Shown in pieces: positions 1-64,000 of a DNA stretch of 64,000 nucleotides (positions are counted from its first letter, which is position 1; every line of letters begins with the position of its first letter). This DNA is from Promethearchaeota archaeon. Lineage in GTDB: Archaea > Asgardarchaeota > Lokiarchaeia > Sigyniarchaeales > SOKP01. The position numbers and the translations under genes were made by a program. Where the stretch lies: NCBI GenBank assembly GCA_019058245.1, contig JAHPZJ010000013.1, forward strand, positions 233,166 through 297,165, read 5' to 3'. The notes below the pieces were generated by a model. That model was not told the origin of the DNA, ran no database searches, and worked only from the letters and a program-made list of their open reading frames with translations.

Positions 1-1289
1 GTAATCAGGATATCGTCATTCATTATCAATTTAGAGCGTTAAGAAAAGGTGGGGAGATACAATGGCGTGAAATTTATTCTAGAACAATTACTTATGAGAA
101 TTCTCCTGCAGATTTAATATTAAGTATTGATATTTCTGATAAGGTTAAAGCTGAGCAGGAATTAAAAAAGTCTGAAAAAAACTTTCGAGACATGATAATG
201 AATTTAGAGGTTGCATATTATAAAGTCAAATGGAAAGGAAACTTATTATATCATAATCCTGCTTTAAATAAGATAGCAGGTTATGATATTAATGAAGATT
301 TAACAGAACAACCACCTCCTTTCTTTTGGGAGAATTCTGTTGATAGAGAAGAATATTTAAAAAAATTATTGAAAGATGGATATATTAGAAATTATATTCT
401 GCCTCTTATAAGGAAAGATAAAGAAAAAATTGTTGTACAAGTTAATGCTCATTTAATAAAGGATGAAAGTAATAATCCAATTGCTATTGAAGGTACCTTT
501 TCTAATGTAACTGAGAAATTTAGATTAGAGCAAGAATTATTAGAATCTGAAAAGAAATTACGTCAACAGAATATTGAATTAAAAAAATTAGATAAAGTTA
601 AGAATGACTTTATTACTATGGCTGCTCATGAATTAAAAACACCATTAATATCAATTTCAGGATATACAGATTATATTTTAATAAAACATCGAGAACATCT
701 TAAAACAGAAGTTACAAGAGATTTATTAATCGTTCAAAGAAATGTTAAACGATTAGAAATGTTAATGGATCAATTATTAGATGTCATGAAAATTGATGAA
801 AATGTGCTTGAACTAAAGAAAGAGCTAGTAAATGTAAGTAAAATTATCAGTGATTGTCTTGATGAGCTTAGTTATCTTATCAATGAAAAAAATCTCGAAA
901 TCATATTGAAGATGGAACATGAAATTTTATTAAATGTTGATCCTATGCGTATCTCCACAGCTTTTACTAATTTATTATCAAATGCTATTAAATATACATC
1001 AGATTATGGTTGGATTGAGATTTCTGCTAATAAAAAGGATTACGAATATATTTTTAAAGTGAAAGATAATGGAGTTGGATTAACTCAAGATGAAATTGGA
1101 AGGCTATTCAAAAAATTTGAAAGAATAAAGCCCACATTATCAAATAAGAATATAAATATTAAAGACTCTGGAACGGGTCTAGGACTATACATTACTAAGG
1201 GAATTATTACGACCCATGGAGGTAGCATCTGGGCAGAATCAAAAGGACCTAATAAAGGAACCTCATTTATTTTTTCAATCCCTATATAA
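1..1289 (+). CDS. Multi-PAS sensor histidine kinase (5' truncated by window edge)
   Basis: Frame is open from position 3 (NQDIVIHYQFRALRKGGEIQW..., a PAC-like motif) into ORF 192..1289; H-box AHELKTPL, N-box NLLSNAIKY, G1 DNGVG, G2 GTGLGL. Confidence 0.92.
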   Translation, partial: NQDIVIHYQFRALRKGGEIQWREIYSRTITYENSPADLILSIDISDKVKAEQELKKSEKNFRDMIMNLEVAYYKVKWKGNLLYHNPALNKIAGYDINEDLTEQPPPFFWENSVDREEYLKKLLKDGYIRNYILPLIRKDKEKIVVQVNAHLIKDESNNPIAIEGTFSNVTEKFRLEQELLESEKKLRQQNIELKKLDKVKNDFITMAAHELKTPLISISGYTDYILIKHREHLKTEVTRDLLIVQRNVKRLEMLMDQLLDVMKIDENVLELKKELVNVSKIISDCLDELSYLINEKNLEIILKMEHEILLNVDPMRISTAFTNLLSNAIKYTSDYGWIEISANKKDYEYIFKVKDNGVGLTQDEIGRLFKKFERIKPTLSNKNINIKDSGTGLGLYITKGIITTHGGSIWAESKGPNKGTSFIFSIPI

Positions 1290-1476
1290 ATCCTAGGAGT
1301 ACTCAAATTTTATTCTCTAGATTTTATCTTTAAATGATTATATTATAATGATTTAAATTCTGTTGTTATCAATTTTTTCTTTAATATTAAACAGAAATTT
1401 ATTTATCCATAATGATAAATTAATTATCTCTAAGAAATTAAATTAAAATATTATTTGTTATGTATGAAACTGTATA

Positions 1477-3606
1477 ATGTCTACATTAATAATAACTGAA
1501 AAGGCTAAGGCCGCAGAAGCTATTGCAAATGCAATAGGCGCAGTAAAAAAAGTTAAAAAAACAAAATTTTTAACAATATATTCAATTCCCTCTAAAAATT
1601 TCTATATAATTCCCTTAAGGGGACATATTCTTGAATACAGAAATACTTTTGCCTTTAAAAGCTGGACAAAAACAAATCCACGAGACATTATAACTAATCC
1701 TGAAACAATTGAAAAAGTTCCAATAGACTATGCTGGACCATATATAAAAATATTAAAGGAATATTCAAAAAATTCAAAACATTGTATTATTGGTACTGAT
1801 GCAGATATTGAAGGGTGTAATATTGGTTTATTTGATGCGCTTCCTTTTGTGAAGGAAATTAATCCAAATATAAAAATATCTCAATTGTGGCTTAGTTCCC
1901 TTCAGAAAAATGAAATCCTTAATAAACTAAATAGTCTTATCCCACCAAAATATAGTTGGGGGCAGACTGGGGAAGTAAGAGCTATAATTGATGCATTTAT
2001 AGGATTTTCTGCTACTAGAGAAGTTACAAATACATTAAGACCTTTATTAAATAAATTTAATATAAAATTTGTTTCTATCGGTCGAGTTCAGACAAGTCTT
2101 CTATATTTAATATTTCTTCGGGAAAAGGAGATTATTGAATTCATTCCTAAACCCTATTTCCTAATCGATGCAATTTTAGTTCATACCAACGGTATTTTTC
2201 GAGCTCATCATGATCTTAATCCGTTTTCAAAAGATCAAGAAAGACAGATGAGAAAAATCTATGAAAATATTAAATATGAAAAAGTTGGAAAAATTATCGA
2301 TAATTCTAAGACTAAAAATAGAAGAGAACCTCCAAGTCCATTAAATACATCACAAGCATTAGTTCTATTAACAAAATGTCTGAAGATTTCCGCAAATATA
2401 GCTATGAGAACTATGAATGCATTATATCTTAACAAAATTATCTCTTATCCTAGAACGGATAGTGATGTTTATAAATCAGATTTTAATCATATTGAGATCT
2501 TACAAAAATTTATTCATCATTCACAGTTTAATAGCTATACAACTGATTTACTTAAGAATAATAGGATTAAACCAACTATAGGAAAAAAGGATATGGGAGA
2601 TCATCCTCCTATTACCCCTCTTGAGGCCTTAGAACCGGGTAATTCCAGATTCGAAAATACTATCCAAAAAAAAGTATATGACATTCTTACTCGTCATTAT
2701 TTAGCTCTTTTTGGAGAAGCAGCTATAGAGTCAAGACAAAAATTAAAAGTAAACATTAAAGATGAACCTTTTACCGCTAGAACAGTTTCATTAATTAAGC
2801 AAGGTTTTCTGGAAATAGCTCCATTTCTCAAGCCTAGTTACGAGAAAGAAATTCAAATAATCTCTAACGAAATACCAATAAAAGAAATTTTGCTTGAAGA
2901 AAAAGAATCAAAGCCACCATCAAGATATAATGATACATCTCTTCTAAAATTAATGGAAAAAAATCATCTTGGAACGAAATCAACCAGACCAATTATTATA
3001 AAATTATTGCAATCCCGCAAATTAATTAAAAGAATTAAATATCATTATTTTGTAACTGAGTTCGGTAATTTTTTGATGAAGTATTTAATTAAAATATGGT
3101 TACCCTTTTTAAAACCGGAATTTACTAAAACAGTGGAAGAAAAACTTGAAGAGATTAAAAATAGTAAAAGATCAATGAATTCTATAATAAACGAGGTAAG
3201 AAATGAATTTTTAATCTTATTTGATAAATTCTTAGAAAATAAACATAAATTGAATACTAAAATTAGTAATTATAAAATTGAATATAAAACTCCATTAACA
3301 TCATCAAATTGTCCCTTTTGCAAAAAATATCCTATGAAATTCATTAATGCAAAAAAAAGTAGGTTTTTAGTCTGTTCTGATGAAAAATGTAAACAATTTT
3401 TATCTTTACCTAAGAATGGTAAACTAGAATTATTAGATTCTATTTGTTCATTGTGCAATTTTAATATTTTTAAGGTAATACTTAATAAAAATAATAAATC
3501 CATTACTTATTATTTATGTCCTAACTGTTGGAATATGGATCATTCGAAATTTTGTTCTAATTGTAGTGAATATACAATTTCTAAAGGAAAGTGCATAAAA
3601 AAATAA
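1477..3606 (+). CDS. topA: Type IA DNA topoisomerase with C-terminal Zn ribbons
   Basis: Toprim TEK and DADIEG, GRVQ, catalytic SYPRTDS, H in DHPPITP, LGTKSTR; several CxxC pairs at the C-terminus. Confidence 0.92.
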   Translation: MSTLIITEKAKAAEAIANAIGAVKKVKKTKFLTIYSIPSKNFYIIPLRGHILEYRNTFAFKSWTKTNPRDIITNPETIEKVPIDYAGPYIKILKEYSKNSKHCIIGTDADIEGCNIGLFDALPFVKEINPNIKISQLWLSSLQKNEILNKLNSLIPPKYSWGQTGEVRAIIDAFIGFSATREVTNTLRPLLNKFNIKFVSIGRVQTSLLYLIFLREKEIIEFIPKPYFLIDAILVHTNGIFRAHHDLNPFSKDQERQMRKIYENIKYEKVGKIIDNSKTKNRREPPSPLNTSQALVLLTKCLKISANIAMRTMNALYLNKIISYPRTDSDVYKSDFNHIEILQKFIHHSQFNSYTTDLLKNNRIKPTIGKKDMGDHPPITPLEALEPGNSRFENTIQKKVYDILTRHYLALFGEAAIESRQKLKVNIKDEPFTARTVSLIKQGFLEIAPFLKPSYEKEIQIISNEIPIKEILLEEKESKPPSRYNDTSLLKLMEKNHLGTKSTRPIIIKLLQSRKLIKRIKYHYFVTEFGNFLMKYLIKIWLPFLKPEFTKTVEEKLEEIKNSKRSMNSIINEVRNEFLILFDKFLENKHKLNTKISNYKIEYKTPLTSSNCPFCKKYPMKFINAKKSRFLVCSDEKCKQFLSLPKNGKLELLDSICSLCNFNIFKVILNKNNKSITYYLCPNCWNMDHSKFCSNCSEYTISKGKCIKK

Positions 3607-3755
3607 AATTATACTTATTATAATAAACAAAGAAGCTTAGTATAGAATTCTAAAATTATAAATAAATTTAGCTTTATCTTTTTAACACTATGATTAATAT
3701 AGCTTTTTCTTTAATATATTCCAATAAATTTATATTTTAGAAAATTTGATTTTTT

Positions 3756-4094
3756 CTATATAAAATCATTTGAATCGAAACGATAAGCTGCACGAGTTAA
3801 TCCAACATAATTGTCACTAATCTTATAATACATTTTCCCATTAACAATTTTTTTCTGTAAATAACTATTTTTAATAGTATGGTTTATACCATGAATCATT
3901 GTACCCAAAGTAACTGCACCTATAAACCCATGTTGTTTTTTTGTGACTCTTATTAATTCTAGTTCAGAATGCCATTGACCATCTAAAAGAGCAATAAGTA
4001 TTTCATTTTTTATTGGAGTTTTGATGTCTTTAATTTTATTGAATAAATTAGAATAGCTTGGTTTATAAAAACTTTTATCATCTAAATTTGTCAT
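3756..4094 (-). CDS. Small hypothetical protein, probable winged helix-turn-helix
   Basis: 112 aa; helical core ILIALLDGQWHSELEL followed by beta-wing LQKKIVNGKMYYKI. Confidence 0.55.
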   Translation of the reverse strand: MTNLDDKSFYKPSYSNLFNKIKDIKTPIKNEILIALLDGQWHSELELIRVTKKQHGFIGAVTLGTMIHGINHTIKNSYLQKKIVNGKMYYKISDNYVGLTRAAYRFDSNDFI

Positions 4095-4212
4095 ATGTTA
4101 TACTCCTTTAAAACAAGTGTTTATAATATGAATAAATATTGAGATATATTATTTAATGAAATATAATATCTAGATGTTATTAAGATATATTTGGTATATA
4201 TAAGATAAAGAA

Positions 4213-5334
4213 TTATAGAAGATTTGGGGGAATTCCTTCATTAAAATATTTAGCTCGAGTAATCCAATTTTGGGAAAATTCTGGAATCATCGCTAATATA
4301 GATCCCCCAATCCATACTGAAAATGTACGTTCCATAGGAGCAATAATTCTTATAACTTGATTTTTTTTCTTTCTTCTTGCTAACTCTAATTCTAATTCTT
4401 GATAGATACGTGACTTTAGATTAGGAAACATGGATGATCCTCCCGAAAGAAAAATATTATTTAATAACTCTGGACGAACATCTAAATCACAAGCTTCAAT
4501 AACATCCATGATGGCAATATGTAAAGCATCTTCCTCTAATTCCGAAGTTGGTTTAAATAATATTTCTGGTACAATAAATCTTTCTTTATTGAGAGAAATA
4601 GTTGAACCATCTGGTAAAGAATATTCTTTTTCATATTGTTCACTCCGTTTTAGATCTTCTTTATAATCTAATGAAACAAAGCAAGCTTTTTCCTTTAAAA
4701 CTCTGACTAATTCTCTACGTATTGAAGAATCAACAGACCATCCAATTGATTCTAAAATTTGTTCCATATAATGTGTTAAAGCTCTGCCACCAATATCCAG
4801 AATGCGTACAGCATGCTCCAATTTGTATCCCTCATATATAGGAACAATTCTAGTATTACTGTCGCCTATCTCCACGATTAATCCTGTTTGAAATCCTCCT
4901 GAATAGAGAGTTAGCATTGAATCTAAAACAGGATAAAACGACATACATTGATAGCGTTCTAAGAATAATTCAAATATTTTCTCCAAATCTTTATATGGAA
5001 ATAACGGATGTACAGAAAATAATACATTTACTAATGTAGGATCTACTCGTAAATTATAAAAAATATATTCAATTATATTCTTGAAATGATTCCAATCAAC
5101 GACAATTCCTTTTTCGATAGGATGAAAGATTTTATATAAGCCTATTGATTGAATTTCATCTCCTACGTATAATTCATCTTCTCGAGACTTTTTAGATTCA
5201 TAATCAACATTAACATTTTGATACTTAGGTTTCCCAACCATGGTTAAAAAAACTTGACTAGGAGAATCCTCCCCTGCAAAACCTATTTTTGAAGAAAATT
5301 GACCAATGTCTAAAACAACTGTTAAATTTCCCAT
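4213..5334 (-). CDS. Actin-related protein (divergent Asgard actin family)
   Basis: Phosphate-1 DIGQFSSKIGFAGE, YVGDE, PIEKGIV, phosphate-2 EIGDSNT, VPIYEGY, LKEKACFV, YSLPDG, LSGGSSMFP, SVWIGGSILA. Confidence 0.93.
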   Translation of the reverse strand: MGNLTVVLDIGQFSSKIGFAGEDSPSQVFLTMVGKPKYQNVNVDYESKKSREDELYVGDEIQSIGLYKIFHPIEKGIVVDWNHFKNIIEYIFYNLRVDPTLVNVLFSVHPLFPYKDLEKIFELFLERYQCMSFYPVLDSMLTLYSGGFQTGLIVEIGDSNTRIVPIYEGYKLEHAVRILDIGGRALTHYMEQILESIGWSVDSSIRRELVRVLKEKACFVSLDYKEDLKRSEQYEKEYSLPDGSTISLNKERFIVPEILFKPTSELEEDALHIAIMDVIEACDLDVRPELLNNIFLSGGSSMFPNLKSRIYQELELELARRKKKNQVIRIIAPMERTFSVWIGGSILAMIPEFSQNWITRAKYFNEGIPPNLL

Positions 5335-5606
5335 TGGTTATTACAATTTAAATTATTTTGTAGACAATTAGCCTAAATAATACTATCTTATATATTATTT
5401 TAATTATTAAAAAAATATGTTTAAATTTTGAACAATAAAATCTTTAATTAACACTAAAAAAGTAGGGTTCTATTTTCAAAATATAATAAAGCTTCCCAAT
5501 TGATGGATAAAGAACTTTATTGAAAGAATAAAGAAAAAATTTAAAAAACAGATAAATATAGAGCAGATTCGAACTCAATAATCTTTTTTTATTAAAAATT
5601 AAGCTT

Positions 5607-6329
5607 TCATTCTCCCCTCATAATTTTCTTTAGACGATTTAGTTCATCTAACATTTCATCACGAAGAGATCCTAAACCTCCGCCTGTTTTTGGGGCTATT
5701 GCTGATGCTCCAGGGACAGGTGCTCCTGGAGGTTTTGGAAGGGTACCACCTGGAGGTCCAGGTCTTTTAGCAAATGAGGTTGGTGCCGCAGGGGGGCCAC
5801 TACTAGAAGGTGCACCAGGAGCTTTAGGAGGTCCACCTCCCGCTGGAGGTAATTTTGGAGCTGGAGGCAAACTTGGTTTTTTAGGGGGTCCACCACTTGA
5901 AGGCGCGGCAGGGGGACCTACTTTTTTAGGGGGTCCACCACTTGAAGGCGCGGCAGGGGGACCTACTTTTTTAGGGGGTCCACCACCTGGAGGTGCAGGA
6001 GCGCTAGGAACAGTTAATGCAGGAGCTGCTGGAGCGGTAGGTGTAGAAGCGGTACCTCCACCACTACTTAATAAGCTAAATAATGTACTGGCTGCTGCTG
6101 TTTTTGCCCCCTCACTTGTGGGAGCTACTATTTTTTTAGAGGAGGTACTAACAGTTTGAACTTCTTCAACAACAGAAACTTCCTTCAGATCCTTCTGAGC
6201 TTTAGCCAAAGATTTGATAAAATCATTTATTCCTTTAACTGTCTCTTCTAGATCATCAGCTAAAGAAGTTAATCCTTTTTTCATAAAATTAATAACTCTT
6301 TCAACTTTTTTCTGTTCTTTTGAAACCAC
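5607..6329 (-). CDS. Proline-rich protein with N-terminal coiled coil and C-terminal WH2/VASP-like helix
   Basis: GTG start; N-terminal heptad-like helix, ~130 aa Pro/Gly/Ala/Lys-rich linker, C-terminus GGGLGSLRDEMLDELNRLKKIMRGE; locally higher GC. Confidence 0.8.
   Translation of the reverse strand: MVSKEQKKVERVINFMKKGLTSLADDLEETVKGINDFIKSLAKAQKDLKEVSVVEEVQTVSTSSKKIVAPTSEGAKTAAASTLFSLLSSGGGTASTPTAPAAPALTVPSAPAPPGGGPPKKVGPPAAPSSGGPPKKVGPPAAPSSGGPPKKPSLPPAPKLPPAGGGPPKAPGAPSSSGPPAAPTSFAKRPGPPGGTLPKPPGAPVPGASAIAPKTGGGLGSLRDEMLDELNRLKKIMRGE
5877..5986. repeat. Exact 45-bp tandem repeat (~2.4 copies) encoding GGPPKKVGPPAAPSS
   Basis: ttagggggtccaccacttgaaggcgcggcagggggacctactttt at 5881-5925 and 5926-5970, partial third copy from 5971. 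Confidence 0.95.
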
Positions 6330-6628
6330 GTTCTACTCAATTCCTCTAATATTATTGAAAAATCGATAAATATTAAAAATACTAATTATAATGATTATAT
6401 TTTAATTATATTAATAAGTATATATAATTTTATTTCATTCTTATCTTATTCTATACTTAAGTACTAAAAATATCCAAAAAAACATTAATTAATTAAATAG
6501 CTAAACTAATAATATTATATAACATATTTCATTAGTAAGTTTAAAAATTAATTACATTATAAATTATAAAATATAATAAAAAACAAGACACGAATAATAA
6601 ATTTTAAAGTGCATTGGTGAAAAAAAAT

Positions 6629-6925
6629 ATGCCTAAACGTGAACTCTTCATAATAGGCTTAACATCTCGTTAGGTTTGTGAAAAAAGGGTATATGAAATT
6701 GTAAATGAGCTTAAAATACCTCTGATAGACGAAAGAGTCTATGATAAAGTAAATTTTAGTGCGGGATCAGCCATCGCTTCTGTAATCTTCAGATTTGAGG
6801 AAGATGAATCAGTTATCCGTGGCTTTCTCGGTTTGGCGGAATACTTTCATACAGTTGTAATTAAAAAGAAGGATGAATTTTATATTCCCCATGCCAGTAT
6901 TTTATTCAAATTGGAAAGTGCTTAA
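6629..6925 (+). CDS. Small uncharacterised protein with in-frame TAG at codon 15 (readthrough/pyrrolysine candidate or pseudogene); absent from ORF track
   Basis: GGTGA SD-like motif at 6616-6620, ATG at 6629: MPKRELFIIGLTSR*VCEKRVYEIVNELKIPLIDERVYDKVNFSAGSAIASVIFRFEEDESVIRGFLGLAEYFHTVVIKKKDEFYIPHASILFKLESA; TAG at 6671-6673, TAA at 6923-6925. Confidence 0.65.
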
Positions 6926-6985
6926 ATTAAATTTTTTTTACTTTTCTTTTATTATCGTATTTTTTCCTTTTTCAAAACTCCTTTA

Positions 6986-7708
6986 TCAGGTGCTATTTTT
7001 TGAATTAGAAATATAATATTTTGAATTATTAATAATCTTCAACACTTCAGATTCGGGTACATCATACCATTTTTTATATGCATCAGCAACAGCGAACCAC
7101 ATAACATCTCTTATATTTGGACAAAATATGTTATTAACTTCAGGTTTAATTCTTTTAAATGTTCCTAAGGGTGCTGTTGGTATTGCAATATAAATTTTTA
7201 ATGGTTGATACTTTTTCACCATATTTATTGCTGCTAGCATTGTATATCCTGAAGCTAATCCATCATCAAGAATAACTATATTTCTTTTATGAATTTTTTC
7301 CTTGTATGATTCTTTTAATCCTTCATTTTTATTATACAATTTTAGTCTACCCGAAATTTCTTTCTTTGTCAAATTGATTGAATATTGGATTTCCCTATCT
7401 GGTAAATTAAGTCTATTCAATAAAGACTCATTAATCAGCACAGTTCCATCTGTGGTTACTGCTCCAAAACCTGCTTCTGTATTATATGGTATTTTAATTT
7501 TTCGTACTATTAATATATCATAATTTATCTTAAATTTAGAACAAAATCCTTCTGTAATTGGTACGCCCCCATTAGGTATTGCATAACATAGAAATTGATT
7601 CACACTTTCTAAAATTAGATTTTTAACAGTAGGTTCTTGTTTTTCAATATATTCTGCTAGAATCTCTCCTGCTTTAAATCTAGATTCATAAGGAATATAG
7701 CTCTTCAT
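6986..7708 (-). CDS. Type I phosphoribosyltransferase family protein
   Basis: AIPNGGVP, VRKIKIPYNTEAGFGAV, PRPP loop VILDDGLASGYTM. Confidence 0.88.
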   Translation of the reverse strand: MKSYIPYESRFKAGEILAEYIEKQEPTVKNLILESVNQFLCYAIPNGGVPITEGFCSKFKINYDILIVRKIKIPYNTEAGFGAVTTDGTVLINESLLNRLNLPDREIQYSINLTKKEISGRLKLYNKNEGLKESYKEKIHKRNIVILDDGLASGYTMLAAINMVKKYQPLKIYIAIPTAPLGTFKRIKPEVNNIFCPNIRDVMWFAVADAYKKWYDVPESEVLKIINNSKYYISNSKNST

Positions 7709-8126
7709 TATTTCTAATTAGGATAATAGTAATTATAAAAATTATAGTTCTATGAAACCCTAAGTATCATCTTAATATATGAATATCTAATAATATAACT
7801 TAGATTTTAAAAATTAAAATAATAATAATTTTTTTTTTCTATCATTTGATTTGAGCCATTCTCTATTAATTTATTATAAAGATTTTGCTAAAATATATAT
7901 TATTCTAAATAAAATAATTTTATTTTTCTATTAGTTCATATAGAGGTAGAAATTTGAATCAAATCTAAATATATTAGGTGTATCTAAATACTTAAATGTA
8001 ATACTTTTCAATTAAGATATAAGAATGAGTTTATGAAAAAAATTTTAATAATTTTCGCAATACAATATTATAAAAAATGTTCGAAAAAGATTTATTAAAA
8101 TCAACGGATTCTGATGAGGAAGGAAT

Positions 8127-8681
8127 ATGGAACTTCAAGATTCTAAGACTAAAATTGTTAGAGAAACCTTTCCATCAGAGACTATTTCTATTATTGGAGA
8201 CTTATTAGCAGGTATTATTTTATCGTTATTAATCTTACCTCTTGAAAGTTTTGTTGTTTTAATTTTAATGATTCCTGCTCTATTGTCTTTAAGGGGTAAT
8301 TTGAGTGGACCATTCATTGCTAGAACTTCCCGAGATTTGGTTATCGGAAATTTTTCAATAAGATCTTGGATTGAAAATATTCTGGCAACATATACACTCT
8401 CCATTATTACTGCTTTTTTTATCGGGTTTTTTTCACTTATTTTAAATTTATTTTTCTTTAAATTAACCATACTTTCTTATCAATATTTTTTTACAATTCC
8501 AATTATTTCAATAATATTAGCATTGTCAATTTCAATTCCTACCTCTACAGGACTGAATTATATCGTTTTTAAAAAAGGACTCAATCCTAATAACATCATA
8601 AATCCTGTGATGACTGCTATTGATGATTTTTCTACAGTATTATGTTTTTTTTTATCAATTATTATGCTGGGGGTGCCTTAA
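8127..8681 (+). CDS. MgtE-type divalent cation transporter, integral membrane subunit 1
   Basis: PALLSLRGN and GLNPNNIINPVMTAIDD MgtE motifs; 5 hydrophobic segments. Confidence 0.85.
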   Translation: MELQDSKTKIVRETFPSETISIIGDLLAGIILSLLILPLESFVVLILMIPALLSLRGNLSGPFIARTSRDLVIGNFSIRSWIENILATYTLSIITAFFIGFFSLILNLFFFKLTILSYQYFFTIPIISIILALSISIPTSTGLNYIVFKKGLNPNNIINPVMTAIDDFSTVLCFFLSIIMLGVP

Positions 8682-9233
8682 ATCGAATATTATAAAAAAA
8701 TCATTAAAGAATCTATCATTATTGTTATTATATCTTCATTAATGGGATTGATAGCTGGAACTCTATTATCATCAAATAAAGAAATATTATATACCATTCC
8801 GATAATGCTATTAATAATTCCAGCACTAAATTCACTAATTGGCGATATTTCAACAGTTCTCGTATCAAGATTAACTACACATCTTTATATTGGCAGTTTA
8901 TCTCCAAAAATTCAGAAATCCGAAAGATTAAAAGAGGATTTTTATGGATTACTTATAACTCTTCTTTTAAGTTTAGGGGTTCTTGTATTTCTAGGATATT
9001 TTATAGGAATTATATCTGGTATTGAAATAGTAAACCCTTTTTTAGTGATAATTATTATAATCATTACAATTCTGTTACTTTTTTTAATAATGTTTATAAC
9101 TCTATTTATTGGAGCTATATTTCTGTTCAAACGAGGAATGGATCCAAATAATTTTCTTATTCCATTTCTTACATCTCTATCTGATTTTCTAACGCCCTTC
9201 TTTTTAATCTTATTTATAATAATATTTATATAA
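8682..9233 (+). CDS. MgtE-type divalent cation transporter, integral membrane subunit 2 (probable ATC start at 8682; ORF track start 8742)
   Basis: PALNSLIGD and GMDPNNFLIPFLTSLSD motifs; frame open from 8682 with GGGGTG SD-like motif just upstream. Confidence 0.8.
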   Translation: MEYYKKIIKESIIIVIISSLMGLIAGTLLSSNKEILYTIPIMLLIIPALNSLIGDISTVLVSRLTTHLYIGSLSPKIQKSERLKEDFYGLLITLLLSLGVLVFLGYFIGIISGIEIVNPFLVIIIIIITILLLFLIMFITLFIGAIFLFKRGMDPNNFLIPFLTSLSDFLTPFFLILFIIIFI

Positions 9234-9252
9234 AATCCAAATTATATCAAAC

Positions 9253-10518
9253 GTGAGTGAGAAAAACTATATGACAAAGCAGAGTAAAAAGTTTAAATAT
9301 AAGCCACTTTCCCTAAAGGATATTATTAGAGAAATGAAACAAAATATAGATTTAATGATTGATTTGGCTTATAGTGCGATTAAATTCGGAAGTAAAGAGC
9401 TTGCTGATGAAGCTTATAAGATGGAACAAAGAATTCATGAATTAACATTTTTACTCAATTTCCAAATCATCCAAGCACATCCAAGGGGATTAGATGGTGC
9501 AAAAAAATTAGAGCCAATAGTGGTAATGGGCTATGCTATTGACAAGATTTCAGATGCTTTATCAGATATTGCTAGAGTAGTTTATATAAATAAAGATATT
9601 TCTTATTTCATTCAAATATTTAGTGATATTAGTTATGTTCCTGAACCCATTGTTAAGATACTTGTAAATAAGGAGTGTGAATTTATTGGTCAACTAAGAA
9701 CAGATATACATTTTAGATCTAAACATGGAGTCGATTTAATCGCCATTAGAAGAGATGGGCAATGGTTATTTGAAAAGAATCAAAGAGTTATGAAAAATGA
9801 TATATTGATTGTTAAAGGTGAAATCCAACCTATTATTGATTTAAAAAAAGTCTGTCATGATTTAGGCCCATTTTCATTTAATATTGGAAAAGAGAAAAAA
9901 GAAGATCTCCTTGACCTTAAAAATCCGGATATTTGTGAAAAGATAGAAGAAATCCAGAAAAATTATGTTTTATTAGTAGATATTTCAGAAACTATGATTG
10001 AGTTAGCTTTAGCTTCTTTATTCTTTAAAAATGCAGAAGTTGCAGAAGATGTCTTAGAAATGGAAGAATTAATGGATGGTTTAAATATTGCTCTCGAAAA
10101 AGATATTTTAGATTTAGCACAAATAGTGGAGTCCCCTCGAGATCTTACAGGGATAATGAGAATTATTTTTAGTTGTGAGTTAATTGCTGATGCAGCTGCG
10201 CATATTGCAGAGAATATTATTAAAGGATTTGAACCACACACGATTTTTCAGCAAGCTATTAGTGAAACTTCTGAAACTGTAGTAAGAGAAACATTATCAG
10301 AGGATTCCTACTTCAAGGATAAAACTTATAATGAATTGCAGGATAAACGATATAAACGAGGATTTCATATAATTGCTTTAAAAAGAGATAATAAATGGAT
10401 CTATAGCTTTAAACCAGATTTTGTATTCGAAAAAGGAGATCTCCTTATTGGACTTGGACCATTAGAAACTGTTATGCAATGGCGAAGATGTGTCAATCCT
10501 GAAAAATATAAAGAATAA
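9253..10518 (+). CDS. Tandem PhoU/TrkA-C (RCK_C) regulatory protein
   Basis: Two repeats of a PhoU-like helix (LMIDLAYSA; TMIELALAS) each followed by TrkA-C (GVDLIAIRR; FHIIALKR...GDLLIGLG); this family commonly lies next to archaeal MgtE pairs. Confidence 0.82.
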   Translation: MSEKNYMTKQSKKFKYKPLSLKDIIREMKQNIDLMIDLAYSAIKFGSKELADEAYKMEQRIHELTFLLNFQIIQAHPRGLDGAKKLEPIVVMGYAIDKISDALSDIARVVYINKDISYFIQIFSDISYVPEPIVKILVNKECEFIGQLRTDIHFRSKHGVDLIAIRRDGQWLFEKNQRVMKNDILIVKGEIQPIIDLKKVCHDLGPFSFNIGKEKKEDLLDLKNPDICEKIEEIQKNYVLLVDISETMIELALASLFFKNAEVAEDVLEMEELMDGLNIALEKDILDLAQIVESPRDLTGIMRIIFSCELIADAAAHIAENIIKGFEPHTIFQQAISETSETVVRETLSEDSYFKDKTYNELQDKRYKRGFHIIALKRDNKWIYSFKPDFVFEKGDLLIGLGPLETVMQWRRCVNPEKYKE

Positions 10519-10527
10519 GCGATATTT

Positions 10528-10923
10528 ATGCATGAATTTATTGAAGTAAAATTCATTTCTACTAAAAAGGGGAGGGGTGCATTTGCCAAGAAGGCAATTA
10601 AGAAAGACACTATTATTGATGTTGCATATGTAGTTCCTATTCCAAATAAAGAATATAAGAAAATATATAAAACAATTTTATATGATTATTGTTATATTTG
10701 GGAAGACCCAGACCATATGCCAGCATTTAGAAATGCTATAACTCTTAGTATAAGTCAATTTATTAATCATTCATTTATACCCAATCTCAAATATTTATAT
10801 GATTATGAGAATAAAGCAATAGAATTTTCTGCGATTAGGGATATTTCTGAAGGAGAAGAATTAACGGTAAACTATAATGGACTTGTTGATGATAAAAGTG
10901 CTATGTGGTTTGAAGTGGAATAA
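10528..10923 (+). CDS. SET-domain protein-lysine methyltransferase
   Basis: KKGRGAFA, FINHSFIPN, RDISEGEELTVNY. Confidence 0.9.
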   Translation: MHEFIEVKFISTKKGRGAFAKKAIKKDTIIDVAYVVPIPNKEYKKIYKTILYDYCYIWEDPDHMPAFRNAITLSISQFINHSFIPNLKYLYDYENKAIEFSAIRDISEGEELTVNYNGLVDDKSAMWFEVE

Positions 10924-11036
10924 TTAATTCTATGTTTCTTAAAGACTTGTCAAACCTCAGGTCAATCTTTTAATAAGAATCAGAAAAACCTATCAATTTA
11001 TATATTAAATGATACAATCAATAATTATTGAATTAG

Positions 11037-11441
11037 GTGAATTCTACGAATAACCTATTAGAAGTCAAATTTATTTCAACAAAAAAAGGAAGAGGTGTAT
11101 TTGCAAAAGAGAATATATCAAAAGGAGTGACCATAGATATTGCTTACATCCTCCTTATTCCTAATAATGATTGGAATTTAATCGAAGATACAATTTTATC
11201 TAATTACTCTTTTGAATGGGATGACCCTAAGTGCATAGGAGAATATGAATCGGCAATCTCTTTAAGTATTAGTCAACTTATAAATCATTCATATTATCCA
11301 AATATTAAATATATTTATGATTACAAAAATAAATGCATTGAATATATTACGCTTCGAGATATTACTAAAGGCGAGGAAATTACTGTAAACTATAATGGAG
11401 AACCTTTTGATGATTCACCTGTGGGATTTGAAGTAGAATGA
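11037..11441 (+). CDS. SET-domain protein-lysine methyltransferase (paralog)
   Basis: KKGRGVFA, LINHSYYPN, RDITKGEEITVNY. Confidence 0.9.
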   Translation: MNSTNNLLEVKFISTKKGRGVFAKENISKGVTIDIAYILLIPNNDWNLIEDTILSNYSFEWDDPKCIGEYESAISLSISQLINHSYYPNIKYIYDYKNKCIEYITLRDITKGEEITVNYNGEPFDDSPVGFEVE

Positions 11442-11448
11442 ATTGTTT

Positions 11449-12327
11449 TTATTTTCTTAACGATTTTAAGGTTTTTAAATTCATAATATCTTCTTTCATA
11501 TCTTTTCCTTTTGGGGTTTCCAATATTCCCGGCATATCCCTAAATCTTTCATCATTAATAAAAAAGCCAAAAGGTTCCTTACCTATTTTTCCTTGACCAA
11601 TATGAGTGTGTCTGTCAACTCTAGAACCACATTCTTTATCAGTATCATTCAAATGAAAAGCAAATAAATATTTTAAACCAATTATATCATCAAATTCGTT
11701 CCACATCTCTTCATATCCCTTTTTTGTCGTGAAATCATAACCTGCTGCAAATGAGTGAGCAGTATCAAGACAAATTCCAATCCTATTTTTATTTTGTATT
11801 TTGTTTATTATGGTTTTAAAATGATGGAATTTATTCCCTAAACCTTTTCCTTGCCCAGCAGTGGTTTCAAGTAATATTATGACTTTTGATGATTTAGTTG
11901 CTTCAATCAATTTATTTAACTGATCAGCAATTTGAGTTAATGCTTCTAATTTTGTAATTTCTTTCTTATCACTTATAGGAATCACTCCAGGGTGCATATT
12001 CTCATATTCAATAGTCAATTGGTTAACCTTGGTAAGCTCATCTAGCATAGCATTATATGATTTCTCCAATTTCTCTTTATTCAAACTTGCTAAATTTACC
12101 AAATAGCTATTATGAGAAATAACAGGCCAGATTTCATTCTTCATTTCTTCTTTTTTCTTCATAAAATCATCAATTTCTTCCTGCTTTAGAGGCCCAGATG
12201 TCCAACCGCGCACATTTCTGACAAAAACTTGAATTGCTTCACATCTCAATTCTTTACCGCTCTCAAAAGCCATATATTTCCCACCAGAAACACTCATGTG
12301 TGCGCCAATTCTCAATAAAATCTCCAA
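11449..12327 (-). CDS. nfo: Endonuclease IV (AP endonuclease family 2)
   Basis: IGAHMS, HNSYLVNL, HPG, LLETTAGQG, CLDTAH, HLND, DRHTHIGQG, ILETP. Confidence 0.95.
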   Translation of the reverse strand: MEILLRIGAHMSVSGGKYMAFESGKELRCEAIQVFVRNVRGWTSGPLKQEEIDDFMKKKEEMKNEIWPVISHNSYLVNLASLNKEKLEKSYNAMLDELTKVNQLTIEYENMHPGVIPISDKKEITKLEALTQIADQLNKLIEATKSSKVIILLETTAGQGKGLGNKFHHFKTIINKIQNKNRIGICLDTAHSFAAGYDFTTKKGYEEMWNEFDDIIGLKYLFAFHLNDTDKECGSRVDRHTHIGQGKIGKEPFGFFINDERFRDMPGILETPKGKDMKEDIMNLKTLKSLRK

Positions 12328-12443
12328 ATAAAAATTATATTTTTAACTAGAATATATATACTATATTTTCTTTTTTAATGATTAATATTATCTAATTAAT
12401 CCAATCTTAATATAATTAGAAAATTTATATTTTTAAATTTAAT

Positions 12444-13082
12444 ATGAATGAATTATTTCATCTCAAACGATTATATGAAGATCAGATTGAAGCTGCGAGT
12501 AAAGTACTTGCTCATGCTTTTCAAGATGATCTTTTATTTGTATATTGTTTTCCAGATCTTAAAGAAAGAGAGAAAAAAGCCAATATTCACTGCGAATGGT
12601 TGATTTTAACTGGAATTTTATCTGGTGAGCTATATACATCAAGTGATATTAAAGCTGTTAGTGTTTGGAATCCATATAAAATAAAAAGTTATCCTGTAGA
12701 AAAACAAACTAAGAATATTATTAGAAGACTGCGAAAAGTTAGAAGAGAGTTATTTTCAGATGAAATATATAAAGAAAGATTGAGTATCTTTGAGGAAATT
12801 GCTAATTTATTTCAAATTGAACATGTGCATTTTCCTCATTGGTATTTAGCTATTATTGGTGTAGAACCTACTCATCAAGGTAAAAGTTATGGCAGCAAAT
12901 TAATAAGGTTGAAACTTGCTGAAATTGATGAACTAAACTTACCATGCTACTTACATACTGAAAATGAAAAAAATGCTAAATTTTATGAGCAATTTGGATT
13001 CGAACCCATTGGTAAAAACAAGATTCCCAATTTTAATGTTTACCATCATCCAATGCTTCGAAATAAGAAACAGAAAGCTTAA
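12444..13082 (+). CDS. GNAT family N-acetyltransferase
   Basis: HWYLAIIGVEPTHQGKSYG, CYLHT, FYEQFGF. Confidence 0.88.
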   Translation: MNELFHLKRLYEDQIEAASKVLAHAFQDDLLFVYCFPDLKEREKKANIHCEWLILTGILSGELYTSSDIKAVSVWNPYKIKSYPVEKQTKNIIRRLRKVRRELFSDEIYKERLSIFEEIANLFQIEHVHFPHWYLAIIGVEPTHQGKSYGSKLIRLKLAEIDELNLPCYLHTENEKNAKFYEQFGFEPIGKNKIPNFNVYHHPMLRNKKQKA

Positions 13083-13085
13083 AAA

Positions 13086-14816
13086 TTAAAATTCATGGTG
13101 ATCTAATCTATTCCAAAAATTTTTCAATTCATCTTTATCGAAAGTATTTTTTAAACCTGTTGGCTCGCAAGGTTCTTCTCTAAAAAATTCTGGTAAATCA
13201 TTCAAATCGAAAGTAATTCCTGCTTTTTCGTTAAAGTCAAGTTCAGTTCTTATGATATCAATACCAATATCAATTACATCTTCTCTTGTTAGAGTTAAAT
13301 CATACATGGCATTAATAGCTTTTGTTATAATCTCCATATTTTCATAACTAGGACCAATAAAATAACAACAACCCATTGAATCTGTAATTGCGGTATAAAT
13401 CTGTAATTCAAAAGATAAATCGAGTTTATGCTCATCTTTAGTCAATTCACCATAATCTTTATGCAAGCTTGCAACACGATTGGCGATTGCTGCTCCTGCT
13501 GTATGGTCAGCACCCATTGGTGAAGTAGCATAAGTAACTCCCATTGCTTTAAACACTCTACAATCATATGCAGATATTCCTTGTCCTTTTACTTCAGGAA
13601 TTCTCTTAGCATTAAACTTTTCTCCAATTAACTTCACACCATTCCCATATAATTTCCCTTCTTCAGTATTATTTCTTATTTCATTATCTAAAATTTCGAA
13701 TACTTTAGATTCATTTCCCCATTCTACTTTTCCACATTCCATTGCTACTCCTACAGTTACACCAAATTCCATTGTATCTATTCCCAGATCATCACATAGA
13801 TGATCGATTTTCGCTAAACTGTCTAAATTATCAATCAATAAGTTAGTACCATTTAAAGCCATAGTTTCATATTCTAAACTACTTGTCACATGGTTTCCTT
13901 TTTCATCAACAATTAGATTTGAACATCTAATTACGCATGTTGGAGAGCATGCCAATCTCTTTTGACCTCCTCGAGCTAAAACTAACTCATGAAGCGATTC
14001 TCCTGAAATATTTTCTATTTTGTCATAAGATCCTAATAGGAAATTTTTTGTTGGTATACCTCCTAATCCACTCATAGCTTTCATCATTATAGGTGTACCA
14101 AAAATTGAAAATGCTTTCCTTGTTTGAGCGAGGTTTATAGCAAAGGGCTTTGAAATTTCTCTAAACTTTTTCAAATTATGAATCTTAACTTTTGATATTT
14201 TTGCCGGTTTAATTACTATTGCCTTAATTTTTTTTGATCCCATTAGAGCACCTAAACCTCCCCGAGCAGCATGCCTACTTGGGTACCCTTCTAAATCATT
14301 TGCACCTATAGTAGCCGATTTCATCAAATATTGACCAGCAGGTCCAATCGAATAAATACCAATCTTTTGTCCATGTTTTTTCATTAATTTATTATGTAAT
14401 TCATAATTACCCAGACCATTATATTCTTCAGCTGAAATCAATTTAATTCCATTATCATCTATTAAGATCAGCTTTAAGGATGATGAGATATTTTCTAAAA
14501 TTAAGGCTCTAATGCCATGTCTAGCAAGCATCATTGCTGGTCTACCTCCTACGTTAGCTTCTTTTATTCCATTTGTTAAAGGACTTTTTGCTCCTATTGA
14601 TGTACGAGCAGAACAAGGAAAAGCACTACCAGCTAATAACCCATTAGATATAATTAATTTATTTTCCTTGCCTAAAGGATCACATAAAGGAGGAACTTCA
14701 TCATGAATAATCTGAGAACTTAATCCTCTTGCACCAAGTAAATAATATTTTGAATTTGGATTGATTTCTTCAAATTGTATATTTTCATTCTCAACATTAA
14801 TTCTTACGATTTTCAT
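13086..14816 (-). CDS. aor: Aldehyde:ferredoxin oxidoreductase (W/Mo-pterin)
   Basis: KSPLTNGIKEAN, SIGPAG, RGGLGALMGSK, CSPTCVIRC, EYET, CDDLGIDT, GADHT. Confidence 0.9.
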   Translation of the reverse strand: MKIVRINVENENIQFEEINPNSKYYLLGARGLSSQIIHDEVPPLCDPLGKENKLIISNGLLAGSAFPCSARTSIGAKSPLTNGIKEANVGGRPAMMLARHGIRALILENISSSLKLILIDDNGIKLISAEEYNGLGNYELHNKLMKKHGQKIGIYSIGPAGQYLMKSATIGANDLEGYPSRHAARGGLGALMGSKKIKAIVIKPAKISKVKIHNLKKFREISKPFAINLAQTRKAFSIFGTPIMMKAMSGLGGIPTKNFLLGSYDKIENISGESLHELVLARGGQKRLACSPTCVIRCSNLIVDEKGNHVTSSLEYETMALNGTNLLIDNLDSLAKIDHLCDDLGIDTMEFGVTVGVAMECGKVEWGNESKVFEILDNEIRNNTEEGKLYGNGVKLIGEKFNAKRIPEVKGQGISAYDCRVFKAMGVTYATSPMGADHTAGAAIANRVASLHKDYGELTKDEHKLDLSFELQIYTAITDSMGCCYFIGPSYENMEIITKAINAMYDLTLTREDVIDIGIDIIRTELDFNEKAGITFDLNDLPEFFREEPCEPTGLKNTFDKDELKNFWNRLDHHEF

Positions 14817-14978
14817 ATTTTTACAATAGTAGCTTAAATTATATTATTTTTTCCTTATTTTTTTTAAATTATAGATAGAATATCTCTATTAAGAATTATA
14901 AAATAGTCAATAATGAATTATCTATAAAATATTATGATCTTTCCTTAATAATTAGTGCAAACTTTCTTATCTCATATT

Positions 14979-15821
14979 TTATTTATTAGGAATACCATTC
15001 GAGCAAGCAACTCCAACTTGACATAAACCACAACCGTAAATATCAATTCCATAATTCTTTTTAATAAAGGGAACTGAACTACCTACATGTTGGGCACAAA
15101 TAATCTTATCATGCCGTTTTCCGAAAGATATTGCCTTTGCAGGGCACCTAGAGATACATTCTCCACAATTAGTACAAAATTCATAAGGATCTGATGGTCG
15201 GTTTAAGCTGTCAGTTGGAAGTTTTAAATCAATTATAAAGCTGCCACATCTCATTGCTTTTCCTCTCGGATTTATAAATCCATCTGATAATCCAAATGAG
15301 CCTAAACCTGCAGCAAAACAATTATGTCTATGAGACCAGTTAGATGCCCAAATACTTCTATTAACATTAAACAATTTCTCATCAAGTGCAGGAGCAAAGG
15401 CATATATTCCAAATTTTTTTAATTCTTCGATTAAAAACTTTTGAATATCTCTATTAACTTGCTCACCAAAAAGTCTTGTATGAGCCCATCGTTCAGAAGG
15501 CATTTTTTCAGAATAATTAGAATTCTCAATCTTAGTATCTTGATTAATAGGGAGAATGTAAGCAATAACACTTAAATTTTTATTGTTGAATTCGATATTA
15601 TTCTTCTTACAATGCCACTCGTAAGCCTCACTAGGAGTTAAATGAAAATCACCGATAATCTCTTTATAATTTGTATATATAATATCATTTCCATCGGCGA
15701 TACCTACAAGTACATTAGGTTCAAAAATGTATGAACCATCAAGTTTGCTCAATTTATTCCTTGCATCATTTTTAAGAAATAAGTTAATCTTATTGATAAA
15801 CCAATCTTTATTTATATCCAT
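14979..15821 (-). CDS. QueG/reductive-dehalogenase-like 4Fe-4S (cobalamin) protein
   Basis: WSHRH..FAAGLGSFG, CTNCGECISRCP, CGLCQVGVAC. Confidence 0.78.
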   Translation of the reverse strand: MDINKDWFINKINLFLKNDARNKLSKLDGSYIFEPNVLVGIADGNDIIYTNYKEIIGDFHLTPSEAYEWHCKKNNIEFNNKNLSVIAYILPINQDTKIENSNYSEKMPSERWAHTRLFGEQVNRDIQKFLIEELKKFGIYAFAPALDEKLFNVNRSIWASNWSHRHNCFAAGLGSFGLSDGFINPRGKAMRCGSFIIDLKLPTDSLNRPSDPYEFCTNCGECISRCPAKAISFGKRHDKIICAQHVGSSVPFIKKNYGIDIYGCGLCQVGVACSNGIPNK

Positions 15822-16229
15822 ACTACTAGCTTCTTGACCGTCTTTTCAAATCTAATTTAATTTTCAAATATTTAATTGCTAATTAATCTTACTTTCAGAA
15901 TTCATAAATATATTTTATTTACAATTACTAAGAAATCTAATATTGGAGTAATTCGAAAAATTATATTCCTTTTTTGATAATGAAATTATTTTATAATCAT
16001 ACTATGTTAATATGGATTTTTTGAAAAAACAGACTCTACTAAATAAAATTGATGAAAATTTTGTTAAATTTATTATCAAAAAAGTTAAAAAAATTTAATA
16101 ATCGAGACAAAGATTTATAAATCCAACTTTCGTATATAAACATATCACTAATATTAAATTATTATCAAATGTTTAATACCTGTGATTGCTTTTACGCTTT
16201 TTAAATTATTTTTGGCATTGTGACTAATT

Positions 16230-17156
16230 ATGAATGAGCAGTATCGAGACCGATTCTTAAATAATAAATTCGATGAAAATAAATTACCTCAATCTATTTG
16301 TTGTGAAAATCCTTTTATTGAATCTCGAGATGGGAATAAAGTCTGTCTGAATTGTGGGATTATTTTTGAACGCACTTTTGTAGGAAATGAAAGACGAGCA
16401 TATACTATAGAAGAGATACAAAACAGGCGTAGAACAGAACCACGTTGGAGAGATTTTGGACCAAGGACTATGCTCCCGAACACGAAAACAGATAGTAAAG
16501 GTAAATCCATAGGTGCTAAAGAGCAAGCTCTCTTTTCACGACTCTCAAAAATTCAAAATTCATTAATTTCAAGCATAGAGAGAAACTTCTGGGAAGCAAA
16601 ACCGAAATTAAAAATGTTAACATCAAAACTTAATATTCCGGAATATATTGCTGAAACTGCTTGGAAAATATATAGTATCGTAGCTAAAAAGAAATTAACT
16701 ATGGGTAGATCAATTAATGGATTTATTTCTGGATCGTTATATGCTGCAATTCGTGTTCATGATTTTCCAAGATTATTAGATGAAATATGTGAAGCTTCAT
16801 TGACGCCAAGACGAACTGTCCATAGAAGCCTAGCAATGATTATTCGAGAAGTGCTTCCTGAAATAAATTTGAGATATCAACCGATAACAGCTGAATCACT
16901 AGTATTTCGTTTTGGAAATGAGCTAGATTTGCCGATTAAAATACAGAAAAACGCTATTAATATGTTAAGAGATGCTTCTAAAAATGGATTGAAGCGAACT
17001 GGAAAGGATCCTAAAGGTTTAGCAGCAGCGTGTATATACATTGCGGCAAAAAATGGTTGTATTCGGAAAACACAATCGAAAGTTGCTGATGTGGCTAAAA
17101 TTACAGAGGTTACTTTAAGATCTCGAGCAAAACAAATAAAAAGTAAACTTTCATAA
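16230..17156 (+). CDS. tfb: Transcription initiation factor IIB (TFB)
   Basis: N-terminal Zn ribbon (CC...VCLNCG), two cyclin repeats, GRS, GKDPKGLAAACIY, ITEVTLRSR. Confidence 0.93.
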   Translation: MNEQYRDRFLNNKFDENKLPQSICCENPFIESRDGNKVCLNCGIIFERTFVGNERRAYTIEEIQNRRRTEPRWRDFGPRTMLPNTKTDSKGKSIGAKEQALFSRLSKIQNSLISSIERNFWEAKPKLKMLTSKLNIPEYIAETAWKIYSIVAKKKLTMGRSINGFISGSLYAAIRVHDFPRLLDEICEASLTPRRTVHRSLAMIIREVLPEINLRYQPITAESLVFRFGNELDLPIKIQKNAINMLRDASKNGLKRTGKDPKGLAAACIYIAAKNGCIRKTQSKVADVAKITEVTLRSRAKQIKSKLS

Positions 17157-17434
17157 GGATTTTCATAATTAATTTTAATTAATTTTGATAAAAATTATTT
17201 TTTTATCTATTTTATTGACGAATTTTTTTATTTCTTATATCTAATATAGTGTAAAAAGAAATAGAATGAAAAATTTCTAATTAAATGCTTATTCAATCTC
17301 TTTTTCTTATTTCCATTAAATTTTAAGAATTATTTATTGAATAATTATTCCAAAAAGCTTTTATACAAAATAGTAGAATATAAAATAAGGAATTTTAAAC
17401 ATTGAGATTCAACTGATTTTAAAAATAAAAAGAT

Positions 17435-19078
17435 GTGAGAATTATAAGTTTAAATGAATTGACCCCAAAGCAAGGTTATTGCTTATCGATATTATCTGCG
17501 ATATTATTATTATTAAGTTTTCCACCTTTTGAATTTGGAATGTTCTTGGGATGGATTGTTTATGTACCTATTTTATTGGCAGTGTATTTTGAGACGGAAG
17601 TGAAGCGAGTAAAGAGGATGGTTATGATTGCTAGTTTAGGTGCACTACCAGTATCCTTGGGTTTCAGTTGGTGGGTTTTAGATATGCTAAGAATTGTTTT
17701 TCCCCAGGCTCCAATATGGTTAAAAATCCCGGTATTTATTTTAGGTATCATAGTATGCATTGTTCTAACCAGAATCTTTGTGGAAATTATTACTAGATTA
17801 TGGCAACCAAAATCGCGTCCATCAGCAATAAAGATCACAAGATTCTTGCCATCAAATTTAGCAATCATAATAATACCAATTGCATTTACTTCTATAGAAT
17901 TTATAGCATTAAACATTCCTGGATTAATGAGAATTACAGGAATTTATGGGTTCTTTTCTATGGCGAAGACTCAATGGAAAAATATCCCAATATTGCAAAT
18001 AGCGTCATTTACGGGAATATATGGGATAACCTTTCTTGTGATAATAGTAAATTGTTCAATTACTTTATTTATTATTCATTATAAAAAAGTTAAGAAAATT
18101 TATAAACCCTCGATAATAATATTTTGCTTATTTCCATTCTTTCATTTGTACGGTTTCATTATAACTCCAAGTCGAAGTGATGGAAGTGTAACTATTGCTG
18201 TTTTACAAATGCCTCCTCAAGGAGAGAATACTTATAATAATTATTTTGATTTAAGTAATGAATCATTAAAATATAATCCGGATATAATAATTCTACCAGG
18301 ACTCATGCTTGATGGATTAATAATTGATGAGGGATTTATTAATTTCAGTAGTTCCAATAATGTTTATATAACTGGATTTGTTGAAAATTTAGGCTATTAT
18401 GGAATTGTCAGCCCAGATGGGGATCTAAAGGTTGATAACTTTGGATATCATCTCGCTACAATTCCTAATGATCTAATTTCCTTAAATATTTTAAGATTAT
18501 TTTTTCCTAAAGTAAATAGTTTAGAATTTGATATTGGTTCTTTTGCTGTTACTGATTGCTTTGAGTCAGGACTTCCTTTAGCAGCTAGGGACAGAGTAAG
18601 AAAAGGCGCAGAAATTTTATTAGTCCCAACAGGAAGTCCAAATGTTCAAGCCTTTTCATGGCTATTAAAAATAAATGCTATTTTTCGAGCTGTTGAAAAT
18701 CATATTTACACAGTTGAGGTAGTAGGAGATTATGACTCATCTATTATAATAGACCCTTATGGTAGAGTCATAAATGATATAGCTCCCGAAAAAAACATCA
18801 TCGTTGGAACAATATCATTTATTAATCAAAGAACCTTTTATTCGACATTTGGGGATATTTTTGGATGGATTATAGTCATTTGTTTCATAATCCTAGTAAT
18901 CTATAATTTTAAAATTAAAAAAAAAAGCACCTTTAAGTACTGTATAGAGTGTGAAAGTAAAATCGAAAAAACTGCTGAAACTTGTAATATTTGTGGTTCA
19001 AATCAAGAAAGACCTCCTCTTTGGAAGCGAATTATACTTCATGAATATTATGAGCATAAAAGGAAAAAATCAAAATAA
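17435..19078 (+). CDS. Apolipoprotein N-acyltransferase (Lnt)/nitrilase-like membrane protein with C-terminal Zn ribbon
   Basis: LSFPP, ILQIASFTGIYGITF, DCFES, FRAVEN, IIDPYGR, TFYSTFGD; C-terminal CIEC...CNICG. Confidence 0.8.
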   Translation: MRIISLNELTPKQGYCLSILSAILLLLSFPPFEFGMFLGWIVYVPILLAVYFETEVKRVKRMVMIASLGALPVSLGFSWWVLDMLRIVFPQAPIWLKIPVFILGIIVCIVLTRIFVEIITRLWQPKSRPSAIKITRFLPSNLAIIIIPIAFTSIEFIALNIPGLMRITGIYGFFSMAKTQWKNIPILQIASFTGIYGITFLVIIVNCSITLFIIHYKKVKKIYKPSIIIFCLFPFFHLYGFIITPSRSDGSVTIAVLQMPPQGENTYNNYFDLSNESLKYNPDIIILPGLMLDGLIIDEGFINFSSSNNVYITGFVENLGYYGIVSPDGDLKVDNFGYHLATIPNDLISLNILRLFFPKVNSLEFDIGSFAVTDCFESGLPLAARDRVRKGAEILLVPTGSPNVQAFSWLLKINAIFRAVENHIYTVEVVGDYDSSIIIDPYGRVINDIAPEKNIIVGTISFINQRTFYSTFGDIFGWIIVICFIILVIYNFKIKKKSTFKYCIECESKIEKTAETCNICGSNQERPPLWKRIILHEYYEHKRKKSK

Positions 19079-19168
19079 TCTTTTTTTCTTGATATGCAAC
19101 AATTGAAATCAGGATTAACAAACCTTAAAAATGAAATGCAGATTATGAAAATTTCGTTTTTCTATTTT

Positions 19169-19732
19169 TTATTTTTTTATTTCTGACTCTTCTTCCTGTA
19201 AAAGAGTCCATTTTATAGCAATTCCGGTAACACATAATCCTGCCATAAGAATATAACAATTAAAAGAAATGAAAACAATCCATAAAATACCAGATAAAAG
19301 TGGGGTAATACTCGTATTATATAATGCGGTCTGAAAACGAATTGAATCAGATATAGTTGTGATTTTAGTTTTTCCCAAAAGTACCAAAAAATTCATTTTT
19401 ACAAATCCACCTAATAAAATAGTCATTCCAATGATTATCATATATTTCGCTAATGCCCTACTTTCAAAAGTTTTTGTTTGAATTATCTTAAACATAAAAA
19501 TTCCAAGAATTAGATAGCATATCGTTGTAATTATTAAGAATATCCATAATATGGTTCCAGAAATTGGGAACATTTCAGCAGAAAACATAATTTCTGATAA
19601 AAGAAGTGAATCACTAGTTAGAGTGAATATTGTGAAATGTAATATAATGAAAAAAACAATCTCGACCAATGAAACGATTATAAATATCAAACCAACGATT
19701 TGAATAAATTTAAGAATTTTATCATGTTTCAT
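19169..19732 (-). CDS. Hypothetical membrane protein (~4 TM)
   Basis: 187 aa, four long hydrophobic stretches. Confidence 0.7.
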   Translation of the reverse strand: MKHDKILKFIQIVGLIFIIVSLVEIVFFIILHFTIFTLTSDSLLLSEIMFSAEMFPISGTILWIFLIITTICYLILGIFMFKIIQTKTFESRALAKYMIIIGMTILLGGFVKMNFLVLLGKTKITTISDSIRFQTALYNTSITPLLSGILWIVFISFNCYILMAGLCVTGIAIKWTLLQEEESEIKK

Positions 19733-19891
19733 TTTTAAATCACTTCTATATTATTTAAAAGCAAGAAAAATTTTTATTGTATTTATTATCTTTATACTTA
19801 TTATTGTTTTTGAAATTAATACAAATTTTTAATATTATTGGTTTTTATATAATTCAATTTTTTTAAATAATAAGATTGGATTGATTTTTAA

Positions 19892-20863
19892 TTGAAGAAA
19901 AAGTTAAGCTCGGATTCAGAAATTTTAAAATGTTCTCATCAAAATGTCAAAAAAGATAGTGGATTTTACGTTTGCCAAGATTGTGGTTTAATTATGGAAA
20001 ATAAATTGGCATTTGAGGATTCCGCACCATCTAGTGGATTCTTTACGGACTCACAAAGAGAATATGAACGAAGTATCCGAGTTGGTGATTCCAAAGCACT
20101 CCAAGATCCAATAATAAAAGAAAAATATAGTCGAATTAAAACACTCGAAAAATGGTTTAGAGATTACGAATCTGATTTTACTGAGCAGAAGAAATCGATC
20201 GAGTTACTAAAAAGCCATAGTATTGGATTAAATATCGATCATACAAGATATAAAGGAATTAAAGATAGATATTTAAAATACAACAAATATCATCGCCATA
20301 ATTATCAAAATATGGTAATAATTTTCCTTGCGATTGTTTGGATGGATATAAAAGATACTACAACTATTAGAATCGAAGAATTTATTAAAGTATCAAGAGA
20401 ATTAGGACACAAGATAAATAAAAAAATGCTAAATAATGCAATGTTAAAAGTGAAAAGAACTGAAAATATGCTTAAAAGTAAAAAATCTAATCTAGATTTA
20501 GAGAAAGAAATCAAAAATAGAATAAAAATTGTATTTCAGAAAGATTTAAACAATATTCCATACCAAAAAATACAGGAACATATTACAGATAAACATGAGT
20601 TTGAAAAAATCAAAATGGAAATGTTATTATTAGTTGATAAAATACTTAATAAAATTAACTATAAACAGATTCAAAATCTTAATTATAAAGCATTTACAGC
20701 TGGTTTGATTTATTATATCGGACAAACACTTGATAATAAAAAAATATTTACTCAAAGTATAATTGAGAAAACAACGAAATTTTCAAGTACGACTATTAGA
20801 AAGAAATATCATGTGTTAAAAGATCTAATGGGAGATCCTCAAACGCTTAAAGCCCGAATTTAA
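19892..20863 (+). CDS. Divergent TFB-like (Zn ribbon + cyclin-fold) protein
   Basis: CSH...VCQDCG Zn ribbon; C-terminal AGLIYYIG...TQSIIEKTTKFSSTTIRKKY resembles the TFB HTH. Confidence 0.7.
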   Translation: MKKKLSSDSEILKCSHQNVKKDSGFYVCQDCGLIMENKLAFEDSAPSSGFFTDSQREYERSIRVGDSKALQDPIIKEKYSRIKTLEKWFRDYESDFTEQKKSIELLKSHSIGLNIDHTRYKGIKDRYLKYNKYHRHNYQNMVIIFLAIVWMDIKDTTTIRIEEFIKVSRELGHKINKKMLNNAMLKVKRTENMLKSKKSNLDLEKEIKNRIKIVFQKDLNNIPYQKIQEHITDKHEFEKIKMEMLLLVDKILNKINYKQIQNLNYKAFTAGLIYYIGQTLDNKKIFTQSIIEKTTKFSSTTIRKKYHVLKDLMGDPQTLKARI

Positions 20864-20950
20864 GATTTTTTTCTTGATTCTAATTCATTAATAAGCATTG
20901 AAATAATATTATATAATATTTAAATCAAAATCTTAGTTAAAATAATTAAG

Positions 20951-23830
20951 ATGTCATCCTTAGAAAAAAAATATGTTCCATATTATTATAATCAAACTAT
21001 TGAAGAGTTAATTAAAACTTTCAATACGGATATTAATAATGGAGTAAATTCTTCTGAATTAAGTGAGAGACATCTAAAATATGGATATAATGAAATATCG
21101 AGAATTAAAAAATCCATATGGAAAATTTATTTAGCACCGATTTTTAATTTTTTAATTGTAATTTTATTGGTTACGGGTATCATAATAGTTATTTTAGGCG
21201 CCATTGGAGACACTGTAATAACTTTTAGTGTTGTTGTAATCAATTCCGCTACTGCTATAATTCAGCAATTTAGAGCTCAAAAAGCTTTAGAATCTTTAAG
21301 AGAAATTTCGGGCTTAAAAGCAACAGTTTTACGGGATGCTAATCAATATGAAATTGATACAAGAGATTTAATTCCGGGGGATATAGTTATATTAGAACAA
21401 GGAGATAAAATACCTGCTGATGGGAGAATAATAAAAGAAATGAATTTAACTGTCGATGAAGCTCCATTAACAGGCGAAAGTGAACCTGTAGAAAAAAATA
21501 GTAAATCTATAGAGGAAATGGAACTTACAATTCAAAAACAATCAAATATGGTATTTATGGGTACCTATGTTCAAACTGGTCGAGCAAAAGAATTAGTAAC
21601 TGGAATTGGGATGAACACCGAAATTGGAAAAATTTCTCAAACCTTAAATGAAATGGGTAGTATTGAAGATATTCCTTTAACAAGAAAATTAAACAGATTA
21701 GGGTATATTTTAGGGACGATTGTTATTATTAATTTAATTGTTTTAATAATTTATAAACTTTCATGGCTACAGATTGAAGGAAACTTCATTCAAAGTCGAA
21801 TTATTGATGCTTTAGTAGATTCTATATTACGAGCGATGAATATTGTGCCTATTAATTTACCATTATTATCTACTTTAGTCCTAATCACTGGAGTTCTTAC
21901 AATGGCGCAACAAGGAGTTATAATCAAAAATCTATCAGCTATAGAGTCTCTTGGACGTGTATCTGTTATATGTTCAGATAAAACTGGAACAATAACAAAA
22001 AATGAGATGACTGTTGAAAAATTTTGGATAAACGAAAAAGAATATGAAGTTACTGGTTCTGGATATGATGCAGAAGGAGAAATTTTAAAAAATGGTAATC
22101 AAATTGAATTAGAAAAGAACGCTACATTTCAAATGTTTATTGATTCTATGGTTGTGAATAATAATGCAAGTCTAGTATTCGAAGATGTAAAAGTAAGATT
22201 AAGAGATTTAAAAGAAAAGGCAATAAGAAAAGCATTAGGATCACCTACAGAAGCCGCGTTATTAGTATTAGCTGAAAAAGTTGGTTATTTTACATATGAT
22301 CTCAAAAATAATTATGAAGTAACCGCTGAATTTTCTTTTAGTTCTGAATCCAAAAAGATGACGTCAATTTGTAAACTGATTTCAGAAGATTCAAATCTTT
22401 ATGCTTTTTCAAAAGGAGCACCTGAAAGAATTTTACAAATTTGCTCTCAAATTGAAATAAACGGTATTCTTAAATCTTTTGAAGACAATTATAAAATCCA
22501 AATTTCTAATAATATAGATGATCAAGCTAAAAAAGGATTTAGAACATTAGCAATAGCATATAAAAAATTAAATTCAAATATTAATGAAAAAAGAGAAGAA
22601 ATTGAGAAAGATTTAATCTTTTTAGGATTTGTCTCAATTATGGATCCCCCTCGAGAAGGAGTTAGAGATTCTATTGAAATTTGCAGAAAAGGTGGCATAA
22701 AAGTAATAATGATTACTGGTGATCATCCTGCTACAGCTCAAACAATAGCCTCCCAAATGGGCATCTTTTCTGAAAAGAATTTAGTAGCAACCGGAGAACA
22801 AATCAAAAATATGGATCTATTAGAGTTCAATAAAACCACGGTTTTCGCACGTGTAGAACCAACTGATAAAGAGGTTATAGTTGAAAATTACCAAAATCAA
22901 AATTATATTTGCGCTATGACTGGAGATGGTATAAATGACGCACCTGCATTGAAGCTTGCTAATGCGGGAATCTCTATGGGAATAACAGGAACGGATCTTG
23001 CTAAAGAAGCTTCGGATATGGTAATCACGGATGATAATTTCGTATCAATTAAACAAGGAGTTAAAATTGGAAGAGGAATTTTTGCAAAAATAAGAACCAT
23101 TATTTTCTTCTTTATTTGTACAAATATAATGGAAGGTATCATCTTTTTTGCTTTTGAAATGCTCCAACCATTTACTGGATTTGAATTATTTTCCTCAAAT
23201 TGGCAACATATCTATATTTTTGGAATTTTACATTCCCTTCCCTCCTTAGCATTAGTTTTAGATATTCATCCAAAAGATATTATGAATGAACCTCCTAGAA
23301 ATGAAGAAGAATTATTAAATAAGAATTTATGGGTATTTTTACTAATTCAAGCTTTCCTTGGAGGTTTAGGATTAGTTTTAGCATTACTATTACCATTAAG
23401 TGGTTTAATTCCCTTGAATTCTTGGAATCTAAATGACTCCTTAAGTTATATTCCCACTGGAGCATCTGAAATATATATGCTACATATGAAAGCAAGAACT
23501 ATGTTTATAACAACAATTTATATCTTTGAATCATTCTTTATTTGGACGTTTAGACGTCCAAATAAATCATTATATAAGAGTATAAAGGAAGAATTAAGTT
23601 ATACGTTATTACTTATATGTCTTTTTACATTAGGCTTACACATTCTTTTTATATGCTTTTCTTATTTAGCTAATCATTACGTGAATAATGTATTTGGGTT
23701 AGGCTTGCAGATTAACTTCATTTTCCTCAGTGGAACAGATTGGATAATATGTTTTTTACTTACATTACCTGGTATATTAGGAATTGAACTATTTAAATAC
23801 TTAGCTAGAGAGAAGCAAATTTATTTTTAA
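20951..23830 (+). CDS. P-type ATPase, P2-like, atypical transport site
   Basis: TGES, DKTGT, KGAPE, DPPR, TGD, GDGINDAP; M4 PINLP instead of PEGLP. Confidence 0.93.
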   Translation: MSSLEKKYVPYYYNQTIEELIKTFNTDINNGVNSSELSERHLKYGYNEISRIKKSIWKIYLAPIFNFLIVILLVTGIIIVILGAIGDTVITFSVVVINSATAIIQQFRAQKALESLREISGLKATVLRDANQYEIDTRDLIPGDIVILEQGDKIPADGRIIKEMNLTVDEAPLTGESEPVEKNSKSIEEMELTIQKQSNMVFMGTYVQTGRAKELVTGIGMNTEIGKISQTLNEMGSIEDIPLTRKLNRLGYILGTIVIINLIVLIIYKLSWLQIEGNFIQSRIIDALVDSILRAMNIVPINLPLLSTLVLITGVLTMAQQGVIIKNLSAIESLGRVSVICSDKTGTITKNEMTVEKFWINEKEYEVTGSGYDAEGEILKNGNQIELEKNATFQMFIDSMVVNNNASLVFEDVKVRLRDLKEKAIRKALGSPTEAALLVLAEKVGYFTYDLKNNYEVTAEFSFSSESKKMTSICKLISEDSNLYAFSKGAPERILQICSQIEINGILKSFEDNYKIQISNNIDDQAKKGFRTLAIAYKKLNSNINEKREEIEKDLIFLGFVSIMDPPREGVRDSIEICRKGGIKVIMITGDHPATAQTIASQMGIFSEKNLVATGEQIKNMDLLEFNKTTVFARVEPTDKEVIVENYQNQNYICAMTGDGINDAPALKLANAGISMGITGTDLAKEASDMVITDDNFVSIKQGVKIGRGIFAKIRTIIFFFICTNIMEGIIFFAFEMLQPFTGFELFSSNWQHIYIFGILHSLPSLALVLDIHPKDIMNEPPRNEEELLNKNLWVFLLIQAFLGGLGLVLALLLPLSGLIPLNSWNLNDSLSYIPTGASEIYMLHMKARTMFITTIYIFESFFIWTFRRPNKSLYKSIKEELSYTLLLICLFTLGLHILFICFSYLANHYVNNVFGLGLQINFIFLSGTDWIICFLLTLPGILGIELFKYLAREKQIYF

Positions 23831-23970
23831 TGAGAAATTATCTTATTTTACCTTTTAATAATCTTATGATATCTTTAAATTAAATGGTTATTATAGGTTA
23901 TTTATTAAATTAAATAGATAGAAGATTTCAATAATCATTAATTATTCTCAATAATTCTGGAAGATTTATT

Positions 23971-26853
23971 ATGGAAATTACAGATGAAAATTACTACAAT
24001 ATTGAATTAGATCAAATTTATCAAAAATTTCAAACCAATTCTGAAACAGGATTAACTCAACAAGAAGCTAATAAACGATTAGAAAAGTATGGATATAATG
24101 AGATTCCTAAAGTCTCTAAAGGATTTATTAAAATCTATTTAGCACCTTTATTTAACTGGCTTATAGTCATTTATTTAATTGGCGCACTGATCTTATTTTT
24201 AGCATGGGTGTTTGGAGGAGGAGGAAATGTTGCTTTTATTATAATTACTTTAGGAATTGTATTATTGAATTGCATAGTTGCTATAATTCAACAATATAGA
24301 GCCACAAAAAAACTTAAAGCTCTACGCGAATTAACAGCACCCACCTCAACAATTATTAGAGACGGACAAAAAAGAGAAGTTCCTACCAAAGAAATTGTAG
24401 TTGGTGATTTATTAGTTTTAGAGCAAGGTGATAAAATACCTGCTGACGCTAGAATTATTCAATCTTATAACATGGTTGTTAATGAGGCTTCATTAACTGG
24501 AGAATCTGAGCCTGTAAGAAAAGTTGAAGTAGGAAAAGCACTCCAGAAAAAAGATATTTCTATAGGAGAACGTAACAATATGGTTTTTTATGGAACTTAT
24601 ATTTCAACTGGGAATGGTAAATCAATTGTGGTTAAAACTGGTGGAGATACAGAAATCGGAAAAATATCTCATGGATTAGAAGAAGCTGGAACAAGTGAGA
24701 TACCAATTAGAGAGAAGATGAACAATTTTGGAAAATGGTTAGGATTAATTATATTTATTTTTTGGTTTATCACTTTAATAATACTCTGGTTAGCAACTGG
24801 AGAAGCAAATATTGTAAAGAGTATGAATTCTGCGCTCGATCTTATGCCATTAAACATACCACTGCTTACAACTATCGTTTTAATAACAGGAGTCTTAGCT
24901 ATGGCACATTATGGAGTAATTATTAGAAATCTTGCATCTGTAGATAGTTTAGGACGTGTAAGCGTAGTCTGTTCAGATAAAACAGGAACTTTAACTAAAA
25001 ATCAAATGTCAATTCAACATGTCTGGACAAATGGTTCAATTTTTAGAATTACTGGTAGTGGTTATACTCCTGATGGAGAAATCATTTTAATGAATGACCC
25101 AAAAAATCCAATTTATGTAAAACACATTGATGAATTTCCTTATTTAAAGTTATTGTTAACAGCAGGATTTTTAAATAACAATTCTGCATTAATTAAAAAT
25201 GAATTAGAGATTTCTGGGAAAACTATCCCTAATTGGAATGTGGTTGGTTCTCCTACAGAAGGAGCATTAATGGTATTATATCAAAAAGGAATGGGAGATT
25301 ATCTTCTTGATGATTATGAATCTATAACTGAATATCCTTTTGATTCTTCATTAAAAAGAATGACAAAGCTTTATAAACGAGATCACGCTTATTATTCTTT
25401 TACAAAAGGTGCGAGTGAAATACTAATTCCTCAATGTACAAAAATCTTATACAATGATGCTGAAATTGGTTTCAGTGAAGAAATTAAAAGTAAAGTATTG
25501 GAAATTGTAAATCTTTATGCAAATCAAGGTTTTCGTATATTGAGTTTGTGTTATAAAGTGATGGATATAATTCCACCTGAAGGAGAGAAAGGAAGAGAAA
25601 TAAGCGAATCTGATATGATATATATTGGTTTTGTTACTATCCAAGATCCACCGCGAGAAGGTGTTAAGGAATCTGTAATAGAATGTCATGAAGCTGGAGT
25701 TGATGTTATTATGATCACAGGGGATTCTCCTGCTACAGCAAGAGCGATTGCCACACAAATTGGGATTGTATCTAGTGAAAATGATACTGTTATTGAAGGG
25801 ATAAAAATAAAAGAAATCGAGTCATATAAACAATTCAATCCAATTAAAGTGTTTGCGAGAGTCTCTCCAGAACATAAAGAAGATATTGTAGAAAAATATC
25901 AGGAACAAAATAAAGTAGTAGCAATGACAGGTGATGGTGTTAATGATGCTTTAGCTTTAAATATGGCAGATGTAGGAATCGCAATGGGCATCACGGGTAC
26001 AGATGTAGCTAAAGAAGCTTCTGATATGGTTATTTCAGATGATTCGTTTAACTCAATCGTAACTGGTATCCATCATGGCAGAGGGATTTTTGCCAGAATT
26101 CGAGCTTTGGTTTTCTTTTACATAGTTATTAATATTTTTGAAGGGATAGTTCAATTTATTTTAGCGGTAATTTTTTCCCTACCCTTTTGGGTTGATCCAG
26201 CATCACCATTTTATTATCAATGGATTTTTCTCACGATAACTCTTCATACATTTCCAGGTTTGATTCTTACCTTTGATACAACTTCAGATGATGTTATGAA
26301 AGAAAAACCACGTGATTCAGAAGAAATACTTTCAAAAAATATTTTTATTCTGTTATTTATATTTGGAATGTTGATGGCTATAAGCATGGTAATAGTATAT
26401 TACATTACATTCAGCGGAATTTATGAGGTTGTTAATGCTAACATAGATTTTGGTTCATTTAATGATGCATATCTTTATGGAGGATCGGATCTTGTAGCAG
26501 ATCTTCCGCTATTGAGACAAGCAAAAACCTTAACAATGCTTATGTTAACCTTATTTTTCTGTGAATCCTTTTTAGTATTCCAAATTAGGCGTCCTAATAA
26601 ATCATTAATAAAAAGCTTAATTGAAGATCGAAATAAATTTATGTTTATTCTAATTGGCTTTTTATTTTTTGTATTTATCGCCTTATTATACATCCCTGGT
26701 GTTCAAGTTTTTTTAGCTGATTCCGGAATTAATTTTATGTTTATGTATCTAACGGGATTAGACTGGTTGGTATGTTTCCTAATCTCGCTAATTTGCATAG
26801 CCTCATTTGAAATTGTGAAATTTATCGCTCGTAGAAAGAATATCACTTTTTAA
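23971..26853 (+). CDS. P-type ATPase, P2-like, atypical transport site (paralog)
   Basis: TGES, DKTGT, KGASE, DPPR, TGD, GDGVNDA; M4 PLNIP. Confidence 0.93.
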   Translation: MEITDENYYNIELDQIYQKFQTNSETGLTQQEANKRLEKYGYNEIPKVSKGFIKIYLAPLFNWLIVIYLIGALILFLAWVFGGGGNVAFIIITLGIVLLNCIVAIIQQYRATKKLKALRELTAPTSTIIRDGQKREVPTKEIVVGDLLVLEQGDKIPADARIIQSYNMVVNEASLTGESEPVRKVEVGKALQKKDISIGERNNMVFYGTYISTGNGKSIVVKTGGDTEIGKISHGLEEAGTSEIPIREKMNNFGKWLGLIIFIFWFITLIILWLATGEANIVKSMNSALDLMPLNIPLLTTIVLITGVLAMAHYGVIIRNLASVDSLGRVSVVCSDKTGTLTKNQMSIQHVWTNGSIFRITGSGYTPDGEIILMNDPKNPIYVKHIDEFPYLKLLLTAGFLNNNSALIKNELEISGKTIPNWNVVGSPTEGALMVLYQKGMGDYLLDDYESITEYPFDSSLKRMTKLYKRDHAYYSFTKGASEILIPQCTKILYNDAEIGFSEEIKSKVLEIVNLYANQGFRILSLCYKVMDIIPPEGEKGREISESDMIYIGFVTIQDPPREGVKESVIECHEAGVDVIMITGDSPATARAIATQIGIVSSENDTVIEGIKIKEIESYKQFNPIKVFARVSPEHKEDIVEKYQEQNKVVAMTGDGVNDALALNMADVGIAMGITGTDVAKEASDMVISDDSFNSIVTGIHHGRGIFARIRALVFFYIVINIFEGIVQFILAVIFSLPFWVDPASPFYYQWIFLTITLHTFPGLILTFDTTSDDVMKEKPRDSEEILSKNIFILLFIFGMLMAISMVIVYYITFSGIYEVVNANIDFGSFNDAYLYGGSDLVADLPLLRQAKTLTMLMLTLFFCESFLVFQIRRPNKSLIKSLIEDRNKFMFILIGFLFFVFIALLYIPGVQVFLADSGINFMFMYLTGLDWLVCFLISLICIASFEIVKFIARRKNITF

Positions 26854-26933
26854 GATTTTTATTCTTTCCCTTCTTATTTTTTGATTTACTTATTTTAGAT
26901 AATTTTTTATTACAAACTTGATTTTTTTTCTCT

Positions 26934-27482
26934 ATGCTAAGAGGTCCCAGAATTAAATTAGTCCCTATTAAAAGGGAATATATTGAGTCATTTCTCAAAT
27001 GGGTTAACGACCCAGAAATTACTCAATATCTAATAATGTATCGTCCAATAACTAGAATGGCTGAGGAAGATTGGATTGAAAGCCTTAGAGAAGATAATGA
27101 AAGTATACATTTTTCTATAGTAATATTCCATGAAAATAAACTTGAAAAATTGATTGGAAATTGTGGATTAAACAATATTAATTGGAAAGACAGAATTGCT
27201 GAAGCGGGAATTGTTATTGGAGAAAAAGAGTATCATAATAAAGGATATGGAACAGAAGCATTGAATATTTTGTTAGAATATGGGTTTAACACGGTAAATT
27301 TAAACCGTATTGAATTGCTTGTTTATGAGTATAATACTAGAGCTATAAAATCTTATAAAAAAGTTGGATTTGTTGAAGAAGGACGAAAAAGGCAATTTAT
27401 CTGGAATGATGGAAAATATTATGATGCTCTTATAATGAGTATATTAGCTAAAGAATGGGAAGAAAAGAATAAAAAAGATTAA
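26934..27482 (+). CDS. RimJ/RimL-family GNAT acetyltransferase
   Basis: LIGNCGL, YHNKGYGTEA, YNTRAIKSYKKVGFVEEG. Confidence 0.9.
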   Translation: MLRGPRIKLVPIKREYIESFLKWVNDPEITQYLIMYRPITRMAEEDWIESLREDNESIHFSIVIFHENKLEKLIGNCGLNNINWKDRIAEAGIVIGEKEYHNKGYGTEALNILLEYGFNTVNLNRIELLVYEYNTRAIKSYKKVGFVEEGRKRQFIWNDGKYYDALIMSILAKEWEEKNKKD

Positions 27483-28522
27483 TCTAATTCATTAAAGTAA
27501 GGTATTATCTTATCTCGAACTATTTCATAAACTTTATTAGGATCAGGTCCTCTATTCATAAAACTCATATTTGTAGCACCAGCTTGCTGATATTTTTCAA
27601 TACTAGAAATAACATCATCAGTAGTACCTATACAGTTTGTATCTTGTAATATTGTTTCGGGTAACTTATCTATATTATTCGCATAATCTAATAAATTTCC
27701 ACCAGTCATATCAACATCATGAACATTAGTAATTTCTGGTAGATTTAAGTTAGGATATGCTTCATTTGTAATATATGCATTTAATACATAAGAAGACTTA
27801 AAGAATTCACATCTTTTTAATGCATTATTAGGGTCATCATCGTCAATTGCTATAAAACAATCATAAACAAAATCGATATCAGATGGATTTCTATTACTCG
27901 CTTTCGCAATATCAGAGATTTCTTTTACATATTTTTTATAGAGCCATGGCGGCTGATAAAGTGGATACCAACCATCTGCTAATTCTCCAGTTATTTTGCG
28001 CGTTTTTGGACCATTACCCGCAACATAAATAGGGATTCTGTCTTGAATAGGTTTAATTTGAATATAAGCATTTTTAATTTCTCCCCAGAATTCACTATTT
28101 CTATTAACCCTTTTTTTTGTCCAGAAATCTCTCATTAAATTAATATATTCTCGTAATTTTGTAACTGATCTCTTTCTTTCTATACCATACATATCAATAT
28201 TCATTGCTTCCCCAGCTCCAAGTGCTATCATACCTCTTCCATTAGATATTTGATCTAACGTAGCTACTTTATGCGCCATTAATGCGGGATGAAAACGGTG
28301 ACAATCAGAAACTCCCGTACATAACATTATTTTTTTTGTTATCATCGCTAAAGATGATAAAAAACAATAAGCATCAAAACAAGTTCCTGGACCTGGAGGC
28401 AACATTGTTGTATGATCTGCATAAAAAACTCCAAAAAAGCCACATTCTTCTGCTTTTTTTGTACCATTGAACATATATTCAAGACGAGGTGTTGGTACAG
28501 GTATGTGAAAACTAAATCTCAT
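27479..28522 (-). CDS. Luciferase-like monooxygenase class (F420/flavin-dependent) oxidoreductase
   Basis: YADH, HPALMAHKVATLDQISNGR, IYVAGNGP, GELADGW. Confidence 0.88.
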   Translation of the reverse strand: MRFSFHIPVPTPRLEYMFNGTKKAEECGFFGVFYADHTTMLPPGPGTCFDAYCFLSSLAMITKKIMLCTGVSDCHRFHPALMAHKVATLDQISNGRGMIALGAGEAMNIDMYGIERKRSVTKLREYINLMRDFWTKKRVNRNSEFWGEIKNAYIQIKPIQDRIPIYVAGNGPKTRKITGELADGWYPLYQPPWLYKKYVKEISDIAKASNRNPSDIDFVYDCFIAIDDDDPNNALKRCEFFKSSYVLNAYITNEAYPNLNLPEITNVHDVDMTGGNLLDYANNIDKLPETILQDTNCIGTTDDVISSIEKYQQAGATNMSFMNRGPDPNKVYEIVRDKIIPYFNELD

Positions 28523-28685
28523 TTTTTATTCTCACTCTTTATTATTCTCAAATTTTCGATAATAAAAATTCAAAATCTATAATTTAAATCATTTATTTTA
28601 ATAACTATAAAAATTTTAGACTTTAATAAAAGTTTTAGAATTTGTTATAATAATAAAAAAAATATAAGAAAGTGATAATAAAGAT

Positions 28686-29801
28686 ATGGACATTAAAATT
28701 GGGACGGAGGGAACATTTATTCCTCCCTTTGATCGAGGTATTGAAAGTGTAAAGAGAATCGAAGAAATTGGATATGATTCAATTTGGTTTGCGGATCATT
28801 TAATGGGATGGATCCCAGAATCGATTTGGACTCCAGACCTTATAGAATGGTCAAAACATCAAAAAAGTCCCCATGATTTTTTTGATGTTTATCCTGCAAT
28901 GTCAGTGGCAGCATGGAGCACTAAAAAAGTTCAATTAGGTACAAGTGTTACAGAAACTTTTAGGAGACATCCAGCTGTACTAGCTCAGACGTTTCTAACC
29001 TTAGATCATATCTCAAAAGGAAGAGCAATTCTCGGTATTGGTACTGGTGAAGGAGAAAATATTATTCCTTATGGTATTAAATGGGAAAAACCTGTTAGTA
29101 GATTAGAAGAGGCAATAAAAATAATAAAGCTTCTTTGGGAAAATGATGAAAAAGTTAATTATGATGGAGATTTTTGGAAATTAAAAAATGCCGTCCTTTC
29201 GGTAAAACCTTATGAAGAAGGAAAATATCCACCTATATGGATAGCTGCTCATGGTCCTAAAATGTGTGAATTAACAGGAAGACTTGGAGATGGTTGGTTA
29301 CCATCCAACTTTGATGTTAAAACCTTTAAAAATAGACTCAATCTTATTCATTCTTCAGCAAAAAAAGCTGGACGTAATCCAGAAGAAATTACACCAGGGT
29401 TATGGACCACTTTAATTATTGATGAAGATCATGGTGTCTGTGATGATTTATTAGAATCCCCATATGTAAAAAATTATACTTTAATTCAATCGAATGCTAC
29501 ATTTGAAGAATTTGGTATGTCGCACCCATTCGGTAAAGATTTCTATGGTCTTCTCGATTACATCCCAACTAATTATGATCGAGAAACTATGCTTGAAGCT
29601 ATGAGTAAGATTCCAAAAGAACTATTAAATAAACACTTTTTACATGGCACTCCAGATGAGATTATATCAAAAATTGAAAAATATGCTAAAGCTGGATTAA
29701 AACATATAGTTCTTTATAATATAACTTACAACTGCGATCTTTCTAAAGTAAAAAGCTCTTTTGGATGCTTAAAAAAAGTTATAAATTATTTTAAAAAATA
29801 A
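28686..29801 (+). CDS. Luciferase-like monooxygenase class (F420/flavin-dependent) oxidoreductase
   Basis: WFADH, RHPAVLAQTFLTLDHISKGR, IWIAAHGP, GRLGDGW. Confidence 0.88.
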   Translation: MDIKIGTEGTFIPPFDRGIESVKRIEEIGYDSIWFADHLMGWIPESIWTPDLIEWSKHQKSPHDFFDVYPAMSVAAWSTKKVQLGTSVTETFRRHPAVLAQTFLTLDHISKGRAILGIGTGEGENIIPYGIKWEKPVSRLEEAIKIIKLLWENDEKVNYDGDFWKLKNAVLSVKPYEEGKYPPIWIAAHGPKMCELTGRLGDGWLPSNFDVKTFKNRLNLIHSSAKKAGRNPEEITPGLWTTLIIDEDHGVCDDLLESPYVKNYTLIQSNATFEEFGMSHPFGKDFYGLLDYIPTNYDRETMLEAMSKIPKELLNKHFLHGTPDEIISKIEKYAKAGLKHIVLYNITYNCDLSKVKSSFGCLKKVINYFKK

Positions 29802-30352
29802 TTAGTAAGAGTTTTTATATAATTTCTTTTTTTTATACTTCTTTATATCCTTAACAAAAGGAATATAAATTTTTTATTAATAAACTTTTAATATTTTCTA
29901 TCTCGGTTTATTATACTTATAATCATATTAAAAAAAGAAAATTTGTATGGGGACTTACGATAAATTAATTGCTTTCATAATATAGAGATCTAGTTTTTAT
30001 AAATTGATCTAAATGACACATTGACGCTATTATTTTCCTGTTTCTTTTTCTTATAATATCGAATCAAGCCAAAAATCTCTTGAGGCTCACCAACAGGTGG
30101 TAAAAGTATATGAATATAGACAACATAGCTATAGTTACTATCTTTCATAATAATTCCATAGTTCAAACTAGTCTGGGTGGTCTGAATATCAGTTGATTGT
30201 AGAATATATCATAAGGCTCTTTTTCCCGTAAACGCATTATTTTCAAAAGTGTTTCTGTTGTAAATTATTTCAGGTATTTCAAAACTATGAATACAGATTT
30301 AAATGTTTATATAACTTAATATAAATCACCAATTATAACATAAAAGAAATGG

Positions 30353-30829
30353 ATGAAAATTATGGGAAAAAAAGTTCAAAAAGATGCAATGCAATTAGGA
30401 TTAACTAATCTCCCAAAATATACTTTTTATGCACAACCTAAAAAAGTTAAAGCGAAAGCTTCAAAGGTAAAACCAGATATTGCATATTCAATAGAAAATT
30501 GGATGACTAATATTGATCCTTCTGTCAAAATGAGTGAAAATGGTGGCAGAACTAGTGGATATTATTATCTAGCACCTGGATCAAATATTTATATCGAAGT
30601 GATGAGTAAAATGTTTGCTAAATCACGATTTACTATGTACAACGCAGATAAACAAGTCACCAAATTCGATATCTATACTAATAATGAAGATTACGTAAGA
30701 ACAATTGCTAAAGATATTAATTCTATATGGGATGATGGAATGATACCTCATCTTAACTATGAAAAACTTCAAAAGAAGTTTAAAGTTGGAAAAGAAGATA
30801 TCAAGTCCTCTTGGAATACTTTTCTTTAA
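30353..30829 (+). CDS. Hypothetical protein
   Basis: 158 aa ORF with protein-like composition; no recognised motif. Confidence 0.7.
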   Translation: MKIMGKKVQKDAMQLGLTNLPKYTFYAQPKKVKAKASKVKPDIAYSIENWMTNIDPSVKMSENGGRTSGYYYLAPGSNIYIEVMSKMFAKSRFTMYNADKQVTKFDIYTNNEDYVRTIAKDINSIWDDGMIPHLNYEKLQKKFKVGKEDIKSSWNTFL

Positions 30830-30891
30830 ATTAATTCTTTTTTTTTATATTTTCTCTCTTGTTTTATTGTATTGATATTAAGATCTGAAGA

Positions 30892-32151
30892 CTATTCGAT
30901 TTCAGTCTGAAGAATTTCTGATTCAATTTTATCTTTTACCTCAAATTCTGGCTTTTTAAATGCTTTCCTCCAAAAAAGAAATATTAATATAAATATTAAA
31001 CTAGATGTAAATGGTAAAATATTAGATGGGAGATAAGTAAGAATCAAACCTCCAAGAATTGGACAAAATATTTGTCCTATGCTAGTTAGAGAATTATTCA
31101 CTCCCAAGAGGCTTCCTGTTTCTTCCCTATTAACTGCTTTAGTTAGTTTACTAGATAAAATAGGTCGACCCACCCCTGTTCCATAAGATAAGAAGAATAA
31201 TGGGATAAAAAAGATAATAAAATTTGATGTAAACGCTAAAAAGACCATTGAAAAAATCAAACTAATAATCCCAGAAAATAAAAGAGCGTTTTCGCTAATT
31301 TTCTTTAATAAAGGGTCTATTAAAAGACTTTGAAATAATACTCTGGTAATTCCAATCCATGTTAAATAGATTCCTACCTCTTGTATAGAGATAGCTATTT
31401 GTTCCTGAGCAAATAAAGGAAAAACTGACATAAAGATAAAAAATCCGAAATTATAGATGAAAAATATTAATAAAAGACTTCGAATCTTTGAGGATTTGAA
31501 GAACCGTCTTGCTTCCTTTATTGGAATAACATCTTCAAATCTTAAACTAAATCTATCTTTTTTCTCAGTTAAAGATTCCGGTAAAAAGATAATAACCAAA
31601 ATAATTGAAAGTAAACTGATACCAGCGGCTAAGAACATGGGCGTAGAATAACTTATAATTGCGAGTGTTCCACCAATAAAAGGACCAAATGTTAAAGCTA
31701 ATCCAAAAATAGCACTTGAATATCCAAAAACTCTAGTCCTATTTTGAGGTGTAGTAATATCACTCAAATAAGCTTGACTCACTGTCATATTACTTCCTAA
31801 TAATCCATCAACTAGCCGAGCAGCTATGAGTATCCAAACATTTGTAGACATACCAAGAAGTATAAAACCTATAAAGGTACTAATTTGACTAAATATCAAG
31901 ATAGGTTTTCTACCAAACTGATCACTCAATTTTCCTGTAATAGGGCTGGCAATAAGTTGACATAAACTAAAAATACTGAGAATTAATCCTATCTGGAATG
32001 GATTCAATCCAAGTGAAAGCCCTAAAAATGGCATAACAGGTATAACAATACTGAAACCTAAAATTTCAGTAAACATTATCATGAAAATTATAAAGATTTT
32101 TTTTCTCAAATTATTCTTATTTGGATTTTCAGATGCCATTATTCTTTCCAT
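30892..32151 (-). CDS. MFS transporter, TetA/DHA1-like
   Basis: Motif A GKLSDQFGRKP, ARLVDG, ~12 TM. Confidence 0.9.
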   Translation of the reverse strand: MERIMASENPNKNNLRKKIFIIFMIMFTEILGFSIVIPVMPFLGLSLGLNPFQIGLILSIFSLCQLIASPITGKLSDQFGRKPILIFSQISTFIGFILLGMSTNVWILIAARLVDGLLGSNMTVSQAYLSDITTPQNRTRVFGYSSAIFGLALTFGPFIGGTLAIISYSTPMFLAAGISLLSIILVIIFLPESLTEKKDRFSLRFEDVIPIKEARRFFKSSKIRSLLLIFFIYNFGFFIFMSVFPLFAQEQIAISIQEVGIYLTWIGITRVLFQSLLIDPLLKKISENALLFSGIISLIFSMVFLAFTSNFIIFFIPLFFLSYGTGVGRPILSSKLTKAVNREETGSLLGVNNSLTSIGQIFCPILGGLILTYLPSNILPFTSSLIFILIFLFWRKAFKKPEFEVKDKIESEILQTEIE

Positions 32152-32274
32152 TTAATACCTTATCTTTTGATCTTAAAGCATTAAAGAAATAATAAGTTTT
32201 CAGATTATAAAATATTTAGAGTTAGTGGGGAAATTTTATTTTTATAAGACAAAAGAATTTAGTGGAAAGGATAA

Positions 32275-33045
32275 TCATTTAAATCCTTGACAAAAGGAAT
32301 CTACATTTTTAGGTAAAACAGTGTGATTATAACCCCCTTCAAGTAAAGCATAACGTCTTCCCTTACATAACTTTTCAGAATAATTTTTCATAAGATTGCC
32401 TAATTCATGATAATCTTCCGGGTATAATAAATTACCCCAATCATCAATACCTTGATCGAATCCTGCGCTAGCAACAAAAATATCAATATCATGCAATTTA
32501 TTCATATAGCTTTCTACTTCTTTAATATAATTAACATGACCACTTGAACTTGGATTAAGAATTTTAACTCTGAAATCATCCTCTCTATTTGTAAGGATAT
32601 TGATATTTCCATCTCCTGTATGAAGATCAAAGTCTAAGATAAAGGCAGATTTTATCTTTGACATAGAATATAATTTTAAAAGGCTTATACTGATATTATT
32701 AAAAAAACAAAATCCCCAACAAGAGTCTGTGGATGCATGATGCCCTGGTGGTCGAATGACAGCAAATGTTGGATTACCATTATATCCTTCTTGAGCAGCT
32801 AAAATTGATCCTCCTGCTGCTAATGAAGCTAACTCGAATAAAAATTTATCTCTCTTTATATACTGAAGAAGTCTTTTAGTATGAACTCTTAAAATATCTT
32901 CTTCAGAAGCGGGTTTAGGTTCTATTATTTCATATTCTTTATTAGCCTTTAATCGATCCATAATACCTTCTAGACGTCCTGGTGAAGCAGCCGGGTCCAT
33001 TGAATAATCAGAAGTAAAATATCGTTCATGGAACACAATTTTCAT
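32275..33045 (-). CDS. Histone deacetylase/AcuC family Zn-dependent deacetylase
   Basis: RPPGHHA, GFCFFNN, DFDLHTGDG, SAGFD, LEGGY. Confidence 0.92.
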   Translation of the reverse strand: MKIVFHERYFTSDYSMDPAASPGRLEGIMDRLKANKEYEIIEPKPASEEDILRVHTKRLLQYIKRDKFLFELASLAAGGSILAAQEGYNGNPTFAVIRPPGHHASTDSCWGFCFFNNISISLLKLYSMSKIKSAFILDFDLHTGDGNINILTNREDDFRVKILNPSSSGHVNYIKEVESYMNKLHDIDIFVASAGFDQGIDDWGNLLYPEDYHELGNLMKNYSEKLCKGRRYALLEGGYNHTVLPKNVDSFCQGFK

Positions 33046-33137
33046 TGATCTATATTCCTCATATAAATGATTTTGAATTATATTTAAAAAAATATAGATT
33101 CAATACGTTTTAATAGTTTTTATATTTTTAAAAAATT

Positions 33138-34082
33138 CTATAATCTCTTACTCAAGATATCAATCATATCTTTAGTCATAGATTCAAGATTATAACTAGG
33201 GTTCCAACCCCATTCTTCCCGAGCAAGTGAATCATCAATTGATTTTGGCCAAGAATCAGCAATTTCTTGTCGAAAATCAGGTTTATATTCTATTTGAAAT
33301 TCAGGAATGTGATTTTTTATTTCTGTGGCTATCTCTTCAGCAGAGAAACTCATCCCAGTTACATTATATACTCTACGTTTTAATTTAGAGTTATCTGTTT
33401 CTAATAAATCTGTCATACATTTAAGGCAATCAGGCATGTACATCATAGGTAAAATTGTATCTTTCTTAAGAAAGCAATTATATTCCTTTTTTTTGATTGC
33501 TTCATAGAAAATCTCAACAGCATAGTCAGTTGTACCACCTCCAGGTAGTGTCTCACTACTTATTATTCCTGGAAGTCTTATCGAACGAACATCTAATTCA
33601 AATTTTTTATAATAATATTCTGCTAATAATTCTCCCGCAACTTTGGTGATACCATACATTGTTGTAGGTTGTAATATCGTCGTATTAGGTGTATTATCTC
33701 TAGGAGTAGTAGGCCCAAAAACTGCAATTGAGCTTGGCCAAATTATATTTTTTATATTATATTTTCTACTCATTTCAAGAACATTGATTAATCCATTCAT
33801 ATTTATGTTCCAAGCAGTTTGAGGCATCTTTTCTCCTGTTGCTGAGAGAATCGAAGCCAGATGATATACTGTATCAACTTCATATTCATTGAAAAGTTTT
33901 GAAATTATATTATTGTCTAAAGCATCCAAATAAACCACTGGACCGGATTTTTTTATCGAATCTTGAAGTAGTGTTTTTCTATAAGTAGCAATCACATTAT
34001 CATTACCATATTTATTTCTTAAGAATGGTACTAATTCACTTCCTATTTGACCTGCAGCACCTATTACAATAATTTTTCGCAT
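33138..34082 (-). CDS. tdh: L-threonine 3-dehydrogenase, SDR type
   Basis: GAAGQIG, HLASILSATGE, YGITK, PGGGTTDYAV, RQEIADSWP; divergent from kbl. Confidence 0.9.
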   Translation of the reverse strand: MRKIIVIGAAGQIGSELVPFLRNKYGNDNVIATYRKTLLQDSIKKSGPVVYLDALDNNIISKLFNEYEVDTVYHLASILSATGEKMPQTAWNINMNGLINVLEMSRKYNIKNIIWPSSIAVFGPTTPRDNTPNTTILQPTTMYGITKVAGELLAEYYYKKFELDVRSIRLPGIISSETLPGGGTTDYAVEIFYEAIKKKEYNCFLKKDTILPMMYMPDCLKCMTDLLETDNSKLKRRVYNVTGMSFSAEEIATEIKNHIPEFQIEYKPDFRQEIADSWPKSIDDSLAREEWGWNPSYNLESMTKDMIDILSKRL

Positions 34083-34262
34083 TTTTGTCAGACTTTAGAT
34101 TAAGTAATTAATAGTATAAAGCATAATTTTTTCCATAAAAAAAGTTTTATTTATAATCGTCCCGCATTATTCCCCTAAAAATAATAGAAGTAAAACTCAA
34201 ATACTATTTAAAATTCAAATAAAATAAAAATTTACCAAGAATTTTTAAAAAATAAAGGTGTT

Positions 34263-35456
34263 ATGATAATGATGCGAGATCCTGTTGCGTTTCTCAAGGA
34301 AGAAATGACTGAATTAAGGAAAAATAATCTTGAATGGATTATTAGATATCTTGAACAAGGTTCCAAACCTCATTCTGTTGTAGATGGTAAAGAAGTCTTA
34401 ATGCTTAATACTAATAATTATCTTGGCTTAGCAACTCATCCAAAAATAATACAAGCAGCAATTGATGCTACAAAAAAATATGGTGCTGGGGCAGGAGCAG
34501 TTCCAGTTATTGCTGGTTCTTTCGATTTAACTGAACAATTTGAAGAAAAATTCGCAGAATTTAAAGAAGTTGAGGCTTCTATTCTCTGTCAGACTGGATT
34601 TGCCGTTAATTCAGGATTAATTCCCATGTTAGTTGGAAAACCAGATATAGTTGTATCAGATGAATTAAATCATGGTTCAATCATTGATGGAGTTAGATTA
34701 TCAGGAGCTAAAAGAATTATTTATAAACATTGTGATGTTGGAGATTTAGAAAAACAGTTAAGAGAAGCTGAAAAAGAAGGAGCTAGAAGAATTTGTATTA
34801 TAACAGATGGTGTTTTTAGTATGGATGGAGATATAGCACCATTAGATAATATTGCTAAAATAGCGAAAGAATTTGGAGCTATGATTTTCGTTGACGACTG
34901 CCATGGTGAGGGTGTACTTGGAGAAGGAAGAGGTATAGTCGCCCATTATAATCTACAGGGAAAAGTTCATGTGGAAGGTGGATCAATGAGTAAAGGGTTT
35001 GGAGTTTTCGGGGGGACTGTTGCAGGTTCAAAAGATTTAATTGAATTTTGTAAGAATAAGAGTCGAACTTATCTTCTTAGTACTGCACATCCACCAGGTA
35101 TTGTTGCTGCAAATAAAGCCTCTATTGAAGTAGTTGAGAGTGAACCTGAACATGTCAAAAGAGTCTGGGAACATACAAATTATTTTAAAAAAGAAGTTCA
35201 GAGTATGGGTTATAATACTGGTAATTCAGCAACGCCTATTATTCCTTTAATTATAGGTGATCCTGGAAAAGCTCAAGAATTAGCACGAGTTCTTTTTGAA
35301 GAAGAGAATATTTATGGTACACCTATTGTATTTCCTATGGTTGCTAAGGAATTATCAAGAATTAGAGTTCAGATGAATGCATTACTTACTAAAGATGATT
35401 TAACAATAGCTCTGAGTGCTATCGAAAAAGTAGGAAAAAAATTGAATATAATATAA
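34263..35456 (+). CDS. kbl: Glycine C-acetyltransferase (2-amino-3-ketobutyrate CoA ligase; BioF/Kbl family)
   Basis: NNYLGL, SDELNHGSIIDG, DGVFSMDGD, DDCHGEG, SMSKG; pairing with tdh favours Kbl over BioF. Confidence 0.82.
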   Translation: MIMMRDPVAFLKEEMTELRKNNLEWIIRYLEQGSKPHSVVDGKEVLMLNTNNYLGLATHPKIIQAAIDATKKYGAGAGAVPVIAGSFDLTEQFEEKFAEFKEVEASILCQTGFAVNSGLIPMLVGKPDIVVSDELNHGSIIDGVRLSGAKRIIYKHCDVGDLEKQLREAEKEGARRICIITDGVFSMDGDIAPLDNIAKIAKEFGAMIFVDDCHGEGVLGEGRGIVAHYNLQGKVHVEGGSMSKGFGVFGGTVAGSKDLIEFCKNKSRTYLLSTAHPPGIVAANKASIEVVESEPEHVKRVWEHTNYFKKEVQSMGYNTGNSATPIIPLIIGDPGKAQELARVLFEEENIYGTPIVFPMVAKELSRIRVQMNALLTKDDLTIALSAIEKVGKKLNII

Positions 35457-35513
35457 ATTTAATTTTTTTTCATTATAATAATATCGCTAAATTTCACTTT
35501 AATCCATTCTCAA

Positions 35514-36098
35514 TTAAAGTGGTTTAGCTAATATTGCTTTCACTCGCAATGTTTTGAATTCACTTGTAGGTGCAGGCTTTATTAAACATACTGTATCCGC
35601 TCCTCTCCCTGTTCCTCCTACAACAATAATATCTCTATTAATGTCAGGAATTAAACCTGCATCAACAACGGTACTCGAGATTTCTATACAAACTTTAACG
35701 CCTTGACTAAATTGCCACCCTAACATCTTAGCTAGCATATCTACAAAAATCCATGCTTCTTTATTTAATCGTAAACCCCTTTCAATTCCACTCATAGCAT
35801 GGGTACCGATATGAAATTTTAGTCCTTTATTCTCCAATTCCTTTAATTTTTCTTCTGGAAACTCTTGTCGAGTATTTCCATTGACGAAATAATAACAATG
35901 AGTAATGATTACAACATTGTACTCATTTGGATTAAAAATTTGAGATGCCTTTTCAGCTACAGTTCCAGTGGTACTAGCGAGGACAATATCTTTTATATTA
36001 AATTGGTCAGCATATTTTTTGGCAATTTCTAATGCTTTATCAGTGTTATGGGCTCCGGCTTTTTCAAAATATGTAACTTCAAGATTTAAATCAGTCAT
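35514..36098 (-). CDS. Pyruvate kinase alpha/beta-domain-only protein (MTH1675-like)
   Basis: YFEKAGAHNT, VLASTTG, GVKVCIEI, GGTGRGADT. Confidence 0.82.
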   Translation of the reverse strand: MTDLNLEVTYFEKAGAHNTDKALEIAKKYADQFNIKDIVLASTTGTVAEKASQIFNPNEYNVVIITHCYYFVNGNTRQEFPEEKLKELENKGLKFHIGTHAMSGIERGLRLNKEAWIFVDMLAKMLGWQFSQGVKVCIEISSTVVDAGLIPDINRDIIVVGGTGRGADTVCLIKPAPTSEFKTLRVKAILAKPL

Positions 36099-36371
36099 AT
36101 TTTATCAAACCTATTATATTATTATTTAAACAATTATTTTACTATTAGAAAATAAAATGATTCCAATTAAATGAATATTATTGAGATTAAAGCTTTTCCA
36201 GAAATAATGTACTTTCTTATATATTCTCTTTTAATTAGGAAAAAGTGAAATATACTGGTTTGTAAATATTTTATATTTTCAATTTTTAAGGATTATCAAT
36301 AAAAAAGTATTGAGAGTTAGTTTTATCTTCTATAAAAATTAATTAAAAAAAAAAATAAGAAATAAAATAAT

Positions 36372-37892
36372 TTATTTTACTTTTGATTCTATGACTAATT
36401 TTTTATCTTTTTTCATTTCATCATTTAAAGAATCATCGATTCCCGCTATTCTTTTTACCATGTCTTTTCTAGCTTCAATATCATATTGAGTTGTAATTGC
36501 TATATTCTCCATAATTGGGCTTCCTCCTCCATGATAGCTTCCAAAAAGATGAATACCGCCTCTAGCCGAACAAATTTGATCACCAACATATCTCCAAAAT
36601 TGCGCTGCATTTTTAGGAGAAATTTGAGGATTTCTAACCGTATATTTATAGAGTAATTCTTTTAATTCAGGATTGGCAAAATCTCTTTCATATGGAAAAG
36701 TCGCAGGAACACCACCTGAAATATCACAGATAATTTCAGCTTCACGAAATACAGCTTCTCCTGAAAGACATCTTCCAACGTTGCAGTAAATTGAATTAGG
36801 AATATAACTTCCTGGTCCGTATGGAACAAAACCTACACCAGGCATATATACTTCAGGTCTACCTAAATCTGAAGCTGTATATCCTGCCGCATAGCCAAGT
36901 TCGGTTACCAAAATTACTTCAGCTAATGCGCTTCTTACATGATTGGCTCGATGGATATTATTATATTCTGCAGCTAAAGCTGTTGTTCCACAAACTAAAT
37001 CTCCAATAGCGGGTTTACAACCAGAATAACTATGTCTATGAAATAAGGCAAATAATAAAGCAAGAACACCCGCATGCTGATTTTCCCCACAAAGAAAAAC
37101 TCTTTCCCATGGAACAAATACATCATCAAAAATTATATATGAATCTGTAGCTCCAGGTGTAAAACCACGTTTGAATATTTCTCTTTCTCTAAGATTATGA
37201 ACAGTGACTACTTGTTTTACGCCCTCATAATCAGCAGGTACAGCAAATGCTACAGCATAATCTTTATCTTCAGGTCTTAATGCTCTTGTAGGAACAGTAA
37301 GAATTTCATCAGATACAGAAGCTTCAGAAATATGAAGTTTGCATCCGCGAACTATTATTCCATCTTGTTTCTTTTCCACAACACGAACATACATATCCGG
37401 ATCTTCTTGATCTGCAGGACGTTTTATTCGGTTCCCTTTAACATCAGTCTGAGCACAAGCTGCAACAAGATCTTCATTTTGAAATCGAGTTAACCATTTT
37501 TTATAGTTTTCATGATAATTAGTTTTACCATCATTAGATTTATCTGCTTCATAACTTACAGCATATATAGCATTAGCAGCATCACATCCCATACAACGTT
37601 GAATACAACCTCCAACTAATCGACAAAGTGTTCTTACCATATCTTGTTTTTTATGGAGATCTTCTGTACTATGAGCTATATGTGTAAATCGGTTAATAGT
37701 ATTACCTGTTAGATGAGATTTTGCAAGCATTAAATCCGCGTATTTTGGATCTTCAGCCGCATCGAATGTTGTTCCCATCACATCAAGAGTAGCCAATTGG
37801 ACTTCATCTAAACGGTCAATTATTTTACCATTATAGTAGAGATTAGGTTTCATTTTACTGAGATCTTTCATCCATTGTTCTTTCGTTCTCAT
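36372..37892 (-). CDS. abfD: 4-hydroxybutyryl-CoA dehydratase/vinylacetyl-CoA isomerase (HpaB family)
   Basis: Fe-S ligands CIQRC and HRHSYSGC, QTDVKGNR, HGGGSP. Confidence 0.8.
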   Translation of the reverse strand: MRTKEQWMKDLSKMKPNLYYNGKIIDRLDEVQLATLDVMGTTFDAAEDPKYADLMLAKSHLTGNTINRFTHIAHSTEDLHKKQDMVRTLCRLVGGCIQRCMGCDAANAIYAVSYEADKSNDGKTNYHENYKKWLTRFQNEDLVAACAQTDVKGNRIKRPADQEDPDMYVRVVEKKQDGIIVRGCKLHISEASVSDEILTVPTRALRPEDKDYAVAFAVPADYEGVKQVVTVHNLREREIFKRGFTPGATDSYIIFDDVFVPWERVFLCGENQHAGVLALLFALFHRHSYSGCKPAIGDLVCGTTALAAEYNNIHRANHVRSALAEVILVTELGYAAGYTASDLGRPEVYMPGVGFVPYGPGSYIPNSIYCNVGRCLSGEAVFREAEIICDISGGVPATFPYERDFANPELKELLYKYTVRNPQISPKNAAQFWRYVGDQICSARGGIHLFGSYHGGGSPIMENIAITTQYDIEARKDMVKRIAGIDDSLNDEMKKDKKLVIESKVK

Positions 37893-37961
37893 TTAAAATA
37901 CCTCGTATTAAATTTAATATTATTTTATATTTTCAACTACTTTAAAAATATTAATTGTATT

Positions 37962-37990
37962 AGTGAACTCTTTTTTTAGATGAGTTCACT
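37962..37990. promoter_or_regulatory. Perfect 9-bp inverted repeat AGTGAACTC-N11-GAGTTCACT, candidate operator
   Basis: Read directly; lies in the divergent intergenic region between the abfD-like and MFS genes. Confidence 0.5.
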
Positions 37991-38213
37991 TTACATTTAA
38001 ATGAAATAAGATTTTATAACTTATATTGCTTTTCCAAATGAAAAATAATCAAGATTCCTAAATACTAATAAATTCTATAATTTTACCATTAAGGATGAAT
38101 TTTAATTGGAGAAAAAATAATTTTTATAAATATTAAAATAGATATAAATACATCAAAATTTACTATATTAGATTAAATAAAATTACAGATTAGTATAGAG
38201 ATGTGGCACTTTT

Positions 38214-39665
38214 ATGAGTGAAAGAGAAATACCATTAAAAGAAAAAATATTATTTGGTCTCAGTGCTTTCCCAGATCAGCTCACTTATCAAGCATTTACG
38301 ATTTATGTATTTACCTATTATTTTGCAGTTGTTCATCTATCCATGCCTGAAATGTGGATAGGATTTACCCTTTGGGGCATTTGGAATATGATTAATGATC
38401 CTCTTTTGGGTGCATTAAGTGAGAAAACCAAACAGAAAGGTAAATTAGGAAAACGTAAGTTTTATTTGATAATTTCATTTATCCCGCTCGCATTGATTAT
38501 GATTTTTCTTTTTGTGATAGCAGCACGAAATCCACTAAGTAGTTCAAAATTTACTTTTCACTTCTGGTATTTCATGTTCATAATTTTTACATTCGAATTC
38601 TTTTATACAATGTTTTCAGTAAATACTAATGCTGTTTTTCCAGAAATGTTTCCTACAGAGAATCAGAGAGGAGCCGTAAACCAATTTATAAAAGCATTTA
38701 CAATGATTGCTGTAATACTTGCTTCAGTCATTCCCACTTTTATTGTATCTCCAAATTTAGTCCCAAAAATTGATCCGAACGTTGATCCCACTGGTTATTC
38801 CGCAGAAGTTGCTAGTATTCAATCAGGATTTATTATTTCTGGTATTGTATATGCTGTAATAATATTGATCACAGCAATACTATTTATTTTCTTAGGTGTG
38901 AAAGAAAAAGAAGAACAAATTAGTGATTTTGAAAAAAGACCAGGATTTATTGATTCATTGAAAATAACATTTTCAAATCGAACATTTATAAAATTTACAC
39001 TTGGAAATATGCTTATCTGGTATTGTTTTAATCTGTTGTTATCAGTATTTCCACTGTATGCCGTTTATGTATTGGGAAGAACTGAAGATGCTTTCTTAAT
39101 TGGAGTTACTTTAATGCTAGCATTATTATCTGCTGCAGCGCTTATGCCAGTTCAAATGCGGATTAGAAAAAAATTTGGTACTCGTAAAGGATTGATGATT
39201 GGCTTAGGAATTTGGATAGTAACATTATTTCCTTTAACTCTTTTATCAAATAATGAAATAAGTAGAACGTTATCATTTCTTGTTTTTATATCAATAGGAT
39301 TTGGATTATCCGCTGCATTATTTTTCGTTGATTTAATTCATGGTGATGTAATTGACCAAGACGCTCTTAAGTTTGGGGTAAGAAGAGCCTCGAGTTATTA
39401 TGGTGTAAATGCTTTTATACATAGATTTTCGATGATACTTGGAATAACAACTATTTATATCGTATTCTCTGGAACAGGGTGGAGTTCATATGAACCTGTT
39501 GTTAATAACCCAGTCTTACTAGATCTTGGTATAAAATCATTGATGTTTCTCTTTCCTTCAATAGCACTTATCGGTTCAATTCTCTTCTTTAAATTTTATG
39601 ATTTACATGGTGAAAAGCTCGAAAAAATGAGACAGGAATTGGAGAAACATCCAGACTTAAAATAA
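38214..39665 (+). CDS. MFS transporter, GPH/MelB-like sugar symporter
   Basis: WNMINDPLLGALSE, GKRK, DVIDQD, ~12 TM. Confidence 0.88.
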   Translation: MSEREIPLKEKILFGLSAFPDQLTYQAFTIYVFTYYFAVVHLSMPEMWIGFTLWGIWNMINDPLLGALSEKTKQKGKLGKRKFYLIISFIPLALIMIFLFVIAARNPLSSSKFTFHFWYFMFIIFTFEFFYTMFSVNTNAVFPEMFPTENQRGAVNQFIKAFTMIAVILASVIPTFIVSPNLVPKIDPNVDPTGYSAEVASIQSGFIISGIVYAVIILITAILFIFLGVKEKEEQISDFEKRPGFIDSLKITFSNRTFIKFTLGNMLIWYCFNLLLSVFPLYAVYVLGRTEDAFLIGVTLMLALLSAAALMPVQMRIRKKFGTRKGLMIGLGIWIVTLFPLTLLSNNEISRTLSFLVFISIGFGLSAALFFVDLIHGDVIDQDALKFGVRRASSYYGVNAFIHRFSMILGITTIYIVFSGTGWSSYEPVVNNPVLLDLGIKSLMFLFPSIALIGSILFFKFYDLHGEKLEKMRQELEKHPDLK

Positions 39666-39674
39666 GTATTAGAA

Positions 39675-40454
39675 TTATTTAGTTATTTTCTTAACAGGGT
39701 TCGTATGAGAACAAGGAAGTCCACAAGCACATTTCCCACACACATCTGCTATACCTAAATGAGAATAAATTTGGCTATTTTCTAAGCAAATATTATAACA
39801 TTTATGTCGTTCAAATGATTTAAGAGTTAAAATATCATAAAAGCAATTTTCAATACACTTAGTACATGATTTATTATGAAAATATAAGCAATATTCTTGT
39901 TCTAGGCGTTTTGTTGGCTCAATTTGTGCGGATGTTATTAAGCTGCCTAATCTACCACAACATCCTTTTTCAGTTATTAACATTTTATGCAAACCAAATT
40001 TACCTAAACCAGCGATATAGGCTATATGCTTTTGGGACCAAGAAGAAATCAACTTTTTTTCATCGAAATTAAGTTCATCTGGAATTTTTACAGAATCAAT
40101 AGCTTCTTTCTTCAATTCTCTTCTTAGAAAAGTATTCAATTTTAGCATCAGTTTATTAGTTTCAACATAAGCAATTGCCCATTCTTTGGATGCTATTTTT
40201 CCTTTAGTATTGCTCAAAATAATTTTCTTATTAAATGGTATAAAATATGAAATAACAGTTTTAGCTTTATTTAATAGTTCAGTTGGTAATTTATGGCTTT
40301 TGTCTATTTTTTCTTTTAATTTAAAGAATAATGGATCTGTTGCATCTGCAAAACCTACTATTGGTTCTTCCCAATCAGTTCTACAATTTGAGAAATTCTT
40401 GTAGTCTTCAATATAATTTATGATCAAATTTTTTATATACAATTGTATATTCAT
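39675..40454 (-). CDS. QueG-like (epoxyqueuosine reductase family) 4Fe-4S protein
   Basis: WSQKHIAYIAGLGKFG, GRLGS, C..C..C, CGKCACGLPC. Confidence 0.8.
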   Translation of the reverse strand: MNIQLYIKNLIINYIEDYKNFSNCRTDWEEPIVGFADATDPLFFKLKEKIDKSHKLPTELLNKAKTVISYFIPFNKKIILSNTKGKIASKEWAIAYVETNKLMLKLNTFLRRELKKEAIDSVKIPDELNFDEKKLISSWSQKHIAYIAGLGKFGLHKMLITEKGCCGRLGSLITSAQIEPTKRLEQEYCLYFHNKSCTKCIENCFYDILTLKSFERHKCYNICLENSQIYSHLGIADVCGKCACGLPCSHTNPVKKITK

Positions 40455-40582
40455 AGTTTTAATTTTTCAATTTTTAAGATTGATTTGAAATAACTATTGA
40501 TGATAAAGAAAAAATTATAAAGTTTTTAAATTTAAAAGATAATATCAACTTAAAAAAATAAAATCATAGGAGTTAAGGAAGT

Positions 40583-40816
40583 TTGACCATATGTTTTGTT
40601 CTAATGAATATTCAAGCGGGATTTGTAGAATCTGTTTATGAAAGTTTGGAAAAAATAGAGGAAGTTATAGAAACCTATACTGTGACCGGAGGAATCGATA
40701 TTATAATTAAAGTAGAAGGTCCTGATGTTGAAACAATAGCAAAAACAATATTAGCAAAGATTCATAGTATAGAGGGAGTTTCGAAGACAACGACTCATAT
40801 TGTTGTTCCATTATAG
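40583..40816 (+). CDS. Lrp/AsnC ligand-binding (RAM) domain protein
   Basis: TTG start after GGAG; VTGGIDIIIKVE, IHSIEGVSKTTTHI. Confidence 0.85.
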   Translation: MTICFVLMNIQAGFVESVYESLEKIEEVIETYTVTGGIDIIIKVEGPDVETIAKTILAKIHSIEGVSKTTTHIVVPL

Positions 40817-41059
40817 TATAACAAATAATTTTTTTTTAATCTGTATATTTCTATTATGTAAGATATTACAAACTATGCTTAAGCTTATTATACCAAATAT
40901 TTTGGTACTTATTAATAATAAATCGAAGATGTTCAACATAAAAAACCTTTTTTAAAATATATTAAATTATTAAAAGAGAATTAAAGAATAATATTTATAT
41001 TCGAAAAAGTTTGATATTTTAAATTATATAAACATTCTAAAAAAAGAAAAGAAAATCTA

Positions 41060-41611
41060 ATGAGTAATAGTAGAGAAAAATTTACATTTAAAGTTACAGT
41101 TATTGGTGATGGCGCAGTTGGGAAGACTTCTTTAATAAGAAAATTTACTAAAGGAAATTTCCAAGAACAATATATTCAAACTATCGGAGCTCAATTTTCT
41201 AAATTTATTGAAGAAATAGAGGGGGATAGATGCAAATTATTTTTCTGGGATATTGCAGGTCAAGATACGTTTCATTTTTTAAGACCTGCTTTTTACAAGG
41301 CAAGCGTAGCTGCGATAATTGTGTTTTCTCTTGAAGAGAATGATTTTGGAAAGGAAAGTTTTAATCATGTAACTAATTGGCAGAATGAAATAACCAAATT
41401 CTGTGGAGACATTCCCATTTTATTATTCGGAAATAAAGTTGATTTAGTTGATGAAGAAAAATTAGACGATAGCAGTATATTAAAATTAGTAGAAGAAAAA
41501 ACAATGTTAGGGTATTATCGAACTTCTGCGAAAACAGGTCAAGGAGTTCATAAAGCTTTTCAAAAAATAATAAATGATTTATATTCTAAATTTAAGACGG
41601 TATCTGTGTAA
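41060..41611 (+). CDS. Rab-like small GTPase (no C-terminal prenylation Cys)
   Basis: GDGAVGKT, TIG, WDIAGQ, NKVD, SAK. Confidence 0.93.
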   Translation: MSNSREKFTFKVTVIGDGAVGKTSLIRKFTKGNFQEQYIQTIGAQFSKFIEEIEGDRCKLFFWDIAGQDTFHFLRPAFYKASVAAIIVFSLEENDFGKESFNHVTNWQNEITKFCGDIPILLFGNKVDLVDEEKLDDSSILKLVEEKTMLGYYRTSAKTGQGVHKAFQKIINDLYSKFKTVSV

Positions 41612-41692
41612 CCTGTGATTCTTGAGTATAAAATTTTTATATTATTATAAGAATATGGGAAATTCTGAGCTCAAAATTTTGAACAATAAAAT

Positions 41693-42268
41693 TTAGAAAA
41701 TCTTGTAAATTATATCATTTAAAGATCTTTTGGGAACATGAATTTCGCCTGTATCATCTTTCCAATAATCAAATGATTTTTCATATGGTTCTAAAACAGA
41801 ATTTTCATCTGGATATCCTATACTAATAACCTGCATTATTTCATAATACGCAGGGATTTCAAATAATTCTCTAATTTTTCCTCTATCTATTGCTGCCATC
41901 CAGCAAGATCCTAAACCAAAATTTACTGCTCCGAGAAGAATATTTTCAACAGAAGCACCAACATCAAAGTTATAAAAGGTTTTCTTAATTTTTGTATTAT
42001 TCAATACTATAAAATAAGCAGTAGGTTCCCTCCCCTTTTCAGGAGTCCTTTGGTCTTCTGGAAGTGAAGCTGCCCATCTCAATAAGGGAAACAACTTTTC
42101 CTTGAATTCAGGCTTCTGGACAATAACGAATTCAACACCTTGAACATTCCTCGCCATAGGAGCGACTCGAGCGTACTCGATTAATTTTCTTAAAATGTCT
42201 ATTGATATTGGTGTTTGTTTAAATCTTCTTATTGTCCTTCTTTTAAAAATCACTTCTTCAAAATCCAT
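41693..42268 (-). CDS. Nitroreductase family protein
   Basis: RRTIRRF, APMARNVQ, GLGSCW, IGYP. Confidence 0.9.
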   Translation of the reverse strand: MDFEEVIFKRRTIRRFKQTPISIDILRKLIEYARVAPMARNVQGVEFVIVQKPEFKEKLFPLLRWAASLPEDQRTPEKGREPTAYFIVLNNTKIKKTFYNFDVGASVENILLGAVNFGLGSCWMAAIDRGKIRELFEIPAYYEIMQVISIGYPDENSVLEPYEKSFDYWKDDTGEIHVPKRSLNDIIYKIF

Positions 42269-42286
42269 TATTATTACAGTTAATTA

Positions 42287-43330
42287 TTATTTTTTAGAAT
42301 GTAATAACGTTTTTGCCAACTTATAAAAACTTTCTTCTACATTTTTACCAGTTAATGCTGAGGTTTCTATATATTCTAAGTTCAGTTCTTCTGCTATCTT
42401 TGCAGCATCATTTATTGGTACTTTTCTTTCATTTAGTAAATCTTCTTTATTACCTAATATAAATCCTATTAATTTTTTTTGTGTTCTACCTATATTTTTA
42501 AAGACATCATTATACCAATTAGGAATACTCTCAAATGATTTAGGATTTGTTAGATCAAAGATTAAAATGACACCTTCTGAGCCTTGATAGAAGTGACGAC
42601 GCATAAGCTCAAATTTACTCTGACCAGCAATATCCCATAGAATTAAATTAATTAAAATATTATCTAAGTTTATATTTTTTTCTGAAACTGATACGCCAAG
42701 TGTTGGTATGTAAGTACGCATAAATGCATTATCAGTAAATCTAAGAATTGTGCTTGTTTTCCCTACACCAGGATCACCACAGACTACAATTTTAAAATGA
42801 TACCCATATTTTTTTCTTCGAAGTTTTGTATCTTCAGGAAATGCTTTTAATTCAGATTTTTGCTTCTCTTTGTTGAACAGATCATTTAAGATTTCTGATA
42901 CTTTTTTTTTCAATTTTATGATTTCAGCATAGATTTCATCTGATTCTACTTGATTGTTTTCTAATTCTATAATATTTTGAGCACTGTCATTGAAAGCAGA
43001 TTCAAGATAACCTAAGTATTTATAAAATATAGAATCATCTGATTCTCCAAAAAGCAATGTGAGTGATGATAACGCAACACCTCCACGTTTAGTTTCATCT
43101 GGACGTTCAATATATTTTGTTACACCTTTTAAATTTAACATGGGAAAAGGATAAATTACTAAAGATTGAGGAACAGCCCCTTGATCAGTAGAGAGCATAG
43201 TAACTGATTTAATACCTACTGACATACAAATATCATCAGATAAATCAATTGGATCCCATAGAAACGGTTTTGGGCCAATAATTTCATCTAATAATGTGTA
43301 AACTACAGCAGTAATTATTTCTTTTGACAT
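42287..43330 (-). CDS. uDENN/longin-like domain fused to Rab-like GTPase
   Basis: N-terminal LDEIIGPKP...DETKRGG; C-terminal GDPGVGKT, WDIAGQ, NKED, SAL. Confidence 0.85.
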   Translation of the reverse strand: MSKEIITAVVYTLLDEIIGPKPFLWDPIDLSDDICMSVGIKSVTMLSTDQGAVPQSLVIYPFPMLNLKGVTKYIERPDETKRGGVALSSLTLLFGESDDSIFYKYLGYLESAFNDSAQNIIELENNQVESDEIYAEIIKLKKKVSEILNDLFNKEKQKSELKAFPEDTKLRRKKYGYHFKIVVCGDPGVGKTSTILRFTDNAFMRTYIPTLGVSVSEKNINLDNILINLILWDIAGQSKFELMRRHFYQGSEGVILIFDLTNPKSFESIPNWYNDVFKNIGRTQKKLIGFILGNKEDLLNERKVPINDAAKIAEELNLEYIETSALTGKNVEESFYKLAKTLLHSKK

Positions 43331-43698
43331 TGTTGAGCGTAAAAGATAAAGTATAAAAAAAATCTAACTTATTTGTGTTTTCTTTTGATAAATTAAAAAA
43401 CTTAAAATTAATAAAAATTTGTAAAAGCAAAGATTATCTAAGTTTTAGCAAAAATTTTATAACGCTAATTTTGGAAGATTAAAATACAAGATTAAATTTT
43501 GATTTTCTAAATTTATTTAATTTTATATATTTCATTACCGTTCTGTTAATTAGATAAAACTAATATTAAATGATATAAGTATTGACAGTTCGTGAAACGT
43601 GCCTTTCACGTTAAATTCTATATATCAGCATAATACTTATTATTCAAAATGTTTTATCTCGATTTATAGCCAGATTCATTTTAAATATTCCTAAAAAC

Positions 43699-44742
43699 TC
43701 AAATATATGATTTGAATAAATGATTTGCGATAGTTGAGAAGGCATAATTAACATTTTCACCCAAGAGTGCCGAAGTCTCGATAAATTTCATTCTTAATTG
43801 ATCTGCTAATTGAGTTGCCATTTCGGATGTTACTTTCCTTTGTTCCACTAAATCTCTTTTATTACCAATAATAAATCCCTTAAATTTTGAAAACCTATAT
43901 TTTAACTGTTCAATTACATCTGAATACCATTTAAGTATATTATTAAAAGAGTCAATATGGGTTAAATCAAAAACGAAGAATACAGCATCGGACCCTTGAT
44001 AAAAATCCTGTCTCATAGTTTGAAATTTTTGTTGACCACCAATATCCCAGAGTGCTAATTGAACAATAGATTCATTGATTTTAAAGACCTTGTCCGAAAC
44101 CTGAACGCCAAGGGTAGGTACGTAGTTTCTCCTAAATGCGTTATTTGTATATCGTAATATTAAGGAGGTTTTTCCGACACCAGCATCACCAACAATTATT
44201 ATTTTAAATTTATAATCAATTAAACTTCGATCCTTGATTTTTATTGTTGGAAATTCTTCTTGTTCTTGTTGCGAAATCTCTTGAAGTTTTAATTCTTCTA
44301 AAAGGCTTTTTATGTTAAATTCAAGATGTTCTAATATTTGTATAAAATCTTCTCTAAAACTAGTTGATTTTTCTAAATTTATTATTGCTTGAGTTAGATT
44401 GTCAAAGGGGATAGAGAGATCATTAATATATTTATAAAAAATTGCATCATTAATATCCTGAAATAATAGAATTATTGCGGATTGACCAATTCCTCCACGT
44501 CTAGAAGCATCGTCCCATTTAATGTATTTTACCAATCCTTTTAATTTCATTGAAGTAAAGGGAAGGATCACTAAAGTCTTAGGAACAAGTCCTTGTTCTC
44601 CAGTTAAGATTGTTAAGGTTTTTATACTTATTTGAAGTAGTTCCATCTTTGAATATTGAGTACTAAGCCAAGCTACAGGATTTGGGCCTAACTTATCATT
44701 TAATTCTACATAAATAATGCCCGCTATTAATTGGCGCTCCAT
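43699..44742 (-). CDS. uDENN/longin-like domain fused to Rab-like GTPase
   Basis: LNDKLGPNP...DDASRRGG; GDAGVGKT, WDIGGQ, NKRD, SAL. Confidence 0.85.
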   Translation of the reverse strand: MERQLIAGIIYVELNDKLGPNPVAWLSTQYSKMELLQISIKTLTILTGEQGLVPKTLVILPFTSMKLKGLVKYIKWDDASRRGGIGQSAIILLFQDINDAIFYKYINDLSIPFDNLTQAIINLEKSTSFREDFIQILEHLEFNIKSLLEELKLQEISQQEQEEFPTIKIKDRSLIDYKFKIIIVGDAGVGKTSLILRYTNNAFRRNYVPTLGVQVSDKVFKINESIVQLALWDIGGQQKFQTMRQDFYQGSDAVFFVFDLTHIDSFNNILKWYSDVIEQLKYRFSKFKGFIIGNKRDLVEQRKVTSEMATQLADQLRMKFIETSALLGENVNYAFSTIANHLFKSYI

Positions 44743-44800
44743 GATTTTTAGAAACTTATCTTAATAAAGAATTAAAATTAGAATGATTATTTCTACAAAC

Positions 44801-45844
44801 TCAAGTATATGATTTGTATAAATGATTCGCGATTGTTGAAAATGCATAATTAACATTTTCACCCAAGAGTGCCGAAGTCTCAACAAATTTCAGCTCTAAT
44901 TGTTCTGCTAATTGCGTTGCCATATCAGAAGTTATCTTTCTTTGATCAGCTAAATCTCTTTTATTTCCAATAATAAATCCCTTTAATTCTGGAGATCTAT
45001 CTTTTACCTGTTCTATTACATCTGAATACCACTTAGGTATATTATTGAAAGATTCAATACGGGTTAAATCAAAAACGAAAAATACGGCATCAGACCCTTT
45101 ATAAAAATGCTGTCTCATAGTTTGAAATTTTTGCTGGCCACCAATATCCCAGAGTGTTAATTGAATAATAGATTCATCGATTTTAAAGACTTTATCGCTT
45201 ACCATAACACCTAAAGTTGGTACGTAATTTCTCCTAAAGGCGTTATTGGTATATCGTAATATTAAGGAGGTTTTTCCGACACTTGGATCGCCAACAATTA
45301 TTATTTTAAATTGATAATCGATTAAACTTCGATCCTTGATTTTTATTGCTGGGAATTCTTCTTGTTCTTGTTGTGAAATCTCTTGAAGTTTTAATTCTTC
45401 TAAGAGACTTTTTGTATTAAATTCAAGATGCTCTAATATATGTATGAAATCCTCTCTAGAACTAGTTGATTTTTCTAAATTTATTATGGCTTGAGTAAGA
45501 TTGTCAAAAGGAATAGATAGATCATTAATATATTTATAAAAAATTACATCATCAATATCTTGAAATAATAGAATTATTGCTGATTGACCAATTCCTCCAC
45601 GTCTAGAAGCATCGTCCCATTTAATGTATTTAACCAATCCTTTTAAATTCATTGAAGTAAAGGGAAGGATCACTAAAGTCTTAGGAACAAGGCCTTGTTC
45701 TCCAGTTAAAATCGTTAAGGTTTTTATACTTATTTGGATTAATTCCATCTGTGTAAATTGAGTACCAAGCCAAGCTACAGGATTTGGGCCCAATTCCTCA
45801 TTCATTTCTACATAAATAATACCAGTTATTAATTGTCGCTCCAT
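44801..45844 (-). CDS. uDENN/longin-like domain fused to Rab-like GTPase (tandem duplicate of 43699..44742)
   Basis: MNEELGPNP...DDASRRGG; GDPSVGKT, WDIGGQ, NKRD, SAL; same 347 aa length, highly similar. Confidence 0.85.
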   Translation of the reverse strand: MERQLITGIIYVEMNEELGPNPVAWLGTQFTQMELIQISIKTLTILTGEQGLVPKTLVILPFTSMNLKGLVKYIKWDDASRRGGIGQSAIILLFQDIDDVIFYKYINDLSIPFDNLTQAIINLEKSTSSREDFIHILEHLEFNTKSLLEELKLQEISQQEQEEFPAIKIKDRSLIDYQFKIIIVGDPSVGKTSLILRYTNNAFRRNYVPTLGVMVSDKVFKIDESIIQLTLWDIGGQQKFQTMRQHFYKGSDAVFFVFDLTRIESFNNIPKWYSDVIEQVKDRSPELKGFIIGNKRDLADQRKITSDMATQLAEQLELKFVETSALLGENVNYAFSTIANHLYKSYT

Positions 45845-46175
45845 GATTTTTAGATACTTTCTTTATAAAATATATAAAAAAACAAATTTTCCATATATTT
45901 TACATTTACCATATAAAATAATTATATTGATAGTAAATATAATCTTTGAAAAAAAGAATATTGGAATATATTTTATTAAAAAAATATAAAAATAAGATAA
46001 TTATGAAACTTGATTTTATTTTTTTATTCATATTGATATATGATATGATTAAAAGGTTCTAAACAATGTCTGTATATATAAAATGAATATTGATTACAAA
46101 ATTGTAATAGCTTTTGATTATGATTATTGGCTCTATATCGAATATGCAAAGAAAAAAGCAATAAATAATACCCTC

Positions 46176-46451
46176 TTAATCTTTAACATTTTCTAAGATT
46201 GAGATGATTCTATAAACTGTAGTTCTCGCATGAAATGGTATGTTCGCATCTTGGGCAAGATCATCGACCATGTACATTACATTGCTGGCACGTATACCAG
46301 GAGTGTCTTCTTCGTTATGTAATTCATTAATACTTCTTTGTGCAATCCTTTTGATATTTCGAGGCACACTACGATCATTTATCATTCCATTTAAAAGATA
46401 TTCAACATTTTCAAAGGCTTTTTTTTCTTCTTCAGTTATTGCCCTTGGCAT
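46176..46451 (-). CDS. UPF0147 family protein
   Basis: DRSVPRNIKR...DANIPFHART; start placed at MPRA (46451). Confidence 0.88.
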   Translation of the reverse strand: MPRAITEEEKKAFENVEYLLNGMINDRSVPRNIKRIAQRSINELHNEEDTPGIRASNVMYMVDDLAQDANIPFHARTTVYRIISILENVKD

Positions 46452-46546
46452 TAAAAAAATCACCAAAAAGAGTGTTATAAATCAGTAAAACGTTTACAAA
46501 TAAGAATTTTTTATAAAATATAATTTTTTTGATTTTAGGAGTTTTT

Positions 46547-49459
46547 TCAATATATTCCGAATTCACGTATTTTCTTTTTGAGATTAGGAATTTTCTCACT
46601 AAATTCTTTCAATTGATTTTGATAATTTTTGAAAAAATCATCAAAATTCTTAATTTCTCCCTTATCAATATCTTGTACAAAACCATGTGAGATTTGTTGA
46701 ATTTTATCGAATATATGATTAAATTGTTCCGTAATTTCCATAAGATTTTGATTTTCTATTTCACTTTGTTTTCTTACCATATTTCGAAGTTTACCTCGTG
46801 GAATCCGAATTTTGTTTATTAGTATATCACATTCATTTAAAAATTCATAAGATTGTGCTTTATTTTTTTCAGATAATTTAGCTTCAATTTTTTCAGTTCT
46901 CCAGGTATTCATCCTTCCTCTAGCAAATGTGTCAAAGTTTAATGAAAGGGAATCAATTCCTTCTCTCACGAGGAATCTAAGAAAATCAGGATCATCACTC
47001 GGAGCTTGACCACAAATTCCAACTTTTTTACCATTTTGATGAGCAGTTTTTATTAAATGACTAACTGACCTCCTAATAGCTTCACTATTGGTATTGTAAT
47101 TATAAGTATTCATTAAGGGAATCATTTTTTCATTATCACGTCCAACACCATAGGTTAGTTGCGTCAGATCATTACTTCCAATACTAAAACCGTCAAAATA
47201 TTGACAAAAAATATCCGCACATAATATATTAGAAGGGATTTCAGCCATGACATAAACTTTTAATCCATTCTGACCTCGAATTAATCCTTCACTCTCCATA
47301 ATATCCATGATTTTTTTAGCCTCTTCAGGACTTCTACAAAAGGGTAGCATTGGAATAATATTTGTTAATCCCCAATCACGAGCTTTTTTAATTGCTCTTA
47401 ATTCTAACATAAATGCATTTTGAAATTCGTCATGTACATATCTAGAACAACCTCTGAATCCTAACATTGGATTATTTTCTTCGCCCTCATAAATCCAACC
47501 TCCTACTAGGTTTGCATATTCATTTGTTTTAAAATCTGAAAGCCTTACTACACATTCTGCTAAATTTTCATCTTCCAATACTTTCCAAACACCAGCAGAA
47601 ATAGTAGCGATTCCTTCTGCTAATTTTTGTACATAATATTCTTCTTTATTATCATAACCAACTGTTATTTCCCTAATTTTATCTAGTGTCTGCTTTAATT
47701 TCAAAATCTCTTGGTTAAAAGGATCTTTATGATAAAGGTCACTTTTTTTTATATTTTCTATTCTTTTTCTTTGTTCTACTAGAATATCATATCTCATAAT
47801 TAATGCTTCAAAATCTATCAATGCATTAGGGTGAATTTGAATCTCATCATTTATAATAAATTCTAATCTTGCTAATCCTGTCCCATCAGGATATTTTCCA
47901 GAAGATAATGCTCCCTTTGGGATACCTAGATTAACCAAAACTTTTGTTTTTGTATTTGGTAATTTCGAGAATTCAATAGTATCCGAATCATATTCTACAT
48001 CTTTTAACCAAATCCTCGATTCACCCTCGCTGCAATCAATAGTTACATATTCAATCTCATCTCGCTGTTTTTCCTTGATAATTTGCACGATATTATCAGC
48101 ACCAACAATAGATGCTATATTCAATTCTCTTGAAACAATTGCAGCATGACAAGTAGGGCCTCCTCTCTCAGTAATAACGCCCCCCAGATTCTGCATGTAA
48201 GATGTCCAATCTGGATTTGTTTCCTCTGTTACAAGAATATCCCCTTGTTGTAATAAATGAGCATCATTTATTGATTCTATGACTTTAACCTTCCCATATC
48301 CAATTCTTCGCCCAATAGCAATACCAGAATTTTCTATTAATAAATTTTGATTGATTAATTCTTCAGGATCTTCAAGTAAATAAAAAATCTCTTCTACATC
48401 ACCTTTAATACTATGAACCGTTTCAGGACGAGCTTGCACAATATATACTTTATTATCATTTCCAAGAGCCCATTCAATATCCATTCTTTTTTTGTAATGT
48501 TCTCTAATTTTTTGAGCATATTGAGCTAAAATCATAACTTCCTCTTCATTTAGGCAATATCTCATTTGCTTTTCTTGAGGTACTGGTATTATATCAGTTC
48601 CAATTTTTGCAGAACCTTTAGAAAATATCATCATTTTCTCTTTTTTAACAAGTTCCCTTCGAATAATTCTAAGACTTTTAGGATCATGTTTAAAAACAAT
48701 AAATTCATCGCCTTTTTCAACGCCTTGCACAATTAATTCACCTAATCCCCAAGTACCCCTAATAACAATTACATTGGGATTACCACTATCAGGATCTTCC
48801 GTAAACATCACACCAGAAGCTTTTACTCCTCCTAATCCACCAGCCATTTGTTGAACTCCGACACTTAATTTAACTGAGAAATGATCGAATCCCGCTCGTT
48901 CACGATACATAGTTGCCCGTGTGGTAAACACAGATGCCATATCTTTCAAAATATACTCTAAAATTTCCTTCTCTCCAGAAATATTTAAATGAGTATCTTG
49001 TTGTCCAGCGAATGACGCATCAGGCAGATCCTCTGCTGTTGCTGAACTTCTTATTGCAAAAGTTGATTCTCTACCAATTTTTTTTATTAAAATATCATAT
49101 GCATTTAGGATCTCATCTGCTAAAGAATCTGGAATTTTTGCTTGTTCAATAAGATATCTTATATTTGCACAAATTTTATCAACTTTTTCTACTGCTTTAA
49201 TGTCTTCTAATTTCAATTCATTAGAAATCTTCTTAATATCCCTTTCAATTAGTTCTCTTAAAGAAATTTCTTCTTCTTTAATTGTATAAAAATTAGTATC
49301 TAAAACATAATCATAAGCCTTTGAAGTTATCGCAAATCCTAATGGAACAGAGATTCCAAAACTTAACAATTCTCCTAAGGAAGCATTTTTACCACCAACC
49401 AGGGGAACATCATTCGCTCTAACATCTTCAAAAAATCTTATATACCTATAATCAGCCAT
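46547..49459 (-). CDS. ppsA: Phosphoenolpyruvate synthase (pyruvate, water dikinase)
   Basis: VGGKNASLGE, RSSATAEDLPDASFAGQQDT, phospho-His TCHAAI, NPMLGFRG, SIGSNDLTQ, GICGQAPSD. Confidence 0.95.
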   Translation of the reverse strand: MADYRYIRFFEDVRANDVPLVGGKNASLGELLSFGISVPLGFAITSKAYDYVLDTNFYTIKEEEISLRELIERDIKKISNELKLEDIKAVEKVDKICANIRYLIEQAKIPDSLADEILNAYDILIKKIGRESTFAIRSSATAEDLPDASFAGQQDTHLNISGEKEILEYILKDMASVFTTRATMYRERAGFDHFSVKLSVGVQQMAGGLGGVKASGVMFTEDPDSGNPNVIVIRGTWGLGELIVQGVEKGDEFIVFKHDPKSLRIIRRELVKKEKMMIFSKGSAKIGTDIIPVPQEKQMRYCLNEEEVMILAQYAQKIREHYKKRMDIEWALGNDNKVYIVQARPETVHSIKGDVEEIFYLLEDPEELINQNLLIENSGIAIGRRIGYGKVKVIESINDAHLLQQGDILVTEETNPDWTSYMQNLGGVITERGGPTCHAAIVSRELNIASIVGADNIVQIIKEKQRDEIEYVTIDCSEGESRIWLKDVEYDSDTIEFSKLPNTKTKVLVNLGIPKGALSSGKYPDGTGLARLEFIINDEIQIHPNALIDFEALIMRYDILVEQRKRIENIKKSDLYHKDPFNQEILKLKQTLDKIREITVGYDNKEEYYVQKLAEGIATISAGVWKVLEDENLAECVVRLSDFKTNEYANLVGGWIYEGEENNPMLGFRGCSRYVHDEFQNAFMLELRAIKKARDWGLTNIIPMLPFCRSPEEAKKIMDIMESEGLIRGQNGLKVYVMAEIPSNILCADIFCQYFDGFSIGSNDLTQLTYGVGRDNEKMIPLMNTYNYNTNSEAIRRSVSHLIKTAHQNGKKVGICGQAPSDDPDFLRFLVREGIDSLSLNFDTFARGRMNTWRTEKIEAKLSEKNKAQSYEFLNECDILINKIRIPRGKLRNMVRKQSEIENQNLMEITEQFNHIFDKIQQISHGFVQDIDKGEIKNFDDFFKNYQNQLKEFSEKIPNLKKKIREFGIY

Positions 49460-49570
49460 AGTAATGCAAAATTTCTTTGAATTAAAATGATGAAATTATC
49501 TTGAAATAATAATAACTCTCCTTCTTATTATTAATTCAACTATCATAAAAAAAGTAACGACAAAAAAGGA

Positions 49571-50089
49571 TTATTTTAATTCCTTTTCAAATATATCAAA
49601 ATCAGAAATGGTATATAAGCAAAAAATAACTTTTTCTATTTGAGTATTACCTTGTAAATATTCTTTAGCGGTGTTTATCATAATTTTCGAACATCGTTCT
49701 ATTGGAAAGCCGAAAATACCAGTAGATATCGCAGGAAATGCGATAGTCTTTAGTTTATATTCATCCATTAATTTTAAACTATTTAATGTTGCATTTTTTA
49801 ATTTATGATCTTCATCTCCTTCTCCCATTCTAGGACCTACAGCATGAATTACATACTTAGCCTTTAAACCACCTCCTGTCGTAATTACAGCTCCACCTAC
49901 AAAAGTACTACCAATTTTATTACATTCTTCTTGAATAGTAGGTCCACCCTTTTTCCTGACAGCTCCAGCAACTCCTCCCCCTAGTATAAGTTGGGCATTA
50001 GCTGCATTAACAATAACATCAACATTTAATTCAGTAATATCTCCTTGTTCCAAAATTAACAAAGAGTCGTTTATCTTTAGTTCTTTCAT
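49571..50089 (-). CDS. Macro domain protein (O-acetyl-ADP-ribose deacetylase-like)
   Basis: GDIT, IVNAAN, GGGVAGA, HAVGP, AISTGIFGFP; start moved to MKELK to avoid overlap with the upstream gene. Confidence 0.92.
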   Translation of the reverse strand: MKELKINDSLLILEQGDITELNVDVIVNAANAQLILGGGVAGAVRKKGGPTIQEECNKIGSTFVGGAVITTGGGLKAKYVIHAVGPRMGEGDEDHKLKNATLNSLKLMDEYKLKTIAFPAISTGIFGFPIERCSKIMINTAKEYLQGNTQIEKVIFCLYTISDFDIFEKELK

Positions 50090-50141
50090 TATAACGCTCA
50101 GATTTTCTTTATTTATAAATAGATAAAAAAAAAATATTTTT

Positions 50142-50846
50142 TTATTCGACTTCACGTTCTTTTTTAAAGATCTCGTCCAATTTAGCTCTATCTTCATCAG
50201 ACATTTTACTCATTGCTTCCATATTTTGCCGCATTAAATCCATCATAATTTTTTGTGATATAAGTTGATTCAATACAGGTAATGCGATTCTCATTCTAGT
50301 TAATTCATAATGCATGGTTTTTGCAGTTTCTCGCATTTCTTTTAATTCATCTATTGTCATCCCTTCTTCACCAATACCAGGGCAATCTGCATCTACTACT
50401 ATAAAGTTTTTTCCATCAAATTCTAATGGATAGGTTCGACAACTTAGTGGGCGGTTTTCATAGACTAAACATTTTTTATCGTCCTTATTATATAGGGGGC
50501 ATTTTACATCTAATAACTCTTCGATAGGTACAGTACCAAATGGATCTTTAGGAGGTGATTCATCTTCTCCCTCTTTTGGAGGTGGAGCTAAAGGTTTCAA
50601 TATTAAATCAATTCCCCCATCAGGTTTTTGATAAATATCTAAATATGGCATAAAGTTGGCTACAACCCCATTTCGAGCCCACATTTCAAGATCCCAAAAA
50701 GTAATAGGGATAGGTCCTCTAGCAGCGCAACAATTATCGCATCGAGTGCATTTAAAAGAAAACTTTGCTTTTGGTTTATCATCTGAAGTTTCTTTTTCAC
50801 TTTCATTTACTTCAGAATTTTGAGGTTCTTTATCTTCTTCGGACAT
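50142..50846 (-). CDS. YkgJ/FliB-family cysteine cluster protein
   Basis: CTRCDNCC, CPLY, CLVYENRPLSCRTYP, CPG. Confidence 0.85.
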   Translation of the reverse strand: MSEEDKEPQNSEVNESEKETSDDKPKAKFSFKCTRCDNCCAARGPIPITFWDLEMWARNGVVANFMPYLDIYQKPDGGIDLILKPLAPPPKEGEDESPPKDPFGTVPIEELLDVKCPLYNKDDKKCLVYENRPLSCRTYPLEFDGKNFIVVDADCPGIGEEGMTIDELKEMRETAKTMHYELTRMRIALPVLNQLISQKIMMDLMRQNMEAMSKMSDEDRAKLDEIFKKEREVE

Positions 50847-51194
50847 AAAAATTTCACTTAATAATTTGATATTTTTAATTTACTATGACATAAGGGAATT
50901 TAACCTAAAAAAAAAATTTTAGCTTTACTTTTAAATGAATAAACTGATCTTTTTAGGATATTAAAATTGATTAAATAATACATTTATGTCTATTTAACTA
51001 TTTAATGAATAAAAAAATTACTATTAACCCAAGACATGAAAATAGTATTCTATTATAATCTAAAAAACTCTCAATTTAATAAAATTATTAGTCATTTATT
51101 TTAAACCATAAATTTAAATATCTATCTAATTAAATTTCTATTAAATAAATCAGAATCGCAATGATTTTCTTTTATATAAAATTAGGGAAAAATT

Positions 51195-51788
51195 ATGTCT
51201 AAAATTGTGAGAAAAGAACTACAAATTTTGATTGATGAAAAGTCAGGACAATTATTTTTAGGTGATAAAAAGAAAGACGTTCGCTTATTAATGTTAAGAC
51301 CAATTGACTTAATTGAATTTTCAGAATTTGCCGGAACGAATGCAGATGATATCATAATTTGGGTAGGGAAATCTATTGGTAAAGCGTATATAGACAAATT
51401 CTTCTCTGATAAGGATTGGAAAAAGGAAACAATGGCAATAAAAGTAGAAATAATTACAGTAATTCTTGAAGCATTAGAAGTAATGGGATTTGGACATTTA
51501 ATCCCAACATTTAAAAAAAAATATGTTTTAATAGAAATTGAAGAACCTTTATCTTTAGATGAATATAATAACATTATGGCAAAAAATCTATGTTTGCTTA
51601 ATCAAGGAATTTTTGCAGGAATATTTGATGCGTTAGAAATTGATGTTGATGGAAAGGAAATAGAATGTGTTTTATTGGATGATGACAAATGTATATTCAG
51701 GTACGATTTACTCTATGATGAAATAGATGAAAGTCTCATAAAAAAAGAAGAGGAAAAAGTATATTCCTTTTCATTACGAGATTTATAA
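51195..51788 (+). CDS. V4R/HNOX-like (TRAPP Bet3-related fold) protein
   Basis: MGFG, CLLNQGIFAGIF, EIECVLLDDDKCIF. Confidence 0.75.
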   Translation: MSKIVRKELQILIDEKSGQLFLGDKKKDVRLLMLRPIDLIEFSEFAGTNADDIIIWVGKSIGKAYIDKFFSDKDWKKETMAIKVEIITVILEALEVMGFGHLIPTFKKKYVLIEIEEPLSLDEYNNIMAKNLCLLNQGIFAGIFDALEIDVDGKEIECVLLDDDKCIFRYDLLYDEIDESLIKKEEEKVYSFSLRDL

Positions 51789-52071
51789 AAGAGATATATG
51801 CCATTAGAATTTAACTTAACTCGAATTATTTCGATTTTTTTTTATAAGAGGGTTAATATCGTTAAAATCAACTTTAAGGGAGTTATACTCTTATACTAGT
51901 GAACTCATCTATGAAAAATGTTATATGCTAAATATTTTATATTCAATCTACAAAATTAAGTATTGGAAAGTAATCATAAAAATTAAAATATATTAAGATT
52001 TCACCTTTCTAATAAAGGTTTTTATTTCATATTAATTATAGTTTTTATATAAAGGTTATAGTGTACCAGTT

Positions 52072-52305
52072 ATGAAACCAATAATCTTAAAGAAAATAAT
52101 TATTTGGTTATTATTAACTCTTAATCTATTATTTGCTTTTGTAATTGGTTTGACAATTCCCTTATTGGAATCAAAAAGTAATTATAATCTTGGAATTGTA
52201 ATGATTCCATTATTAATAATTCTCAATTATATAATTTTAGACAGGTTTCATTATTATCTAAAGCATATAAAGGATAGCGAGGGTGAATTGGATCCAAAAA
52301 CATAA
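52072..52305 (+). CDS. Small two-TM membrane protein
   Basis: 77 aa, two hydrophobic helices; overlaps the start of the next gene. Confidence 0.6.
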   Translation: MKPIILKKIIIWLLLTLNLLFAFVIGLTIPLLESKSNYNLGIVMIPLLIILNYIILDRFHYYLKHIKDSEGELDPKT

Positions 52306-53182
52306 GCAGTTGTCAAGGAAAATTAAACACTTGAGCAAGATAAAAAAGCCTACGATTGAATTTAATAATAGAAAGTACGTTTTTACTATATGGTCTATAC
52401 TCTTATTAGCCATTGGAGCGCCACTTTCTGCTTACTTAATTTACTTGTTTTTTGATTGGAAGGCTCAATTCTGGTTGCACGAGATTGTAGTAAAACAGAC
52501 AGTTTATTTCCTGAATATTTTCTTTAATATGGGTGCTAAAGCTGAATTCGCTCCAAGTGGGAAATATTTTTGGAGGTTTTCAATTCCAGGTAGGAGTCCA
52601 ATATACTTTGAAACATTTTGTACTGGAATTCAGGCGATATGCATTTTTGCCGGGATTATCATTTTTACTCCTCATAGTCAAGACCCAAAGACTAGAGAGG
52701 ATATTGTTTGGAGGAAAACAAAAGCTCTTATTGTTTCATCAGTAATTTTTTATGTTGTAAATATTATTAGAATGCTAATTCAAATTGATTTATATTATAT
52801 TGGATATGAGTGGAATGATATACATTTTTCGATAAGTGCCGCAAGCTCTTTTATTGCGGTTATAATAGTAATTTTAATGCATAGATGGATCCCTGAATTT
52901 ATTATCTCTATAATATATACTGGCACTCTAGTGAGTGAACCTGTAAAACAAAAGAGAAAGAAAAAAGTAATGGAAATGGTTGAAAGTTCAAATAAAGCGG
53001 AATTAAAACAGATGGGTAAAATTTTAAGAATGGAAAAAAAGACTTTTTTAAGAGATATTTCAAGTTGGGCAGATGATTTTGGTTACACCATTGAAGAAGA
53101 TTATTTAATTATTCCACCAGATAAGATATCTAAATTTATACAGATGTTAATGCAAGATAAACCATTTAAAGATGAAAGCTGA
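52283..53182 (+). CDS. Exosortase/archaeosortase family protein with C-terminal soluble domain
   Basis: Cys (ETFCTGI), Arg (NIIRM) and His (IHF) triad in a multi-TM protein; exact start uncertain. Confidence 0.78.
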   Translation: MNWIQKHKQLSRKIKHLSKIKKPTIEFNNRKYVFTIWSILLLAIGAPLSAYLIYLFFDWKAQFWLHEIVVKQTVYFLNIFFNMGAKAEFAPSGKYFWRFSIPGRSPIYFETFCTGIQAICIFAGIIIFTPHSQDPKTREDIVWRKTKALIVSSVIFYVVNIIRMLIQIDLYYIGYEWNDIHFSISAASSFIAVIIVILMHRWIPEFIISIIYTGTLVSEPVKQKRKKKVMEMVESSNKAELKQMGKILRMEKKTFLRDISSWADDFGYTIEEDYLIIPPDKISKFIQMLMQDKPFKDES

Positions 53183-53239
53183 TATATTTCAACTTCTTCT
53201 TTTAATATATTATAATAAAAAGAGAGATTTTATTGAATT

Positions 53240-54142
53240 ATGTTGAATTTTAAATCTGAACAAAAGATATTTAAAATAGGTAATGTTCTATTTGGAGGTC
53301 AACCAGGAGAAAATCCAATTGTAATGATAGCTACAGTTTTCTACACGAAACATGCTGCATTATTGGATGAAAAACTTGGAAAATTTGACAAAAATATTCT
53401 AGAAAAAGAATTAAGTGATTATACAGAAATCATTGAAGAAACAAAATTACAAGGAGTAATAGATGTAATTGGAGCATATCCAGAAGCATTAATAAAAGAA
53501 TGTGAATTTATAGCAGATAGCGTAGAATATCCCTTTTTAGTTGATGGATTAAATGATTCCTCAAGGATCCCCGCAATGGAAGGATTAAAGGAAATTGGAT
53601 TAATGGATCGAGCTATATTAAATAGTATTGATGAAAATACTAATGATGAAAATTTAGAGAAATTAAAGCAAATTGGGGTGAAAAACGCAGTATTATTAAC
53701 ATTTGGAAATAAATATATATTCCCCCAACAAAAATTAAAATTCTTACAAGAGATATTGATTCCAAAAGCTAAAAAAGCAAATATTGAAAATATAATAGTT
53801 GATACAGCGGTTTTAGATTTACCCTCAATTTCTATTAATTTCGAAACAGCGGGGTTAGTAAAGAAGGAATTAGGATTACCGACTGGATTTGCTCCTTCTA
53901 ATGCAATTTATGGATGGACTTTTATCAAAAAATTTGGGGAAGTTGCTCGATGTGGAGCAATTGCTTCAATTATGACATATTGTGCCACAGCTCCTAGTGA
54001 TTTTATTTTATTTGGCCCAATTAAATTTGCAAAATGTATTGTACCCGCAGTTGCTTTAATTTCTGGAGTTAATTCTTATTTTCGAAAAAGAGTAAAAAGA
54101 CAGAAAATATCTGAACGCACACCCCTAAAAACAATTTTTTAA
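53240..54142 (+). CDS. mtrH: MtrH-like pterin-binding methyltransferase
   Basis: EQKIFKIGNVLFGGQPGENP, RAILNSI, GLPTGFAPSNA, FILFGPI. Confidence 0.82.
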   Translation: MLNFKSEQKIFKIGNVLFGGQPGENPIVMIATVFYTKHAALLDEKLGKFDKNILEKELSDYTEIIEETKLQGVIDVIGAYPEALIKECEFIADSVEYPFLVDGLNDSSRIPAMEGLKEIGLMDRAILNSIDENTNDENLEKLKQIGVKNAVLLTFGNKYIFPQQKLKFLQEILIPKAKKANIENIIVDTAVLDLPSISINFETAGLVKKELGLPTGFAPSNAIYGWTFIKKFGEVARCGAIASIMTYCATAPSDFILFGPIKFAKCIVPAVALISGVNSYFRKRVKRQKISERTPLKTIF

Positions 54143-55638
54143 GCTATGTATCGTAAAAGCAAATCTTTTGTTTGAAATAAAAATTGTGCTAATTGTTTAT
54201 TAATTATTTTTTTTTTCTTTTCATTATCTACCAAAAACAAAATAAACATACTATTATCTTCAATTTGGATTCTTTTGAAAAGAATAATTGAATTCGCTAC
54301 TTTAAATATTGCTTCTTCTTTCTGTAAAGCTTTGAATTTTGAAAATATTTTAAATAGCATAGCAAATTGTGGCGCAGTTATTTCAAATACGTTCATAACT
54401 TCTGATTTTGGTATTGTAATAAATTCCATTATCTCTGAACTGTAAAAGTCCGCTAAAACTAATCCATCAATACTTAATAACAAAGATAAATAAGATGAAG
54501 TTGCTAAAGAAAAATTTTTAAGATTATGATTAATCAAATCTCTATTTGGACTTAATTTTGATATACCTGAGGAAAATGCTCTTAAAATTGTAAAAATTTG
54601 GAAAATACTTGTAATATATATTTCAAGCGGTTCATTAGAAGGTATTTCAGATAATTTTTTTTTGATATACTCTATATTATCTTTAATTTCTCCAGATTTT
54701 AGTATATCAGAATCTCCTTTAGATAAGATATAAACAATTGGAGTATTTTGATTGAATTTATTTAATACATTTTTTAAATTCTGAAGATAATCAATACTTT
54801 CTTCAAATCTATTGCGATTTTTGATATCAATAAAATAAAAAAGTAAATCTGCTTCATATAAATAAATTTCTGCTTTAGTTATATATTTCTTTCTAAACTT
54901 ATATTGCCCTCCTAAATCCCATAAAAAGATTGTTGCCCCTAAAGCTTCAATGGATTTGATACTGGCTCCAGATGTAGGTTTTAACCCAATTAGTTTACTG
55001 TATTTTCGATCGACTGATAATAAAAAACTTGTTTTTCCGCTATCATCCAATCCTGCAAATAAGATTTTCATTTTTCTATGGGTTGTAATAGGAGTTGAAG
55101 GACTTTGTTCAATTTTCACTAATTTTAATAAAAAACTGTGGAACATTGATGAAACATCTTCACGTGGAGGATAATATTTCTCTATCTTTTCATCAAAAGT
55201 TTTGAAAAATTCATAAACTATGGGCTTTATTCGATTTATATTATTGTAAAGAAAACTCCGACTATTTTCTTCTATTAATATAGAAAATGCCGTAGCTACA
55301 GGGCGTTCCGAGCCTAATCTAATAAAGTGGAAATATGTGAGGGCAGTAGATTTAAAATCAGGATATGGTAAAATTGCGAAATATTGTATTTTTTTAAGAT
55401 CTTTCTCTCGAGATATTATCTTATCACTAATAAACAGGCTTAAATTTTTAATTGAAATTTGAGTTATATCTCGCATAGACAATATTAGTTCATTTTCCTT
55501 TTTAGATGTCTCATTAATTTCCTTTAGTTCTTTCTCAGTATAGTAATCTGGAAAGCAATAAATAGGTGCTGGACCAAGTTCACCATAAACGCTTAAAACA
55601 AAACCCTTCACAATTGAAGCTTTGAATAATTCTTCCAT
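54139..55638 (-). CDS. Three-domain protein: uDENN/longin-like + Rag/Arf-like GTPase + roadblock-like domain
   Basis: VLSVYGELGPAPIYCFP; GLDDSGKTS, PT, WDLGGQ, SKGD, TSIF; C-terminal SLLLSIDGLVLADF. Confidence 0.8.
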   Translation of the reverse strand: MEELFKASIVKGFVLSVYGELGPAPIYCFPDYYTEKELKEINETSKKENELILSMRDITQISIKNLSLFISDKIISREKDLKKIQYFAILPYPDFKSTALTYFHFIRLGSERPVATAFSILIEENSRSFLYNNINRIKPIVYEFFKTFDEKIEKYYPPREDVSSMFHSFLLKLVKIEQSPSTPITTHRKMKILFAGLDDSGKTSFLLSVDRKYSKLIGLKPTSGASIKSIEALGATIFLWDLGGQYKFRKKYITKAEIYLYEADLLFYFIDIKNRNRFEESIDYLQNLKNVLNKFNQNTPIVYILSKGDSDILKSGEIKDNIEYIKKKLSEIPSNEPLEIYITSIFQIFTILRAFSSGISKLSPNRDLINHNLKNFSLATSSYLSLLLSIDGLVLADFYSSEIMEFITIPKSEVMNVFEITAPQFAMLFKIFSKFKALQKEEAIFKVANSIILFKRIQIEDNSMFILFLVDNEKKKKIINKQLAQFLFQTKDLLLRYIA

Positions 55639-55732
55639 TATATTAAATAACTATTTTTGAATTTTAAGATGTAAATTTCTTTATTTTATTTATGCAAATT
55701 TTATTATTAATAGGTTTATATTTAAATCATAA

Positions 55733-56695
55733 ATGTTTTTAAAAAAAATTGCTGATAGCATTAGGAATAATCAATTCATTATAGAAAAAAAAGAGATAAG
55801 TCCTATCGTACAATATATCAATAAAAATTCTTTTAAAAGTAGTAAAATCTTCAGGGATATGGGTGAAGACTCTGCAGCAATAAACGATAGTGAAAAATTA
55901 ATTTTACTTACGACTGATAGAATTAGAACTTCATTCATTGAGAAATTTCCATTTGGTGCGGGATTCAGCTCAGTTTTAGTTAGTGTAGATGATATTTATG
56001 CATGTGGTGGTACCCCATTAGCAGCAAGTATTATAATTTCAGTTAAAGATCCAAAAATCTGTAATAGATTATTAGAAGGCCTATGCGAAGGTTCAAAAAA
56101 ATTTCAAGTTCCAATCGTTAGAGGACATACTAATATGAACAGTAAATGTTATGAATTAAGTTCTACAATGGTTGGTGAAATAGACAAAAGAGATTATATT
56201 TCTGCCGGAAATGCTCAGAAGGATGATAAAATTATTCTAGCTGTTGATTTCGATGGAAAAGTTGGAAAAGCTAGTAAGTTTTATTATGATACAACAACAT
56301 TTAAAGATTCAGAGATTATCTTAAAGAAAAGAAGAAGCATGAATGTTATCGCAAAAAAACATCTTGTTAATGCATCAAAAGATGTTTCAAATGGAGGAAT
56401 ATTTGGGACTTTATTACAATTAATCAAATATTCTCAGGTTGGCGCAGATGTGAACATTAATCAAATTCAAATTCCACCAATATTAATTGAAAGTAAATAT
56501 GATTTAGATACCTATCTAAAAATGTATCTTACAACTTCATTTGTACTAACTGCTCCAGAAAGTAATTGTAAGGAAACAATTAAAGTATTTAATGAATATG
56601 GATTAGAAGCTCATATCATAGGACAAATTATAGGTGAAAAAAAGCTATTGAAAATAAATGATGGGGAAAATTCAATTAATGTAATTCGATTTTAA
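55733..56695 (+). CDS. AIR-synthase/PurM-superfamily protein (ThiL/methanogenesis marker 2-like)
   Basis: GEDSAAI, VDDIYACGGTP, VRGHT, KDVSNGG. Confidence 0.8.
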   Translation: MFLKKIADSIRNNQFIIEKKEISPIVQYINKNSFKSSKIFRDMGEDSAAINDSEKLILLTTDRIRTSFIEKFPFGAGFSSVLVSVDDIYACGGTPLAASIIISVKDPKICNRLLEGLCEGSKKFQVPIVRGHTNMNSKCYELSSTMVGEIDKRDYISAGNAQKDDKIILAVDFDGKVGKASKFYYDTTTFKDSEIILKKRRSMNVIAKKHLVNASKDVSNGGIFGTLLQLIKYSQVGADVNINQIQIPPILIESKYDLDTYLKMYLTTSFVLTAPESNCKETIKVFNEYGLEAHIIGQIIGEKKLLKINDGENSINVIRF

Positions 56696-56821
56696 TTTTT
56701 TTTATTAATTTTCCGCTCTTATTTAACAATTAATTCAGAAAAAATAGCAGATTTCTTGTATATATCGGAACATTTTTTAATTTCTTTATATTTCCGAATG
56801 ATTATTATTGTAATTCTTTGA

Positions 56822-57496
56822 TTATAAAAGATTACAGTGGCATTTGTGGCAAATGGAGCTTGTACTATCGTTTATTTCCCCACACACTTTACAGATAATT
56901 TTTTTTGATTTTTTTACAATAATTTCAGCTTCCTTTTCAGCTTTAAATTTAGCCATTTTTTCAGCTAATTCTCTCGCTTCTTTTTCTCTTGCTTCCTTTT
57001 CAGCTTGTTGTTTCGCAATTACCATCTCTCTTTCCTTAGTCTCCCTTTCAGCTTTCTCTTTAGCTTCTCTTTCAGCTTTTTCTCTAGCTTCTCTTTCAAC
57101 TTTTTCTCTAGCTTCTCTTTCAGCTTTCTCTTTTGCTTCTCTTTCAGCTTTCTCTTTAGCTTCTCTTTTAGCTTTCTCTTTAGCTTCTCTTTCAGCTTTC
57201 TCTTTAGCCTCTCTCTCTGCTTTTTCCTTAGCCTCTCTTTCAGCTTTTTTTATAGCTTCTTTTTCGGTTTTTTCTACTTCTTTTTTTTCTTTTCTTGCCT
57301 CTAACTTATATTTAGCTTTCTCCTTAGTCTCACTTGCTTTTTCTTTAATTTTTGAAGCAAATTTACTTAATCGTTCTTTACTCCCACCTATTTTGTCTTT
57401 GAACGTAGATTTAGAAGAACTTTCTGATTCTTGATTTTTATCTTCTGAATCAGCAGAAGTATCAGCAATTTCTTCTTCATTATTGGATTCATTCAT
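56822..57496 (-). CDS. Charged helical-repeat protein with C-terminal Zn ribbon
   Basis: About 9 AEREAKEK repeats; C-terminal CKVCG...CHKC. Confidence 0.82.
   Translation of the reverse strand: MNESNNEEEIADTSADSEDKNQESESSSKSTFKDKIGGSKERLSKFASKIKEKASETKEKAKYKLEARKEKKEVEKTEKEAIKKAEREAKEKAEREAKEKAEREAKEKAKREAKEKAEREAKEKAEREAREKVEREAREKAEREAKEKAERETKEREMVIAKQQAEKEAREKEARELAEKMAKFKAEKEAEIIVKKSKKIICKVCGEINDSTSSICHKCHCNLL
57029..57244. repeat. Degenerate 24-bp coding tandem repeat (~9 copies)
   Basis: Unit approximately ttcagctttctctttagcttctct, encoding AEREAKEK on the minus strand. Confidence 0.9.
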
Positions 57497-57637
57497 TTGA
57501 TTTTACCTAATTCAATTAGTTTTATTAGTTAAGATTAATATCAATTAGATTAATATTTTATTCTTTTCATAATAATTAGCTATTAATAAGTTAAATAGTA
57601 TAGTAATTATCAAAAAATAATACATAAGTAAAGTAAT

Positions 57638-58162
57638 ATGAATTTTAATTTTAAAAAGGATTTTAACGGTGTGATTTCTGTTATTGGAGCTAGTGAAATT
57701 GATAAAGAAACAGAAAAAAAAACATTTGAAATTGGGAAATTACTTGCTCAAAACAGATATATTGTTGCATGTGGTGGATTATCTGGGGTAATGAAAGCTG
57801 TTTGTAAAGGCGTAAAAAGTGAAAACGGTTTGACAATTGGAATAATTCCTTTTGTAGAGAAATCAGCAGCAAATAAATATGTTGATATTATCATTCCATG
57901 CCCATTTTCCCAAGCAAGAAATATAATTGTGGTTCTTAGTGGTGATGCATGCGTAGCCATTAGTGGTAAAGCAGGAACTTTATCAGAAATTTGTTTTGCA
58001 TGGATTTATCAAAAACCAATAGTAGCTTTATCCAGTGTTAGAGGATGGTCATCAAAAATAGCCAATCAAAAGTTAGATGATAGAAGACTTGATAAGATCT
58101 ATGGCGTTGAGACCCCTCAAGAAGTAATTTCTAAATTAAAGGAACTTCTAAAAACTCAATAA
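57638..58162 (+). CDS. LOG/lysine-decarboxylase-like Rossmann protein (TIGR00725-like)
   Basis: CGGLSGVM, ARN, GKAGTLSEI. Confidence 0.85.
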   Translation: MNFNFKKDFNGVISVIGASEIDKETEKKTFEIGKLLAQNRYIVACGGLSGVMKAVCKGVKSENGLTIGIIPFVEKSAANKYVDIIIPCPFSQARNIIVVLSGDACVAISGKAGTLSEICFAWIYQKPIVALSSVRGWSSKIANQKLDDRRLDKIYGVETPQEVISKLKELLKTQ

Positions 58163-58326
58163 AGATACATGTTTAGTTTTGAGAATATACAAAGTATATA
58201 TATCAAATTATATCTGAAAAATAGGAAAGAATAAAAAAAATAAAATAGGATGAAATTATTTTATAACTTACAAAAAAAATATATTTATAATTACATTACT
58301 CTTATAAATCTAGGTGAAATTTAACT

Positions 58327-59295
58327 GTGGAAAAAGATCTCAAACAATCAATATTATATTTAAAGAAAGAAGAACCTTCTAAACCAGAAGTCTCAAAATT
58401 AATGTTCACGGGGCTTGACGATGCAGGCAAAACAAGCATAATTTTGTCGCTTCAAAGAGAATTCTCAAAGATCGCAATACTTTCTCCGACAAGAGGTGCA
58501 CAAAGAAGAATTTTTAGTTTTTTGGGAAAAGAGATTGCGGAATGGGATCTTGGAGGGCAATTAGCTTATCGGATTGCCTATTTAAAAAATCCAGGTAAAT
58601 ATTTTGAGGGAACAGAGATTGCTATATATGTAATTGATATTCAAAACAAAGAAAGATTCTCAGAGGCTATTAGTTATTTTAAGGATGTAATAAAACAGTT
58701 TGAAGAATTAGAGATTGAGCCTCCAATATATGTTTTTCTTCATAAATTTGATCCCGCACTAAAAAGAAATGCCCAAAATGAGATGAACGCATTAATTATT
58801 GATTTAAAAGATAAATTAAAAGCAACTAAGTATAAAAAATTATTCTATTATGAAACTTCTATTTACAATTTTGGTTCAATAATTGCTGCTATGTCTGAAA
58901 TTCTTTTAGATTTATATCCAAAATCAGAATTAATAGAAAAGACAATTTTCGAATTTGCAAAAAAAGTTGAATCTGAGGGAGTTGTGATTATTGATGATAA
59001 TTCACTTATTATAGGATCATACTATAAAGATGACGAAATAAAACATCTCCTCACTGCAAGTGTTCCATATTTCCTTACTTTGCACGAATCATTCCAATTC
59101 ACAAATCCCATGGAAGAAAAATATGGAGATCGGATGTTAATTCAGCGTTTTGGCAAAAATTTCATATTTAAACAATTTCAATTAAAGAAAGAAACAACAC
59201 CATATTATTTACTACTTGTAAAGGAGGAACCTGTTTTTAATAAGGAAGACCTCGAATCTTTTGCAAACTTATTACAGGAAATTCTTTATAAATAA
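58327..59295 (+). CDS. Rag/Gtr-like small GTPase with C-terminal roadblock/longin-like domain
   Basis: GLDDAGKTS, PT, WDLGGQ, HKFD, ETSIY; C-terminal GVVIIDDNSLIIGS. Confidence 0.82.
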   Translation: MEKDLKQSILYLKKEEPSKPEVSKLMFTGLDDAGKTSIILSLQREFSKIAILSPTRGAQRRIFSFLGKEIAEWDLGGQLAYRIAYLKNPGKYFEGTEIAIYVIDIQNKERFSEAISYFKDVIKQFEELEIEPPIYVFLHKFDPALKRNAQNEMNALIIDLKDKLKATKYKKLFYYETSIYNFGSIIAAMSEILLDLYPKSELIEKTIFEFAKKVESEGVVIIDDNSLIIGSYYKDDEIKHLLTASVPYFLTLHESFQFTNPMEEKYGDRMLIQRFGKNFIFKQFQLKKETTPYYLLLVKEEPVFNKEDLESFANLLQEILYK

Positions 59296-59469
59296 TTATA
59301 TAATTTATTTCTAATTGAAAATATTATATATTTAGTTTAGCATTGCTAATATTAATAAAATCTAATTTTTATTTATTTTATTATATAAAAACAAAAAAGC
59401 AAATTTGTTTGATAAAAATCTAAATAAATAAAGAGAGAAATCAAAAAGACAAAGAGTGAGAAATATCTA

Positions 59470-60546
59470 TTGATCATATGCCAGAATTGTGGAACGACGA
59501 ATAATGAACTTACTACGCGTGTTTGCAGGAATTGTGGAGCAATATTGCCAGTTTTCTCTAAAAGTAGTAGAGGAAGAAATAAAAAGGACGTGGTAGTGGA
59601 GAAGAAAAAAAAAAAAAAGGTAACTAAAAAGGTTGAAAATAAACCCATCGAACCAGAAAAAAAAATAAAAGAAGATTTAATGTTAGAGGAAATTCCAAAA
59701 GAGATAGAGAGAGATGAAAAAATTGGTAAATTACAAGAGATTCCAGCTACATTAGAAGAAGAATTTGAAAATCCAATTCGTGAAGAGAATAAAACTTCAA
59801 TCTTGCAAGAAATTCCAGCTCAACCTTTTAAAGGATCTATATTTAACTCTAAAATAAGCATGGAAAAGCCCTCACCATTACCGCTTCCATCTTCTCGATC
59901 CGAGAACGTAATTACAGATGCTTTTGCAGAACTTAAAAATTCTATTCTGGAGGATCAGAAAAAAGAAAAGGAATCTCCCGCATCACCGATATCTTTAGAG
60001 AGTGGAAAAATTGAAGAATCTATTTTAAAGCAAAAACAATTAGAAAAAGATATGACTGAAGTTTTAGGGTTTCTTTCGAAAAAAATTTCAGTTAAAAAAT
60101 TGGAAATTCCAAAAGTTAATAAAAAGGAAAAAGAAGAACCAAAGGAAGAAATAGCTCCTTCTAGTATGAATGAAATTTTGAATAGGCTATTAACATTAGA
60201 TTTAAATATTGAGGCTTCAGCCATTATAAAATCAGATGGAACAATATTAGCCTCAGCAACATCTAGTAGAATTTCTGATTCTTTATTTGCAACAATAGGA
60301 ATGAATTTATCAATGATAGGGACAGATATTATAGAAGGATTAAGCGCTGGGATATTAAAATCTATCTCTCTTAAAGCGACTGAAGGTGTATTAGATCTTG
60401 CGCCTATAGATAAAACAAACCCAAGTGTCAAAGATATGTTTTTAATATTATTTTCTCATTCGAAAGTTAAAAGTGGAATAATTTCTTTTGCGGTTAATAT
60501 CGTTAAAAAACAATTAAAAGAGTATTTAGGTTTAAAAAAGGCATAG
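59470..60546 (+). CDS. Zn-ribbon + disordered linker + C-terminal roadblock/LC7 protein
   Basis: CQNCG...CRNCG; C-terminal IEASAIIKSDGTILAS...LSAGILKSISLKATEG. Confidence 0.8.
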   Translation: MIICQNCGTTNNELTTRVCRNCGAILPVFSKSSRGRNKKDVVVEKKKKKKVTKKVENKPIEPEKKIKEDLMLEEIPKEIERDEKIGKLQEIPATLEEEFENPIREENKTSILQEIPAQPFKGSIFNSKISMEKPSPLPLPSSRSENVITDAFAELKNSILEDQKKEKESPASPISLESGKIEESILKQKQLEKDMTEVLGFLSKKISVKKLEIPKVNKKEKEEPKEEIAPSSMNEILNRLLTLDLNIEASAIIKSDGTILASATSSRISDSLFATIGMNLSMIGTDIIEGLSAGILKSISLKATEGVLDLAPIDKTNPSVKDMFLILFSHSKVKSGIISFAVNIVKKQLKEYLGLKKA

Positions 60547-60579
60547 GCCTCAAGTATAATAAATTTAACCGAGATTAAC

Positions 60580-61374
60580 TCAAAATAATCTTTTCTGTAT
60601 ATTAATTTTATTAATTTGAATAGTTTTGAAATAAGATAAATTATTTTGTAATTCTTGCAAAAATGAGTTAATTTCATAAATTGAAACAAGAGGAATTTGA
60701 TTTTCATTAATTCTAAACCTATTGTCTTCAAGAGTTACTATTAATGGAATTAAAATAAAAGGTAATCGTTTTTTTAGGTTTATTCTATTCCCTAATAATT
60801 CTTGAATCAACCGTGAGAAGATATCAGGATTTTTTCTTAATGCGATGGCTCGTTGAAGTTGTAAATTTGCTGCTTTATTAATAGAACCAAACGAATCTCT
60901 ACGTTTCCATTGTTTTGCATCAATTAATAGAATATTATTTGAATAAATTCCAATTACATCGATTTCATAACGTTTTTGTGATGTTTCAGCTTTAAAATTT
61001 GATCTATCTGAAAACCTAAAATTCTTTTTGGTGATATAATTATTTCTTGATAAAATTTCTAAAACTAAGATTTCAAATCCATTATAATTTAAGATATCAG
61101 AATAATGTTTTATATCAACCTCTAAAGTGTTGATACTATTTAAGATGAATAATATTTTATTAATTACAATATAATCTTGGTAATTTCCTCTTTGAATATA
61201 AATAAAATCAAAATTCTTTAAGAATTCTCTTAGCTCAGAAGATTTAAATTGATTAAGGAATGATATTTCTGATATTTCCCACCATGTTTCAATAACATTT
61301 GTATCAGTTTCCAGCAAAATTTGAAATATCTCCCTATAAAATTGCCTTAATGATAAAAGAGAAGAAGTTTTCAT
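60580..61374 (-). CDS. PD-(D/E)xK (Mrr/NERD-like) nuclease-fold protein
   Basis: FEILV, EIDVIG, LIDAKQW; start placed at MKTSS. Confidence 0.7.
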   Translation of the reverse strand: MKTSSLLSLRQFYREIFQILLETDTNVIETWWEISEISFLNQFKSSELREFLKNFDFIYIQRGNYQDYIVINKILFILNSINTLEVDIKHYSDILNYNGFEILVLEILSRNNYITKKNFRFSDRSNFKAETSQKRYEIDVIGIYSNNILLIDAKQWKRRDSFGSINKAANLQLQRAIALRKNPDIFSRLIQELLGNRINLKKRLPFILIPLIVTLEDNRFRINENQIPLVSIYEINSFLQELQNNLSYFKTIQINKINIQKRLF

Positions 61375-61667
61375 TAATTTAAAAATATTATTTTTACAAA
61401 ATAAATGCAAGAGAGTGTAATATTTCTGAAATTACCAGCAAATCTTTTTTCATCTAATCTTTTTCTCATGTACGTATGAAAACTCCCTTATAATAATCGG
61501 TAAAATTGCATTTTTTTTTATTTTTTAGATATTTCTCCGATTTTTTATTTCTTAGATAATCGTAGTTAACTTTTAATGAATGAATAATAATGTTATTTAT
61601 AGCCTTTCTGATGTTATTAATAAAGGTAATATTGAATATAATAAAAATAATTTAACAGGATATAAAT

Positions 61668-63476
61668 ATGGACTTATTACCTAAAGTCTTTAGAACTGAA
61701 GGAAGTATTACTGAATTCGACCCTAGCAAAATTTTTGAAAGTATTATTAAAGAAACTGGTATGAGTGAGACAGATGCAAAAAATATCACGGAATTAGTTG
61801 TAAGAAGAATAATTAGTTCTGGTATTAAATTTCTATCAGGACCTCATATAAGAGAAATTGTTTGTTCGATACTTTCAGAACAACATTTTGAAAATGAGCG
61901 AAAATTATATACTCGGATTGGAATGCCTTTAATGGATTATGAAGAATTGCTAGAGAAAGAATCTGGAACAACGCTAAATATATGGATAAATCCGGAAAAA
62001 ATCAATCACTCATCTGCAAATCAAATAGCGGAGGAATATGCTCATTTAAGAATACTTAGTAATGAGGAATCCAAAGCGCACTTGTATGGCGATATTCATA
62101 TTAATGGATTACGTTATTTTAATCTAAGACCATTCACTCAAATGTGGGATCCTCGAATAATTTTAAACAATGGATTTCCACCCTTTTATAGTCTAAATAA
62201 TCCATTTAAGCAAGATCCCCCAAAAGACCTTATTTCTGCTCTTTCTCAAATTTTAAGATGGTTTGAAACTGTTCAGAATGAATTTTATGGAACTCAAGGT
62301 TTAAATTTATTTTCTCTTTTTTTAGCTCCATATGTTACAAATTTATCAAAAGAAAAACTCAAACAAGAAATTCGAAAATTAATATCTGAGATAAATTTAT
62401 TACCAATTATAACTGGTCGAGAAATTCCATTAATAAAAATAACGTCAAGTAATTCTATCCTTAAATCCTTTTCTAAACTTCCTACTATTAATCCTAAAGG
62501 AAAAATTAATGATAATTATTCAGATTATCATAATGAATGTACAGAACTCTTTAAAACTCTAATCTTCATTTTTAAGGAAATTAGTGGCTATAATTTACAT
62601 TATCCAATCATTAAATTTCAGATATTAGTAAATAATAAATTTTTTGAAGTTATAGAAACGAATTACTCTAATTTCTGGGATGAAATTTATACTTTTAAAA
62701 ACCTTTTTTCAATCGATTTTTGTTTTGCCCCATATTATAATAAAAATCTTGAAAAAATTGCTGAAAAGAGAATATACAATTTTGGAACTCTTCAAAGTAT
62801 TACTCTAAATCTGCCAAGATACGCCTATAACAGTCAAGATGAAGAAATATTTCTGGAAATATTGCATTCGAAAGTTAAATTATGTTCTGGGATTTTACTA
62901 AAAAAATATGAAATGATTGAAAAAAGACTAAAATTGAAACATTTACCTTGTTGTAGCAGTAGTATTAATAATGAACCATTATTTAAATTGGAAAATCAAG
63001 ACCTATCATTTAGTCTAGTTGGATTAAATGAATCTATCAAAATATTAACAAATTATGAACTCCATCAAAATCCTGATGCCGTTAAGCTAGGTATGAAAAT
63101 ATTAAATGAATTAAATAATATATGTAATGAATTATCAGTAACTCATGGGAAAAATTTCTTATTAAGTGAAAACGTATCAGAAAAGGCAATAAAAAGATTT
63201 TCTAAATTAGATCTAAGACTTATTCCAGAAGGACTAAGAAAAATATCTACTAATCTGAATCGTGAATATACAAATTCAATTCACTTTCGTAATGACGTTG
63301 AGGTTGAATTATTCAAACGAATAGAAATTCAAGGAGAATTTCATCAGTATATTAAAAATGGCGCAATTGAATATATTTCTTTACATGATCTTGAAAACAA
63401 CAACTTATCTATTCAAGAATTTCTCAATATAATCAGTAAAAAGTCACCAATATCAAGCATAAATTTTTCTTCTTAA
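61668..63476 (+). CDS. ATP-cone protein with degenerate class III ribonucleotide reductase (NrdD-like) core
   Basis: ATP cone VFRTEGSITEFDPSKI...GPHIREIV...YTRIGMP; AHLYGDIHI, TLNLPR, VGLNE, YTNS; lacks the glycyl-radical C-terminus. Confidence 0.78.
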   Translation: MDLLPKVFRTEGSITEFDPSKIFESIIKETGMSETDAKNITELVVRRIISSGIKFLSGPHIREIVCSILSEQHFENERKLYTRIGMPLMDYEELLEKESGTTLNIWINPEKINHSSANQIAEEYAHLRILSNEESKAHLYGDIHINGLRYFNLRPFTQMWDPRIILNNGFPPFYSLNNPFKQDPPKDLISALSQILRWFETVQNEFYGTQGLNLFSLFLAPYVTNLSKEKLKQEIRKLISEINLLPIITGREIPLIKITSSNSILKSFSKLPTINPKGKINDNYSDYHNECTELFKTLIFIFKEISGYNLHYPIIKFQILVNNKFFEVIETNYSNFWDEIYTFKNLFSIDFCFAPYYNKNLEKIAEKRIYNFGTLQSITLNLPRYAYNSQDEEIFLEILHSKVKLCSGILLKKYEMIEKRLKLKHLPCCSSSINNEPLFKLENQDLSFSLVGLNESIKILTNYELHQNPDAVKLGMKILNELNNICNELSVTHGKNFLLSENVSEKAIKRFSKLDLRLIPEGLRKISTNLNREYTNSIHFRNDVEVELFKRIEIQGEFHQYIKNGAIEYISLHDLENNNLSIQEFLNIISKKSPISSINFSS

Positions 63477-63635
63477 AAAGATCAGATCTTTTAGATTTTT
63501 GGTAAAAAAAGTATTTAATAAGTATAATTGTTTTGATTATATTGAAGTATTATTAAGATATTAAATTATATTAAAATAAAGATAATTCATATTTTAGATA
63601 ATTTAAGATCTTTCTTATAGAATCATGGGGATTGT

Positions 63636-64000
63636 TTGACTAAATCAAAGGATAAAGAAAATCGGGATAAACAGACTGAAGAAGAAACCATTACTTCTAA
63701 ATCAGAAATTATTGAAACAATTGTATTAAGTATATTTGATGAAAACGGTCCAACTCCTAAAATATATTGGCCTCATGATTTAGACGAACAAGCAGGATTA
63801 TTAATTGCTATGAAAACCATTAGTCTATTAATGGGAGATTCAACTTATCAAGATGGAACGGAAATTGAAGGAGTTAATTATTTTGGAATATTACCTTTTC
63901 CTGATTTGAAATTGAATGGTTTAACATATTTTTTCTTAATCCCCGATGATAAAGCTCGTGGTAAAGCTTTAGCAGCAACAATTACAATATTAATAAAAGA
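63636..64000 (+). CDS. FLCN/SMCR8-like uDENN-longin domain protein (3' truncated by window edge; absent from ORF track)
   Basis: TTG start after GGGGA; IVLSIFDENGPTPKIYWP...YFGILPFPDLKLNGLTYFFLIPDDKARGKALAATITILIK; open to window end. Confidence 0.8.
   Translation, partial: MTKSKDKENRDKQTEEETITSKSEIIETIVLSIFDENGPTPKIYWPHDLDEQAGLLIAMKTISLLMGDSTYQDGTEIEGVNYFGILPFPDLKLNGLTYFFLIPDDKARGKALAATITILIK

What the first reader, a model, noticed from the sequence alone, without database searches (positions are those of the whole stretch)
4213..6329. Candidate archaeal actin nucleation module: actin-related gene plus polyproline/WH2-like protein
Seen: a 240-aa protein (N-terminal coiled coil, long Pro-rich linker, C-terminal GGGLGSLRDEMLDELNRLKKI) lies immediately upstream of, and co-oriented with, an actin-related gene. 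Established: eukaryotic WASP/WAVE/WIP/Ena-VASP proteins place polyproline (profilin/SH3-binding) before a WH2 motif, an amphipathic helix followed by LKKT/V (e.g. MIM EDMLNAIRRGVKLKKT). The VASP F-actin-binding segment starts with GGGLMEEM. Inference: this could be an Asgard nucleation-promoting factor paired with an Arp-like partner. Caveats: the helix-to-LKK spacer is shorter than in canonical WH2, so the tail may be only an oligomerisation helix, and Loki profilins were reported not to bind polyproline.
Basis: partly seen in the sequence, partly recalled or inferred. Interest (0 to 1): 0.85.

Follow-up and report, generated by a model that had tools for sequence, protein, structure and literature searches.

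The report
Asgard proline-arm protein with docking helix
This gene encodes a real, strongly conserved but undescribed Asgard-archaeal protein (an anchor, a floppy proline-rich arm and a nearly unchanging end helix) that may tether actin, but it is not a true WH2/WASP protein, it stays beside the actin-like gene in only one archaeal family, and binding has not been shown.

Summary
In detail: a 240-aa proline-arm protein lies 272 nt upstream of an actin-related gene in a Lokiarchaeia genome. The 'NPF plus Arp module' reading is only partly supported.

The end helix (219-237) is nearly invariant and occurs, mostly once per genome, in 114 of 151 Asgard genomes, on soluble, single-pass and multi-pass membrane heads, and in tandem elsewhere. 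It looks like a docking motif. It fails the WH2 test (one-residue linker; T/V in 1 of 133) and better fits a WASP C or VASP FAB-type helix, weakly and mainly through a second Asgard family.

The ARP has degenerate ATP motifs, was found only in one order, is linked in one family only (usually across a deacetylase), and lies 44-272 kb away in closed relatives. The steadier neighbour is an 88-aa gene, here split by a tRNA-type intron.

Best guess: a tether that presents the helix to the main actin (about 40%). The L. ossiferum ortholog is not among the held rows of a published Lokiactin co-IP (weak). This scan found the same family, with the same reading, on other DNA many times.

The parts
5607..6329 (-). 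Proline-arm protein, 240 aa, soluble form of a pan-Asgard family
   Evidence: a match in 143 of 161 Lokiarchaeia genomes, apparently single copy
6168..6317 (-). N-terminal long helix, residues 5-54 (probable coiled-coil head; oligomerisation inferred)
   Evidence: pLDDT about 95; pN/pS 0.09
6066..6107 (-). Second short amphipathic helix, residues 75-88; candidate second binding motif
   Evidence: pN/pS 0.07
5685..6044 (-). Disordered Pro/Gly/Ala arm of GPPK-type repeats, variable in length
5844..5870 (-). Conserved LPPAPKLPP motif (154-162), like the VASP poly-Pro peptide; Lokiarchaeia only
   Evidence: 112 of 121 homologs; VASP peptide as printed in PMC8410842; absent from distant members
5763..5774 (-). 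Conserved FAKR motif (186-189)
   Evidence: 93-98% conserved in close homologs
5619..5675 (-). End helix 219-237, the pan-Asgard docking motif L[RK]xEMLxELxRLKx-phi-phi
5335..5606 (.). AT-rich gap with a T tract after the stop; where the PIG-L gene lies in most relatives
4213..5334 (-). Divergent actin paralog (40% identical to the genome's Lokiactin) with degenerate nucleotide motifs; order-restricted clade
3756..4094 (-). 112-aa protein without a Pfam or NCBIfam match; part of the family-level gene block
6629..6925 (+). Divergent 88-codon gene, the steadiest genomic partner of the soluble form
   Evidence: confident alpha/beta model, pLDDT 91
6654..6683 (+). 30-nt bulge-helix-bulge (tRNA-type) intron with an in-frame TAG
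   Evidence: central helix 4/4, inner stem 9 bp, 1 in 100,000 shuffles; folding z -4.0; relatives

Best explanation
The protein is an adaptor. Its head fixes it at a site, its proline-rich arm gives reach, and its end helix docks on a conserved cytoplasmic partner. In several other Asgard lineages the head is one or about ten membrane helices. In lineages with the soluble head, the 88-aa neighbour probably serves as the head's partner or anchor (inferred). The partner I think most likely is the main Asgard actin (Lokiactin), bound by one continuous amphipathic helix as arcadin-2 binds crenactin or as WASP C and VASP FAB helices bind actin. The result would be membrane tethering, clustering or capture of actin, not Arp2/3-type nucleation. 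Shown: architecture, conservation, distribution, mobility of the motif, synteny. Inferred: docking function (about 75%); actin as the partner (about 40% overall); role of the 88-aa protein (about 40%).
For: Motif in 114 of 151 Asgard genomes, 57 of 72 good ones, mostly once; every named hit is Asgard, like Lokiactin's range (PMC9834061). It persists in closed genomes where one actin was found. It sits after a Pro arm on unrelated heads, and in 2-3 tandem copies beside small-GTPase and zinc-finger domains, as short binding motifs do. Invariant residues lie on the hydrophobic face and both flanks. It fits the general C-domain pattern of PMC3298513 (three hydrophobics four apart, basic doublet, closing hydrophobic: L222, M226, L230, K234-K235, I236). 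Its profile aligns with the tail of a second pan-Asgard coiled-coil/Pro/helix family (hhalign 75.6%, E 2.4e-5), on whose profile VASP FAB (sequence from PMC10340426) scores as well as about 1 in 790,000 proteome windows and better than all 3000 shuffles. Precedent: arcadin-2 (PMC5173319). The 88-aa gene is found only in lineages with the soluble head and is within 3 kb in 28 of 34 distant genomes.
Against: No Pfam or PDB sequence match to WH2, VASP or any actin binder. VASP FAB scores only -5 bits on this family's own profile, a level about 320 of 790,000 proteome windows reach; the FAB comparison was chosen after looking. In the published L. ossiferum Lokiactin co-IP (bioRxiv 10.1101/2025.11.30.690169, Table S2), no tag that could be the ortholog (00617-00622) is in the held rows, which run from the most enriched down to log2 ratio -1.06; the second family's ortholog (tag 02219) is well expressed yet also absent from them. 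This is weak: the tag is inferred from gene order, the ortholog may be too rare to detect, and transient motifs are often lost. Any amphipathic helix resembles an actin-groove helix.
Confidence: 0.4

Rival explanations
1. Same adaptor, but the end helix docks on a non-actin hub conserved across Asgard (a GTPase, a longin/roadblock complex, an AAA ATPase or a division protein).
For: Tandem copies occur in proteins with a Ras domain, zinc fingers and by-eye longin-like ends; absence from the held co-IP rows; no link to the main actin gene in any genome checked.
Against: No candidate hub is co-located; the FAB/C resemblance and the VASP-like Pro motif point towards actin.
Confidence: 0.3
2. The end helix is a self- or hetero-oligomerisation segment, like the VASP tetramerisation coil, that clusters all proteins carrying it.
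For: Continuous amphipathic helix with a 3-4-4-3-4 hydrophobic spacing; no break before LKK.
Against: Only 19 residues; no match to Pfam's VASP tetramer model; near-invariance over the phylum, including M226 and the charged flanks, is more than coiled coils usually need (own knowledge); the head already offers a long coil.
Confidence: 0.15
3. One reading: a nucleation-promoting factor that works with the neighbouring ARP as a nucleation module.
For: ARP downstream on the same strand in 76 of 80 loci and linked in 23 of 23 family genomes that hold both. The ARP keeps a hydrophobic groove and has lost catalytic residues, as a template subunit might. ARP, 88-aa gene and this gene lie within 44 kb in one closed relative.
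Against: Topoisomerase and the 112-aa gene are as well linked (75 and 78 loci against 83 for the ARP). The genes are 44, 70, 100 and 272 kb apart in the sister family. The tail predates the ARP. No acidic/Trp region.
Confidence: 0.08
4. ESCRT adaptor: end helix as MIM1 and LPPAP as MIM2 for Vps4, or PSAP for a UEV domain.
For: C-terminal R-L-x-x-phi helix; a P[ST]AP motif in 66 of 121 homologs.
Against: MIM1 needs LxxRLxxL (own knowledge); here it is LxRLxxI. No ESCRT gene was recognised among the conserved neighbours. PSAP is not conserved.
Confidence: 0.05

Closest known systems
Arcadin-2 of Pyrobaculum calidifontis (crenactin regulator; PDB 5LY3; PMC5173319)
   Same: Archaeal; a small conserved C-terminal helix on a non-conserved linker; binds the actin hydrophobic groove without being a WH2.
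   Different: No sequence match; arcadin-2 lies in the crenactin cluster and is a shown depolymeriser, whereas this family is not linked to the main actin, has a Pro arm and has membrane-anchored forms.
Ena/VASP (poly-Pro site, FAB, tetramer coil; PMC10340426)
   Same: Oligomer coil, Pro-rich region and amphipathic-basic helix; LPPAPKLP resembles the VASP peptide; 222-233 aligns in register with FAB.
   Different: No EVH1, no GAB; the coil is N-terminal; the tail ends K-x-phi-phi instead of an Arg run; the second Asgard family is the better FAB look-alike.
WASP/WAVE/WASH VCA region (PMC3298513)
   Same: Pro-rich region before a C-terminal helix that fits the WH2 helix half and the general C pattern.
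   Different: No linker plus LKKT/V, no acidic region, no regulatory domains.
Asgard ARPs (PMC9834061; L. ossiferum UYP44126.1 is the probable ortholog by gene order)
   Same: Divergent actin paralog with patchy distribution; known since 2022, expressed below Lokiactin.
   Different: Function unknown; long-branch clade separate from Lokiactins; I did not place it against eukaryotic Arp2/Arp3.
cbf5 pre-mRNA intron of Crenarchaeota (PMC2738675)
   Same: Short bulge-helix-bulge intron in a coding sequence (for 6654-6683).
   Different: Asgard host, other gene, up to three intron sites; splicing not observed here.

Membership tests
WH2 domain | [quoted passage not shown] | tested here: met
   226-230 fit five of five; position six is N here, K or R in 12 of 32 tails
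WH2 domain | Linker of several residues between helix and LKK motif | tested here: not met
   One residue; AlphaFold2 keeps the helix continuous to 237
WH2 domain | L[KR][KR][VTA] | tested here: not met
   Fourth position T/V in 1 of 133 tails (F, I, L, Y instead); third position basic in 102
WH2 domain | Pfam PF02205 match | tested here: not met
   0 of 32 tails at E up to 10; whole protein and tail alone
WH2 domain | [quoted passage not shown] | not testable with these tools
   Needs a binding assay or a complex model; see Tried and rejected
WASP-family NPF | Proline-rich region with profilin-type runs | tested here: inconclusive
   34% Pro, but longest run 2 in 112 of 121; Loki profilins reported not to bind polyproline, disputed (PMC8410842)
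WASP-family NPF | Central (C) helix pattern | tested here: inconclusive
   Fits the loose pattern of PMC3298513, but three residues separate the third hydrophobic from the basic doublet; no profile match
WASP-family NPF | Acidic C-terminus, mostly with Trp | tested here: not met
   No W in any of 121 homologs; protein ends 3 residues after the helix
WASP-family NPF | An Arp2/3 complex to activate | tested here: inconclusive
   ARPC2 and ARPC4 models rang neither in five genomes nor in the controls
Ena/VASP | EVH1 domain and GAB | tested here: not met
   No globular domain; GAB scores at background
Ena/VASP | FAB motif | tested here: inconclusive
   FAB on this family's profile: -5 bits, 9 of 3000 shuffles; on the second family's: +15 bits, 0 of 3000
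Ena/VASP | C-terminal tetramerisation coil | tested here: not met
   No Pfam match; helix is 19 residues against about 38 (PMC10340426)
Arcadin-2 | Sequence homology and position in the actin gene cluster | tested here: not met
   No PDB sequence hit; not linked to the main actin
ESCRT-III MIM1 | (D/E)xxLxxRLxxL(K/R) after an ESCRT-III core | tested here: not met
   Leu-Arg spacing is one short (pattern from own knowledge); no Snf7 match
Actin family (gene 4213-5334) | Actin fold by profile | tested here: met
   PF00022 305 bits; best solved match HC1 actin 9wc4, E 1e-87
Polymerising actin / Lokiactin (gene 4213-5334) | Intact phosphate loops and catalytic Q137/H161 | tested here: not met
   First loop DIGQF-like in all 82 orthologs; Q137 is D or G where scored; H161 is R
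Eukaryotic Arp2/Arp3 (gene 4213-5334) | Orthology by phylogeny | not tested
   My tree held Asgard sequences only
Archaeal BHB mRNA intron (6654-6683) | Two 3-nt bulges around a 4-bp helix; removal restores the frame; EndA present | tested here: met
Archaeal BHB mRNA intron (6654-6683) | Spliced transcript observed | not testable with these tools
   see Tried and rejected

The most novel reading that the evidence does not exclude
This family and its paralog (own genome C25:70770-71237) are ancient Asgard actin-binding adaptors whose end helices are the archaeal forerunners of the eukaryotic WASP C / VASP FAB helix. Soluble and membrane-anchored forms couple Lokiactin to the membrane and promote its assembly, filling the reported gap in Asgard nucleation machinery.
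Probability: 0.2. Interest if true: 0.92.

Novelty: new variant of a known kind. Interest (0 to 1): 0.6.

Why it matters
Papers state that Asgard filament-nucleation machinery is undiscovered (PMC9433394) and that cultured Asgard cells crawl using Lokiactin with only profilins and gelsolins as known regulators (PMC13716822). A 19-residue motif kept in about three quarters of sampled Asgard genomes, often on a membrane anchor, marks an unknown core interaction whatever its partner. It can be tested at once with a synthetic peptide, and orthologs exist in the cultured species. If the partner is actin, it gives an archaeal origin for membrane-actin coupling and perhaps for the C/FAB helix.

Tried and rejected
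Complex prediction of Lokiactin with the tail: the tool did not fold it (it judged a chain eukaryote-like); the job was counted, I did not work around it, and it is no evidence either way. RNA runs: no RNA holder was listed for 3700-7000. Fold search of the 88-aa protein: best Z 4.4 (rmsd 2.9, 57 aligned), no Foldseek E below 0.26, atlas TM 0.66 to DUF5305 proteins; inconclusive. ESM Atlas features returned only the families' own clusters. Tail profiles against PDB and Pfam gave only chance hits; profile searches of the large protein set returned only Asgard among named hits, with candidates capped at 8000. ARPC2, ARPC4 and WH2 family searches rang nowhere, controls included; Pfam profilin missed the own genome. 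The sigma-70 scan is not apt for an archaeon. Two unannotated top co-IP hits could not be identified by mass. Amber read-through or pyrrolysine for 6629-6925 was rejected: orthologs lack all ten extra codons, the stop is TAG, TGA or TAA in different relatives, and some inserts shift the frame. Nine literature searches found no description of this family (among them); subscription papers are mostly not held. Co-variation of tail loss with actin divergence (two families, 0 of 12 genomes) was noticed but not used, because those lineages evolve fast overall.

Full report
Observation. The two ORFs are as described: 5607-6329 (240 aa) and 4213-5334 (373 aa), both minus strand, 272 nt apart. Homologs place the genome in Lokiarchaeia/Promethearchaeia. 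It has five actin-family genes, among them a typical Lokiactin on another contig. The upstream protein models as helix 5-54, helix 75-88, a disordered arm and one continuous end helix 219-237. The three helices are under strong purifying selection (pN/pS 0.07-0.09) and the tail is almost invariant in 121 close homologs. The arm is Pro-rich but not polyproline: the longest run is two in 112 of 121, with one conserved motif, LPPAPKLPP, in 112.

The family is much wider than the locus. It matches 143 of 161 Lokiarchaeia genomes. A profile of the tail finds 114 of 151 Asgard genomes, mostly once, and all named database hits are Asgard. The tail follows a Pro arm on different heads: a soluble long helix (Lokiarchaeia, Odinarchaeum and several other lineages), one membrane helix plus a helical hairpin (for example Heimdallarchaeum aukensis, usually beside rpiA), or about ten membrane helices. 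It also occurs in two or three tandem copies in proteins with Ras and zinc-finger domains. A short helix reused this way, with invariant residues on its hydrophobic face and both flanks, is most simply a docking motif for a conserved cytoplasmic partner (inference).

It is not a WH2. Against the pattern derived from 1080 WH2 sequences (PMC3298513), the helix half fits, but the linker is one residue and the last LKK position is T/V in 1 of 133 tails. Pfam and PDB profiles give nothing. There is no acidic or Trp-bearing end, so it is not a VCA either. The glycines that suggested VASP are not conserved beyond close relatives. It does fit the loose C-domain pattern, and it aligns with the tail of a second pan-Asgard family of the same layout (104 of 151 genomes; hhalign 75.6%). 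The VASP FAB sequence (PMC10340426) scores strongly on that second profile but weakly on this family's own. The link to actin-binding helices is therefore indirect and was chosen after looking.

The ARP link is family-level synteny. The ARP lies downstream in 76 of 80 loci, with a PIG-L deacetylase between in 49 and directly adjacent in 24. Topoisomerase and a 112-aa gene are about as well linked. In the sister family, including three closed genomes, the two genes are 44-272 kb apart. ARP orthologs were found only in these two families of the phylum sample and form a long-branch clade apart from Lokiactins. Its first phosphate loop is DIGQF-like in all 82 orthologs, Q137 is D or G, and H161 is R, so it is probably not a working ATPase (inference). 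Because the tail is kept in genomes with a single detectable actin, any actin partner must ancestrally be the main actin. The genes were probably neighbours in the order's ancestor, so a secondary tie to the ARP is not excluded.

The steadier neighbour is an 88-aa alpha/beta protein of no known family. It is present in 67 of 68 close loci and within 3 kb in 28 of 34 distant genomes. It was found in the lineages with the soluble head and, but for one genome, not in those with membrane anchors, which suggests that it partners the head (inference). In the window this gene (6629-6925) carries a 30-nt insert with a stop, forming a canonical bulge-helix-bulge whose removal restores the conserved protein. 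About ten other loci carry inserts at the same site, some with different, compensating stems; two more sites occur, with lengths that shift the frame. The genome encodes two EndA subunits. This is very probably an mRNA intron; the scan has reported such introns many times.

Published data. In L. ossiferum the ortholog lies between UYP44327.1 and UYP44329.1. Using the paper's tag table, it should be tag 00620 or close. None of 00617-00622 is in the held rows of the Lokiactin co-IP, which cover the enriched end down to log2 ratio -1.06; 00617-00620 are also absent from the held top of the proteome. The second family's ortholog (tag 02219, anchored by its neighbour's mass) is expressed but also not in those rows. 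This is weak negative evidence.

Mechanism and verdict. Most likely: head anchored to the membrane or to the 88-aa protein, arm for reach, helix docking on a hub; Lokiactin about 40%, another hub 30%, self-association 15%, NPF-plus-ARP 8%, ESCRT 5%. It would work like arcadin-2 (PMC5173319) or a FAB/C helix, but it is a member of none of these families. I found no paper describing it. The same family and reading were reached by other agents of this scan on other DNA; that is not independent support. Interest 0.6: a real, phylum-wide, undescribed motif that makes an open question testable with one peptide, but without binding evidence, and the nucleation-module claim is mostly not borne out.

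Noticed in passing
window 6629-6925 (+), intron 6654-6683: Hidden 88-codon gene split by a canonical bulge-helix-bulge intron; relatives carry introns at up to three sites (L112 three, L100 two, L099 one at the second site).
   Followed up: yes
G000 C25:70770-71237 (+) = L167:1271-1735: Second pan-Asgard coiled-coil/Pro/helix family (104 of 151 genomes); its tail is the better VASP FAB look-alike, and in one family its gene lies 8-9 kb from the first family's.
   Followed up: partly
P0163, P0184, P0187, P0195, P0210; G000 C24:69520-69975: The tail motif in 1-3 copies in proteins with a CxxC zinc finger, a Ras domain or a longin-like end (by eye).
   Followed up: partly
L001, L003, L005, L061, L068 and others, 5' end of the 88-aa gene: Many orthologs seem to start at ATT, ATC or ATA instead of ATG; a few (L006, L081, L105, L114) have an out-of-frame 5' end.
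   Followed up: no
P0126: The proline-arm protein fused to an N-terminal membrane helix and a C-terminal TIR domain.
   Followed up: no
L050:1592-2209 (-): A two-domain gelsolin gene 3.8 kb from the proline-arm gene in one genome; not seen in its relatives' loci.
   Followed up: partly
L214:2822-6783: Two tandem multi-pass membrane paralogs, each ending in the Pro arm and tail, next to rpiA.
   Followed up: no
G000 C10:46165-47382 (+): A recent second Lokiactin-like gene (83% identical to the main one) with intact nucleotide motifs.
   Followed up: no
window 10528-11441 (+): Two tandem small ORFs that look like SET-domain proteins by eye.
   Followed up: no
L049:8032-8805: The 112-aa gene downstream of the ARP is duplicated in tandem in one relative.
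   Followed up: no

Follow-up and report, generated by a model that had tools for sequence, protein, structure and literature searches.

It is the transmembrane binding site that defines a subfamily of P-type ATPases, and earlier new site chemistries (lipids in P4, helices in P5A, and polyamines in P5B) each opened new biology. In SERCA, a P2A pump, D800 bridges both Ca2+ sites. The P1B-4 Co2+/Fe2+/Zn2+ ATPases have 8 transmembrane helices, with SPC, a motif of the CPC/SPC kind, in M4 and HEGxT in M6. At the position of SERCA E309, Ile or Val is the rule in P3 H+-ATPases, and P4 flippases carry DGET in the A domain (PMC4937031). A putative Ca2+-ATPase, TC 3.A.3.2.21, was listed for all five Asgard proteomes examined in a study of the Asgard transportome (PMC7997004).

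ORF calling and translation of the window, a 64-kb stretch of DNA from an Asgard archaeon, identified two adjoining, full-length, open ORFs that encode tandem P-type ATPases. The two proteins are 41% identical and fall in different subclades of one family in the tree, the PxNxP/His family. The features of the pair are as follows; the motif coordinates of both genes were confirmed by script.

20951..23830, + strand: gene 1 (P0001), 959 aa, P-type ATPase of the PxNxP/His clade (ORF, translation, Pfam, AF2 model)
21257-21274, + strand: gene 1 M2 IIQQFR, with QQ versus the QE of P2A (MAFFT, script)
21470-21481, + strand: gene 1 A-domain TGES, dephosphorylation loop of the P2/P3 type (alignment, script)
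21848-21862, + strand: gene 1 M4 PINLP, equivalent to SERCA P308-E309-G310-L311-P312, with E309 replaced by Ile and G310 by Asn (MAFFT, script)
21977-21991, + strand: gene 1 DKTGT, phosphorylation site (alignment, script)
22922-22939, + strand: gene 1 GDGIND (script)
23123-23134, + strand: gene 1 M5 NIME, in which N725 and E728 are SERCA N768 and E771, both kept (HMMER, MAFFT, script)
23219-23221, + strand: gene 1 F757, at the SERCA N796 position, directly 5' of GILHSLP (HMMER, MAFFT)
23222-23242, + strand: gene 1 M6 GILHSLP, with H761 at the SERCA D800 position (HMMER, MAFFT, script)
23525-23536, + strand: gene 1 M8 FESF, in which E860 is SERCA E908, kept (MAFFT, script)
23831..23970, no strand: AT-rich intergenic spacer, 140 bp (sequence reading)
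23971..26853, + strand: gene 2 (P0002), 960 aa, paralogue of gene 1 from the other subclade (ORF, Pfam, identity, tree)
24283-24300, + strand: gene 2 M2 IIQQYR (script)
24496-24507, + strand: gene 2 TGES (script)
24847-24861, + strand: gene 2 M4 PLNIP (MAFFT, script)
24976-24990, + strand: gene 2 DKTGT (script)
25930-25947, + strand: gene 2 GDGVND (script)
26131-26142, + strand: gene 2 M5 NIFE (script)
26236-26256, + strand: gene 2 M6 ITLHTFP, with His at the D800 position (MAFFT, script)
26560-26571, + strand: gene 2 M8 CESF (script)

The pumps resemble P2A pumps (LMCA1, 9evc/6zhf; SPCA1/PMR1, 7yam/8iwt; SERCA, 1iwo) in domain architecture and in their 10 predicted transmembrane helices. They share with P2A pumps the motifs TGES, DKTGT(I/L)T, KGAxE, DPPR, MITGD, and TGDGxNDAxAL, the N..E of M5, the Glu of M8, unwound M4 and M6 helices, and both Cation_ATPase_N and Cation_ATPase_C; the Pfam order in gene 1 is Cation_ATPase_N, E1-E2, Cation_ATPase, HAD, Cation_ATPase_C. 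An earlier note on this DNA had described TGES, DKTGT, and GDGxND as intact in both genes, and the script and the translations confirm it. The catalytic motifs are likewise intact in all 121 close homologues, including TGES in 121/121. In the AF2 model of gene 1 (pLDDT 84.9, pTM 0.78), M4 is unwound at P300-I301 and M6 at H761-S762, which are helix breaks as in P2 pumps; the pocket geometry rests on the alignment to SERCA. The top 50 structural neighbours are P2 or P3 pumps only, with LMCA1, SPCA1, PfATP4, PMCA, SERCA, Na,K-ATPase, and Pma1 in the lead.

Ca2+ pumps are the top PDB and HMM matches (sequence E of 1e-127 to 1e-106, structural Z of 35-31), and JGI/NCBI name the relatives as Ca2+-transporting or cation-translocating ATPases. 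The NCBIfam scores for genes 1 and 2 place both proteins above the cut-off of the P-type superfamily (TIGR01494: 287 and 300 bits, cut-off 62) and below that of each subfamily. The two P2A Ca2+ models gave 476 and 437 bits against 703 (TIGR01116) and 467 and 471 bits against 798 (TIGR01522). All NCBIfam Ca2+-ATPase equivalogs scored below their cut-offs, including a third at 411 bits against 507. The P3A model (TIGR01647) gave 346 and 347 bits against 615.5, and the P5 model (TIGR01657) gave 240 and 238 bits against 618; the double Pro of P5 pumps, PP(E/A/V)LP, is absent, the M4 of gene 1 reading VPINLP. The P4 model (TIGR01652) gave only 139 and 104 bits against 431, compared to ~470 for the P2A models.

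The difference from P2A pumps lies in the transport site. HMMER alignment to SERCA2 showed that N768 and E771 are kept, and that N796 is replaced by Phe, T799 by Leu, and D800 by His. MAFFT alignment with 98 canonical P2A representatives gave the same residue registers. The two alignments thus agree with the earlier reading of M4 as NIVPINLP and DLMPLNIP, of a His at D800 in M6, and of QQ in M2, and the M5 N..E and M8 Glu that were said to remain do so in both genes. How general are these replacements? They were counted in 211 clade sequences aligned with the 98 canonical representatives. The E309 position is hydrophobic in all 211 (Ile, Leu, Val, Phe, or Trp) and never Glu, whereas Glu is present in 98/98 canonical representatives. 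The G310 position in M4 is Asn in 208/211, the D800 position is His in 210/211, and an aromatic residue, Phe or Tyr, replaces N796 in 195/211. The E109 position in M2 is Gln in 200/211, compared to Glu in 97/98 of the canonical pumps. The M5 Glu (E728 of gene 1) is invariant (211/211), the M5 Asn at the N768 position is found in 203/211, and the M8 Glu in 209/211, a position at which canonical P2A pumps have a mix of Gln and Glu. By sequence alignment, every side-chain ligand of SERCA site II is gone (E309, N796, and D800), three of the five site I side chains are retained (Asn and Glu of M5, Glu of M8), and the pocket newly has a His and an Asn at the unwound turns of M6 and M4, respectively. 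Along the pathway, the E109, E309, and D800 positions are no longer acidic, a loss of three such residues. The clade is also divergent from P2A in M7-M10, as the alignment of most canonical representatives stops near residue 810, but these helices are conserved inside the clade. Its near-invariance in 211 homologues puts the motif pattern far outside what chance would give.

The PxNxP/His family forms one clade within the P2A radiation (SH-aLRT 100), and its monophyly was recovered with the same support when the signature columns were left out of the alignment. For eukaryotic P2B-D, P4, and P5 pumps, HMM scores and fold ranking stood in for tree placement as proxies. The clade is set apart, at a support of 100, from the P3A-like pumps of the genome that carries genes 1 and 2, and is apart from the P1B pumps as well; the node excluding P2C-like pumps has a support of only 82-84. 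The stem of the clade measures 0.4 substitutions per site, and clustering at 50% identity divides the clade into at least 32 groups. A genome search for the motif family, which the earlier note had called for, found it in 216 of the 269 Asgard genomes that were at least 85% complete (~80%) and in 16 of 28 Asgard families (clade HMM, E<=1e-295); genomes labelled as Heimdall- and Hodarchaeota are included. The 283/301 genomes obtained at a looser cut-off (E<=1e-150) are an inflated tally, because canonical Asgard P2A pumps reach 908 bits on the clade HMM. Pumps with canonical QE, PE[GAS]LP, and N..TD coexist with clade pumps in the same Asgard genomes as separate genes. A regular expression had flagged the M6 of a PEGL[IV] group from the same genus as unusual, but alignment showed it to be the canonical N..TD. 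Outside Asgard archaea, the family turned up only under four MAG labels (Aerophobetes, Bathyarchaeia, Korarchaeota, and Nanopelagicaceae). A genuine Aerophobetes origin was rejected: the GC content of the contig is 30% and the pump on it shares 65% identity with gene 2, indicating mis-binning. The Bathyarchaeia-labelled fragment carries a clade pump 61% identical to the clade representative P0132. Searches of the literature on Asgard and archaeal P-type ATPases and flippases yielded no published account of this binding site or of the motifs PINLP, PINIP, or PLNIP. The clade is a large, Asgard-restricted, and apparently undescribed offshoot of P2A.

What do these pumps transport? The earlier note had raised a lipid flippase or a P2-to-P4 intermediate. 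A pump for lipids or for bulky or organic substrates, with the M4 Ile as a putative hydrophobic gate and a purely structural role left for the canonical site, draws on the hydrophobic and aromatic residues that fill site II and on M4, where Ile occupies the E309 position and the P-I-x-L core recalls the PISL of ATP8A1/2 and Drs2. The likeness in M4 is partial: Ser is replaced by Asn and the second Pro, of P2 type, is kept. Since P3 H+-ATPases as a rule also have Ile or Val where SERCA has E309 (PMC4937031), such a residue does not single out flippases. Most other features speak against a flippase: TGES for DGET, an M5 Asn followed by an invariant Glu where P4 pumps have Lys (ATP8A2 K873), the very low P4 HMM score, the position inside P2A, and the fold ranking, in which the structure comparison called for earlier returned no P4 structure among the 50 best neighbours. 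Furthermore, two buried Glu and the His are invariant, as a cation site would need. No partner gene conserved across Asgard families was found in the clustered and annotated flanks of 20 clade loci, and CDC50 (PF03381) was not found in the genome, which is 76% complete and was searched without a positive control. A flippase is therefore very improbable, and an anion pump, another early candidate, is unlikely given the two buried Glu. Least credible of all is an ATPase that transports nothing and serves, for example, in sensing or regulation, or else a duplicate in decay. Loss of the canonical ion ligands would fit this, but the ORFs are intact, the catalytic motifs are all kept, and the M7-M10 helices are conserved; the near-invariance of the replacement residues in 211 sequences from 16 Asgard families bears out the earlier view that the shared substitutions reflect selection rather than decay.

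Two cation-based alternatives deserve more weight. An ordinary exporter of Ca2+ (or Mg2+), as the database label has it, would hold its ion at site I (N768, E771, and E908) with help from the His and Asn. The top HMM and PDB matches, the three retained site I side chains, the names given to relatives, and the listing of TC 3.A.3.2.21 (PMC7997004) agree with it. However, the residue bridging both SERCA sites is His in nearly all clade members, bulky hydrophobics replace E309 and N796, every Ca2+-ATPase equivalog scores below its cut-off, and canonical Ca2+-type pumps are present in the same genomes, leaving such an exporter improbable. A pump for protons or a monovalent cation (Na+, K+, or NH4+), with the M6 His and the Glu of M5 and M8 forming a protonatable or low-charge site, is a stronger candidate, although still an unlikely one. 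Like P3A pumps (AHA2, Pma1, and the two 805-aa P3A-like pumps of the same genome, with IPVALP and IPAALP in M4), clade pumps have TGES, a membrane region poor in acidic residues, and a hydrophobic E309 position within P-x-x-(L/M)-P. The net loss of three acidic residues, the place of Pma1 among the top structural neighbours, and the near-ubiquity across many Asgard families, which fits a housekeeping ion, also favour it. Unlike P3A pumps, clade pumps have His for the proton-accepting Asp of M6, N..E in M5 where the P3A-like pumps of the genome have AET(V/I)R, ~150 additional residues, and P2-type N and C termini. The separate clade, the low P3A model score, and the two P3A-like pumps already in the genome add to the case against it.

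The reading we tentatively favour, from sequence, is that genes 1 and 2 encode active E1/E2 pumps of a monophyletic, Asgard-restricted P2A offshoot with a rebuilt pocket, which may function as single-site cation exporters. The part of this reading that does not depend on the ligand is very probably correct. In this model, one cation would enter from the cytoplasm at a Glu/Glu/His/Asn/Asn site, its binding would cause the Asp of DKTGT to be phosphorylated, and release to the outside would follow in E2P. The cargo would be a single exported cation, making the pump neither a canonical Ca2+ pump nor a lipid flippase. This agrees with the earlier proposal of an active pump family that is probably not a Ca2+ pump. 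As far as canonical Ca2+ pumps are concerned, the proposal gains support from the intact motifs, the shared and conserved substitutions, and the coexisting PEGLP/N..TD pumps. Because canonical PEGLP-type pumps sit in the same genomes, a different job for the clade pumps is suggested. The ligand is possibly, though doubtfully, a divalent metal that takes mixed N/O ligands (Mn2+, Fe2+, Zn2+, Co2+, or Ni2+), because a pair of carboxylates together with an imidazole fits a single ion of this kind and because Ca2+ is poorly coordinated by His. P1B-4 ATPases, with a His and Glu pair in their transmembrane site, offer an imidazole/carboxylate precedent for metals by analogy only, their architecture being wholly different and the binding site not homologous.

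Several observations count against a metal. Gene context varies among Asgard families, no metal regulator or metal chaperone was found near clade genes, and no gene neighbour points to a metal at the 20 loci. Transition-metal export is normally the work of P1B pumps, of which the genome has two. The wide spread of the family may instead point to an ion with a housekeeping role, such as H+, Na+, K+, or Mg2+, and the three lost acidic residues could equally mean a monovalent ion or a proton.

Throughout the clade, the two residues that matter most for binding Ca2+ are exchanged, and other polar ligands are retained or gained and strictly conserved. The label "calcium pump" is probably wrong for these two genes, and hundreds of Asgard genes annotated as Ca2+-transporting ATPases are probably mislabelled. 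Conclusions on Asgard Ca2+ signalling that are drawn from those genes (e.g. PMC7997004) call for care, because canonical pumps of the PEGLP type are encoded by genes of their own. It is conceivable, though far from assured, that the offshoot carries a cargo novel for P2 pumps (a transition metal via His/Glu, or a non-ionic cargo) and constitutes a new subtype, "P2E", with an origin in the archaeal line that led to eukaryotes. Should the cargo prove to be without precedent among P2 pumps, the family would offer an accessible prokaryotic system for studying how specificity changes in P-type ATPases.

The annotated neighbours in the flanks of the clade loci comprise a subtilase, a UFM1-ligase-like protein, PanB, MFS, YhhN, PanE, a TFB-like protein, and GNAT. 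A scan of sigma-70 promoters and terminators, a model ill-suited to archaea, gave nothing above shuffled sequences. The spacer between the two pump genes contains T-runs 3' of gene 1 and TATA-like A/T boxes 5' of gene 2, from which it is possible that the two genes are transcribed separately.

The two pump genes lie in a window of 28% GC on contig C13 of an Asgard (Promethearchaeota) MAG (assembly 3.09 Mb, 76% complete). They run in the same direction, 140 bp apart, and their products are 41% identical over the full length. The genes, found by ORF calling and translation, and their M4 motifs, aligned to SERCA P308-E309-G310-L311-P312, are located as follows.

20951-23830, + strand: gene 1, P-type ATPase P0001, 959 aa
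21848-21862, + strand: M4 motif PINLP of gene 1
23971-26853, + strand: gene 2, P-type ATPase P0002, 960 aa
24847-24861, + strand: M4 motif PLNIP of gene 2

Each protein shows the complete P2-type domain layout (Cation_ATPase_N, E1-E2, Cation_ATPase, HAD, and Cation_ATPase_C) and the whole catalytic set (TGES, DKTGT, KGAxE, DPPR, MITGD, and GDGxND). At the level of sequence, the E1/E2 engine is clearly intact. The transmembrane residues were mapped by HMMER alignment to SERCA2 and by MAFFT alignment with 98 canonical P2A representatives. The two mappings agreed, and the residues and coordinates read in the earlier note were found to be correct. SERCA P308-E309-G310-L311-P312 is replaced by P-I/L-N-L/I-P. 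In M6, Phe or Leu stands in for N796, Leu for T799, and His for D800, and in M2 QQ takes the place of QE. N768 and E771 of M5 are retained (NIME in gene 1, NIFE in gene 2), as is E908 of M8 (FESF and CESF, respectively).

The pair belongs to a clade of Asgard pumps defined by PxNxP in M4 and His at the D800 position. Among 211 clade sequences, the E309 position is Ile in 186, Val in 8, Phe in 8, Leu in 6, and Trp in 3; G310 is replaced by Asn in 208, N796 by Phe in 140 and by Tyr in 55, D800 by His in 210, and E109 of M2 by Gln in 200. Asn is kept at N768 in 203 sequences, Glu at E771 in all 211, and Glu at E908 in 209. In contrast, canonical P2A representatives have E, G, N, D, N, E, Q/E, and E at positions E309, G310, N796, D800, N768, E771, E908, and E109, respectively. 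By these residue counts, SERCA site II is emptied of ligands, with all of its side-chain ligands gone and bulky hydrophobics in their place, and site I is extended, with three ligands retained and His(M6) and Asn(M4) added. The shared M4 and M6 substitutions had been attributed to selection, and their near-invariance in the clade upholds that view, as does their retention in the 120 closest clusters (66-89% identical; named as Loki-, Thor-, Hermod-, Hod-, and Odinarchaeota), all of which have P-I-N-L-P and H-[ST]-[LF]-P. When 1.84 billion representatives at 50% identity were searched, ~35-40 signature clusters ranked above the first ordinary PEGLP/NLVTDGLP pumps.

Are these pumps lipid flippases? 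The hallmarks of P4 pumps are an A-domain DGET motif, an M4 PISL motif, and an M5 Lys, with CDC50 as partner protein (PMC4937031). The proposal that the pair could be a flippase is disfavored by TGES in the A domain, by an M5 that has Asn and then an invariant Glu, and by retention of the second M4 Pro. Ile at the E309 position alone does not point to lipids, because P3 H+-ATPases likewise have Ile or Val there (PMC4937031). The P4 HMM scored 139 and 104 bits, far short of its 431-bit cut-off, whereas P2A models scored ~470. CDC50 was not found in the window's genome in a search that had no positive control. The related idea of a P2-to-P4 intermediate is disfavored by phylogeny, which places the clade within the P2 radiation. 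In IQ-TREE analyses (LG+C20 PMSF, quick search) of two different taxon samples with the four signature regions removed, the signature-bearing sequences formed a single clade in both (SH-aLRT 100, stem 0.39-0.41 substitutions/site). The tree did not fix the position of the clade within P2A, and P2C-like pumps were excluded at a node with a support of just 82-84. Canonical Asgard P2A pumps were dispersed over other P2A lineages and showed no specific sister relation to the clade. The clade was also distant from the P3A-like pumps (~805 aa; M4 IPVALP/IPAALP, M6 LLND) and CPC-type P1B pumps of its own genome. P0001 and P0002 fell in different subclades and therefore stem from an old duplication.

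Structural comparison gave a similar picture. P0001 was modeled with AF2 from an alignment of 87 sequences (mean pLDDT 84.9, pTM 0.78). In the model, helix breaks fall at P300-I301 in M4 and at H761-S762 in M6, the same positions at which P2 pumps unwind these helices to form ion sites. The top 50 Foldseek neighbors comprised SERCA, SPCA1, LMCA1, Na,K-ATPase, and H,K-ATPase, with no P4 or P5 structure among them. VIA-align re-ranking placed LMCA1 first (Z 35.1), followed by SPCA1 (34.1), PfATP4 (33.6), ACA8 (33.0), and Pma1 (32.7), and then PMCA, SERCA, and Na,K-ATPase (Z 32-30). The Z values are closely spaced, and the modeled fold ranking is supportive rather than decisive against P4/P5 kinship.

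The pair is best described as P2A-derived pumps with a new site chemistry. Glu and Asn of M5, Glu of M8, His of M6, and Asn of M4 form a conserved polar cluster on the site-I side of the pocket, and site II is lost. One cation would be taken up from the cytoplasm at this cluster and then exported. The favored candidate is a divalent metal able to take nitrogen ligands (Mn2+, Fe2+, Zn2+, Co2+, or Ni2+), because two carboxylates and an imidazole fit one such ion. His coordinates Ca2+ poorly, and neither Ca2+ site of SERCA can do without D800. The main rival to a divalent cargo is a proton or monovalent ion, which is favored by the net loss of three acidic residues in clade pumps and by the resemblance of their M4 to that of P3A. 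Gene context is uninformative on cargo; clade pumps neighbor unrelated housekeeping genes that vary between Asgard families. Database names of relatives are Ca2+-transporting or cation-translocating ATPases, and a study of the Asgard transportome reported a putative Ca2+-ATPase in 5/5 Asgard proteomes examined (PMC7997004). A literature search found no paper describing this binding site or this clade.

The clade was tallied at E<=1e-295 on a clade HMM in 269 Asgard genomes (completeness >=85%), a strict cut-off needed because canonical Asgard P2A pumps score up to 908 bits on this HMM. It was present in 216/269 genomes and, at the same cut-off, in 69/90 high-quality genomes, 54/67 genera, and 16/28 families; 21 of the 90 had no match, nor did sampled members of 12 families. 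Genomes of the window's family and order typically have two copies, and those of other groups have one. The tandem pair occurred in 6/6 loci examined from the window's family and was absent from 15 loci of four other families, where the gene is single. A clade-specific degenerate DNA pattern matched at least 120 stretches in 185,579 species genomes. Titles among the matches listed were Promethearchaeota, Thor-, Hermod-, Hod-, Heimdall-, and Odinarchaeota, Harpocratesius, and Atabeyarchaeum, plus two odd labels, Aerophobetes and Bathyarchaeia. The Loki-like 'Aerophobetes' contig (NJBP01000013.1) is clearly mis-binned, because its GC content is 30% and it encodes a pump with 65% identity to P0002. 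The Bathyarchaeia label belongs to a 2.5-kb fragment encoding a clade pump. Single clade representatives labeled Korarchaeota and Nanopelagicaceae (P0138 and P0315) could reflect mis-binning or transfer.

Canonical pumps (QE, PE[GAS]LP, N..E, N..TD) occur in most Asgard genomes, alongside clade pumps in several (G075, G027, G046, G103, G135, and G259). They also occur in the window's own genus, where PEGL[IV] versions are sometimes tandem (loci L087-L090). No canonical PEGLP pump was found in the window's own 76% complete assembly, whose six P-type ATPases are the tandem pair and four others (two P3A-like pumps and two P1B pumps of the CPC type), these four on contigs C28 (L002, L003), C24 (L001), and C15 (L004).

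Several neighboring genes were also noted. A 323-aa protein of TFB-like size with an N-terminal Zn-ribbon (weak TFIIB/A2L ribbon matches) is encoded at 19892-20863 (+). Its gene precedes gene 1 by 87 bp and shares its strand; synteny with the pair was seen in 6/6 loci examined from the window's family and not in other families. An apolipoprotein N-acyltransferase-like protein (LNT_N and CN_hydrolase) is encoded at 17435-19078 (+) in this archaeon, and its gene is conserved near the pair within the family. The Lnt family is usually associated with bacterial lipoprotein maturation. One other Asgard family has a single clade ATPase gene that is flanked by subtilase and PanB genes and followed by one for a ~660-aa protein with a weak E3 UFM1-ligase (PF09743) match (L037:11874-13859, +, with equivalents in f9 loci), a possible eukaryote-signature protein. 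Downstream of the pair, a GNAT acetyltransferase gene (26934-27482) lies upstream of two divergent luciferase-like (F420- or flavin-dependent) monooxygenase paralogues at 27479-28522 (-) and 28686-29801 (+).
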